From: Eledone cirrhosa
Lineage: Eukaryota
Assembly: GCA_964016885.1 (NCBI GenBank)
Contig: OZ024747.1
Location: 80,476,001-80,540,000, forward strand
DNA: 64,000 nt
Direction of reading: 5' to 3'
Position numbers and translations under genes: made by a program. Position 1 is the first letter of the stretch. Each line of letters begins with the position of its first letter. Shown one piece after another: positions 1-64,000 of the stretch. The notes below the pieces were generated by a model. It saw only the letters and a program-made list of their open reading frames with translations, was not told the DNA's origin and made no database searches.

Positions 1-304
1 TAAATTCACTTATACAGATCGGTTTAAATTCGAGAGAGATGAATGCTATCAAAGTGTCTTAAGGTTTTTTTAATGTTACGCCGTAACACAAATAGTCAAA
101 GTCGATATTCTTAATTCTGTCTTTACTCCACACAAAATTCCGTACCTCGATCCTCTGGGTTTAAATCCCCAAAGAGCCCACTTCATCTTTTATTTCAGCA
201 GAATCAATAAAATCAATACCAATAATGTACCGTGAGCGTTCAATCAATATATATCCGCGTCATTGGAAAATTGATTTTCTGCCTGGTCAAACGAATCCCC
301 CCCC

Positions 305-312
<8 letters not shown>

Positions 313-401
<89 letters not shown>

Positions 402-448
402 ACACACACACACACTCACACAGATACACACACATACACACACACACA
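313..448. repeat. (CA)n microsatellite
   Basis: Direct dinucleotide run; source of the spurious HTHT/CVCV ORFs. Confidence 0.97.
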
Positions 449-836
449 GAGTGTAATTAAAAATAAGTAATCGTGATGTATTGCTAAATTTTCCTTGAAT
501 AGCAACCAAAAATTTCAGCCATATATATTGTACTGTATGAAAGAGAAATTGTATTATATACATATGCACACGCTTGTCTTACGTTTAAACCTTAAACACT
601 TTAACTATTTCTGAAGATATTCGTTCCTCTATACAATGTCTAGTTCTGTACGTCGCCCATATTGCATTAATTCTATTGTGTTATATGGGACATCACAGTA
701 AATAATTATTTTATAAAATTCGAGTAGCAATTGCATCGCACGCTGGATTTTATGGTGCAGTAAATACAATAAAGTTGTCCCCATATATTGCCTACTTCTT
801 ATTGTTTCTATTAACCTTTTTTGTTATGTTGTAGAC

Positions 837-1152
837 CAGGGGCGTACAACAGGCGGCCCGCGGGCCACAATCCGACCCGCCAGACGAGTCAGAGTGGCCC
901 GTGATGACAGTTTTTAATTTTGACCTTGTAGGCTTATTTAGAATTATTTTTCGTAACCGTAATACAATTTCTGTTAGTTGATCTATACTAAGGGGCTTCA
1001 CTGATAGGGTTATATGTGTTATAATTTCTCAGTGCCATGTCATGGAAAGATGTGGTGAATCTTTGGAATAGTGCTTAATAGATATTAATGGCTCTAATAG
1101 TTGTTCCAATGTTCAAAAGTGGCCCGCCAATGGAATATGTTGCACACCCCTG
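837..1152. mobile_element. hAT-type MITE (316 bp)
   Basis: TIRs CAGGGGCGTACAAC / GTTGCACACCCCTG; 8-bp TSD ttgtagac/gtgtagac; subterminal GGCCCG motifs typical of hAT (Charlie-like) elements. Confidence 0.85.
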
Positions 1153-3099
1153 GTGTAGACGTTAGTATTCAAGTTGTTTCATTTTGCTATGTCCGTTTGT
1201 ATTATTTTTCATTTTGGTGTTACTGAAAGTAGTCGTATAATACTTATTTTTGTTTATTTTGTCTGTTCTGGATCTTAGCATGTGTTTTTGGCTTTCAATG
1301 TCAGTTAGATTCTTGATTCTTCCAGGCTACAAATGTGCAAACATTGAATAATGATAGAGGTAATCAGAACCAGACACTCACTCCACGTCAGTTATGATAT
1401 TCTCTAGCTGGTTCCGTGTGAATTTGCTTCACCATTTTCCATTCCAAACAAGGCATTCTTGAAATGCCCCCTTAACAACTATTTCATAGAGCATTAGGAT
1501 ATATAGATTGTTTTCAGGCAAACATGAATTATTCAGCATGTGATCGCCTTATACGAAAACGAATTAAGTTTCCTCATTCTTCTTAGGAAGAAAATGAGAC
1601 TGCAATATTATTTTCTAAGTGTTAATATTTGATTAATATCTTAGAAACTAAGAAAAATTCTGTTTCAATAATATGAAGAAACCGTTCAATCACCTTCTCT
1701 TTTATATTATTGGTACTTGGTACATCCAGTTTGACATATCATTACCCATAGTAGCCATTATATCATATATTTTTATATAGAATGTCTTAAAGTGTTATAT
1801 ATTATGAAGATCTTCAGCATGACGCATCTGAGAATGAAAAATAAATTGCAACACTTCAAAAATATTGGCGGCGGTATTAACATTGGGGATTTTTGTTGTA
1901 GTAATACTCGCAGTATGATGTTACTAGTAATTATAGTGTCTCTACTGTTGATTGTAGTGTATTTATGCAGTTGCTTGTGTTCGCTGTGAAGTTGGTGAGG
2001 ACAGTTTGGGAATTAAGTATCTATGGGAAAAGAATTGATAAATTACTTTTGGACGAAATAAATTACTTTCTTCATAAAAACGAAGAAAGAAAAATCACTA
2101 AAATATAAATCAAACAAAACAAATAGAAAATATGTAAGAAAACTTAACTAAAACTTAAATGACTTCGCTAAGTTTGAAAATTGACAAATAATAGTCTAGA
2201 TAGACTGGCCGTTAAACGCTTTTTTCTTCTTCAGCACTATTAATAATACTCTGAAAAGATCTATGTTTACTCTGCAACATAGTTGAGATAATGGCATATT
2301 TTAGGAACTACTATTATTGTTTTAGTATGATTGTCCATTCAAAGTAGATGCTTGTGCTTGAAATCTATTTAAGATGTGGAGACAAAAAGCGCGGCGAATG
2401 CTGCTACCTATGAGAGAAAAAAAAAAAGAACTGATACATTTCCCGATAGAAATATATATTTTGGTTTAACAACATGGGGAGATGTTTGATGACGCATACG
2501 ATTGCTATAAAAGATAGAAGATAATATACTTATTGATACTTAGATCTCTATCCAATAAGAGGAAATAAGATTTTAATGTGAGTTTGACAGCTATATTTCA
2601 CGAAGACATTTTTCTCGATTAGTTATAAATCTAGGTTTTACGAGATGGGCGAGATATGTTAACGTGGGTATTACTTACTTAATAACCTGGGTGAGATATT
2701 TTAACGTCTATAGAATTGATATAGAGTTATTTTATTCTTATTGATAAGTATCCATCTTGATTAAAATGTTTTACTGTAGGACAGGTTTGCAGTCACTATA
2801 TAGTTACAGATCACGGTCAACGATATGTATGTGATTACAGGCAAAGATATTAACTACGTCGATAATATATATTCATTGTTTGTATGGAGCATCAGAAAAA
2901 CTTATGGAGGATTTAAGCAATACATCAGCATATTTAGATGTGTTTACTTTAATTCCGGTTGTAGGGTAAGGAGAAAGATAGCTGGAGAGATAGTCAAGGT
3001 TACATTATATCACCTTTTCTCTTTCAATTAAATGTAGATTTTCCTCCAGGAGATGGCCAGCCAAGATTTGGCTGATGATATTGCATTATTGGGGAGATA

Positions 3100-3272
3100 T
3101 CGATAGAGGGTCAGACGCCATGCTTTGCAGCATAGAGTTACGGCCCTTGCCATTCTGAGTTCAAATCCAGCTGAGGTTAACTTTATCTTTCATCCTTACG
3201 GGGTCGATAAAACGAAGTACCAATAATGCACTGGGTTATTGCAGGCCTTGTGCTAAAAGTAGAAACAATTAT
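3100..3272 (+). mobile_element. tRNA-derived SINE, 5'-truncated copy
   Basis: B-box-like GAGTTCAAATCC; core CTTTCATCCTTACGGGGTCGATAAAA shared by many copies in the window; flanking duplication tattggRgagatat. Confidence 0.85.
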
Positions 3273-3539
3273 TGGAGAGATATAAAGGCAGTCTAAAAAG
3301 GTTAACTGTATATCATCTGCAACACACACGTAGACACTCACATATACACACACTCACAGACACACACTCATATGTGTTATATGCAGTTAGTATCTCTGAC
3401 AAATTGTAGTTCTACCACGTCGCTCATAATATAGATTGTAATAAAAGCCACCTTAACAAATTTCGCCGATCACTGTAAGCTCACTGAAAGATTGTTTTAA
3501 CCACTCACTTTCTCTCTCGTTCTGTGATTCTGTCTGTCT

Positions 3540-3720
<181 letters not shown>

Positions 3721-3744
3721 TATATATATATATATATATATATA

Positions 3745-3870
3745 CAGAGAGAGAAATAACAACACAATCGGTACAGTATATGGAAGGGATCTATTAGGTT
3801 AACGCTTGATATAGCAAGAAGAGGGTATTAACGTTTCGGACGCTAGTCCTTCATAAGAAAAAAAAAATGA
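3745..3870 (-). mobile_element. Penelope-like terminal (pLTR) fragment with degenerate minimal hammerhead
   Basis: Minus strand reads CTTATGA-a-GGAC tagc GTCC-GAAA-cg-TT, the same scaffold as the hammerhead at 12389-12424; adjacent to (TA)n. Confidence 0.5.
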
Positions 3871-4096
3871 GTAATAAGAACGATTGAGGGGACGGGCGAG
3901 ATGGAATTGGAAAAAAATGTCTTTAGATAAAAATAACAGGTCCATTCATGTTGACATCTCTTGTAAAACTGTTGGTGCTGGCGTTTTGTGTATGATTTAT
4001 TTTTGAGAAAAGTGGATGATACATATTTATTTATTTATATATATATATTATGTATATATGTTTATATGTTTAATGTTTAAACATTTTCCTCTTCAG

Positions 4097-4234
4097 GTTT
4101 CGGAATTGAACGACTTGCGTTGTTAAAGATCAAGCTTTATGGAACCGAGGGAATATATTCAGCGTCCGTTATCAACCCTCCACCCAAGCTCTTTTCCGCC
4201 GGATCAAGGGATCTGCTTGTTCTAGCGTCACAAG
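4097..4234 (+). CDS. Probable internal exon (phase 1-1, 138 bp) encoding part of a PLAT/LH2 domain, polycystin-1-like or related gene
   Basis: Acceptor ttttcctcttcag|, donor CAAG|gtaata; translates (G)FGIERLALLKIKLYGTEGIYSASVINPPPKLFSAGSRDLLVLASQ, fitting the PLAT pattern TG...I.LYG..G...F..GS.D...L; neighbouring exons not identified. Confidence 0.6.
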
Positions 4235-4387
4235 GTAATATCGCCAAATACTATTCGAATCAATAAAACAGTGTTTCATTTCTTTAGAACTAACAAACGC
4301 TGCTGCAATTTGAATATTTTCCAATGTATTTATGTATTTGCTTGTTCTTTCGCTGAACCTACTACCTCATCATCATCATTATTTAAA

Positions 4388-4456
4388 GCCGAAATAGCTG
4401 TTGGTATAGCCTTAGACTGAAGATCTAAAGGTCCCCTTTTCAATCTCTGGTTTCGA
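4388..4456 (+). pseudogene. tRNA-Phe(GAA) pseudogene
   Basis: GCCGAAATAGCT...TTAGACTGAAGATCTAAAGGTCCC matches eukaryotic tRNA-Phe; D-loop deletion and degraded T-arm/acceptor. Confidence 0.8.
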
Positions 4457-4637
4457 GGGCGGTGTATTTGGCAGTATCTGTAGAAGGTCTGACGCCATGC
4501 TTTCCAGCATAGTTACGTCCCTTCATGGTCTGAGTTCAATTCCCGCCGAGGTTAACGTTGCCGTTCATCGTTACGGGGTCGATAAAATAAAGCACTAGGA
4601 TAATTGCTGGCCTTGTGCCAAAAGTAGAACAATTATA
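4457..4637 (+). mobile_element. tRNA-derived SINE
   Basis: GGCGGTG..TGGCAG head, B box, CGGGGTCGATAAAATAAAGCAC core, GGCCTTGTGCCAAAAGTAGAA tail. Confidence 0.88.
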
Positions 4638-4921
4638 TTTCTAACATATATTCCTGTATAACTAATTAGATACGGGGCAGAAACAAACACCTGCATATAT
4701 GAATTCATAAATATGAAGGTATTTATTGCTGTGTTCGAGTGAGTGTGAATACAAATAATCTGAAGTACACAGACACAGTCGTCCAGTATCTCTCTTTCTG
4801 TGGGTCTGATTAAATTGGTTTACAAAGCCAGTGGAAGAGAAACCGTACAGTTACTGTTGTCACACACCCAATGATGTTAAAATATTTAGACGTTACACAG
4901 CCTACCCACATTTCGCTATTA

Positions 4922-4957
<36 letters not shown>

Positions 4958-5185
4958 AAACGTGGTGCGTGGTTGCAAATGGGTTACATATGAATAAAGT
5001 TAGTCCTTCATCAGTGATCTTCCAACCTTCATTGGTATTTCATCGCTTTAAAGACCATATACCTCCGGTTGGTGCGAGCAACGGCTAAAGAAAGTCGTTG
5101 GGACACGTAAATAAGGGGAACGAGCGAGACTGTAAACAAACAAAGATGGTAATGCAACGAAACGTGAGGAAGAAAGAGTCAAGTA

Positions 5186-5214
<29 letters not shown>

Positions 5215-5222
<8 letters not shown>

Positions 5223-5612
5223 TAAAAAAATAATGAATAAAACAATGAAACAGTTCCTTATATTAAACAAAAAAAGTTCATTATTTAACGATCGTTTCTA
5301 GGATATATATGTGTTAGAATTGGCATGCATATTCAACAGATCTATGTACAAAATTATACAAAATTATACAAACTATCAAAATTAAATATACATACCAAAC
5401 ACATATATATGCCGTCTTCTTTTTTTGTTTAATATAAGGAACTGTTTCATTGTTTTATTCATTATTTTTTTAATATTTTATCTTGACTCTGTATTCCGTT
5501 TATCTTTCACCGAAAGTGATTTTTCATTACATCTCTTCTTTCCATGATATCCGGATTACATTGAGTTCTTCATACGGATTGGACACTACCGTAAACTCTT
5601 GGTAGATTTATC

Positions 5613-5615
<3 letters not shown>
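5215..5615 (+). mobile_element. (TA)n-inserted inverted-arm element (family C)
   Basis: Inverted arms 5215-5276 and 5419-5480, tail to about 5615, (TA)n on both sides. Confidence 0.7.
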
Positions 5616-5666
<51 letters not shown>

Positions 5667-5667
<1 letters not shown>

Positions 5668-5875
5668 CGAAGGAAGTGTGGTAAGGAACCAGGTGGACCA
5701 TAACGCATCAGAGAACTCGATACTTAGGATAGTAGAGTGGGTAATAGGAAAAGAGTCAAGACACCGACGGCTGAGCTCCGGCCGTTTCGACGAATACTGT
5801 CATGACACTACTGCATTAGTTCAGACCTAGCTGTCGAAACGTCCGGTCCTCAGCCGTCGGGGTTATGACTCTTTT

Positions 5876-5880
<5 letters not shown>
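5667..5880. mobile_element. (TA)n-inserted inverted-arm element, family B
   Basis: Imperfect inverted arms about 5744-5791 / 5833-5880 plus tail; homologous to 57736-57890 and 62582-62762. Confidence 0.8.
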
Positions 5881-5930
<50 letters not shown>

Positions 5931-5933
<3 letters not shown>

Positions 5934-6240
5934 TTATATTGTTTGTTGATTATCATTCAACAAAGTTAATTTTATAACAATTTTGAAGCACTCTACAGGA
6001 TTTATCTGGAGTATTATTAATATTAACAATATTAATAAATGGAAAATATCTTTATAATACCGCCGTTAGCGAGCTTATACTATTAAGTCTTTGCTAAGGT
6101 ATATCAATATCTTAACACCAAATATTATATTTTATCTGATGAAAGCACACTAAAACTTTGTGTCCTTGAAATACGTATAATAAAATAAATATGCTATTAT
6201 AAAGATATTTTCCATTTATTAATATTGTTAATATTAATAT
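5931..6240. mobile_element. (TA)n-inserted pLTR-like element related to family A, with type I hammerhead
   Basis: Inverted arms about 6015-6059 / 6195-6240 and a tail; hammerhead at 6129-6186. Confidence 0.8.
6129..6186 (+). ncRNA. Type I hammerhead ribozyme
   Basis: ATTTTAT-CTGATGA-AAGCACAC..GTGTCCTT-GAAA-TACGTA-TA-ATAAAAT: stem I, core, stem II, palindromic stem III. Confidence 0.75.
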
Positions 6241-6279
6241 ATATATATATATATATAATTAATAACAATAATAATAATA

Positions 6280-6847
6280 ATAATATGAAGGAGAAAAAGT
6301 AACAATTCTCTGGGACTTTCCTGTACATACTGACAAGACCATAAAAGCAAATAGACCTGATATTGTAAAAGATCAACATAACAAGGTCTGTTTATTGATA
6401 GATATGAGCATCCCATGTGATCATCACAATATCGCGAAAATATAAAGATCTGCTTATTGAAATTGAGAAAAATGTGGCACCTCAAGGCTGTTACAATACC
6501 AGTCATTGTGGGACACTGGGAATGATCAAGAAAGGAACAGAACAATATTTGCGAATGATTTCTGGTTTACCCTCCCTGCACTAGGTGCAAAAAATTGTTT
6601 TGACGTATTGAGAAGAGCACTATCTCTGTAAGATTGATATCCCTCCTTGTATTTACATATTCATATGCACATGTGTATATATGTATACTGTTGTATATAT
6701 GTATACATGTGTATATATGTGTACTGTTATATAACTTCTTTAAAAATGTAAATGTAAATTTTTTAAAAATATTTTTAATATTTTTAATATTTCTAATTTT
6801 TTTAAATATTTCTTATATTTTTACCTTTTGACATTAATTTTTTAATA

Positions 6848-6850
<3 letters not shown>
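6280..6850 (+). mobile_element. R4/Dong-like non-LTR retrotransposon 3' fragment (RLE domain, degenerate)
   Basis: Translates WDFPVHTDKTIKANRPDIV..CLLIDMSIPCD..KY.DLLIEIEKMWHLKAVTIPVIVGTLG with frameshifts and stops. Confidence 0.8.
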
Positions 6851-6888
<38 letters not shown>

Positions 6889-6890
<2 letters not shown>

Positions 6891-7293
6891 GTAGGAGGTG
6901 AGTTTTATTGTAGTACAATAAAGCAATGCAGATATCGGATAAGAAGCACTCTACAGTTTGTAGGACTGGAGTATACATAATATAAGATCAAAAGATGGTT
7001 AAAGGAGTTCCATGTATTTTATTATGCGCATTTCAAAAACAAACATCATCATGCAATAATATTTGTGTTTTCATCAGATAAAACAGGAGAATATGATATG
7101 AAGGCTAAAAAACACTTGTTGAGTTAAAAACATATGTTGATTTAAAAGTGCACTATCCACAAGTGTTTTTTAGCCTTCATATCATGTTCTCCTGTATTAT
7201 CTGATGAAAACACAAATATTATTGCATGATGATGTTTGTTTTTGAAATGCGCATAATAAAATACATGGAACTCCTTTAACCATCTTTTGATCT

Positions 7294-7301
<8 letters not shown>
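6889..7301. mobile_element. (TA)n-inserted inverted-arm element with a hammerhead in each arm
   Basis: 143-bp arms 6977-7119 and 7159-7301, tail 6889-6976; CTGATGA...GAAA-TGCGCA-TA on + (7195-7262), mirrored on - (about 7016-7083). Confidence 0.85.
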
Positions 7302-7386
<85 letters not shown>

Positions 7387-8239
7387 AATATTTTTAATTC
7401 TGACATTATTTTCCTAATGACACCCCTCTAAATATATTTTTTTATTCAAACTTTCACAGATCTTTCGTCTAAAATAATTAATCTCACACAAAATAATATA
7501 TATATATATTTTCTGAGTAAATCACTCATCAAATTTAACGGTTAACAAACAAAATTGGAGTTATCTTTCCTTTCTCAATCGTGCAAACAAATATATTATG
7601 TACGATAATCTATATAACTTCGCTAAATTAACAATATTCTGAAAACATTTTCAATGTTGAACAAAATATTCGAATCTACAAATTGTTCTCCTCTTACAAC
7701 TTGAACCACCTATTTGTTTATGGAAAATACAAAATCAACTTCCTTCGTAACTCATATTAGAAATATAAGCAACTAATAATTGTAAATTATTTCTATTTCT
7801 ATAATACTAATACATGCACAATTATTAATCTATATAGATATTTATATACATATAACTTATTGTAATGTAATAAGATAAAAATACTTACAACCATAATTCT
7901 TCATATAATCTAATTGATTATATATACAATATTATAACTCATAATATAGGTAAATAAATTTAAATTTAAACTCTGGAATCATATTCCACCTTTTCCCTCA
8001 AATTTAATGTAAATACAAGCTCTTCTTCCCTTTTCTTGTTTCCTACGCATACATACACATATCCTAATTATTTAAATTCTCCATATCGTCTAAAATAACG
8101 TTTTCAGCCCTTTACCTCAACCTCATTTGCATACTCATCTTAATAATTTGAAATATCTGACTTTTCTTCACTATCCAAGGAAAACTTGAACCATTAAGGT
8201 ATATTTCTTGGTTATGTCAACATTTATAAAACACACTTC

Positions 8240-8342
8240 GTATTTTATCTGCTGAAAGCGTACCAAAGTTTTGGTACCCTTGAAATATATATAATAGAAT
8301 AAATATGGTTTTATAAATATAGTTTCCATTTATTTAATATCA
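8240..8342 (+). mobile_element. Family A pLTR-like end with degenerate hammerhead
   Basis: TATTTTAT-CTGCTGA-aagcgtaccaa..ttggtaccctt-GAAA-TATATA-TA, followed by ATATGGTTTTATAAATATAGTTTCCATTT as in 12173-12281. Confidence 0.7.
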
Positions 8343-9036
8343 TTGTATATATATAATGTCATTTATATAATGTCATTGTATATATACATATATAATGTCA
8401 TTTATATAATGTCATTGTATATATATATATATATATAATGTCATTTATATAATGTCATTTATATTCATATGGTTTCAACCACTTTTTCTTCACCGTCGTT
8501 GGCAATATAGTAACCTGGTTTATATTTGGTAGAGACCCTGCATACACAAACATATACACATACACTCACATACACTCACGCACAGATAGAAGCACACATA
8601 CACACACACAACCACACGCACGCGTACACAATAAGAAATTGACATATATATATGTAAATATTCCCGTAAATATACGTCTAGATGCATTGCGAAATGTCAG
8701 TATATAGTGTAAGTTAAATTTGTATTTCTCACTGCTCTTCAAGTTGTCTGCCTCTTCAAGTTGTCTGCCCCTTCAGCTATCTATCTCATAATTCCTTCCA
8801 ATTTAACATCAATTTCCATTCGTCTTTTTCATCCAATTTTCTTTTTCTCTCCCCCTCTCTCTCCTTTCAATATTTCTCCTTCTTTCTTTCTCACCTTCTC
8901 TTTCTAACCTTTTCTCTCACTCTCCCGTCTCTATACAGAGATTCTCTATTTCTCAAAAGTCTTATTGTTTAACTCCTTCATTTCCCTCCTCTCCTATGTT
9001 CACTTGTATTTCTCTCACCATATCTCTCAATTTCAT

Positions 9037-9041
9037 ATCTC

Positions 9042-9124
<83 letters not shown>

Positions 9125-9200
9125 CTATCTCTCTCTCTCTATCTGAGTATCTCTCTCTCTATCTGTCTCTTTCTCTCTATCTGTCTATCTCTCTCTATCT
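9037..9200. repeat. (CT)n-rich microsatellite
   Basis: Direct repeat run. Confidence 0.95.
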
Positions 9201-9472
9201 CTTTCCTTTCTCTTTTTTAAATTATTTTATGACGAAATTAAATTCAGAAATAATGAAAATTTATCCACGATCCTTGCTTATATACTTTCCACATTTCCAC
9301 AAAGGTTTACTATCACGTGTTCCAAGCCAGATAACAAAATCTGTTTCCGGTCGATCTATCTTAGCAACAAAACAATAAAACGGCTGGGTTTTATGTTTCA
9401 ACAGATGTGAATTTGGTTTAAAAGTCAATAAAACAAACCGGAATCAATGTTCTATCATATATATCTTTATGG

Positions 9473-9813
9473 TTCTTCTTCTTCTTCTTCTTCTTCTTCT
9501 TCTTCTTCTTCTTCTTCTTCTTCTTCTTCTTCTTCTTCTTCTTCTTCTTCTTCTTCTTCTTCTCCTCCTTCTCCTCCTCCTCTTCTTCTTCTTCTTCTTC
9601 TTCTCCTTCTCCTCACCCCCTCCTCCTCCTCCTCATCATCTTCTTCTTCTTCTTCTTCTTCTTCTTCTTCTTCTTCTTCTTCTTCTTCTTCTTCTTCTTC
9701 TTCTTCTTCTTCTTCTCCTCCTCCTCCTCCTCTTCTTCTTCTTCTTCTTCTTCTTCTTCTTCTTCTTCTTCTTCTTCTTCTTCTTCTTCTTCTTCTTCTT
9801 CTTCTTCTTCTTC
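9473..9813. repeat. (CTT)n/(CCT)n microsatellite
   Basis: Direct trinucleotide run; poly-S/L/E ORFs here are artefacts. Confidence 0.97.
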
Positions 9814-10055
9814 TATTGCTAGTGTTGTCTCTGTTAATGTTGCTTCTGGTGTTGCTATTGGAATGATTTGCCGCTGCATCAGTTAGTGCCGTTTCGAAAT
9901 TTTAAATATACAGTTATTTTCTGTGTATCCTTCACCAACGTCGTCGTCGTCGTCGCCGCCGCTGTTGCTGTTGTTGAGATTGCTGTATTCTTTCTGGTAC
10001 ATGTTGTTGTTTGCTTGGAACTCTGCGCTTTATAGTCTATTTTGTTAATGGTATA

Positions 10056-10136
<81 letters not shown>

Positions 10137-10140
<4 letters not shown>

Positions 10141-10302
10141 AAGTTTTATTTAAAATTGTTGGGTTACAACAAGTAAATATTTTATAACCGATATAAAGCA
10201 CTCGACAAGTTTTTGGAGTAGATATACGATATTAAACAAATGGAAACTATATTTATAAAACCATATTTATTTCATTATACATATTTCAGGGATACCATAT
10301 TA
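10137..10302 (-). mobile_element. Inverted family A pLTR arm plus tail
   Basis: Reverse complement of 12204-12281, extended by the tail also seen at 15213-15300 and 50131-50217; stops inside the hammerhead stem II loop. Confidence 0.85.
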
Positions 10303-10527
10303 CTCTGGCAACTTAAACGTGATGATGTTGGGTATTCGATGTTTTGGAATATTGTCTCAAGAGGGATTCCTTTTAATTCCTCATCTGAGACATGTGATCT
10401 CTGTGTGGAGGAGATATTCTTTATATTAAAATCCAAAAATTCCCTTAATCTAAGGAACAATTTATTCAGTTGCTGCAGACATAGATTGAACTCAACGTTT
10501 AAATATAAATATAAATTTAAAATGTAG
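10303..10527 (+). pseudogene. C-terminal GIY-YIG endonuclease fragment of a Penelope-like element (Naiad-like)
   Basis: LWQLK...WNIVSRGIPFNSSSETCDLCVEEIFFI...LNLRNNLFSCCRHR matches the W.I...CxLCxxE...LNxRxE...CRH C-terminal pattern. Confidence 0.75.
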
Positions 10528-12172
10528 TATAATTAATTAAGAAATTTAATTAATGTATGAAACCTGACGATAAATCTTTCGATTCCTTCAACTTTTTCTT
10601 TTAAACCTTCTTCATAAATATAAACAAATGATGTAATTAAACTACTCTAAAATGTAGATGCTCCCAATGTATTAAATAAATTTTACGCAAGATAAATTTC
10701 TATACTAAATATAAGAGCATCCATAGAACCACAGGGTCTTCTAAATCCTTTAAATAATTTTTGTTAAATAATTTTTGCTTTTTTATTTGCTTTTTGATTC
10801 TGATTGCTTCTAAAAAACTTTGCAATATATTGTCTGAAAAATTGGAAGGATAGATTTCTGTGGTAAATATATGAAGCATACTGTTTTGTGGCCTGAGATA
10901 CTCTAGGGTGTGATGAAAATATTTTAACGTTTTGATATTTCTGTGCTGATATATTGATATCTGGTTATCTCTATACAAAGGCCATATGTATTAACATGCA
11001 TATGGAAATATTACAGAGTCTATTTTATCTGTTCATGTGCCTGTATGTGTGCATAGAGATGCTGGAATACTCACGCAGATATCTTATATATACATATATA
11101 TATATATATATGTAGGTATAGTTCTGTATATGTTACAGATATGCATAATATTATATACATGAACGATAATCATATGTGTGAGGGCATGAATATTAATCGT
11201 TTATTTTTTATGTATATGTATATAGTGAAATTTTTTATAACACAAGGACATTTTTTTATGACACAAGAAATTATAGAGTTGATCACGTAAAGTCATGTGT
11301 ATGTCTATATTATCGACTAGAGCTAGACATAACTTTCTCTTTTTCTTTTTTCAGAAAGTGCATATACGTATATATATATATACATATATATCTCCGTATT
11401 TTTATAAATAGGGTAATTTTTTGAAGATTTATCTCAGATTTTGGTACATTGACCTCAGAGTTTTAAACTAAACATATGGTCATTATTGAGCAAAATTATT
11501 TTCTCACATTATATATCTATGTCTCATTCATGAATATTGATATTTACATTATATTACCCAGTTCATATGAATTGATAATTCAAATTGATATGACATGACG
11601 TAAAGATGTAACTGTATCATCCCTCTCTCTAGATATAGCTCTTTCTTCTCCTCTCTCTTTATATATGATGAAGTTTTATGTATCTTCGCTTTGATTTTGC
11701 CTCTCATGTTTCTCTCTTATTTCTCTCTTGGTTTTCACCTCCCCCTATATAATTATTATTATTTTTTCTCCCTCTTTCTTTTCCTCCCACCTCTCTCTCT
11801 CTCTCTGTTTTCTCTTCATCTCCATTTTTTTTTCTTTCTCTCCGTCTCTTCTCTAACGGTGCTTAACACTATAACTAAATAATTACCGTACTCGCTCTCT
11901 CTTAAATCTCTCTATTTGTATGGTGAATTATTATTATTCATCTGTTGCCTTCGGTTGCTCTCTTTTTTCACCTCCTCCTTCTTTCTCTCTCCCCTATTTC
12001 TTTCTGTTTTTCTTTACATCCATTTCTTCTTTCTCTCCGTCTTTCTTTCTAACTGTACTTAACACTATAACTAAATAATTATAAACACTTCACTACCAAG
12101 CCAGCTTCCTACCTTAATGGTCGCTTATATTTATGGTACGTCAAAATTATTTATAAAACTGTTTATATATTG

Positions 12173-12238
12173 TATTTTATCTGACGAAGGCATGCCATAA
12201 TTTTAATATGGTATCCCTGAAATATGTATAATGAAATA
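12173..12238 (+). ncRNA. Type I hammerhead in family A pLTR
   Basis: TATTTTAT-CTGACGA-AGGCATGCCATA..TATGGTATCCCT-GAAA-TATGTA-TA-ATGAAATA. Confidence 0.7.
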
Positions 12239-12297
12239 AATATGGTTTTATAAATATAGTTTCCATTTGTTTAATATCGTATATATATATATATATA

Positions 12298-15058
12298 TAA
12301 TGAAAAATTGAACGGGAACAAAAAAGAGAGGCAGTACAAACAAATGTTTATTAATTTCACGCTCTTGAGAGTGGGGTGGTGGTGGGGAACGACGTTTCGG
12401 GCATAAGCCCTTCTTCAGGTGAAAAGTGTGTGGGAAGAGAGTTCAAAGGGTGTGTAGGGGAGTGGTGGAGAGACATATAGCAAAAAGGCGGTGAGAGGAA
12501 ACGGTGCAAATGAAATTAAAAATAAAGGCATGATCAAGATAAAATTAAAATGGGGTAAAACAGGTGGTGGAAGGGTGTGGGGCATGTAGGGGTGGTGGCG
12601 GGTGGAGTGGGGAGAGGGAGACGGGGTGTCCGAGCGGGGAGGGCTGAAGGTGGTGTGTGTGTGTGTAGGTGTACGTGTGTGTGTGTGTGTATGTGAAAGC
12701 AAGTGTTGGGGGAAGAACGGGGTTGCATGTTCAGGAAGAGGTGTGTGTGGGGTGGGGTGTAGGTCGGAGTGTGTGTGCGTGTGTGGATAGAGGGGTGGGG
12801 GGAGAGGATTCCGGAGGCTGAATGTGTAAATATGTGGTGGTACGCACGTGTGTGTGTGGTGTTTATGCGTGTTGTTGGTGTAGGTGGCGTGTGGGAAATG
12901 TTTTTCTTTTGGGGTGTGTGTGTGTGTGAGTCATAAAGGTAATTCCGTAAAAAGATGTGGTGGAATGCTTAGTAAAATCCTTGGATGTGGTGGATTCCGG
13001 GATCAAGGTTCACATACGTGTAATCCGTGAAGAGATGGTCGGAAGAGGGGAGATGTGGGGTGCGCGCGCAACAGGAAGTGGTCAGAGGGTCAAGGCAGGA
13101 GGAGTGTTGTGTGTCTGTGTGTGCGGGGAGGTGGTCAGAGGGCATAGCAGCAGTAAGGTAGAATGGTAAGTGAAGGTGTGTCAGTGTGTGCGGTGGACAG
13201 GGGAGAGGATGGGTAGGTGTGAAAGTTAGAGTGTGGAGGGGGTGTGTGTGTATTAGTAGAGGTGTTAGTGGGATGAGTGAGTGTTTGAGAAAGGGTGTGG
13301 GTGGAGCGGGGAGAGAAGGGTGTGAGGGTCGATGGAGGGAGTGTAGTGTACTGGTGTGTGTGTTTGGTGAAGGGGGTGTTAGTGGGTGTTAGTATACAGG
13401 AGGTGGAGAAAGAGTTGAATGCGGGTGTGAGTGGGGGTCAGTGGTGGTAGGGAGTGTAGAGTGGGTGGTGTAAGAGGGTGTGTGTGTACGTGTGATTAAG
13501 GTTGGGGGGTGTTAGTGATGTTAGTTGAGTGTAGGGTGGGTGGTGTAAGTGGGTGTGTGTGTTCGTGTGCTTGGGGTCAGGGGGTGTTAGTGATGTTAGT
13601 TGCGGGGTGGTGGGGTGAATGTGTGGGGGTGAGGGTTAGTAGTGGTAGTAGGGTGTGTGTTTAGTGTATATATGTGCCGGTGGGTGTGTGCGTGTGATAA
13701 GGAGGGGGGAGGAGAAGTAGGGAGGGATGTTAGTATGTTAGTTGTGGAAAGGTGGTCAGATGTGGGGTGGAGGTGTTAGTATTGTTAGTTGTGGGGTGGG
13801 CGGTGAAAAGGAGGGGTGTGTTAGTGGTGTTAGTGGGGGATATGTGTGGGGGGAGGGGGCGGTCGAAGGCTAAAGGAATAAGGGTGGGGAGTTCAGGCCG
13901 GGGGGAGTGTGGGTCTGTAAGATGAAGATGGTTCGTTGTTCAACTCTTAGGAGATTGGCGGGTGTTCCGTGGCATTGGAGTAGGCCACAGACTGTGAGAT
14001 GGCGTGCGGAATGTCCAGGGGCACCAAAGTGGTGGGCGATGGGGGAACTACCACCGAGACGAATATCCCGGAGGTGCTCAGTAAATCTGTCCGCCAGGCG
14101 ACGTCCAGTCTGTCCGACGTTAGTCGCGCTGCTCTCCGCGCAGCGAAGTCCGTAGACTAGGTTGGAGGAGGTGCAGCGGAAGGCACGCCGGACAGCGAGA
14201 GAGTGGCCGTTGGGACCCTGGAAGGTGGTGGTGTTGGTGATGTGGGGACAGATGTTGCAGCGGGGCCTAGAACAGGGAAAGGAACGGGGGGGAGCGTGGG
14301 TTGGGGGGTAGGGAGCTGTGTACGAGGAAGGTGCGGAGATTGCGTGCGCGTTTGAAGGAGGGGAGTGGTGGGGCTGGGAAGATGTGGGAGGTGGAGGGGT
14401 CGGACTGGAGGCGTCGGAAGAGGCGGAGGATGGTGCGGTGGATGGGGTATGGTGGAGGGGTGGTAGGTGATGGGGAAGGGGAGAATGTGGGTGGGTGTGC
14501 GGTGGCGTGGGGTGAGGGTGGTGGAGCGGTGGACAGCACGGGCGCGGGTGAGAGCGGTGTGGACGAGAGGGGGGGGGGGACCTCTGCGGATGAAATGGCT
14601 GACTAGCGAAAGGGCCTGGGACTCAAAGTCGGCATCTCGGCTACAGAGGCGGCGGACCCTGAGGAGTTGAGAGTAGGGAATAGAGTGTTTAGTGTGTGTG
14701 GGGTGGGAAGAGGTGAAGTCGAGGTAAGAGTGGGAGTCGGTGGGTTTGAAGAAGGCGGAGGTGACGAGGGAGTGGTGGGAGAGGTCGAAGGCGACGGAGA
14801 TGTCTAAGAAGTGGACGTGGGTGGTGGAGATAGAGGTGGTGAAGTGGAGGGAGGGGTGGAAGGAGCAGAAGAAGGAGAGAAAGGAGTCGAGCTGTTCTCG
14901 GTTGAGGGTCGTGGCTCCGATACAGTCGTCGATGTAACGACCGTACAGTTCGGGTGTGGGGCCGGTGTACTGGGCAAAGATTTGGGCCTCAACATGGCCA
15001 ACAAAAAGGTTGGCATAGTTTGGGCCCATTCTTGTACCCATGGCTACCCCCGTGACCT
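12298..15058 (-). mobile_element. 5'-truncated Penelope-like retroelement (RT C-terminus, GIY-YIG, long 3' UTR, pLTR)
   Basis: GVAMGTRMGPNYANLF..YGRYIDD..FLDI..KPTDSHSYLDFTSSHP..SIPYSQLLRVRRLCS, then NLVY..NVGQTGRRLADRFTEH..PGLN (about 13870-15058, frameshifted); (TA)n at both ends. Confidence 0.92.
12389..12424 (-). ncRNA. Minimal Penelope-type hammerhead
   Basis: Minus strand CTGAAGA-a-GGGC ttat GCCC-GAAA-cg-TC. Confidence 0.7.
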
Positions 15059-15070
15059 ATATATATATAT

Positions 15071-15298
15071 ACGATATTAACAAATGGAAACTATATTTAT
15101 ATATTATATTTTATCTGATGAAAGCACACCATAATTTAACTTGGTGTCCTTGAAATATGTATAATGAAATAAATATGGTTTTATAAATATAGTTTCCATT
15201 TGTTAATATCGTATTTTTACTCCAATTATTTGTTGAGTGCTTTATATCAGTTATAAAATTATTTGCTTGTTGTATCCCAACAATTTAAATAGAACTTT

Positions 15299-15301
<3 letters not shown>
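15071..15301 (+). mobile_element. Family A inverted-arm element with hammerhead (15107-15171) and tail
   Basis: Short inverted arm 15071-15101; CTGATGA-AAGCACACCA..TGGTGTCCTT-GAAA-TATGTA-TA; (TA)n flanks. Confidence 0.85.
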
Positions 15302-15351
<50 letters not shown>

Positions 15352-15370
15352 GTGTTTGTGAGCCTATAAA

Positions 15371-15438
<68 letters not shown>

Positions 15439-15919
15439 TAGAAAGCACTAGGTGAATGTAATCCATCGTTACCCAGCCTTACACAATTACACCAAACAGT
15501 TGTGTGACTACGATCCAACATACGATGTTGGTCTTTTCAGATACTCTTAGTAAGGATGGAGTGAATACACTGTTTTCAAATTAATATAAACTGCAATACA
15601 TGTATTGCTTAGTGGTTCAGTTGTTTTAATTTTAACCGTATTGTGTAAATCAGTTTTGAAGAAGTGGACTGTTTGTAAAGCAATGCATTTATTATCTGAT
15701 ATATTTTTAGAAATATTTCGTTTACTAAGTAATAATTTAGCGACGCATAGACCTGTCTTTCAAAATGTAGAATGAATAATGATCTAGCTAGTGTTTCTGT
15801 CTAATACTTGTCTCCTTCACTGTGTGCACAAAAAGTAGTGCGCCTGGAGTATATGTTTGTGTTGACATGTAAAAATAGGACAAAGTGATGAAGGGAATTT
15901 TGACGTTGTTTTATTACGA

Positions 15920-16250
15920 AGTCACTGGTGCAGTCTGCGACTAACCCAAGTACTGCTGCACGCCGGGCTGAGGAGGTCAAACTCTCCAAGTAACGGTCAC
16001 TCTCTGACAGGCTCGCAGTCGTGCCCTTGGGAGTGGAGACATCTGGTGTCCTTGGCCCTAGGGCTACCCCCCCCCCCTATTCCGCACAATAGGTGCTGAG
16101 CTAGCCGGCCGCAGATGTGAGCCTCGCGAGTTGGAATGGCTCTTCCAGCGCATCTCCCTTACCATTCTCCGGGGAAACGCCTCCTCTATCCTCTCCACCG
16201 GGGCTGTGGGGAGGCCAGCACGTGGACCCCGTTTGCTCATCATACAGATT
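15920..16250 (+). mobile_element. CRE-like non-LTR retrotransposon 3' fragment (RLE C-terminus)
   Basis: AARRAEEVKLSK*..VPLGVETSGVLGPRA..ELEWLFQRISLTILRGNASSIL; AE..K..K(Y) and QR.S....RGNA motifs. Confidence 0.75.
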
Positions 16251-16721
16251 AATAGGCAAAGTTATAGACTATTGTAAATAAACCTATTTAATATTCACTG
16301 AGCAGATGTGAAATGGAAAAGGTTCCAGCTTTTAATGACGAATCGGTATATTGGGTATTTTTTTAAATCTAAGATTACATTATCCAATGTCCTCAGAAAT
16401 ATTTGTTGGAAATTTCATTGGTATTTCTAGGTGGTCGTGTACCCACGGGATGATTCTGAAATGCGATTTGTCAGATTCGTAGCGAGCTTGAATAGCTGGA
16501 GGTTTTGTTTGAATGTATATTGACATATCTCTATAAATCTCTCTCATTGTTACACGATTCAACTGTTTGGCGTTAGGTCATCAGAAAATAAGGTTTCAGT
16601 TATCTAAGAAAAAAAGTTCTCATACATTTGGCTAAGATGACATGGAATGGATCTAATGATGGTGAAGCGAACCATTCAGTCACATTTGCCTTCACAACTT
16701 GTTCAACATAGTTATTGCCTA

Positions 16722-16935
16722 CCCGCAGGTGCGAGCCTTGCGAGCTGGAATGGCTCTTCCAGCCCATCTCCATCACCATCCTCCGGGGAAACGCCTTCTC
16801 TGTTCTGTCCGCCGTAGCCGCGGGAAGGCCAGCGCGAGAGACCCTCATTTGCTCATGATAGTGAGAGATGGGGAGAGTGTGAGAGATGGAAGCAGTGAGA
16901 GCAGGAGTTTGGTTCCTTTGTGTTCGGACCTGGTT
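16722..16935 (+). mobile_element. CRE-like 3' fragment plus 3' UTR
   Basis: Similar to 16110-16245 (GCGAGCTGGAATGGCTCTTCCAGC..GGGGAAACGCC). Confidence 0.7.
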
Positions 16936-17234
16936 TAAATGTATAATCTTCACAGACACACTCACGTTAACCGCTTATACTCTGATTGTGGTTAATAAAA
17001 TAATCAGAAAGTTAAAACCATCTTCCTAAAACCTTTAGTTTAGGAACGCTACTGCATTAGCTACTCCTGCACAATTGGTTTAAATTGGTTCAATTCCTTT
17101 CTATTGGATTGTCTCCCTAAAATATCATATTTAAATGAAACAGCTTCATGTAATTTTATCTCCTGCTAGATCCTCCTTATTGACTAACTGAAATTAAATA
17201 TAGAAAATACATGAAGAAATTATGTTCATATATA

Positions 17235-17322
17235 TCTAAGGCGGGTAAAATTCCCGAGATCCATGGACGAGTTCTCTCCAGCGGTCTCTGTCCCTCATTA
17301 TCGCTGCCATGTCCTGCGTCTC
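17235..17322 (-). mobile_element. RTE-like LINE extreme 3' fragment
   Basis: Near-identical to 27015-27100. Confidence 0.7.
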
Positions 17323-17361
17323 CTACGGAGGAGAGGATGGAGACTGTGGAGGTGATGTATG

Positions 17362-17411
<50 letters not shown>

Positions 17412-17415
<4 letters not shown>

Positions 17416-17765
17416 TCGCTTTACTGTGTCGGTTGTCACAAACAGTCATGATCGGCATGGGCTGGTGTTTGGATTCTGTCGATCGATTGGTTATTGATTA
17501 GGCGATACCCGCTGATGAAGCCGCATAAGCCGGTTGTGCATTTTTGCATAATATATGCAGACGGATAGTGCAGTGCACCTTACTGCTGCATTAGTGCGGC
17601 CGAAACTCGAGTCCGGGAACTATTATAGACACCCGTTTTACGTGTGTTGTATTGAAGCGAATAAATATGTGTATACTCTGGGAATGTAGCTTACATTGCC
17701 CATGGAGTACGCTGACGTACAACCGATCCTGGCATTATTAAATATGCTGGGTCCCTCAACTTCTT
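17412..17765 (+). mobile_element. (TA)n-flanked non-coding element of about 350 bp with complete hammerhead (retrozyme/pLTR-like monomer)
   Basis: Bounded by (TA)n; contains hammerhead 17508-17617, AATAAA and an ACTC..GAGT hairpin downstream. Confidence 0.75.
17508..17617 (+). ncRNA. Type I hammerhead with large branched stem II
   Basis: CCCG-CTGATGA-aGCCGCA...TGCGGCc-GAAA-CTCGAG-TC-CGGG; canonical core and GUC cleavage triplet. Confidence 0.85.
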
Positions 17766-17834
17766 ATATATATATATATATATATATAAATGAAAGGTAT
17801 AGAAAACATTGTAGCGAAAAGCTAACAGTATTCC

Positions 17835-17921
<87 letters not shown>

Positions 17922-19110
17922 ATATAATTCAAAGTCCACTTAACGATCGGTAACTATCTAGAATATTTTTTCATGAAAATATTCTGTGAATATTAAAATT
18001 AATGAATGCGTTGTAAAAAAAGAAAATTGATGACTCTACAAATGCAGTGCAGCTTTCTGAAGCCAAGGAGTTTATATGTAAACAATCTTGTCAAAGCTTC
18101 ATTGAATAGTTGATATAAAATTGATCAGCTACATATTCTTGTTAAATACATATGACAAGGTCGAAACTTTTATTTTTAATACATACGAGATAAATTTATG
18201 TAATAAAAAAATCTTATATATGACAATATGACAATGATACAAATTTACAAGTGTTAATGTTTGTTTAATGTAATAAATGAATGGTGTAATCTTTCAATGT
18301 TAACTGCTGAAACAACGACTTCTTATATATATTCTTTTATTTTAAGAACAGTTAAAATATTCGAACAGAACTACACCTTTCATGTTACTGTCTAAATCGA
18401 AATAAGTGTGCTATATATAGAGTATTATATGTGAAATTAATGTTTACCATGTTGGTTACTCTGTTGAAAGATTTCCATTAAGAAAATATTTTTAGTCAAG
18501 AAAACTGATGACAAATCATGGGGGGTATGGAAAAGTGTTGGTAAATGATTCTCAGGGACCCGATTATGTGAGCTGTTGGAAATCTACGTAAATTTACGTT
18601 AATGCTTTATTGCAATTTGAAATGCAAAGAAAATATCACGAGCTTTTATCAATAAATTCCTATAAACTTAGCTAAAAGACTTAGGCATAATTATTGTAAG
18701 AAATGATATGCAGCAGGGAAGCGAAACGCCATCATGTGAAATATATACATAAATACAGCATTTGGTAGAAGAAATGTAAGTGGATTAACTTTTTTGTAAA
18801 AGCCTATATACATCGTTCAAAATATATTAAATATTGTATCGAATCTAATATATACAATAATTTATTTTATTGATGGATGTAGGTAATGTCACCATAAGTT
18901 CTGTGTATCATAAAGATATAATGTATTTGGATATTTGTAGATTTGGTTGTTTCTCCTAGAGTAAGATAGGCGGCGAATTGACAGAGCCGTTAGAAGGTCA
19001 GTAGAATGTTTGCGGTATTCATATCGGCTCACTGCACTATGAGTTCAAATATACATATATATGTGTCCCGGATTCAATCGAGGGTAACCACAGTAGGTAA
19101 GGTACTCAAT

Positions 19111-19154
<44 letters not shown>

Positions 19155-19409
19155 ATGTATGTATATATGCATGTCAGGTAGCTATCGAGTGCTACTGGTA
19201 ACATATAACCCAGTACAACCTGTTTTATTGTCGGGTCGGCGGCGACTAATCCGGGAACCCCACCAAGCAAGCTTGGTGGGGAGGGTGATATTTGGACACC
19301 CTGCGGGATGAAATTCCAGACCTAGCGAAGCGCGGAGGAACTCAGCAGAGTCAACGGCCATCTAAATAGTATTTTTCTTTTTTGTCACAATAAAAATACT
19401 AAGTTATGC

Positions 19410-19446
<37 letters not shown>

Positions 19447-20227
19447 GTATAAAGGAAATATATATATATATATCTCCTTTGTACTTTCACGTGCCTAAGC
19501 TAGTGGTCTGTGAAAAAGAAGTTGGTATATCGCCATCAACATCAAGTATTCATACATGTATGCACATACGTACAAACAAAATCCTATATATGTTACATAT
19601 GCAAATAAACATATGTAGACTCAATAGAAGATAGATCGATAGCTATCTTAAAGGAACATATGAAAATAGATACAAAATAGTAAATTCGTATCTGGTTTTA
19701 ACATTATAAGTATCAAAGATATTCTGTGTGTAAACTTATTGCTTCTTTTTCTTATGAGAAAAACTTGAAAAACTTTAAGCGTCTAAGCATATTATTCCAT
19801 ATTGCATTGTTAAAAGCGGTTGATTTGTAAATATATTACTGCAAGTTTCACGCTAAGTTTATCGCTACTATTGCAACGGACATATACGTGAGTTTGTATG
19901 TATGTATGTATGTATGTATGTATGTATGTATGTATGTATGTATGTATGTATGTATGTATGTATGTTTATAAGTTCGTGTGTGTGGCTATATGTATGTGGG
20001 TTTGTATATGTTTATACGTAATATGTATCTATGAATATGATATATATATCTATATATATGTGAGCGTATTTATAATTGTATATATGTATGTTTATCAATT
20101 TATCTATCCATCTAACTATCTAAACCAGTATATGCGCACACAAACACACACACACATATATATATATGTGTATATATATGTATCTGGATGTGTGTGTGTG
20201 TGTGCGCGTGTGTATGTGTATGTGCGT

Positions 20228-20318
<91 letters not shown>

Positions 20319-21159
20319 CTAATATAGCGAAGCTTTAGTGGAAATGACAGTACTGATTGTATAGACTCTGCTAATAAGTGCACTGGCTGGTGGTTTTTTC
20401 TTTAAACAAGCAAGAGAGCTCTCTAGTCTGGTGCATTTATTTGATTTGCAACAGCTGCTGGGTGTTCGTGTTAAACAATTCGTCTTTCGTCTTGTATTTT
20501 TTTTATTCGGTGTGATGGGCGAATTATCTGTAAAATGTGTAATACAATTTCACATACCGACTCAAACAAAAGCATTTATTTCTCCATACTCTACATTGAT
20601 ACACATATAATTTGTAAGTGTTTGTACGTTTCTATGTGTATATTATTTAGTCTACCTGCCATATACACTTAAAATCTATGTACAATATATACTACGATAG
20701 AGGACAAAACTAAAATAATGATACGTCTTTGGTTGAGAACCCAAGAAAACAATGATAATATACTAATTACACAATAATGTTGCGAAACAATGGTGTCCAT
20801 CCACCTGTATATATATTCGATCTCTATAATATAGTTTATACCTTTGTAGATGTCCTGGTAAATCTATTGAACTAGTCTTGCTTAATCAAGTTAACAATAT
20901 CACATTATTCGCCACAAAACCCTCAGCGTACTAATTTGTCGTAGCTTACACAGTTTTAGTTCTCATGTGTCAAAACTGAACACATCTAACGAGAGATTCT
21001 CGAATTTACGATGTAAACAATCTTATCAACGTGGTAAACTCTACCTTATCATGATACCTATCTTTAGTGTCAGGATTTGAAAGAACCGGATACCTAATTA
21101 TGCCGAATGTGTTTATCTACAGAAACTTGACGTTCGCTCTAACATTATATATAAGAGAT

Positions 21160-21348
21160 GGCGGTGGATTGGCAGTATCGGTAGAGAGTCGGACACCATG
21201 CTTTGACGCATAGAGTTACGGCCCTTGCCATTCTGAGTTCAAATCCCACCGAGGTCAACTTTGCCTTTCATACTTACGGGGTCGATAAAATAAAGCACCA
21301 GTAATACACTGGGATAATTGCTGGCCTCGTGCCAAAAGTAGAAACAAT
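21160..21348 (+). mobile_element. tRNA-derived SINE, near full length
   Basis: Head, core and tail as in other copies; TSD attatatataagagat. Confidence 0.9.
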
Positions 21349-21763
21349 TATATATAAGAGATATAGAATGAGATGGAGGGGGCGAGAGAGATGGGGCGAT
21401 GACGGTGGGTGTTCGGCTCTTCCGTGTTCGGAGTGTATTTTCATACTTGTGACGAACATTGAGAATTCTTATTTATAGTTTGAATCTTTATAGAAATTAT
21501 AGCGAAATTTCCTTGAAAGTAAACATTATCGATATAACGGTGGAGTGACTCTTTGGAAAATGGAATTATTATTGATATAGAAAATGCATGTTGGTCGTGG
21601 CTTTTGCTCCACTCGCAAATGGCTGAAACAAGTCTGAACGAGCACACATGGAATACTTTTGTCCCAAGAATACTAAAATATTAAACAACATAGAACATTT
21701 TGAAATGTCATCGTCGTAGAACCCCCCCCCCCCCTTGGTTTTCAACAAAAACACACACACACA

Positions 21764-21930
<167 letters not shown>

Positions 21931-22325
21931 GTGTGTGTGTATGTATGTGTGTGTGTGGATATGTGCGGATGTGTGTATGCGCATGTAAACACGTCCAAAA
22001 AATAGTTTACCATACAGCTACAACGAAACGTACCTATAACACTTTCACTCCACATTCATGCACATATTAGATAGGAGAATCCTTGAAAAAGAGTCCTAAA
22101 TTACCCAAAATAGTAAAAGATAAAACAGAATTCTAAACGAATCCTTATTCATAAAATATATTCCATACAACCTAATCTCAACAAATCACCAGCATTGAAT
22201 GTGCTCTAACACTACATAGATAAACATACGGGATCATTTATACACATACGTTAGGCATACACTATTGCACATATCTTATAATTAAATCTTGTATATATAT
22301 ACACACACACACACACACACATATA

Positions 22326-22375
<50 letters not shown>

Positions 22376-22866
22376 AGTATGTGTATGTGTCTGATTTTGT
22401 GTAAATTTATATAATATATACATACAATGAGAGAGAGAAAATGTCGAGAAAAGAAAACGAAATACGACGAGAAAGAACGACGTATTGTTGTACAAGCATT
22501 ACCTCATATAACAGTATATATGTATTATCTTATATAGCTGATAACATTGCTTTTAACGACTATGTAATAGTTGAAACCCCTAATCGTAATCTTTCAGTCC
22601 CTCAAACATCTAATTACAATATGCTTCCTCTCTCGCTCCACCAACTAAAGAATGGAGCTTAATTATAACTTTTCTTTCATTTACACATGATATCAAAAAC
22701 ACAACACATCCCAGAAAATAGTTGAATCTGAGAATATTCATCTACATGTAATACAATCCAGATACTCTGATGATGATGGCTAGTGAATATATCGAAGGCT
22801 CATTCCATCCACCATTATAGGACCTGGCTTAGTGAGACTAATGCATCCAATCTGAACAGTCATTAA

Positions 22867-23082
22867 CCCTTGAGCAATTACATTACTATATATTTACTAT
22901 TGTATTTTCGTGGTAAAAGCTTTACCTCATAATTATCTGACATAAAAACTAATCTATGAGACTTTAATATTATTTATTTTGATAATACCTTAACACCAGT
23001 ATTAGTGACCCGTTAAGGCCGGTTTGGACAGAAAGAGGTGAGAGAATTCTGGCCGGATATGGCCCGTTTAAATGCTAAAGCG
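22867..23082. mobile_element. piggyBac-like MITE
   Basis: TTAA|CCCTTGAGCAATT ... AAATGCTAAAGCG|TTAA: imperfect TIRs with TTAA flanks. Confidence 0.65.
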
Positions 23083-23997
23083 TTAACACAATCACTTGTG
23101 CGAATATGCAAATGGCTTAACACATAATTGATATAAAATTATGAAGTTGATCGAAGTTTCTCCGTTCAAACTGAAAGAATTACATCACAGATGATCATGA
23201 TAGCCAGATGTATTCAATGTTGTTTTATTTCTCATATTCCTATATATCATAAAGTGTCACAAAATATGTGTCTTATAGTATATAGCACTGTAATATGGTA
23301 TATAGGTTATATAGTACTCGTCTTCGTAGAAGTTGAACTCGACGTTCCACGTGTTGTTAACCTATATACTAGGGGATAACAGTAAGTTCACCGTCAACCC
23401 AAACGACCATAACTGACTCGCGTCGTGATCTTCATTAGATTCGGATATTTCGTGAAGAACCAGATGAATTAGAGCACGACTCGGGACGATAGAGGAATGG
23501 CAGGGCAGCAGTGTCAGGTCGGATGGTGAGTGGAAGTCAAGGCCACTGAATCTCACTAGTAGTCTCGCCTGTATCCTGCCTGTGTCATCGAAATCGATAT
23601 TGCAGTTCATAAATCATCTCCACTAAATATTCCTGATTATTACAATAAAGGCAAGGAGACTCTTGGAATGGTGTTTGATTCACTTTCCCCTCGATATAGT
23701 CCGTCATTCTCTGATCTCAGATTTCTGCTTTTGTTGCAATCATTTATAATCACTGCCTTTTTTGGGCCAGACAGATGTCTTATATTTCTTTCCTACTAAT
23801 AATTCATGTGTAATTTATTGATAGTTCTATTATATCTATCATATATTTTATTTATTTAGTCCACTGTACACCGGCCTCACTTTTCCTTGAAACAGTTATC
23901 AATGTATGCAGGATTATCTACGCCTTTCATGTCAGCTTATATGTAATGTACTTACTGTGATATTTTTCAACGTTATCTATATTACTAAAACAGAGAA

Positions 23998-24060
<63 letters not shown>

Positions 24061-24491
24061 GTACAATCCCTAAAACTCGAGAACCACTCAACCGATTGTT
24101 TTAAAACTTTACATATGTGATACTTATGGTCCTATTGAGTGTGCTGAGCAAGAAGAATTCAAATGTTCAATGCCCTAGGGACCGCATTAGGCGATTTAGC
24201 GATCTCTTTCTCTCTCTCTTAATCTTTCTCTTTTTAGATAGATACATAGATATAACGTTGCGCCATTATAATATCTGTCTGTATGCCTGGCTGTCTGAAT
24301 TACGTCATTATGACGCGATATATGTGCGTATGTGTGTGTGTGTGTGTGCCTGTATATGTATATATAGTGTGTATATAGTATAACGTTTTTCTAAATATTT
24401 ACTTCTGCGTTCACAGATTTATTACTTTAGTTTAAGAAGATCCCGTTAAGGGTGAAAGCAGCGATTCTTTGCTTAAAATTTAATCTGTTAT

Positions 24492-24549
<58 letters not shown>

Positions 24550-24552
24550 ATG

Positions 24553-24603
<51 letters not shown>

Positions 24604-24672
24604 TATGAAGAGAGAAGAAACATTTAGATATAATTAGTAATAAAATGTATCATACCTAAGCTGTTCCTAAAT

Positions 24673-24760
24673 TCCTCGACTACGTAGTTTCGTGGCATAA
24701 ACAAAAACAATATATCAAAGATATAGAGTCCCTGCGAGGTCTGCCGACTTATCAAGAGGA
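24673..24760 (-). ncRNA. Type I hammerhead, U3-A8 variant (unit 1)
   Basis: Minus strand TCCTC-TTGATAA-GTcGGCA...TGCCAC-GAAA-CTACGTAG-TC-GAGGA. Confidence 0.85.
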
Positions 24761-25263
24761 TACCTCATTTTACTAGTCTCAAGAACGCGTCTACACGACG
24801 TGAGAAAGAATCCCAAAAGGCGGAGGGGGAGATAGTCACGCGATATAATGGTCGAGAAACAGAGCTAAGCCTCTTATAACCACGAAGAAAATACCACGGA
24901 GGTGGAGGGGGTATTCATATCGAGGCCGTAGAAGAGGTAGTGAAGAAGGCGAGAAGTATGAGTAATGGAAGCTTTCCAGTTGTCCCCACACTTCAAAGAT
25001 TGCTCGACCAGAGGGAGTTATTAATATATTAAGAAACACACAGATACATGCGGACACACACATATATACATGAATGCATCCGCACCCAACTGTGAGTTAA
25101 GGGTGCCAACTTCACCGATGTTGCTCAATGAATGACTGGGACAGACCAATTCAGTTTGAACCAGACTGAACCAGTATCAGAGTTAAAAATACATTATGAA
25201 GAGAGAAGAAACATTTAGATATAATTAGTAATAAAATGTATCATACCTAAACTGTTCCTAAAT

Positions 25264-25351
25264 TCCTCGACTACGTAGTTTCGTGGCATAAACAAAAACA
25301 ATATATCAAAGATATAGAGTCCCTGCGAGGTCTGCCGACTTATCAAGAGGA
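25264..25351 (-). ncRNA. Type I hammerhead, U3-A8 variant (unit 2)
   Basis: Same sequence as 24673-24760, offset 591. Confidence 0.85.
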
Positions 25352-25854
25352 TACCTCATTTTACTAGTCTCAAGAACGCGTCTACACGACGTGAGAAAGA
25401 ATCCCAAAAGGCGGAGGGGGAGATAGTCACGCGATATAATGGTCGAGAAACAGAGCTAAGCCTCTTATAACCACGAAGAAAATACCACGGAGGTGGAGGG
25501 GGTATTCATATCGAGGCCGTAGAAGAGGTAGTGAAGAAGGCGAGAAGTATGAGTAATGGAAGCTTTCCAGTTGTCCCCACACTTCAAAGATTGCTCGACC
25601 AGAGGGAGTTATTAATATATTAAGAAACACACAGATACATGCGGACACACACATATATACATGAATGCATCCGCACCCAACTGTGAGTTAAGGGTGCCAA
25701 CTTCACCGATGTTGCTCAATGAATGACTGGGACAGACCAATTCAGTTTGAACCAGACTGAACCAGTATCAGAGTTAAAAATACATTATGAAGAGAGAAGA
25801 AACATTTAGATATAATTAGTAATAAAATGTATCATACCTAAACTGTTCCTAAAT

Positions 25855-25942
25855 TCCTCGACTACGTAGTTTCGTGGCATAAACAAAAACAATATATCAA
25901 AGATATAGAGTCCCTGCGAGGTCTGCCGACTTATCAAGAGGA
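25855..25942 (-). ncRNA. Type I hammerhead, U3-A8 variant (unit 3)
   Basis: Same sequence, offset 1182. Confidence 0.85.
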
Positions 25943-26445
25943 TACCTCATTTTACTAGTCTCAAGAACGCGTCTACACGACGTGAGAAAGAATCCCAAAA
26001 GGCGGAGGGGGAGATAGTCACGCGATATAATGGTCGAGAAACAGAGCTAAGCCTCTTATAACCACGAAGAAAATACCACGGAGGTGGAGGGGGTATTCAT
26101 ATCGAGGCCGTAGAAGAGGTAGTGAAGAAGGCGAGAAGTATGAGTAATGGAAGCTTTCCAGTTGTCCCCACACTTCAAAGATTGCTCGACCAGAGGGAGT
26201 TATTAATATATTAAGAAACACACAGATACATGCGGACACACACATATATACATGAATGCATCCGCACCCAACTGTGAGTTAAGGGTGCCAACTTCACCGA
26301 TGTTGCTCAATGAATGACTGGGACAGACCAATTCAGTTTGAACCAGACTGAACCAGTATCAGAGTTAAAAATACATTATGAAGAGAGAAGAAACATTTAG
26401 ATATAATTAGTAATAAAATGTATCATACCTAAACTGTTCCTAAAT

Positions 26446-26533
26446 TCCTCGACTACGTAGTTTCGTGGCATAAACAAAAACAATATATCAAAGATATAGA
26501 GTCCCTGCGAGGTCTGCCGACTTATCAAGAGGA
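26446..26533 (-). ncRNA. Type I hammerhead, U3-A8 variant (partial unit 4)
   Basis: Same sequence, offset 1773. Confidence 0.85.
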
Positions 26534-26805
26534 TACCTCATTTTACTAGTCTCAAGAACGCGTCTACACGACGTGAGAAAGAATCCCAAAATTATATCTA
26601 AATGTTTCTTCTCTCTTCATAATGTATTTTTAACTCTGATACTGGTTCAGTCTGGTTCAAACTGAATTGGTCTGTCCCAGTCATTCATTGAGCAACATCG
26701 GTGAAGTTGGCACCCTTAACTCACAGTTGGGTGCGGATGCATTCATGTATATATGTGTGTGTCCGCATGTATCTGTGTGTTTCTTAATATATATATATAT
26801 ATATA

Positions 26806-26988
26806 TTCCGGGTTGAATCGGAGGTAGCCACAGTAAGTAAGGTACTCAATACATAGCAGAGTATAACAGTTTTAATATAGATGAGATTCTACAGGACTAG
26901 AACTGATTCATTCTTTAGAAATGATCAGGATTCCTGATGATTTCTAAAGAATGAAACAGTTCTAGTCCTGTAGAATCTCATCTATATA
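26806..26988. mobile_element. Family D inverted-arm element with hammerhead-like core
   Basis: Palindrome about 26875-26986 centred just 5' of CTGATGA-tttctaaagaat-GAAA; homologous to 38445, 53915 and the tail-only copy at 19065-19112. Confidence 0.8.
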
Positions 26989-27011
26989 TTATATATATAT
27001 ATATATTTCTA

Positions 27012-27160
27012 TTCTAAGGCGGGTAAAATTCCCGAGATCCATGGACGAGTTCTCTCCAGCGGTCTCTGTCCCGCATTATCGCTGCCATGTCCTGCGTCTC
27101 CAATAGACCAGTGTCTGTCCTTAGGGCATCAACATACGTTAACCTTGGTCTTCCTCTTCT
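27012..27160 (-). mobile_element. RTE-like LINE 3' end
   Basis: RRGRPRLTYVDALRTDTGL...MRDRDRWRELV, the typical RTE-clade C-terminus. Confidence 0.8.
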
Positions 27161-27506
27161 ATATATATAATTATATATTCGTGTACAGATTTTTTGCATA
27201 CACATATAAACAAAAGTATTTATTTCGCGATAAATTATTGATTTTCTTGGAACGGAAAAAAACCCTGGTAATGTACGATGAACTTTTTTTATAAACACAA
27301 AATGTAGACACCAGCCTGAGGCCGAGGTATTCCGTACTTTTCTGTACTGTTATTTATATATTCGTGTACAGATATTTTTGCATACACAATAACAAAATAT
27401 AAACAAACGTATTTACTTCACGAGGCTCGAGAAGGATAAATATATATTAAATATATAAGAACCCTAGAGCAAATCTCGAGCAACGCCGGGCCATTCTGCT
27501 AGTATA

Positions 27507-27529
27507 TCTATATATCTAAAACAGAGAAT

Positions 27530-27562
<33 letters not shown>

Positions 27563-27802
27563 ATGTCTGTCTCCCTAAAACTCGAGAAACACCCAACCGA
27601 TTGTTTTCAAACTTTACACATGTAATACTTATGGTCCTGTGAGTGTTTTGAGAAAAAAGATTTCAAAGTTTTAATGCCCTAGGGACCTCATTAGGTGATT
27701 TAGCGATCTCTCTCTATAATTCTTAGTCTTTCTTTTTAGATAGATACATAGATATAACGTCGCGCCCTTATAATATCTGCCTGCATTACGACATTATGAC
27801 GC

Positions 27803-27842
<40 letters not shown>

Positions 27843-28158
27843 TATATATAGTGTGTATATATATATATAGTGTGTAAAACTTTTCGAAGTATTTACTTCT
27901 GCGTTCACAGATTGATTTTTTTAGTTTCAGAAGAACCCGTTAAGGGTGAAAGTAACAGTTCTTTGCTTAAACTTTAATCTGTTATTTTAATATATATAAA
28001 TATATATAATTATATATTCGTGTACAGATATTTTTGCATACACAATAACTAAATATAAACAAACGTATTTATTTCACGAGGCTCGATAAGGATAAATATA
28101 TATCAAATATATAAGAACCCTAGAGCAAATCCCGAGAAAGGCCGGGCCGTTCTGCTAG
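27507..28158 (+). mobile_element. Non-autonomous Helitron (652 bp)
   Basis: TC start, (CTGT)n, 3' hairpin CCCGAGAAAGGCCGGG and CTAG|t; tandem to the previous copy. Confidence 0.88.
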
Positions 28159-28339
28159 TATTTCCTAAAGGATATTTTTATGTTGCTTACTCATTGTTCG
28201 ATTGAGACACAGTTTTTGTCTTCCTTTGGAGATATAGATAGTCATAACAATCACTTGCTTTTCTATGTTGACCAACTCAACAACGCGCGCGTCTTTTTAA
28301 ATGTTTGAGTAGATATCTTAGAGCAAATATTTATTACAA

Positions 28340-28451
28340 CAACAGATTAAAGTTTAAGCAAGGAATCGCTGCTTTCACCCTTAACGGGATCTTCTGAAAC
28401 TAAAAAAAAAATCAATCTGTGGGCACAGAAGTAAATATTTCGATAAACGTT
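28340..28451 (-). mobile_element. Internal fragment of the same Helitron family
   Basis: Reverse complement of about 24382-24490 / 27878-27984. Confidence 0.75.
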
Positions 28452-28579
28452 GCAGCCGAAGGAAAACAGGAATACGATACTTCGGTCCCCTGGAAATGAA
28501 CGGATAAAAAGCGAAGATAATACGTCGTTTGGTTCAATTTAAATGTTAAAGAAAAAGAAAGGTTATATGTCTTAATTAG

Positions 28580-28740
28580 TGTGGTGAGCAAATGGGGTTC
28601 CACGTGCTGGCCTCCCCACAGCCTCGGCGGACAGAATGGAGAAGGCGTTTCCCCGGAGGATGCTAAGGAAAATGCGCTGGAAGAGCCATTCCAACTCGCG
28701 AGGCTCACGCATGCGGCTGGTCAGCTCAGCGCCTATGGTG
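28580..28740 (-). mobile_element. CRE-like 3' fragment
   Basis: Reverse complement of about 16090-16242. Confidence 0.75.
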
Positions 28741-31257
28741 GTGATATCCTATTGAGCCTTTGTAATTGACAATAGTTTGTAGACATCTATCGTGAAAGTC
28801 AAATGTGTTTTGAATAGTATTGTTTTGTTTTTATTGAAAATTTACTTTCTATATGTAGTTGATTTCCTTTTCTATAGTGCACTGATTGATATGTATTTAT
28901 AATATCAGGCTCTACTTTCATTTATGTTAGGATTTGGTCAATGAATATAAAGTAGGTTGTTGTCAATTCAGGAATTCACAAAACAGAAACGAGAGAATAA
29001 AGACATTTTTAGGTATTGGCTTTACAGATGACATTTGTGTTTCGTATTTTAAGGATTTTGATTTTAATTAAGATCACATTTGTTTTCATTCAACTTGATG
29101 CAGATGTGTAATTTATATTGTAATTATTAATTGCAAAAAGATTGTTTCCTCAAGTTTAGAAATTAGTTCAGAATACAGAAGCTACTAATCTCAAAGGTCA
29201 GGGGAGTATCAACATGTAATACTGCTCACACTTTAGGGACAGAGCTGCTGCCTCATACACACGCACACACCCTTGACTGCATCTAGAAAACGACCAGTCG
29301 ACATTATTTTATGCAGATATTTTGTTTTGTGATATTATCATCCTGACATTTCAATCTTTCTATGTAATTTTATTTCAGGGGTGATATTTTCGTATCAGTG
29401 TTTTGTACCTTATATACCTATAGCTTTTTCTCTTGCTTAGAGTCTTGTATAGAATGTTCTGTCTCCAAGCAGGATCTGATTTCGGATTTCTAGTTGTTTC
29501 CGCAGTTTACTCTATGATGTAGAGTACATTATTTGATTCAAGACCGTTTTATTCATTTAATTGATTTGCTCTGTATTTATTTCTAATGTACATCTAGCTG
29601 GCTTTATTAGGGCTGTATTTTGTTTTTATATTGTGATTATAGATTTTAGTGTGCTTCGAAGCTTTCCGCTTCTTGACCCATGCTATCACCTTCATCTCTC
29701 TATTTTGCTCTCACGCTCGGTTTATAGATTCACTTGAAAGAACAATGCAATATTCGAGGAAATGTACGAATATCATAAAACTTTTCTAGTCAAAGCGCAA
29801 ATTCATGTGGTTATAACACAACGTTTTTGTTTTATCGTCTTTTTTATTATTATTTTCATCCCATTCTTTATATTTTCATATCATGTTTGAAGCGTTGTTG
29901 ACACGAAAGCGGGCGGGATCAGTACAAAAGGCTTAGAAATTATTTCGATCATGAAAATACGAGAATTATTGCCTGAATTCGGAAATTGATTGTGTAAAAG
30001 TTCAAAGCACACGCAAAATGGCTTTAGCAGTAGATTCCCAAATCATTTTAAATATAACAAAACAAAATAATTTGTAATTTGTTTTTGTCTATCGTATATC
30101 ATATATTGACAGGGGGAAAAATAAAACAGATCTATGAAATAAATAGATTAAAGGAAATATGTCCTTATAGAACAAATTCAGGTAGTTTGATAAAATAATT
30201 CCGTAGAAATAGGATGCTTTTAGGATCAAAGAGCGGTGGAATTGTTGTAGTGGGTAGAGTGATGTGCAATTAAGTTACTTTATGACCAGGGTGTCCGACC
30301 TATCGATTGAAAGGATCATTTTGCAAACAGTAAAAGGTATATCGATGTATTATTACTGAGTTATAGATGAAGATAGAAATATAATTATATATTCCTCAGG
30401 AAGGGAATTTTGTAATATTTTTATGTAAGTGAACACGTGTCGTCAGAAAGAAGTTTGTAGTCTTGACTATGTAAGAAAGAATGTATCTACTGCTCTGTGA
30501 TGTTATTGGAAATGCAATAAAGTTTTCTAGTATTGGCATAAACTATAGGAATATGTCTTGAAATTTTGTCTTGGAAGGATAAAGAGCAAATTGAAAACTA
30601 ATGTAATTGTAATCATGATGTAAACAATGCTAGAAAACATTTAGTTCGGTATTTTCACAATTCTGCAAAAATCGTTGTGATACACTAACTAATTCACATC
30701 ATGCTATCTCCATTCCCTGTTTTGTGAATGCCTGTTACAGGACATGAAATCTCAGTTACATCCCCATGGTTCTATCTAGTCTATCTAATAGTTAATTCTT
30801 ATTTCAGAATCCAATTACGTCAATCGTTTCCTGTAAATATCCAGTAATCATTAAAGTGTATCTTTATTATAATGGAAAAAATAGAGCTTAATGAAATCTA
30901 TCTCGATTACATCATACAATGAAATGGTTATTTCGTTAGTAAAGTTTTAGAAAAGAACTCTTAGTCTAATAATTGCAGTAATGTTAAAATAAGTTTTCCG
31001 ATTCCCTGTGCGGTCTTTAAATCCTAAATCAAGGTTTATTTGATTCGTTCCCTTAAACATCCCTATTCTGTACATAGTTAGTATTTGATAATGTACTATT
31101 TCTTCTCAATTTGTTTACCTCCATCTTAATTCATGGATAACTATTGTGCGCCACTACCACCGTTCCTATCTAATAGTTTCAAGCAACACTTTCATCGACT
31201 TGTTACTTAAATATTCGCTTGTTATTTAAATATTCGCTGCGGTATTATTATAGAGAC

Positions 31258-31443
31258 GATGAATTGGCAGTATCGGTAGAGCATCAGACACCATGTTTTA
31301 CAGCATAGATTTATGGCCCTTTACGTTCTAAGTTCAAATCCCGCCGAGGTTAACTTTACCTTTCATCGTTACGGGGTCGATAAAATAAAGCACCAGTAAT
31401 GCACTGGGGTACCTGCTGGCCTTGTGCCCAAAGTAGAAACAAT
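31258..31443 (+). mobile_element. tRNA-derived SINE
   Basis: Head, core and tail present; TSD attattatagagac. Confidence 0.9.
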
Positions 31444-32479
31444 TATTATAGAGACCGAAGCTAGGCTATAGAAAAACATTTTATTAAAGATTATTGAGAA
31501 ACATATCTGACCATGGCATAATCAACTAGATAAAATCACTGAAAGAATGAACCAAAAGTAAAAGTATGTTTATCGATTTTCTTTTTGTGGTGGTAGTTAA
31601 TTATTTGAACGTTAATTATGTGGCCTACATTTTACATGCCTGACTTTTGTTGATCAAACTACATTTTATATGGAGAACGAATTTATACGAAAAATGAGAG
31701 GCACACAAGTATTTTGACAAACATACGTTCATATTAATGCAATTTCACAAATAGTTAATGGTTTTCGAAGTTAGCAATGCAAATTGCATTCAAATTCTGA
31801 TCACATATATGAAGAAAATATACTTTCTAGTTTTATTCATTAAGTTTTATATTAATGTTGTTTATAATGCAATTACATTGTTAATATGAAATATATGGCA
31901 ATTGCTTCATGTTAGAATCATCACGGTAGATATGTAACACACACATGCACTGTTACATTCATATTTAGCTTTTTACTAGAATGATATCCACTGTTGCACT
32001 GGGAATTGATTATTACACCAGTCGCTAATTTATTGAATGGGAGTCATGTTAATTCTGCATGCATTTATTGTTTCAAACTCATTTTTGTTACAGAGATAAT
32101 ACATTTAAATTTTACGTGCATTAATATAATTAACTATAACAGGAAAAAACACACATATACAGACATGGTCACATACATACACGTACACCCACACACTCGC
32201 TCTCTATCACACACACGCCAACCCACGCCCATATATATATATATATATATATGGATAAATTTAATTTTAGTGTGCTAAACACGTGAAAGAGAATTGATCA
32301 AGAAATGACAGTAAAAATACTGGACATAACAAAAGTAAAATGCGGAAGTAATTAAAATATGTTCCTTATTATTTCTGATAAAATCCGAAATATGGTGACA
32401 CTCTGAAACTTCTGTTTATGATTTCCACTTGTATTTACTTTTGAGTATTCATGCGTTCGCTATTACATGTAACTGTGTT

Positions 32480-32750
32480 TGCCTCATAGTGGGTATGTGT
32501 CTCGCCGAGGTTAACTTTGCCTTTCATCCTTACGGGGTCGATAAAATATTTTGATTTTGGTCATGAGGTTGGCCTCATAGTGTGTATGTGTCTCACCGGG
32601 GTTAAACTTTGCCTTTCATCCTTACGGGATCGATAAAATATTTTGATTTTGGTCTTCATGCTTGCCCCATAGTGTGTGTATGTCTCGCTGGGGTTAACTT
32701 TGCCTTTCATCCTTACAGGTTCGATAAATATTTTGATTTTGGTTTTCATG
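32480..32750 (+). repeat. Three tandem units of about 90 bp built on the SINE core
   Basis: GCCTCATAGTG..GTCTC + GGTTAACTTTGCCTTTCATCCTTACGGGGTCGATAAAATATTTTGATTTTGGT, three times. Confidence 0.85.
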
Positions 32751-33311
32751 ATTCACAGATGTATTAATAGTTGTTTCAGGTAAAAAATCCTTTAGTTTAA
32801 AAATACATTAGTCGAAACGTTTTACCCTGAACTGATTTCGGTAGAATTGCAGTACACATAAACAGATATAGATACACAACGGTAGAAGTATATTGATCGC
32901 CTTGTAATATCAACATATGTCATAAAGTGTCAAATTATTTTCTTTGGTATAAACCAGCTGCAGGTCAAAAGAATTTGCACCTAATAATATATATATATTA
33001 GTATTACAAAACAATAATAAATTAACAGCATATTCATGTTTTAAATGACTGGGGCTATGGAATTGTTTAGTCACGGTAGATAATCTTAGATAAAATAATT
33101 TGCCATACAGCAACTTGTGGAAAATAAAAAGATAGGAATGCACATTGAATATATTACTACTGACTTGATTATAGAACTATAGCATTTAAAGAACTGCATA
33201 CAGATTTGTAGAAGGAAAAAGATCGACTCAAATCTAGTAGAATACTGATATTGAAGCTCAAAAGATCAAAACAAAGATATACCCGAAATTATTTAAATAT
33301 AGGTTCTAACG

Positions 33312-33650
33312 CAGAGGTTCTCAAACGTTTTGGGTCACCGCCTCCCTCACGGCTACATAATACCCCAATCACACACAACCCTATTTCCAGAGAGACCTGC
33401 CTACACGCAAATTGTAAATAATATATGATAAATAAAATCGTTAATTTATATATGATAAATAATATGATATATACTGTGTATAAATAAATATTATTTATTT
33501 TACTATATTTATAAATAATATGTATCATTTGATATTTAATATAATATTATATCATATCTACCGCCCCACCGCCTCTTTAGGCCACAGCACCGCACCTGGA
33601 CCTTCTCAACGCCTCCCGGGGTGCGGTAGCGCCCACTTAGAGAATCTCTG
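33312..33650. mobile_element. hAT-type MITE, degraded
   Basis: CAGAGGTTCTCAAAC ... TTAGAGAATCTCTG TIRs; TSD only partly retained. Confidence 0.65.
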
Positions 33651-33811
33651 TTGAAACTGAACGCAACGAAATGATGCTACAAGATATTCAACCAGAAGGC
33701 ACTCTATCGTTGCTATCATTCCACATCCTATTTATTAATGATTGATTACATGTGGCAGAATTTGAAAATTCATAATATGGTTGAAATTCATAAAACAACG
33801 TGAAGCAGTAA

Positions 33812-34566
33812 ATGTTCGTTGAACCAGCGTTAGGCGTTCGTTGAACCAGCGATAGACGTTCGTTGAGCCAGCGATAGACGTTTGTTGAGCCAGCGATAGC
33901 CGTTCATTGAGCCAGCGGTAGACGTTCGTTGAGCCAGCGGTAGACGTTCGTTGAACCAGCGACAGACGTTCGTTGAGCCAGCGATAGATATTCGTTAAGC
34001 CAGCGATAGACGTTCGTTGAGACAGCGATAGACGTTTGTTGAGCCAGCGATAGACGTTTGTTGAACCAGCGATAGACGTTCGTTGAACCAGCGATAGGCG
34101 TTCGTTGAGCCAGTGGTACGTTCGGTGAGCCAGCGATAGACGTTCGTTGAGCCAGTGGTACGTTCGTTGAGCCAGCGGTAGACATTCGTTGAGCCAGCGG
34201 TAGACGTTCGTGGAACCATCGACAGACGTTCGTTGAGCCAGCGATAGACATTCGTTGAGCCAGCGATAGGTGTTCGTTGAGCCAGACGATAGTTGTTCGT
34301 TGAGCCAGCGATAGACGTTCGTTGAGCCAGCGATAGACGTTTGTTGAACCAGCAATAGTCGTTCGTTGAACAGGCGATAGGCGTTCGTTGAGCCAGTGGT
34401 ACGTTCGGTGAGCCAGCGATAGCCGTTCGTTGAGCCAGCGATAGACGTTCCTTGAGCCAGCGGAAGGCGTTCGTTGAGCAAGCGGCAGACGTTCGTTGAA
34501 CCAGCGATAGACGTTCGTTGAACCAGCGACAGACATTCGTTGAGCCACCGATAGACGTTCGTTGAC
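33812..34566. repeat. 22-bp minisatellite (GAGCCAGCGATAGACGTTCGTT), about 34 units
   Basis: Direct tandem periodicity with occasional shorter variant units. Confidence 0.95.
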
Positions 34567-35899
34567 CATTTGCTATCAGGCTTTAGTTTCTAGTTTCCTT
34601 TTAATTTCTTTACTCCAGTAATGCAGTTGAGAAAGTTGTCTAAACCATATCATTTAATTTCTTTTCACCTACAAATTGTTCTCTTTAATAGAACGTAACC
34701 TCTTTGATTTAAGCGGTGAAGTTACAGCGTCGTTAGTATGTTGGATAGAATGATTCACCTTATTCAATTAAGCGCTTTCCAGGTCGATAACTAATATACA
34801 AGTACAGTACTGGGGTAGATGATCGTACCTTCCCCTTCTCTTTCTAACTTTTCACTTTCTCAGTCATGGAAAAGAATGGATGCCGGCAGAATTTAAAATG
34901 TCGACGATAAGCTGTGTGACGAGGCGACCCGACGACTCCATCAGATGGTCAGAGCCCGTGGAATCTGATTGAATGTAATGAATGCTTCCTTTTTCTTCTT
35001 TTTCAACATATCGTTTTCACTAAATTTTTTCCCATTTTCTTAAGCAGGTAAGAAAATCGCCTGCAAATAATCTTAGAAAGAGCATAAGACTTTACTGTTT
35101 CTACCAAGTAATATATGTTATTTACGAGGTCAAATAGCGAAGCTATTAACAATAAAATTATCTTGATGCTCTGGTTAGGTCTTCAGTTAATGATAAATGC
35201 CAAACTGTCAAGTCCACAGAGTATAGGAATAAATATTCCATTTCCTCCAAACCATATTAAACGACTTCATTCTTTAGTTTACACGTTTTCATTTTATAAT
35301 CCACAATTTCAAGTGATTTAACTTTAGAGTTTCTTATTTACGTTTAGTTGAATATTGTCATTTAATTTGGAAAGAAATGACAAAAAGTATCTGAAAAAAT
35401 ATTAAATACTTATTTTTTATGTAAGGTATATATTTTCATATTAATAAAAAAGAACTGAGTGTTCAAGTGATAATGACATTTGAAAGTACAGCCGGAACAT
35501 AAGTAAAACATTACAGGAAATAATAATTTATTTTGATAAGGAATCAAGACAATTTATATTATAATAGCTGTGAAACGTTTTCCATATACGACAGTAACAA
35601 TCTCAAATTTGCTGATATTTTTCATTTAGAATTCATGGATCACAATTAAAAATAAGATGCTGTTCTTAAATGTTGAAAAATGTTTTCATTCATTTCAAAA
35701 TGCATCGTTCTATTTTTCTTTTTCTCTCTTCTTCTTTCTATCAATCTATTTATCAATCTATGTGAATATGTGTGTGTGCGTGTATGTGCGTGCACGTCTA
35801 TGAATATATGTATATGTGTGTGTGTGTATATATATATATATATAGATGTATATATCCCCCTCCTCCTCCTCCTCTTCCTCCTCCTCCTCATCATAATCA

Positions 35900-36010
<111 letters not shown>

Positions 36011-36301
36011 TTGATCTCAGTTACGGGACACACACAATCAGAGTCGATAGCTAAGCCTACGTTTTTGACGTACGACAAAATGTGCGAACAGACATACATA
36101 TATTTACATATATACATACGTATGCAAACATATACACCCATACTCACAAACAACAACACACACACACAAACACACACATATATACATATATATACATATG
36201 TATGTATGTATATATATGTATATATATATATGAGCGTGTATGTGTGCTTGCGTGCGTTCGTGTATATGTGTGTGTAGTGGAAGATCAATATTTACATATA
36301 C

Positions 36302-36420
<119 letters not shown>

Positions 36421-36444
36421 TATATATATATACCATCACCGCAA

Positions 36445-36610
36445 AACAATGGTTTCTGATTTAGGCACTAGGCCAACAATTTTGCTGGATGGGGAAGTCT
36501 ATTAAATCGACCCAGTGTGTTACTGGTACTTTAATATATTGACCTCGTAAGGATGATATGTAAAGCTAAACTCGTTAGAATTCTATCTCAGAAAGTAAAT
36601 GGCCGTAATA
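36445..36610 (-). mobile_element. SINE, diverged
   Basis: Reverse complement of the SINE core and tail. Confidence 0.7.
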
Positions 36611-37980
36611 TAATAATAAGTATTCTATTATTGGCCACAGGAGCCGAGATATGTAGGGCAATACCTAAACAAGGAGTGGCGGTTTAAATAAAATTCGTTA
36701 AAAAAAAGATAAATAACAATAAAGAATACAATTAGAGCCCTAGATATTCCCCAATGGGGGGAATAGTATCCAGGGGTGACTTAGGAACCAACCAATCCTA
36801 TACCACTAGGTAGAATAACTTGCAGTATTCGTCCTCTTCTCTGCGCTCTGCTTCCACAGCGTTCATGTAAATTAGTTTGTTTCAACATGTTTACTTATTA
36901 TCTTTCAATTTAAACGTATTAATCAGAGTGAAATTTGCATTGTGAACTTACTGTTAGTCAATGTTTTTTTATTTATCCACTGTTAAAGAATCCAAATTTT
37001 CAATTCTTAGCTATTCGGTTATCTATCGATATTTATATCTAATATCAACATTCTCCATGTTAAGATCAACAATGAAATAATCCCAATATAAATGTTTAAT
37101 GGCTGCTATGTTTGGGGGCAGTTAAGATAAATCGTAAAATCTTCCATTTTAAAATAGCGCAGTTGAAACAATAAAACTAAGAGTCTCAAAAGAAGAAGCA
37201 GTCCTCTTATTGACATTATTTGCAACACATTATTTCAAAGGTATAGATGCACAACATATAATTCACAACGTATAATATATAAGAACTTCATGAATCTTTC
37301 ATGTAACATGTTTTCGATATGAATGATTATAACTTTTAAACCACTTTAAATATAAAGAGGCAGGGCTCTTTGCTTTGCGCAATTTTCGTTCCATATGTCG
37401 GATCGTTTGCTAGGTTGATTGTTCTCTTTTTGATCTGCACGTCTACATTTCTTCGTATTAGTATTGTTTTATTACTAACAATGCCTATCTGCAGTAATTC
37501 AATCCTCAAACATATTTTATCTAATACCATTCAACCGAGATTTTCCTTTCATCACTGTTGTACAGTATTTTAGATTCATATGCAGGCAGTTTTCCTCTAT
37601 ATACAATCTTTATCATCATTCTTTATGCACAGATCATAAAATATTGACAGCTGAGAATGTTCTAAGCGGTGTTGAGCTGTGCTTTGCTGTAGTGTTATGT
37701 GGTACTTATTTCAATGAGTAAGAAAATTAACTGTTTACAGAGAGCTGTAGTTTTCAATCATATTTTGATGTATTACAATCAGTTTTATGAGATGACAATG
37801 TTTAGTGAATTCTATTTCAAATTACGTATTCGATATTCATGTTCGTCTAACACTATCTTATGTGAACAAAGCAATATTTGGATCACCATAGAAATTGTGT
37901 ATGTATGTATGTATGTATAGATATATCTATGAACATAAATACACACACGCACACATACACACATACACATTTATTATTAT

Positions 37981-38050
<70 letters not shown>

Positions 38051-38444
38051 TGTTTGTTTTCAATTAATGGCCGTCATTTTCCTCTAAACATAGACGCCAC
38101 ATTTGTCAGCAAACCGTTAAATCTAAACATAAAACAATGCACACAAACTTATATTTTAATATTTTATTATGTCAACAATATTGTTTTCTCTATCAGCTTT
38201 CCTTATTTGATATTATTCAGTTTGCACGCACAGGCGATAATATATCATATATGATCGGCGCTTCTACGTTATATATGCGCCTAACTAAGAAAGATAATCA
38301 GTGTAAAACGAGACTGGAAGTTACTGAGAACAATAGTCAGATCTCATCGAAAATGGAGCATGGTCAATGCAATAATTATATATATATATATATTAGTATC
38401 GGAGCTCTGAAATAGCGATGTATGTATGAATGTATGTATAGTAT

Positions 38445-38609
38445 ATCCCGGGTTCAATCGGGGGTAACCACAGTAAGTAAGGTACTCAATAGAAAGCAGA
38501 GTATAAATATTTAATATAGAAAGACTTCTACAGGACTGGAACTGTTTCATTCCGGAGAAATCATCAGGAGAAATCATCAATGAAACAGTTCTAGTCCTGT
38601 AGAAGACTT

Positions 38610-38617
<8 letters not shown>
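38445..38617. mobile_element. Family D inverted-arm element
   Basis: Homologous to 26806-26988; inversion junction within the hammerhead-like core. Confidence 0.8.
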
Positions 38618-38648
<31 letters not shown>

Positions 38649-39845
38649 GGGTATAAATCGAAGTTGTAGCCGCAGTATAGCAGATACCAATGGAATTGTT
38701 TGCGGCAGTCACAAAGTACTCGATGGTGTGAAAAGTTAATACATTTTCATACAGAGCAAACACTAAAAGTTAATATAGTGTGACACAAAATTAAAGCGAT
38801 CAAATGCATGTGGCCATAATAACACACCATCATCGATATATATAAACTGGTTGAATATTAAGATGGGCCATCTCGAATAGACATGAATCGATAAAAATCG
38901 ATAAAAATCTTTGATAGGTTTCTGTGAATCAGGGAAGGTACATCACTGGTTGCATAATGTATATGTAAGTCATAAATACATCTATTGGTAGAACAGGAAT
39001 ATCTCTTCATCCGCAGGTTTTCGTTCCAGAGTATCCAACTTAGTCCAGTCGCTAGAAGACAGCAGGGCATTCTACGGTAGTAGTAAATTCACCAGTGTCA
39101 TCACGTGACTAGGCTGCTGCCGTTTTTTGTCTTTGGGTTTGATCATTGCATACTATAACAATTTGGCGCATTCTCGGTATTAAGCATGTATCCTATACAC
39201 TTTACTTGTGATCCATCCATTGGCGATCTTTACTGTGTTCCTTTTAAATATAACTTTGAATTAAACCACTTCATTTTCATTCTTTAGTATCTTTGGTTAA
39301 TTCTGCGGCACACACAATATTTGTGTGTGAAAGAACACAAATAGAAAATTAGACATGTGGCAATCTGCACCAGCAATTCTAATTCCTGACCTAATTGCAC
39401 GCTATTTGTAAAGCCTTTTAAAATAGGCAGTAGAAAAATATTTAAGAAATATTACTATTTCTCAGGCACTGAATGGAATTCCATAAATGTAAAGTATATA
39501 ATTTTATATGCAAAAAGGGAATTTGCTCACTGCATAACAATTGCTATATTTGTCAGACAAATATGTTTCCAAACAAACTTGATAACGCAGATTTAAATCA
39601 ATAAATACATTTATACACTTTCTTGTTAAAACATTAAAATTAACCCCATTTACCAATTCCATTCTGAAGAAGGCTACAGTCATCCACTAATGTCGCATCT
39701 TTTTTTATCTTCACAAAATTAACTATAATCGTTTTAGTAGAAAATACTGAAACAAATATTTATCGATTAAACATGAATCGCTTTTTATGAATATGTAAAG
39801 ATTTACTTCATAATGAATACACAATTCGCAAAAACAATAATAATA

Positions 39846-40353
39846 ATCGTTTTTAATTTAGGCACGAGGCCAGCAATTTGAGGAGAGGGGAAAGTCGATT
39901 AAATCGAACCCAGTGCATTACTGGTGCGGCGGCCAGCAGGTGGAACCCCATTTGCTCACTATACAGAGAGATGGGAGGGCGAGAGAGATGGAGGCGATGA
40001 TGGTTGGGGTTTGGCTCTTCCCGTGTACAATGCGCCCTTCCAATATTATTAACTACTTTTTATTAACAGTTAAATTTTCCTTGAAACAGCACCCTCGCAC
40101 CATACATATCACCATCACCATTGTCAAATCAAACGAGTGGTTGCCTCAATCTTCTAGAAATAACAGCCATTTGATATCCTGTTTAGCCATTTTCTATCCA
40201 CTGCTGGAATAATCCTTCACTGGTACATTATTTTATCGACCCCGTAAGGATAAAAAGCATAGCTAACCTTGGCAGGATTCCATCTCAGAACGTAAAGGGC
40301 CGCAATTCTGTGCCACAACGCATATTGTCTGACACTCTACCGACTCTGCCAAA
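39846..40353 (-). mobile_element. SINE interrupted by a 293-bp insertion (39926-40218)
   Basis: SINE halves rejoin at duplicated ACTGGT (39920-39925 / 40219-40224); the insert begins with CRE-like 3' sequence. Confidence 0.75.
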
Positions 40354-40995
40354 AATAATAATAGTAATCGCTCAATTTTGGTCAATAGCACATAATAACA
40401 TCATGATAATTCCAGTTGTCTTTGGAGAGATTAATCTAACGTAAATATCTACCATATTTCCCGGCACCAAAGACACTACGTCCTCGAGGACGCACCCTAA
40501 TTTTGACTACCAAAAATTTAAAATAAATAATAAACAACCTTCAGCCTCCAGGACACAGGGTAGATTTTTGAGAATCGAATCAAAAATCTAATTTAATCTA
40601 TTGCTCTTGCTCGATGTGTCTGGGGGCATCCCAGTTGGAAACCCAGAGGTGTCATCGTGCCTAGAGCTGACTAGGTTCACCAGTGTGCTCTGGCTGTCTT
40701 CTGGCAGTTCCCCTGGAGACCTTCTTTAATCTGGAGATCTTCATTAATCACTTGAAAGTGTTTACTGTGCTGCGAGTAGACACAGACATCATCTCGACAC
40801 AATCTCGTCCAATCTTTTCAATCAGCAGAACATTCAGCATGTAACAACTGGAACAGGAAAGGTAAAAGACGGTGAATCGGCGTTGGGTTGGGACTTCCGT
40901 TACCAAGCCGGAAATGATAAAAATATAAAGTGGGCTGAGTGAAGAGGTCCGCAATAAATATTTAATGCTCTACGTTTCTTGCCAAATCAACTTCC

Positions 40996-41018
40996 CTACC
41001 ACTACTACTACTACTACA

Positions 41019-41062
<44 letters not shown>

Positions 41063-41064
41063 CA

Positions 41065-41095
<31 letters not shown>

Positions 41096-41101
41096 CACTA
41101 C
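40996..41101. repeat. (CTA)n microsatellite
   Basis: Direct run. Confidence 0.95.
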
Positions 41102-41159
41102 TTCATAATATTAATGAGAAGAATAAGAATAATGATAGTAACAGTAAGTATTAAATGAA

Positions 41160-41362
41160 TTAGTATAAGGCCACAAATGTTGGAGATAGCAGAGATGTAA
41201 TCGATTTTATCGATCACTTGCTGTAATTAACTGGTACTTATTTTATCGACAGCGGAAGGATGAAAGGAGAAGTCAGCATCAGTAGATTTGAACTGAGAAC
41301 GTAAAGAGATGTGACTAAATACCTCAAGGCAATTTGTCTGACACTCGAGTGATTCTGCCATC
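41160..41362 (-). mobile_element. SINE, diverged
   Basis: CTGGTACTTATTTTATCGAC..GGATGAAAGG..GATTTGAACT..GATTCTGCCA is the reverse complement of the SINE. Confidence 0.75.
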
Positions 41363-41966
41363 CATATTCACAACAATAACAATAATAATTTGTTTTAATG
41401 CGTCTGTTATGAGATATAAAACTGTCTTTATGAATCTAAATCGCTGAGTTAATATCTCTGGGAAATTTCCTTTGCATATTATACCATAATATCGTCTGAT
41501 TTAAAATTCCAATGAATATTATGTAGAGATATCAGAGCAGAACAACATCAAACGTTGGTGGGTAATGTCACGAGTGATTTCTCGTCCAATCTTCTATCCC
41601 TACATATAATAAGGTTAAGATAGGTATACGTCCATAGAATGATGTTTGTTTCAAGCAATATTATCCACCATAGTTCGAAGAATGTAAAATTATAGGATGA
41701 TGTGAATGAAGTAGACGATGAAGACAATGACGACGAAGTGGAACTTGGCGATGAAGAAGAGGAAGAAAACGACGAAGATGAATGTAAAGAACCATTTATG
41801 AACATCACGATATAATGATACTGAAGAAATGTGGGGGAGGTCGTATGAGGAGTTGGAAAAGAAAGGAAATAATGGTGGGGATTGAAAGAAGAAAAATATG
41901 GAGAATTAGAAGTAAAGAGAATAGGAAGAAAAAAAGATGAAAAAGGTGAAGCAAACTATGTAACAA

Positions 41967-42171
41967 AGTAGTAGTAGTGGTAATAGTAGTAGTAGTAGTG
42001 TTGGTAGTAGTAGTAGTAGTAGTAGTAGTAGCAGCAGTAGTAGTAGTAGTAGTTTTACTAGTAGTAGTATTAGTAGTAGTAGTAGTAGTTGTAGTAGTAG
42101 TAGTAGTAGTTGTAGTAGTATTAGTGGTAGTAGTAATAGTAGGTGCTGTAGTAGCAGTAGTAGTTTTAGTT

Positions 42172-42202
<31 letters not shown>

Positions 42203-42277
42203 TAATAGTAGTAGTAGTAGTAGTAATAGTAGTAGTAGTAGTAGTAGTAGTAGTGTTATTATTATTATTATTATTAT

Positions 42278-42347
<70 letters not shown>

Positions 42348-42353
42348 TGTTGT
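41967..42353. repeat. (TAG)n/(TTA)n compound microsatellite
   Basis: Direct run; poly-T/poly-V ORFs are artefacts. Confidence 0.96.
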
Positions 42354-42649
42354 AGAAGAAAACCAAAGTGGAGGAAGGCGGAGGCGGAGAAAAAACTGAA
42401 AAAGTATTGACGAAGGAGAATCAGATGGAGAAGATTTCATCAAGGAAAGATAAGTCCTAGAAAGCCCCAGAAAACCCCAGAAAGCCCTAGAAAACCCCAG
42501 AAAGCCCTAGAAGATTGTCAAATTGGAACAAGAAAAAAAGAGACCCGGAGGAAATGGGAGAAAGTGGAAAAAAAAAATTAAAGACAACAAAGAAGAGATA
42601 AGAAGATAAAAAATGACATAATCATGTTTACTTAAAACTCATAATTTGT

Positions 42650-42900
42650 CTTGCTGAGGAGGGCAAACTCATCAAATACCGATCGCTCTCTGTCAGGTTT
42701 GCGGTTGTACCCTTGGCAGTGGAGACTTCTGGTGTCCTCGGCCCTAGGGCTACCTCCTTACTCACCACCATAGGCGCTGATCTTGCCAGCCACAGGTGTG
42801 AGCCCCGCGAGCTGGAATGGCTTTCCCAGCGCTTCTCCCTCGCCGTCCTGCGGGGAAACGCCTTCTCTATTCTGTCCGCCGGGGTTGTGGGGAGCCCACC
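42650..42900 (+). mobile_element. CRE-like non-LTR retrotransposon RLE C-terminal fragment
   Basis: AEEGKLIKYRSLSVRFAVVPLAVETSGVLGPRATSLL..RELEWLSQRFSLAVLRGNAFSILSA. Confidence 0.8.
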
Positions 42901-43461
42901 AATGAGATTGACTGACTTGTCATTTTCTCAGTCAGGCAAGGTTAGATTGTACATCATTTGTCTTGCTTTATTCTTATAAGGTATAAGAATAATCCAAGAC
43001 ATATTAATGTCAAGTTTCAAAACAATGCTCTACTGATCGGGCGTTCATTTTAACATCTGATCTAATTACATGGAGTAAAATATAGTATCATGATTTCCTT
43101 ATCTATTTTCGCGGATATTTGGAGACCATAGGTGATCTTAGTCCTAGTTTGTTTTAACTTTGAACTCTGCTTGTCCACGATGTTTACGTTCAATTATTGC
43201 TCGGCAGGATGATCAATGAGATCAGTCTTGACATGGGATTATATATGTATAATATATCACTAAATGGCATGTCCAGAAATATATTAGGCCAGTGCAGTGG
43301 AAGGGAATTTACGACTCGAGCTTGATAGTTTAATATTAAAATCACTCGGGCATACCCACGTTTTATGTTGAAGGCATACATGACAAATTGTATCAACATT
43401 AAATGTTCGTCTCATCTTCCAAGAAGGTTATCTCTTTGTCTACAATGCCTTCTACAGTATA

Positions 43462-43517
<56 letters not shown>

Positions 43518-43518
<1 letters not shown>

Positions 43519-44189
43519 CGGCGATGAATTAGTTTAGCGAGGTTTTTATATGAAATCGTGTGTCGAAACAGATATTGTTATACTTGGGGAGGGTCATATT
43601 TGCGTAATATTGCCAGAATTAATAACAGAACACACTCACTGTTTGGTTGGTTTTCGCTTCTCGCTGTCTTTTATATCTGCGATCTAACTTACTCGGTCCT
43701 CAATGTTGCCATTGACTGACCGACGGTCAAAAATAATACAGATACAATATAGACACAAACATATATATAGTTTACATAATTTACATAAATCTTTCGTTGC
43801 ACATCTGCAACATCGTCAGTGGTGTTATATACTTTGTTCCTCCTGTTGTGTTGTATGTCTACGCCATTTTTTATTCTGTCTGTCTATATATTTATTTATT
43901 TATTTGCTTGTTTGTTTATCTTATTTTATTTTATTTTATTTACTTATTTATACTTCTCTTAGGTCAGTGTTGTTTGTTTGGGTGTTGTTGTTGTTCCACT
44001 CATTCTTTCTATATTGTATCTGTATTATTTTTGACCGTCGGTCAGTCAATGGCAACATTGAGGACCGAGTAAGTTAGATCGCAGATATAAAAGACAGCGA
44101 GAAGCGAAAACCAACCAAACAGTGAGTGTGTTCTGTTATTAATTCTGGCAATATTACGCAAATATGACCCTCCCCAAGTATAACAATAT
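43518..44189. mobile_element. (TA)n-inserted inverted-arm element, 182-bp arms (family E)
   Basis: Arms 43572-43753 and 44008-44189, tail 43518-43571; no hammerhead recognised. Confidence 0.85.
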
Positions 44190-44196
44190 ATATATA

Positions 44197-44353
44197 TATA
44201 AGGAAAAAAGATGAAATCGAAAATGCAAATGAAGTCTCTTTTTAAAAAAAGACTCCAGTTGCATTTTCGATTTCCTCTTTTTTCCTTATACTTTCACTCG
44301 TGTAGTACACCTCGTTTATTTTTTATTTTGTAAAAAAAACCTCACTTTCTAAT
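44197..44353. mobile_element. Family F short palindrome plus tail
   Basis: Imperfect palindrome 44197-44291; homologous to 58495-59040. Confidence 0.75.
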
Positions 44354-46776
44354 ATATATATATATATTGCTGCATAAATTAGTAGTTGTTAAATCGATCA
44401 ATTCTTCTGTGAATTATTTAAGGACTGCCCCTAGTAAAATACGCACTCCCACGCGCACACACATGCACATAAGCACACATACACACACACACCTATATAC
44501 ACATATGAATAAAATAGCGAGACTTGCTAGAGATAACAAAAAATCTCTCCTTCAAACTGCATCTTGGTTTAAAAAATAAAAGATATATTATATAAGGTAA
44601 TCCTATTGGCAGCATGCTGATAAAGTAAATGATAAAATGATCACCACTAGAACGTCTTTGAACACACGATATTTAGTTCAGGGCTCACCTTGGGCTAAAC
44701 TACAACGCTTACGCTCACTTAAAACTCTGTCACGTCGTCTCTATTTGATCTACCTACCAAGGAATATGTTTCGTGTATTTATATGTGAATGCATATATTT
44801 CTTCTAGTACTGCATGTGTTTATATGAACTTTCACCATTGCAACATATCTAATTTAGCTACACGTGATAAGGAAAATTGGACTAGGTACTTTAAGGTAGT
44901 TTAAATTCACTGTCCTCTGCTTTTACGTTAATAATTCTCCAATGTCAATTTAAACTTCCAATTCACTTCGTTCCATCAACCAGCGATAATGTAATTTTAT
45001 TTTGCTAACTATTGTGATAGAAACATTCTTCACTACTATCATTGCATTCATTACATTTACCTACACGTGGGAACCATTCCTCTTGTTTAGCTTCATGTAG
45101 TTTTTCTCTTTTATGATGTTGTTCTATTACAAGAGATTGCAATAATGGAGTGTATAAACTGTATAGAGAAAGAATCGTGCGTTTACTGCTGCGTTTTAGC
45201 ACGAGAATCATATCGAACTCTATCTGTTTCCTTGGTTCAGAATAGTAGGAAAAGAGGAAATAATTCACGGATAGAGTAGTGTGTGATGTACCCAATGGAT
45301 GGTCGTCGTTTTCAAAGACATTCAGTATTCAGAATTAAAGCAGATTTTCTACATACTATTCTCCCGGTTTGCAGGTAAGTAGCGAAAATTCAGAAACGAG
45401 TAATATGGGTTCATAATGAAAACACACACACACACGAATAAAGAGAAAGAAAATTAGAAGAAAAGGGAGAGGAGGAGAAGGAACGAAACCCAGTTGTAGA
45501 TATTTAGTCGAATTTTGAACATGCCTTTGTAAGCTGAAGCACATTATCATTACTAATAATAAGAAATATATCTTAGATTCCTGTTAAATGGAAGCAAATT
45601 TAACACTAATGTATTCCGATGTGAATATGATGCATTCCGCTAAATAAGGCCGCGCTATGTTCCTACATGAAATAGTAATGAGTGATTATATTGATTTACG
45701 TACATAAACACTCGAAAAAAAATCTTATTATCACGTTTGGTACATGGTAGGCAAATTTGTTTCTTACTGGTGGTCTTTTTTTCCTTCTCAGCTTTTACGT
45801 CTTCTGTATTTTTTCCGACTTCTGTTGCCAGAATAACAAGCGTGTATTTGATTTTTACTAAAGTGATGGCAAATTTCATCCATTCGTCTTCGTCTTAGCT
45901 CTTTTTATCAATTTATATTATTGTGTTACAATACTTGTTTTTGAGAATTCAGAACATAAGTGGTAAGGGGTCCACTTCACTATAGTCAGACTACTTTGAA
46001 TTACAGCGATTACACGTGAGAAAAGAGGTACAGGTACTTATTAAATAACGATTGGTTACTTTGGAAACACGCCATAAATCTTCAGGAAGACTGAACTAAC
46101 CTCAGTACATTATAGTATTTATTTTAACGACATGAAAAGCATAGGCGTGTGTGATATTAAATTAGAATATAAAGCAATGTTACAACATTCCACAAATTGT
46201 GTATTCCATCGTCTCAGTTAATCCACTGTATTTAAATGAATGCATGAACCTGAAGATATTTTATAAATCTAAGCGAGGTTATATAATACAAATTGGCTTA
46301 GAATAGAATGCAGCGGAAGTTAGATGAATTTAGCATATTGTTTCGGTGCACGCACAGGTACACGCATACATATGCACACAATATTTATCACGTGTCCTAT
46401 GAGAACGAATAATTGCGAATAAAACACATTTGGTTGTATAAGACTGAGCGGTAGATTTCGTCGTGAATTAATAATGAGAAGTTAGTTCTATTGAATTCCG
46501 AGTATAAACAACTGGAGAGAAATCTTATTATAAGAGACAGTCAGTATCTGATAGGCAAATCAGTACTGTAGTGATTATCATTCTATTGAAATATGTTACA
46601 GAATGTGTTGGTGATGTAATTACATATGCACCCTTGTCCTTTTAATATTGATATTATATATATGTATATGAATATGTATGTATGTATGGATGTATGGATG
46701 TATGTATGTATGTATGGATGTATGTATGTATGGATGTATGGATGTATGTATGTATGTATGTATGTATGTATGTATG

Positions 46777-49300
46777 TTCTTCTGGTTTTATAATTTCACA
46801 AAGTTTTACCAATAGAGAGAGAGTCGGTTTCTAACATAGACACAAGACTCTCTCATTGGAATTTACACAACATCAACTAGGTAGATATGTATGTATGCAT
46901 GCATGTGTAGATATGGATGTTATTGTATGTGTGGATGTGTATGTTTTGAGTTGTATGTGTGCATGTGTATATGCTTTGTATCTGTACATGTGTATATGCA
47001 GTTATTAGATGCAACATTTTTGGAATGTTTTACATATTTTTACTGTTCCATTAATGGATTGTACTTGTAATTTCCTAACTAGTTGTGTTCTTTCTGTTCC
47101 TGTGAAGCCTAGCTTCTTAAGATTTGTATTGAGGCAGTTACTAACTTACCCCAGTGCCCAAATAATCACAGGCATAAATCTGAAGGTGTAATCAGGGTGG
47201 AGTATCTGCAGATTTCTCATCAGTTCTGCATAAATATTCTCCTTTTCACTAATCTTTCAATATTATATTGGCATCTGCTGGGCAGCTAATTTCCACTACT
47301 GTGCATGTTTTCTTCTCCCTGTCCCATATCATAATATCTGGTCTGTTATGCCTGCATTTTATTGGGGTTTTTACTGGAACATTCCACCAGTACTCTTTCA
47401 TATTATGTACATGGATGTCTTCCACATTGTTGTAGCTTTTAATGTGTTTATTATCGGGGCTATCGTTTTTACGAACTGCACTGTACAGTGTTTTGGCCAC
47501 TACATCTGGCCTCATATGTAGATAGTACCGCGATGACATCTTTGGGCAGTTGCTGATGATATGGGTGATATCCTCGATGTTAATTCTGCAGAGTCTGCAC
47601 TTGTTATCACATCTTGGTGTTATGCCTGCATCCCTATCTCTTTTGTGAATCAGGTATTTCGTGCTAATCTCCTGTTCTTGGATTGCAAAAGCGTATCCTT
47701 CAAAGTGTGAGCCAATATAGCGGTTGTTGGTCCAAGGTAGACTACTTTCCTTATCTATATTACTCTCACTCTGGAGCTTCCTGGCAATATATCCATGCAT
47801 GATTTTTTGCTGATAGGCATGCAGCTTTTCATCCATGGATTCACTGCGTACTGCTGAGCGACATCCCTGGGTGTGAGTTTTTGATTATCACACAGGGAAT
47901 ATCTGTCAAGGAGTTCCTTCCCAACTCATGCAGATAGACTTGCTCGAGAAGCGGGTTCCTACGCTTCGAGGTTCGTAGATGTTGTCGGAGAGATATGATG
48001 CAACATTCAAATGTTGTCTGGACTGATGTTAGGCCTCTGCCTCCCTGCTTACGTTTCAAGTAAAGGCGGTCTATGTCACTTTTGATGTGGAAGTTTCCGG
48101 TGTTGTTCAGTATTTTTCGAGTTCCAACATCAACTGCTCGGATTTCGTCTATCGTCCAATTGAGTATTCCAAACATTGGTGTTAGGACAGGCACAGCAAA
48201 CACATTGTGAGCCACTGTTTTGTTTTGCGCAGAGAGTTCTGATGACGAGATCTTTCTTAATCGGGTGTAGTATTCCCTGGTTATGCGTTCTTTATTACAG
48301 ATACCATTATAGGATATGTTCTCATCTATCCCCAGGTATCTGTAGCAGTCCTCATCAGATATCGGTGAAACAGTTAGACCATTGATGACAATGTTGCTAG
48401 ATTGGGTTGTTGTTTTTTCCCGCTTTACAGTCATGTATGAGCATTTATCTTGGCCAAACTCCATTCCTATATCCTTTGAGAACGTTGTAACCAGGTCAAG
48501 ATTTTTCTTTATCCCATCCATGTTCTTGGCATAGAGTTTCAGATCGTCCACAAAGAAGTTATGGGTAAGGTTCGTATTTCTGTCCTCCTGTGAGCCAATG
48601 ATGTATCCCTCACATTTCTTGAGCAGAAAGGACAAGGGGTTTAATGACAAGATGAACAATATCACAGAGAGACTGTCCCCCTGAAATATACCCTTTCAAT
48701 ATTTTATTTTATCAGTGAAAATAGAGTCCTCCCTCTCTGTCTTTAACTTTAGGATAGTAGCCCAAAAAGAAGGCAGCTTCTCTATGGCTCTGACAATAAT
48801 GTCTTGGACTTTAGCAAGTTGGAGGGCCTATATCATCCAAGAGTGGGGAACAGAATCGAAAGCTTTCTTGTAGTCCAGCCAGACTGTAGTCATATTCCTC
48901 CTAAGTTGTCGCACCTCCGACATCGCAGTTTTGTTGATTAGGAGTTGTTCAGCACATCCCCAAACTCCTTTCTTTCCAGCTGCTTGTTCATCTGTGATGA
49001 TGTTATTATTTTCACAGTGATCTTTGAGGAATAGGTTCAGGCAGGCTGTATACATCTTATACATCAGGTTCTGGCATGCAATGGGTCGGTAGTTTTATGC
49101 CAAGTGGGTGTCTTTGTTCTTGGGGACCAGTAACGTTTGTGCTAATGTCAACCATTCTAGTATAAGTGTATCTCCCTTAAGAACTTGTTGGTAGAGGTCA
49201 GTAAGATACCTCCGATAGAATATTAGTTTTTTGTACCAGTAGCCGAAAATCATGTCTCTTCCTGGTGTTTTCTTATCTTGGAGTTTTCACTTATTTCGTA
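46777..49300 (-). mobile_element. 5'-truncated R4/Dong-like non-LTR retrotransposon (RT, CCHC, RLE, 3' UTR) in a (TATG)n tract
   Basis: RPIAC..; WLDYKKAFDSVPH; FQGDSLS; FFVDDLKLY; YRYLG; CRLC..EDITHIISNC; RPDIMIWD..VVEISCP; ORF ends about 47005; frameshifts and stops; (TATG)n at 46672-46776 and 49301-49443. Confidence 0.93.
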
Positions 49301-49443
49301 GTATGTATGTATGTATGTATGTATGTATGTATGTATGTATGTATGTATGTATGTATGTATGTATGTATGTATGTATGTATGTATGTATGTATGTGTGTAT
49401 GTATGTATGTATGTATGTATGTATGTATGTATGTATGTATGTA

Positions 49444-49905
49444 TATCAAAGGGCAAAGGAGCTCTTAAGAGTCAATGGCCATCCAAAATCACCGAGAGAG
49501 ATGACCCCTTAGCCTTTGCCAAGGCAGAATTCTAGGAGAAGGAAAACTCTGATATAACACCTGCAGCTCTGATGGTATCCAATGATGTTGACTTGTTCTT
49601 CTTTTTGGTAAGTATCATCTTGGTTAAGAGAGTGGGACTGGCTTTGTGCAGTGCCTTTGCTCACTATAAAAGCTTCACGGCACAGGCATTGCTTTATATC
49701 TGGAGATCTCTCTGCACTTGTCGTCACATGGTACCATGGGCCCATCACTATGTGTCAATAATTGTCACAAGTGTAGTGTTTGTACCAGAGTTTTTAAGTC
49801 ACTGGCTGGACTAAAAGGGCACACTCGTTCAGCGCATCGGTAGGGGTTCTCCTACATGGATATAAAGTAGTGGCCGTACTCGAAAACGAGTTGGCAGCCA
49901 CCATG
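49444..49905 (-). mobile_element. Possible degenerate LINE 3' end abutting the same (TATG)n tract
   Basis: GC-richer block ending at (CATA)n on the minus strand; only weak RLE-like remnants. Confidence 0.3.
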
Positions 49906-49921
49906 TATGTGTGTATATATG

Positions 49922-49957
<36 letters not shown>

Positions 49958-49959
49958 AA

Positions 49960-50026
<67 letters not shown>

Positions 50027-50028
<2 letters not shown>

Positions 50029-50214
50029 GATATTAAACAAATGGAAACTATATTTATAAAACATATGAAATATGTATAATGAAATAAATATGGTTTTATA
50101 AATATAGTTTCCATTTGTTTAATATCGTATATCTACTCCAAAAACTTGTCGAGTGCTTTATATCAGTTATAAAATATTTACTTGTTGTAACCCAACAATT
50201 TTAAATAAAACTTT

Positions 50215-50217
<3 letters not shown>
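50027..50217 (+). mobile_element. Family A inverted-arm element (hammerhead truncated) plus tail
   Basis: Arms about 50027-50063 / 50092-50129; tail closely matches the reverse complement of 10137-10225. Confidence 0.85.
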
Positions 50218-50250
<33 letters not shown>

Positions 50251-50256
<6 letters not shown>

Positions 50257-50438
50257 TAGTTCCACAACAGTTAGTTCACCATACCGAGAACAAGTGTTTC
50301 ACATTATTCGGATCTTCAGCTCGGTCTAAACTAAATACGGTGTGGTGAACTAACTGTTGTGGAACTACTTTTACCCAACTCGTCCCATGAACTGAGTGCT
50401 CTACCAGTACGGATATTACCCACCAGTGTTCTACTATT
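50251..50438 (+). mobile_element. (TA)n-inserted inverted-arm element plus tail (another family)
   Basis: AAAAGTAGTTCCACAACAGTTAGTTCACCATACCG / CGGTGTGGTGAACTAACTGTTGTGGAACTACTTTT; tail with ACTC..GAGTGCT. Confidence 0.8.
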
Positions 50439-51450
50439 ATATATATATATATACATGCACACACACACACATGCACCCACACACACATATATATATATGT
50501 ATATGTATGTGTATGTGTGAAAGAGAGAGGCGGTTCTTTGCTTTGTTTTCTTCTGCCATATGCATTGGTTAATCCTATGCTATCATAAAACTCTCTTGCC
50601 ACAATCGCTCACAGTGGATCGAACTCAGAACCATATAGTTGTAATGTGAACTCCTTAACCATACATATATATCTTTTCCCATCTTGTTTCTGTATCTATG
50701 ACAAATTGTCTGATTCATGTGATATTTGTTTCGTCTATTAATTTGGAAGTAATCTAGAAAATGTTCTGTTGGTATATATTCCAGCATCACCATCTAGTTA
50801 TGTGAACGAACCATACTCTAATATGTGTTGCACTTTTGTCATTTAATTTGTTTCATAAGATGATTGTTGTTTTCGTTAATAATCTTGTCAAATTTGTTGA
50901 TATCGTGGTGATTATTATGTCACATAACTGTAATGGGTGTTGCTTTTGATGTAATAGTTGTCTTCGTTGTCTAGCTTTAAGCAATAGTTGGTACTGTAAT
51001 ATGTTTCTGCAATATATGTAGTTGCTGTTATTACTTCATATGAGTTACTATTTGTGATATTATAGCGAGAGTTATGCTGTTGCCAATACTGAACGTTTCA
51101 TGAACTTTAAAAACAACAAAAACAACAACAAAGAGTAAAACGAAACGAAAACAAGATATACAGAAACGATGTAAAACAGAATCAAAACACGATACCATAG
51201 GATACAAAATATAAAAGAAATACACAAGTTATATACATTGAATCACCATGTTTGAAGGCAAACAATTTCCATTGACATACTTTTCCTAGAAAAGACACAT
51301 CACATATAATCACATGTTAATACAAAATCGACTCGTCCGTTAAGATGTGTGACAAGTATAATGTTTGCAGTAACTATGTTTCTTACACATTGTGGATACT
51401 TGATCTCGGATGACATAATCTAAGTCTACATTAAACACATTCACATTTAC

Positions 51451-51529
<79 letters not shown>

Positions 51530-52459
51530 TTATACACGATGAAAAGATTGCAGAGAGAAAAAACGAGCCTTTTATCTAAATACATTATCACTTCAGCCCT
51601 GTCAGTGGAAATAAACACGGAATCTCAAATAGGGAGGATAACACAACCACTCCCCCACCCCATACCCACAGAGTTGCATATATAGGCATTGGTGTGTATC
51701 TAAGGAGGGCGTTCTTCTGCCACGTTGTTTTGGGTTCAGTGAAACCCGTTTCCTTTCTTCTTTACTCAGACTATTGATCTTAGCAAATTGATCCTATCAA
51801 AGTCTCATACAAACAAGGTTATGGATGTATGTTTGGTAGCACAGACCAATTGCAGCATTCATAATGCATAAAGGGCCTTCAAAACGGGTGGGGGGAAATA
51901 GATAAATTATCATAATACGGGTTCCTAGTTTAAATACTTGTAACCTAAATGTACTCCGCAAATGGCACCCAATACCGAGTAGGTAGTGTTACACCGGGTG
52001 CCGAATTACATCAACCGCACAAGAACTCGAATAGACTCTTGTATGAGCTTATCCCACAAGCTAAGTTTATGATAGAAAACACCTAAGTTATTACGCAATT
52101 GGCTTGAACCCAAAATCATGCGATTTGAACCCGAAAGTATGTGATTGCGAAGCAAAATTCCTAACCATTGATCGAAACTTAAATTCAAATTATCAATCAA
52201 TGATTTCTTTGTTTTGTTTTTATTAAGGAGTGTTTAAAATATCTCACTACCCCACACAGTCCTTCACCGCCAATGAATGACACATTACTGTTCATGGACG
52301 GTTCATAGATCTAGGTATCGTACCCTGATTCTCTCCCCCGTTATGTAATGACTTATAGATCTGTTCAACTGTCGCTGATCCTCGCCGTTAAGTAATGAAT
52401 CGTAGACAATATAGATCTGGATATATTATACTGGCTTTAATCGAGCTCAAAGTGATGTT

Positions 52460-52693
52460 AATTGAACTGAGCAGCTTAAAATGACGTTCATTGAACTGAG
52501 CGGTTTATAATGACGTTCATTGAACTGAGCAGCTTAAAGTGACGTTCATTTAATTGAGCGGCTTAAAATGACGTTCATTGAACTGAGCGGCTTAAAGTGA
52601 CTTTCATTGAACTGAGCGGCTTAAAGTGATACTCATTGAACTGAGCGACTTAAAGTGATGCTCATTGAACTGAGAGCTTAAAGTGACGTTCAT
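52460..52693. repeat. 29-bp minisatellite (ATTGAACTGAGCGGCTTAAAGTGACGTTC), about 8 units
   Basis: Direct tandem periodicity. Confidence 0.92.
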
Positions 52694-53311
52694 CGTCAAT
52701 GAATGAGTAATTAGTCTGGTCCTCTTAGAGTGACATACTCAATCAAGGAATGCTTTATAGAACTGGCTACGTTACTATGATTTGATGAGTATTAATCTAA
52801 AATGTGGAGATCTGGTTACCGTATACTCTTTAAGATTATCATTTTTTGATTCATAGATTCGGCTACCTTAAACGGGTTTTTACCATCAAACTAAGATTCA
52901 AAATTAGGCGGCCACATCATACAATAGATCCGGCTACATTAAACAGGTTTTCACCATCAAACTATAGTTTATCGACAAGCGACCTTATGCTATCATGAAC
53001 TATCAATCTATGATTCATGGACGAGCTACACTATAATGTCCTAGATTATCATGATTCATAGATAGAATAACTAATACTGTATTTGACTATTAATCAATGA
53101 TTCATAGTTAAATTATACTGTCTTTCACGATCAATATTTGAATGATCGATAAAAGTCACTTCATAGCGAAGATAATGTAGTTTATCTTAATTTTACAGCC
53201 TGTAGTAACATTCTGGCATTTTTTGTGAACAATATTAAAATATTATTAACAACACAGACTTATACATCCGTACATCCATACATACACTCACACTTACAAA
53301 CACACACACAC

Positions 53312-53346
<35 letters not shown>

Positions 53347-53424
53347 AGTAAATATATATACATACATACACACACACACATATATATGCATATATTTTGT
53401 GTTTATATTTATATATATATATAT

Positions 53425-53506
<82 letters not shown>

Positions 53507-53833
53507 TCAGCTATATGTTAGTTTTAAAAAAAACTCACCTTTCTACACGAACAGCAGTAACCATTCCGATATGGGATATTAGAACATATATATTATATCT
53601 GAGAAATACATTTACGAAATTAGTTTCAAGCCTATGAAACTGGATCAGCTTATACAGATTTTGATCTTACATTTTACATTTCAAAATTATTAAAATATAA
53701 ACATATATGTTTGCACGCACACCTACGGTCCTACCCCTACAGAAAACACAGAGATATTTGTATATATAATATTGCATATGTATATAAAAGGATATAAACA
53801 CTCACACGCACATTATATATATATACATGTATG

Positions 53834-53903
<70 letters not shown>

Positions 53904-53914
53904 AAGAAAGAGAG

Positions 53915-54100
53915 TATAGAAATGGCTTCTACAGGACTAGAACTGTTTCATTCGGGAGAAATCATCAGGGGCTTGCTGATGATTTCTCCCGAATGAAACA
54001 GTTCTAGTCCTGTAGAAGCCATTTCTATATTAAATATTTATACTCTGCTTTGTATTGAGTACTTTACTTACTGTGGTTACCCCCGATTGGACCCGGGATA
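53915..54100 (+). mobile_element. Family D inverted-arm element, hammerhead-like core on both strands
   Basis: ..TTTCATTCGGGAGAAATCATCAG gggcttg CTGATGATTTCTCCCGAATGAAA..; tail to 54100. Confidence 0.85.
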
Positions 54101-54125
54101 AATATATATATATATATATATATAT

Positions 54126-54395
54126 AGACAGGGGGGAAGAAAAAATGGCTTCACTTGTGCTTTCAACAAATTTATTTTCTTCACAAAATCCAAAAAGAAT
54201 TTTTCTTAAAAAAAATTATTTTATAAATTAAGTTGTTGGTTGTAACCAACAACTTAATTTATAAAATAATTTTTTTTAAGAAAAATTCTTTTTGGATTTT
54301 GTGAAGAAAATAAATTTGTTGAAAGCACAAGTGAAGCCATTTTTTCTTCCCCCCTGTCTTAATATACCTAACTGTACCAAGGATTACACACATTT

Positions 54396-54400
<5 letters not shown>
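54126..54400 (+). mobile_element. Near-perfect 234-bp palindrome plus tail in (TA)n
   Basis: Arms 54126-54241 and 54244-54359, 2-nt spacer, tail to about 54400. Confidence 0.85.
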
Positions 54401-54435
<35 letters not shown>

Positions 54436-54439
<4 letters not shown>

Positions 54440-54577
54440 TGGAAAATGAAGAATCAGTGATGCATCGGAACACAATCTAGAGTGCTCAACTGGCATACCG
54501 CCTATGGACGCATCCAAGCAACCTTACTATAATTATATAGATTGTGTTCCGATACATCACTGATTCCTCGTTTTCCA

Positions 54578-54582
<5 letters not shown>
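54436..54582. mobile_element. Family G inverted-arm element
   Basis: Arms about 54436-54479 / 54538-54582; shares CAGTGATGCATC and GAGTGCT..ATACCGCCTATGGA with 62247-62556. Confidence 0.75.
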
Positions 54583-54632
<50 letters not shown>

Positions 54633-56676
54633 AATGCATGTAATTAATTTATATATATAATTTATACACAGAACAGTATATACTGGAAAATCTGAGACAT
54701 ATTTAATATAGTTATAAATAAACATTATAACATCACAGTTAGAATTTAAACAAACGTAAAAAGATATTGTTATTCCATTTGTTGATATCAAAACATAAGA
54801 GATTATTATATTTATTGTTCTATCATCAAAAGACAAATACACATATTTTTCAGTCAATGAAGAGATCAATAGTAAAACTGTTTCTATCGATTACAACCTG
54901 GTATGTAAATGAAATGACCATGGATTTGGCGATTGCTTGTGTCGTGGACAAAAGAATAAATGCACTAGTTTCTTGCTAAACGAACTATTAGCTGTGAAAC
55001 ATGTAAAGACAATACCTTATGTTTTATAAAAATAAAGTTATTTTTATAAGTCTGTACATCTTCATAAATCATATACAGCAGCCTATGCGTCGTGTGTTTG
55101 TTTCTCTGTGCTATAGAGAACATAACTTTGTATCTAAAATCACAGGGAGTGGAGGCAAAAGAGGAGACAATCATGTAAAAACGAAAGGTGTCAATTACGA
55201 AGGAGAATAAAAATATAAAGGGAAACTGCTAAGTAGAGAAAGCTAAAAAGCAAAATATTTTCAAATATCCTTTAAACTGAATACAATTTAAAGTCACTTC
55301 CCGTTATCTATATGTTGAAGAGTAGATAATATCATTTGCATTGCTCTATCTTTCGTTTTGTGCAAAAAAAAAGAATTATTTGATTTCCTTATTTTAACTT
55401 AGTTAATATAATTTAGCTTATATATCATATATAACCAGAGACAGATTATGACTCAAAGGTATTATTTGCTCTCTAGTATAAAGCAGTTGCACGTTAAATA
55501 AATAAATAGATTTCTAAAACGTTGGTGAAAGTATTCTTGATGGGATTTGTGAGTATATTTTTAAGAGTATTACTTTATTGAAGAATATTGAATATGTAAT
55601 ATGCTTTATTGAAAATTTAATACTAGAAACGATTGAACATTTTTGTGGAAAGATTTAATGAATAGAAAGTGTCTGCAGAAAACGTTGACAAAAAATTAAA
55701 AGTTTATCTATAAATATTATTTTCGTCAACACAATGCAGAGATCTCACATCCTGAGCAGAATGTACTTTTTGTGACAACGAAACATTGTTAATCTCCGTA
55801 TGGATTCTTTCACCGCGTGTCTTTCTGTTTTGAATCTTAGTAATCACTGCCTAAAAGAGACTCCATCATGTTAAATAAAATCTCAACGGCTATACGTAGC
55901 AGGAGGGGAAAATATAGAATTAGTATCACTATCTATTATTTTCTTTATTTGTTTCCTTTTCGTTTTGTATATATATAATAAAAAAAGCATTTAGGAAACG
56001 TCAAAGAATAATGTAAGGAAAAGAATACTAATAAACAACTAAAGTACTAAAGATAAGTTACATATATTTTTGCACAATAACAAAAGGACGGAGAAGGACA
56101 TGGGAGGAAATACAATAGCACGAGATTGTCTTATTGAACAACGTGTATTGTAAGCACAAATGACAATATGTATCGTTTCCTGGATTGAATATAAATGACT
56201 TATGTAATTGGTAAAGTCAGTTTTAAACACGAAAGCATTTACTTCACGAATCGAATATTGTTTCTTAGTAGTTTAACACTATCACGCTGGCTAAAGCATG
56301 CACCTGCAACATGAAGTTATTGCCACACACCAGTTTATATAAGGCAAAAGAAAAATGTATATAATTCAGAAAAAACATTAATTGAAAACAAAATGATCTT
56401 ATATTATAAAAAATGCCACAAAAACATGCTACACACTCGATTCTACAATAATATAGTTTATCTATTAAAAGGAAAACATAAATTGAATTTAGCACAGCCA
56501 GGTGATATTGATAAACCTTCACACCTAGACATTTATGAATATAAATGTATGTATGTGTGTATGTATATATGTATGTATGTACGTATGTATGTATGCATGT
56601 ATGCATGTATGTATATGCATGTATGCATGTATGCATGTATGTATGTATGTATGTATGTATGTATGTATGTATGTAT

Positions 56677-57065
56677 GTTCTTCTGGTTTAATAATTTCAC
56701 ACATTTTTGCCAATAGAAAGTCGGTCGGTTTCTAACATAGATACAAGACTCTCTCATTGGAATTTACACATCAACTAGTGAAATATGTATGTATGTGTGT
56801 GTGTAGGTATAGATGTTATTGTATGTGTGGATGTGTATGTTTTGAGTTGTGTGTGCATGTGCATACGTGTTGTATCTGTACAAGTGTATATGCAGTTATT
56901 AGATGCAGAATTTTTGGAATGTTTTAGATATTTTTACTGTTCTATAAATAGATTGAACTTGTCATTTACTAACTAGTCGAGTTCTTTTTATTTCTGTGAA
57001 GCCCAGCTTCTCAAGATTTATATTGAGGCCGTTACTAATATATCCCAGTACGCTAATAATCACTC
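56677..57065 (-). mobile_element. Short 3' copy of the R4/Dong-like LINE, again ending in (TATG)n
   Basis: Collinear with 46777-47170. Confidence 0.88.
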
Positions 57066-57735
57066 CTCCTCTGTTTGTTTAATATATGGAACTCTCTTCA
57101 AATTCCTCTCTCTATATCAATAAACAATAATCTCTACTCCTCTCTGTATCTAATATGCAACACACTCCCCTAACCTTCCTCTCTATATCAATTACCACCA
57201 AACTCCCCCTCCCCCCGGTTCTCCCCAGTTCCACCGCCCTTTTGTTCTTATTTTTTAATAAAGATTATTTAACTAAATCTATTATGTTCATACCATCTGG
57301 TGATGTCACCAATTATGTTGTGTCATGGCCAAATAACGTAAATTGGTCACAGGAATACGTATTATGCAACAATGAAATAAGTTATTAGAATTCGGGTTTT
57401 ATATGTTTTTCAAATGTAAATAGGTAAATGATTCGAAAGAAAACGAACAATCGATGTGTTCTTCCATAGCTGAAGAGTTCAATAAGTTGAAATGTCCTAA
57501 TTCTCGAACGCAGGGATATTGCCGGGACATTGCAGGGACAAAGCCAGGTAAAATACCTTTATAGCCGGCATAAAATGACCACAGTGACTACACCTCTCAA
57601 ATTCTGATTTACGCTCTAAACCATTGAGCTAAAAGAACCCTGACTACAGTTGTCGCCTTTTATACCTTTAAATATTACCTTTTCAATGTCACATTAATGT
57701 ATATATAAACATCTGCATATATATATATATATATA

Positions 57736-57890
57736 TTCTGGACTAAATTCTAGTCCAGAATTAGCCGTCGAAACGGCTTGAGCTCAGCCGTCGGGGTCCT
57801 ACTCGTTCCTATTACCCACTCTACTACCCTAAGTATTGAGTACTTTGGTGCGTTATGGTCCATCTGGTTCCTTACCACATTTCCTTCATT
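57736..57890 (+). mobile_element. Family B copy starting in hammerhead stem II
   Basis: TTCTGGACTA aattc TAGTCCAGAA hairpin, then TTAGCCGTC-GAAA-CGGC and the family B tail. Confidence 0.8.
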
Positions 57891-57904
57891 ATATCTATAT
57901 ATAT

Positions 57905-58466
57905 AAATACGTATTTAAGAAAGCCACAACAATGCAAAGGGAAATCTCGAGGTAGGAAGTGAAATATAGATAGGAAAAACAGGTGAAAGTGAAAGTTGAG
58001 AGAGACAAAGATGAAAACAAAACAAAGGTAGAAGGGTTACCGTAGTAGAGATTTAATCCCAATATTTCGGGCTCACGCCCATCAACGGGGGAAAAGTTCC
58101 AAAAGGGGGGAAAACAGGCCAAGCGGAGAAAGTGGAACCCTAACCCTAACCCTAACCCTAACCCTAACGGCATTCCTGTCTTAACGACATCACCACTTTC
58201 TCCGCTTGGCCTGTTTTCCCCCCCTTTTGGAACTTTTCCCCCGTTGATGGGCGTGAGCCCGAAATATTGGGATTAAATCTCTACTACGGTAACCCTTCTA
58301 CCTTTGTTTTGTTTTCATCTTTGTCTCTCTCAACTTTCACTTTCACCTGTTTTTCCTATCTATATTTCACTTCCTACCTCGAGATTTCCCTTTGCATTGT
58401 TGTGGCTTTCTTAAATACGTATTTTTACACATTTCACAATGCTTCAAGCAAACTTTAACACCCTCT

Positions 58467-58468
<2 letters not shown>
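57905..58468 (+). mobile_element. Inverted-arm pLTR-like element (arms about 231 bp) with telomeric repeats at the junction
   Basis: Arms 57905-58135 / 58193-58424; degenerate hammerhead scaffold TCCC-CCGTTGA-t-GGGC gtga GCCC-GAAA-ta-TT-GGGA; tail to 58468. Confidence 0.85.
58136..58168. repeat. Interstitial telomeric repeat (CCCTAA)5
   Basis: AACCCTAACCCTAACCCTAACCCTAACCCTAAC. Confidence 0.95.
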
Positions 58469-58494
<26 letters not shown>

Positions 58495-58497
<3 letters not shown>

Positions 58498-59040
58498 TAG
58501 AAAATGAGTTTTTTTTAGAAAATGAAAAAACGAGAAGTCCTACACGAGTGAAAGTATAAGGAAAATAGATGAAGCCGAATATGCAACTGGAGTCTTTTTA
58601 AAAAATATTTATTTGGTTCCTTTACCGGTTTCGCAGTTCTTGTGCTTTCAAAAGTAGAATTGAGATAGAGCGTTTGTGGTTATTCTCACATCTGGTTGGT
58701 GGTCGATTATTACTTCTGTTTTATATGGAAAAAAGTGGCTCGAAATGCTAGATTTTTAGAAAAGTAATTTGGTTGGTTGATGACTGTCATGTGAATAAGT
58801 TTAATACATTTCGCACCAGTTGGTGTTACAAAGTTCTTATTATATTTGCCTCTAAAAAAAGGGGGGGGGGCTTACATTGTTTTTTCATATATGAGTTAAA
58901 CCAGATGCGAGAAAAACAACAAACCCTCCATCTCAATTCTACTTTTGAAAACCACAAGAACTGCGAAACCGGTAAAGGAACCAAATAAATATTTAAAAAA
59001 AGACTTCAGCTGCATTTTCCATTTCATCTTTTTTCCTTAT
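58495..59040. mobile_element. Family F inverted-arm element
   Basis: Imperfect arms about 58556-58670 / 58925-59040, tail 58495-58555. Confidence 0.8.
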
Positions 59041-59146
59041 ATATATATATATATATATATATGCATGCATTTGTATATGAATAAATATACGCAATTCATT
59101 ATCTGTATGTATACTTGTATATATTTAATGTATATTATATATATAT

Positions 59147-59219
<73 letters not shown>

Positions 59220-59254
59220 GTGTGTGTGTGTGTTTGTATACATGTATATATGTA

Positions 59255-59306
<52 letters not shown>

Positions 59307-59332
59307 ATAAATATATACATATATATAGATAA

Positions 59333-59395
<63 letters not shown>

Positions 59396-59859
59396 TATAT
59401 ATAATATACTAATAAACATTAAATATATACAAGTATACTTACATACAGATAATGAAATAGGTATATTTATTCTTATACAAATGGATGCATGGAGAAATAT
59501 ATACATATACATATATAAAATAAAACCAATTTCCTACATAAATGTGTATATATGCATACATTTATATTCGCACACATCATATATATTGTATTCTACATAT
59601 ATGGAAATATAAAGATTGAAGACCATTATGGCGGGCGTCATTTCCTCAACAGCAACTCATATTTTCAGAAATGATGGCCGTGCAAGGAGTAGAAATCGAT
59701 ATTCGAAACATATTACAGATGAGAATCATATATAACAAAATATACTTTTAGTTGTCTGTCATGTTTGGTCTACCTTTTTGTCCACTTGTATCCATATACA
59801 CATAGAAAGATCTCCTTGCCTCTATACATACATATATGCACGCTTACACTAACACTCAC

Positions 59860-61140
<1,281 letters not shown>

Positions 61141-61275
61141 CATAAGCGCAGGACAAACTAAAAATAACAGTGTCTTCAAAGTCTCTTTGAGCTTCTCTAT
61201 ACCCAACTTAATATTGTGCAACTAAAATAATTGAATAAATAAACAATCAAACAAATAAACAAACAAACAAACAAA

Positions 61276-61310
<35 letters not shown>

Positions 61311-61593
61311 ACATATACATAAATAAATAATAGTTAAATGAATGAAATAGAAATAGAATGAAAAAAGAAAAGCAAGATCGATATTGCATGCATATTTTCT
61401 ACTGTACTCCTCTACGCATTCAGATCGATACTGTATTGTCACAAAATGATTGAGTAGGTTATATAATAAGTAAATGAATAAATAAATGTATAGAAATAGG
61501 AATATTTGAAAATAATATATAATATAAAATTATAAATATAATACACCCGATTTTGTTTCACTTTCTTTCCAGTACACCAATTAAGATTGCTTG

Positions 61594-61657
<64 letters not shown>

Positions 61658-62117
61658 ATGTTGAAAAGGTAACACACCAGAGAGAGATATACAGTGCGTT
61701 ATCAATAAATCAGGGAAAAAAACCACCAGTGTATGGAATCTATAACCTATGAAAGGCAGACTATAGACACGATAATTAAAAATATAAATTAAAACGTAAA
61801 TAAATACCTCTATAACTATATAACACACGTACAAATCCAAAGACACTCATCTAAAGATATGTTTCACCAATAATTTGTTGAAAGAAATGGGTTAGCCTCG
61901 GTTCATCAGCGTGTGTAAGGCTATACATTTCAGACAACACTAAGAGAATTTTAAAATTGACTGTCCACCTACACGTGGGAGAGAGGAGTCACAGCGTGTT
62001 TAAGGGCAGTGAACCAGTGGCCTCTGAGGGACGAACTGCTAGAAAGGGCAGTCCAAAGCCACTCAGAGAAGTGTGCTCAACCAAACAGAGTTAGGAAAGA
62101 CTGTTATTAGGAGCGAA

Positions 62118-62183
62118 ATATCACGATAAATTAACGGAGGCATAGGCCCTCGCTAGCGAGGGCCTATGCCTCCGTTAATTTAT

Positions 62184-62191
<8 letters not shown>
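62118..62191. repeat. Perfect 74-bp palindrome abutting (TA)n
   Basis: ATATCACGATAAATTAACGGAGGCATAGGCCCTCGCT|AGCGAGGGCCTATGCCTCCGTTAATTTATCGTGATAT. Confidence 0.92.
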
Positions 62192-62246
<55 letters not shown>

Positions 62247-62251
<5 letters not shown>

Positions 62252-62556
62252 TAAAAAAACAAAAAATCAGTGATACATCTGGACTCAACTTATTGCGTGT
62301 TACAATTGTTTCGCCGGCAGGTAGCTCGAGACACGAACTACCCGTGGTGTCTGAAGGACCTGCAGCCGTAGAATCAGCCAGATCCATACAGGGACCATGT
62401 CTCAAGCCTCCTGCTGGCGAAACAATTGTAAAACGCAATAAATTGAGGCCAGATGCATCACTGATTTTCGTTTTTTATACTATCCACACTCTACTCTGTT
62501 GAATATTGAGTGCTAATTTTGGTATACCGCCTATGGAAGCACCATAGCTACCATTA
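62247..62556 (+). mobile_element. Family G inverted-arm element with hammerhead 3' half and tail
   Basis: Arms about 62247-62333 / 62397-62482 containing GAAA-CAATTG-TA; tail with ACTC..GAGTGCT. Confidence 0.8.
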
Positions 62557-62581
62557 TACACAAGTATATATATATATATAT

Positions 62582-62762
62582 AACGAAGGAAATGTGGTAA
62601 GGAACCAGGTGGACCATAACGCACCAAAGTACTCAATACTTAGGGTAGTAGAGTGGGTAATAGGAACCAGTAAGACCCCGACGGCTGAGCTCAAGCCATT
62701 TCGACGGCTAATTAGCCGTCGAAACGGCTTGAGCTCAGCCGTCGGGGTCTTACTGGTTCCTA
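62582..62762. mobile_element. Family B inverted-arm element
   Basis: Near-perfect palindrome centred at GGCTAATTAGCC; tail to 62582; tatacacaagtata present on both sides. Confidence 0.85.
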
Positions 62763-62806
62763 TATATATATATATGTATATTATACACAAGTATATATAT
62801 ACACAA

Positions 62807-62872
<66 letters not shown>

Positions 62873-63233
62873 TTATACATTTATATACATATATATATAT
62901 AATATCTCTCTCTCTCTATATATATATATATATGCATGTATGTCTGTCTGTATGTATGTATACATACATATATACATGTATCTGTGAATGTATGTATATA
63001 TGTGTGTATGTATACAGAGAGAGAGAGAGAATGAGAGACCGGTTATCTCAGCTATATTTATAAATATACGCATATTACATGGCTCTTTTGTTATACGTGT
63101 ATGTCGAAAAAAATGAAAAAAATATTCTATGTGAGGTTTAAAGTTAAAAGTGATCTGAGCTTTCTTCTCTAGACACAGACCTACAAATTTTGATGGCGAA
63201 CGCCATTCATTTCTCAAACTTTCATTATTATTG

Positions 63234-63670
63234 CCTGATAAAATAAACTACCAGTAATACACTGGGATAATTGCTGGCCTTGTGCCAAAAGTAGAAACAA
63301 TTATTATTACAAGCTTATATAATTTGGAAGAAAGGCGGTGAATTGGCAATATCAGTAGAGGGTTGGACATGTTTTCCAGCATAGCTACGTACCTTTACTA
63401 TCTGAGTTAAAATCCCGCCGAAGTTAACTTTGCCTTTCATCCATACGGGGTCGATAAAATAAATTACCAGTAATGTACTGGGTATTTACTGCTCTTGTGC
63501 CAAAAGTAGAAACAATTATTTGCAGCATATAATTACGGCCTTTTACGGTCCGAGTTCTAATCCCGCCGAGGTTAACTTTGCCTTTCATCCTTACGGATTC
63601 GATAAAATAAAGTACCAGTAATGTACTGAGATAATTGCTGGCCTTGTGCCAAACGTAGTAACAATTATTT
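63234..63670 (+). mobile_element. Cluster of three SINE copies (partial, full, partial)
   Basis: Repeated core and tail at about 63234-63307, 63334-63520 and 63521-63670. Confidence 0.85.
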
Positions 63671-64000
63671 AGAAGTGCAAATATATAACAAAAATCAAAC
63701 GGTCGTTGGTGTTGGTTTTGGAATAACGTCAGTCGAAACCACAATATATTCTGCTTGTCTATTGTCGCGTAATTGACATGTTTTTTTTTGAAACCTGAGA
63801 TAAACATTCGCTCACACAAAGATTATACTTACAAACCACACAAACAGATTACCAAAAATATACCTATAATATTAACGATAATGGTAATAATTGCTCATAT
63901 TTATTAACAAACAATAACGATAACAATTCTAATGATGACTTACAATCATAATTGAACTGAGAATTAGAAATTTCCAATAACATGAACACATATAATGAAC

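Follow-up and report, generated by a model that had tools for sequence, protein, structure and literature searches.

A non-coding tandem array of 591-bp units lies between two (TA)n runs in the 64-kb window analysed here (the whole stretch of DNA from Eledone cirrhosa contig OZ024747.1), where it is followed, head to head, by a short inverted copy of its own sequence. The locus raises the question of how an array and an inverted arm came to be joined in this way, and what kind of enzyme could have placed them there.

The array, its inverted arm and the 591-bp unit

The main tandem array (24598..26591) consists of 3.37 units of 591 bp with a single mismatch (at 24660), and its predicted RNA sense, based on a comparison of folding against shuffled sequences, is the minus strand. 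Its outer end, termed P1, is the point at which the array meets (TA)n, and corresponds to position 24598 in the main array and 26627 in the arm; the left-hand target run (24496..24600), which is interrupted by TATG units, has 3 nt in common with P1. The initial annotation had described a flip of orientation at a 2-nt AA microhomology, and this was confirmed, with the inversion junction at 26590..26591 being common to forward array and arm. At 203/203 bases the arm (26590-26792) agrees with the reverse complement of 26206-26408, far more than chance would give, and its source sequence ends 181 nt behind the junction. As had been reported, the arm passes the end of the main array and continues into the next unit, but its length is 203 rather than 200 nt and the extension is 165 rather than about 160 nt. 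It comprises a 5'-truncated inverted copy of 38 nt upstream of P1 (26590..26627, plus strand) and, past P1, a tail of 165 nt (26628..26792, plus strand) that is present on the inverted arm only, is predicted to form strong hairpins and ends at a second point, P2. Folding of the whole arm gave a z value of -5.2. The last 6 nt of the arm merge with the right-hand TA run (26787..26806) at P2, leaving an extension of 159 nt when these are discounted, and the same run doubles as the tail-end run of the neighbouring element B1. The array is flanked on both sides by TA runs, a microsatellite target which masks any target-site duplication, and the inverted 5'-truncated copy stands directly at its 5' end. 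Identity between units, and between units and arm, is 99.9-100%, and no further copies of the unit were found elsewhere in the 64-kb window.

A type I hammerhead descriptor, in which any Watson-Crick pair was accepted at core positions 3 and 8, was matched on the minus strand in 4/4 units (24673..24760, 25264..25351, 25855..25942 and, in the partial fourth unit, 26446..26533), in each case with the U3-A8 variant core. In unit 1, the predicted minimal motif has a helix I of 5 bp, the U3-A8 core, G10.1-C11.1, a bulged helix II with a long insert and a helix III made from a self-complementary 10-nt segment, with the predicted GUC cut falling between 24678 and 24677. The strict form of the motif, whose criteria were chosen after the motif had been seen, occurred in 0/2000 dinucleotide shuffles and the loose form in 3/2000. 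All of U3-A8, G10.1-C11.1, a short helix I and a palindromic helix III have been described for hammerheads of Penelope-like elements (PLEs) (PMC4209133), and the same study (Cervera and de la Pena 2014) reported the U3-A8 variant from PLE terminal repeats and proposed circular RNA templates for copying beyond a single unit. At minimum energy the monomer is predicted to pair in helix I and in a portion of helix II, with an incomplete hammerhead core, as would be expected of motifs that are thought to act in dimeric form. When folding was compared with shuffles, only the hammerhead-bearing strand performed better (z -5.3 for the minus strand, z -1.4 for the plus strand). Rfam models recognised no ribozyme in the unit, the only matches, to miRNA-like hairpins and a single snoRNA model, lying below threshold, and no tRNA was found in it.

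With 7-15 stops per frame in all six frames and a GC content of about 0.40, the unit is non-coding and below 50% GC; 591 is divisible by 3, yet no open frame runs round the circle. An ORF combining RT and GIY-YIG is absent from the unit, which was therefore not classed as an autonomous PLE. Comparison of the unit with the ends of nine neighbouring elements gave no significant similarity in 7/9 cases and weak similarity in the other two (reached by 4 and 6 of 300 shuffles, uncorrected), so that sequence similarity offers nothing convincing by which an autonomous partner might be named. On the strength of these models the array is retrozyme-like, with a predicted hammerhead in each unit.

The predicted cut also bears on the form of the template. 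In a linear monomer with its ends at this cut, P1 would be 80 nt from the 5' end and the arm would correspond to nt 43-245, with no cut site inside; the 'unit junction', which had been singled out as a special point, is only the start site of copying and lies at that same distance from the predicted RNA cut (24677/24678). The circular or multimeric template previously proposed for the structure holds for the main array, which crosses the predicted cut four times and so calls for a circular RNA, a multimer left uncleaved or repeated jumps from template to template. It does not hold for the arm, which fits inside a single linear monomer and therefore needs neither circle nor multimer.

Inverted elements surrounding the array

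A mechanistic link between the inverted arm and the short palindromic elements nearby had been suggested at the outset, and the neighbourhood bears this out. Besides the array, 17 further inverted elements were measured in the window, and in 15/17 the same one-sided tail was seen: one arm halts at P1, while the other passes P1 and runs to P2 at a TA run. Tails of these neighbours are about 40-88 nt long. The two exceptions are E, which has no tail, and I, for which no tail end was reached within the 400 nt read; neither was given a real tail length. It had further been proposed that copies of such elements should share both outer ends whilst their inversion junctions vary, and four families with more than one copy in the window (A, n=2; B, n=3; C, n=5; G, n=2) passed on both counts. 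Both outer ends recur within a few bases in 12/12 of their elements, with tails of 77/77 nt in A, approximately 68-72 nt in B (including B2, where the TA run has decayed and a tail of about 69 nt was placed by alignment), 84-88 nt in C and 61/61 nt in G (the paired arm of G1 being shortened by an indel). The inner loop, by comparison, ranges from none to 1,901 nt across the 12 elements, and the junction differs each time; A3, B1, G2, I and K are perfect palindromes without a loop. Element B1 (26807..26987), which follows the array, is a short palindrome with hammerhead-like arms and a 68-nt one-sided tail, and its relatives lie at 38440-38628 and 53915-54101. Two elements depart in detail, the short arm of A4 beginning about 50 nt upstream of the family A P1 and the tail-less end of B3 joining a CT repeat.

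Family C carries canonical PLE hammerheads, and two of its members are not simple palindromes. Element C1 (5931..6239, plus strand) has an 84-nt tail with a 45-nt inverted arm, and its longer, tail-less arm holds the hammerhead (core at 6136). Element C3 (10137..12284, plus strand) begins with an 85-nt tail and an 81-nt inverted arm, followed by the end of a Hydra-type PLE ORF (10303-10527), a spacer of about 1.6 kb and a hammerhead-bearing end (core at 12181) that leads through P1 into (TA)n; its arms are identical at 83/84 positions and it is a young insertion. The 74-aa ORF end has 927 relatives at E<=0.001. Four of these were inspected, of which one has RWR, DKT, RT and GIY-YIG-like stretches and two have CxCX5C. 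RWR, DKT and CxCX5C are marks of the Hydra clade, which targets (TA)n and has hammerheads (PMC8557442). As C3 pairs the tail layout with a Hydra-type PLE ORF end, this layout is therefore PLE-made in this microsatellite-rich animal genome. A second remnant, at 13870-15056 on the minus strand, is GC-rich and frameshifted, and has PLE-type RT and GIY-YIG motifs with a Cys-rich linker; from its motifs we take it to be Neptune-like. Neither the PLE remnants in the window nor their long relatives were recognised by Pfam, and a word-indexed protein search gave no match. The window also holds a non-LTR retrotransposon remnant (47249-48695, minus strand; RVT_1, E 5e-10) and two minisatellites, one of 34 copies of 22 bp (33814-34565) and one of 8.6 copies of 29 bp (52445-52693).

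The presence of TA-like spots at the element ends, as originally claimed, was supported by counting the bases that each P1 has in common with (TA)n. At least 3 nt are shared in 7/9 families (P ~1e-4, calculated from the base composition of each family and taking whichever of the two phases fitted better), a value which could be weaker because the families may be distantly related. The individual counts are 3 nt in the array, 3 in A, 4-5 in B, 3-5 in C, 4 in each of G, D and I, and 1 in F and K, with E left out. For P2 the measurement was confined to the array, where 6 nt are common with (TA)n (chance 0.04). These figures support a role of the spots as putative priming sites. The same 4-nt word also occurs within the first 10 nt after P1 in 4/9 families (array, A, C and G), and around P1 the array agrees with element C4 at 12/13 bases; both were noticed after the fact and may represent a shared start signal.

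Within single elements of families A, B and C the two arms are 0.87-1.00 identical, compared with means of 0.76-0.83 between elements, whereas family G has no such excess (0.84 and 0.91 within, 0.89 between). The likeness of arms inside one element fits a single source locus, and the number of RNA molecules is not decided by it.

Several further features of individual elements were observed. The junctions of B1 and B3 (26925-26935 and 53968-53976) fall at the 5' edge of the hammerhead-like core, which indicates that the junction is not fully random. Element F (57905-58466) is a palindromic insertion with a 42-nt tail and has 5.5 copies of a telomeric hexamer (58136-58168) right at its inversion junction. 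Element K (54127-54400), situated between TA runs, contains a near-perfect palindrome of 232 bp (230/232) and a one-sided tail of about 40 nt. In H (60370-60629), an inverted pair of 100 bp (99%) has its TA run in the centre, a layout opposite to that of the others. Element I (61740-62191; minus strand, 61909) has a perfect palindrome of 38 bp, and its long arm, with a hammerhead-like core inside, continues for 378 nt or more with no TA end reached.

Origin of the insertion

Given the tail layout shared with its neighbours, the array is probably a non-coding tandem array of hammerhead-motif units, with arm and one-sided tail, that was inserted by a (TA)n-targeting PLE enzyme priming from both cut ends. 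The starting point is observed: the insertion sits between two TA runs, its outer ends share bases with (TA)n, and a 2-nt microhomology marks the head-to-head joint between its two pieces. To produce it, the left DNA end would have primed at the internal RNA site P1 and been extended by 1,994 nt, past the predicted cut four times, on what was likely either a circle formed by ligation or a multimer that had escaped cleavage. For the right DNA end, priming would have taken place at another internal site, P2, which lies 165 nt downstream of P1, and extension would have covered 203 nt; both cDNA ends would then have been joined at AA. The stretch from P1 to P2 would then represent the PLE 'tail', and the partner enzyme would likely belong to the Hydra or Neptune type, both of which have left remnants in the window. 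In vitro, a PLE protein has been found to cut and extend both target strands, starting at two internal RNA sites which bound the tail (PMC11167929). Against a PLE reading stand the lengths of the tails, which exceed the published 30-40 bp, the single locus at which the 591-bp family was seen, and the departures within the window, namely E without a tail, I without a TA end, the start of A4, the CT join of B3, the 1 nt of TA in F and K, and the opposite layout of H.

A stricter version of PLE-type insertion, preferred by the initial annotation, has both target ends priming on one continuous RNA, hence on a circle or multimer; this we regard as possible but doubtful. The geometry permits it, as a single RNA of 2,402 nt (4.06 units) or more would suffice without reuse, leaving a gap of 205 nt. 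Private variants are usually common to both arms of an element, and in family G one alignment column, a single site, splits tail from tail-less arms in both copies, as would be expected if two different repeats of one RNA had been used. However, the arm fits a linear monomer (nt 43-245), and no circle is forced by it. The arms of the short palindromes, moreover, copy the same template segment, where twin priming in L1 leaves a pair of inverted fragments and deletes sequence internally. If two RNAs were used instead (dual priming), the product would be the same as from twin priming, and the two routes are inseparable even for L1 (PMC2837659). One RNA and two RNAs would leave identical products and cannot be told apart here, and a common RNA for both ends was thus not supported, since two RNAs or, at the array locus, a fold-back would give the same structure.

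Such a fold-back would dispense with the second priming event altogether. Following a single priming at P1, the 3' end of the cDNA would loop back 181 nt, anneal AA to TT and copy itself for 203 nt; the first 6-nt TA-like spot would provide the joint with the other TA end, and P2 would then be a joining and not a priming site. As the whole of the arm's sequence, perfectly copied from 26206-26408, lies just behind the junction, this fits the array locus also. It is in keeping with the loop-free perfect palindromes (A3, B1, G2, I and K) and with the greater likeness of arms within than between elements in 3/4 families, and self-priming has been proposed for PLE inversions (PMC3846280). It cannot, however, account for C1 or C3: here the longer arm lacks the tail and the tail-bearing arm lacks the body, so that a fold-back could not have produced either arm from the other. 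Furthermore, tails in families A, B, C and G end at fixed positions, which indicates that the second start is at a defined site, and copying from 26408 would have passed a 7-nt TA-like run in the tail before coming to a stop at P2. Fold-back is consequently held to be unlikely at this locus, and two primings are preferred by parsimony.

A history at the DNA level, in which a monomer was inserted and grew by unequal crossing-over or rolling replication, with the arm added later through a replication template switch between AT-rich spots, is improbable. The 2-nt microhomology is also compatible with replication-based switching, and local tandem amplification has been proposed for retrozymes (bioRxiv 2026.07.22.740005). 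Yet the array stops mid-unit exactly at the inversion junction, the same layout is present in 15/17 neighbours which are not tandem, and the 99.9-100% identity of units and arm gives them one age. An assembly artefact from a fold-back read or collapsed repeat can be set aside as scarcely credible, for although tandem and inverted PLE structures do trouble assemblers (PMC8557442) and the number of units could be wrong, in a fold-back read the mirrored bases would be those immediately preceding the junction, whereas 181 nt are skipped here. In addition, the TA run at the end of the arm is followed by another element, which is intact, and the layout matches that of older, diverged neighbours.

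Relation to known systems and to public sequencing runs

Insertion by a PLE enzyme from both cut ends would connect two groups of elements. Like the non-LTR retrozymes of animals (PMC7229834; bioRxiv 10.64898/2026.07.22.740005), the array consists of non-coding tandem units with one type I hammerhead per unit and a GC content below 50%, and for retrozymes, as here, it is proposed that a PLE or LINE enzyme makes tandem cDNA from circular RNA. Its unit of 591 bp is larger than the 150-450 bp given for retrozymes, a descriptive range that stands outside the operational definition of the 2026 preprint, and because of this size the array was filed as a retrozyme variant. The U3-A8 core, the inverted arm and the one-sided tail also set it apart from retrozymes as described in these sources. 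In the available text of PMC7229834 the word 'inverted' does not occur, and in that of the 2026 preprint it occurs once and 'tail' not at all; the link from retrozymes to PLEs rests in both papers on shared ribozymes and phylogeny. Apart from the larger unit, the array, with a predicted self-cleavage and a putative RNA circle, appears to answer to the operational description of an animal non-LTR retrozyme.

The second likeness is to PLE insertions with an inverted pLTR and a tail, as described for the Hydra and Neptune clades (PMC3846280; PMC8557442), which share with the array a partial tandem, an inverted 5'-truncated copy at the 5' end, a tail at one end, a (TA)n target and a hammerhead near the 3' end. 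Targeting of (TA)n is reported for the Hydra, Neptune and Naiad clades (PMC8557442). Unlike these insertions, the array has no ORF, its tail is 165 nt long (about 40-88 nt in its neighbours) as against 30-40 nt, and no sequence link from its unit to an autonomous family was found. The anole PLE Poseidon PAc studied in vitro (PMC11167929) resembles the proposed mechanism in its internal starts at two sites bounding the tail, in cutting and extending both strands and in a template that is not cleaved at the hammerhead. PAc starts without homology to the target, whereas here 3-6 nt are common to the starts and (TA)n in most families. Chlamys MRC1 (PMC8557442) is likewise a non-autonomous PLE partner with multicopy head-to-tail insertions, but belongs to green algae; most Chlamys elements lack canonical hammerheads, and their targets are (CA)n or (C)n. 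L1 twin or dual priming (PMC2837659) has in common with the proposal that both target ends prime and that a head-to-head inversion with a microhomology joint results. It differs from the array, in which there is no poly(A), both starts are internal at fixed family-specific sites and the second start lies downstream of the first in the unit, and from the short palindromes, in which both arms derive from one segment and thus overlap on the template.

A retrozyme-like array combined with the arm-plus-tail signature of PLEs was not found in searches of published papers or of the text of the two retrozyme papers. What is new is therefore modest and consists of this combination, tails longer than 30-40 nt, and the microhomology at start sites. 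Each ingredient is known, and their occurrence in a single young insertion provides a small, testable RNA substrate. How PLEs form tandem and inverted insertions is stated to be open (PMC8557442, PMC11167929), and to this the window adds a TA-microhomology rule for the start site and 12 elements, from four families, in which the outer ends are fixed while the junctions vary; two of the 12 (C1 and C3) exclude simple fold-back.

The unit was also sought in public sequencing runs. A word search of 24 listed runs detected unit words in 20 and at least half of the words in 10, the latter under 7 organism labels from 6 studies; no RNA run was listed among those with the unit, which has no bearing on its expression. 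A bolder proposal, which we put forward as a speculation and rate as rather unlikely, is that a 591-nt circular hammerhead RNA is reverse-transcribed in rolling-circle fashion from both PLE-cut (TA)n ends at fixed TA-like spots, and moves between species as an RNA circle. Were this true, the circle would be larger than the animal retrozymes described, and the near-identical unit under at least 7 organism labels would amount to interspecies movement; the locus would furthermore prove directly, by its structure, that retrozymes are mobilised by PLE enzymes, and would offer a minimal substrate on which to work out how inverted PLE ends are formed. A 20-nt pattern of the unit gave 0 viral matches and three metagenome matches, which were confined to the 20 nt and were rejected as chance.

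Reads or contigs containing the unit were compared in four of the 24 runs (X1, X8, X22 and X23). The Hi-C runs X22 and X23, which at about 1.9 Gb each do not amount to a test, yielded 0 reads and 3 partial reads, respectively, the latter probably from one molecule. Run X1 contained one contig of 621 nt, equal to 591+30 and self-closing, and X8 also wraps at period 591, although a tandem array collapses in the same way. The contigs of both runs carry neither flanks nor strand-change joints, the loose ends in X8 being microsatellite matches. As judged from these assembled reads, the two runs show tandem or circular forms of the unit in other samples, and close relatives, horizontal spread or shared material are candidate causes of such similar units under several organism labels. 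Although the runs bear different organism labels, their units are 99.5% identical to that of the window and differ from it at the same 3/591 positions; one of these changes turns a G-U into an A-U pair and two fall on unpaired bases, so that all three fit the predicted fold.
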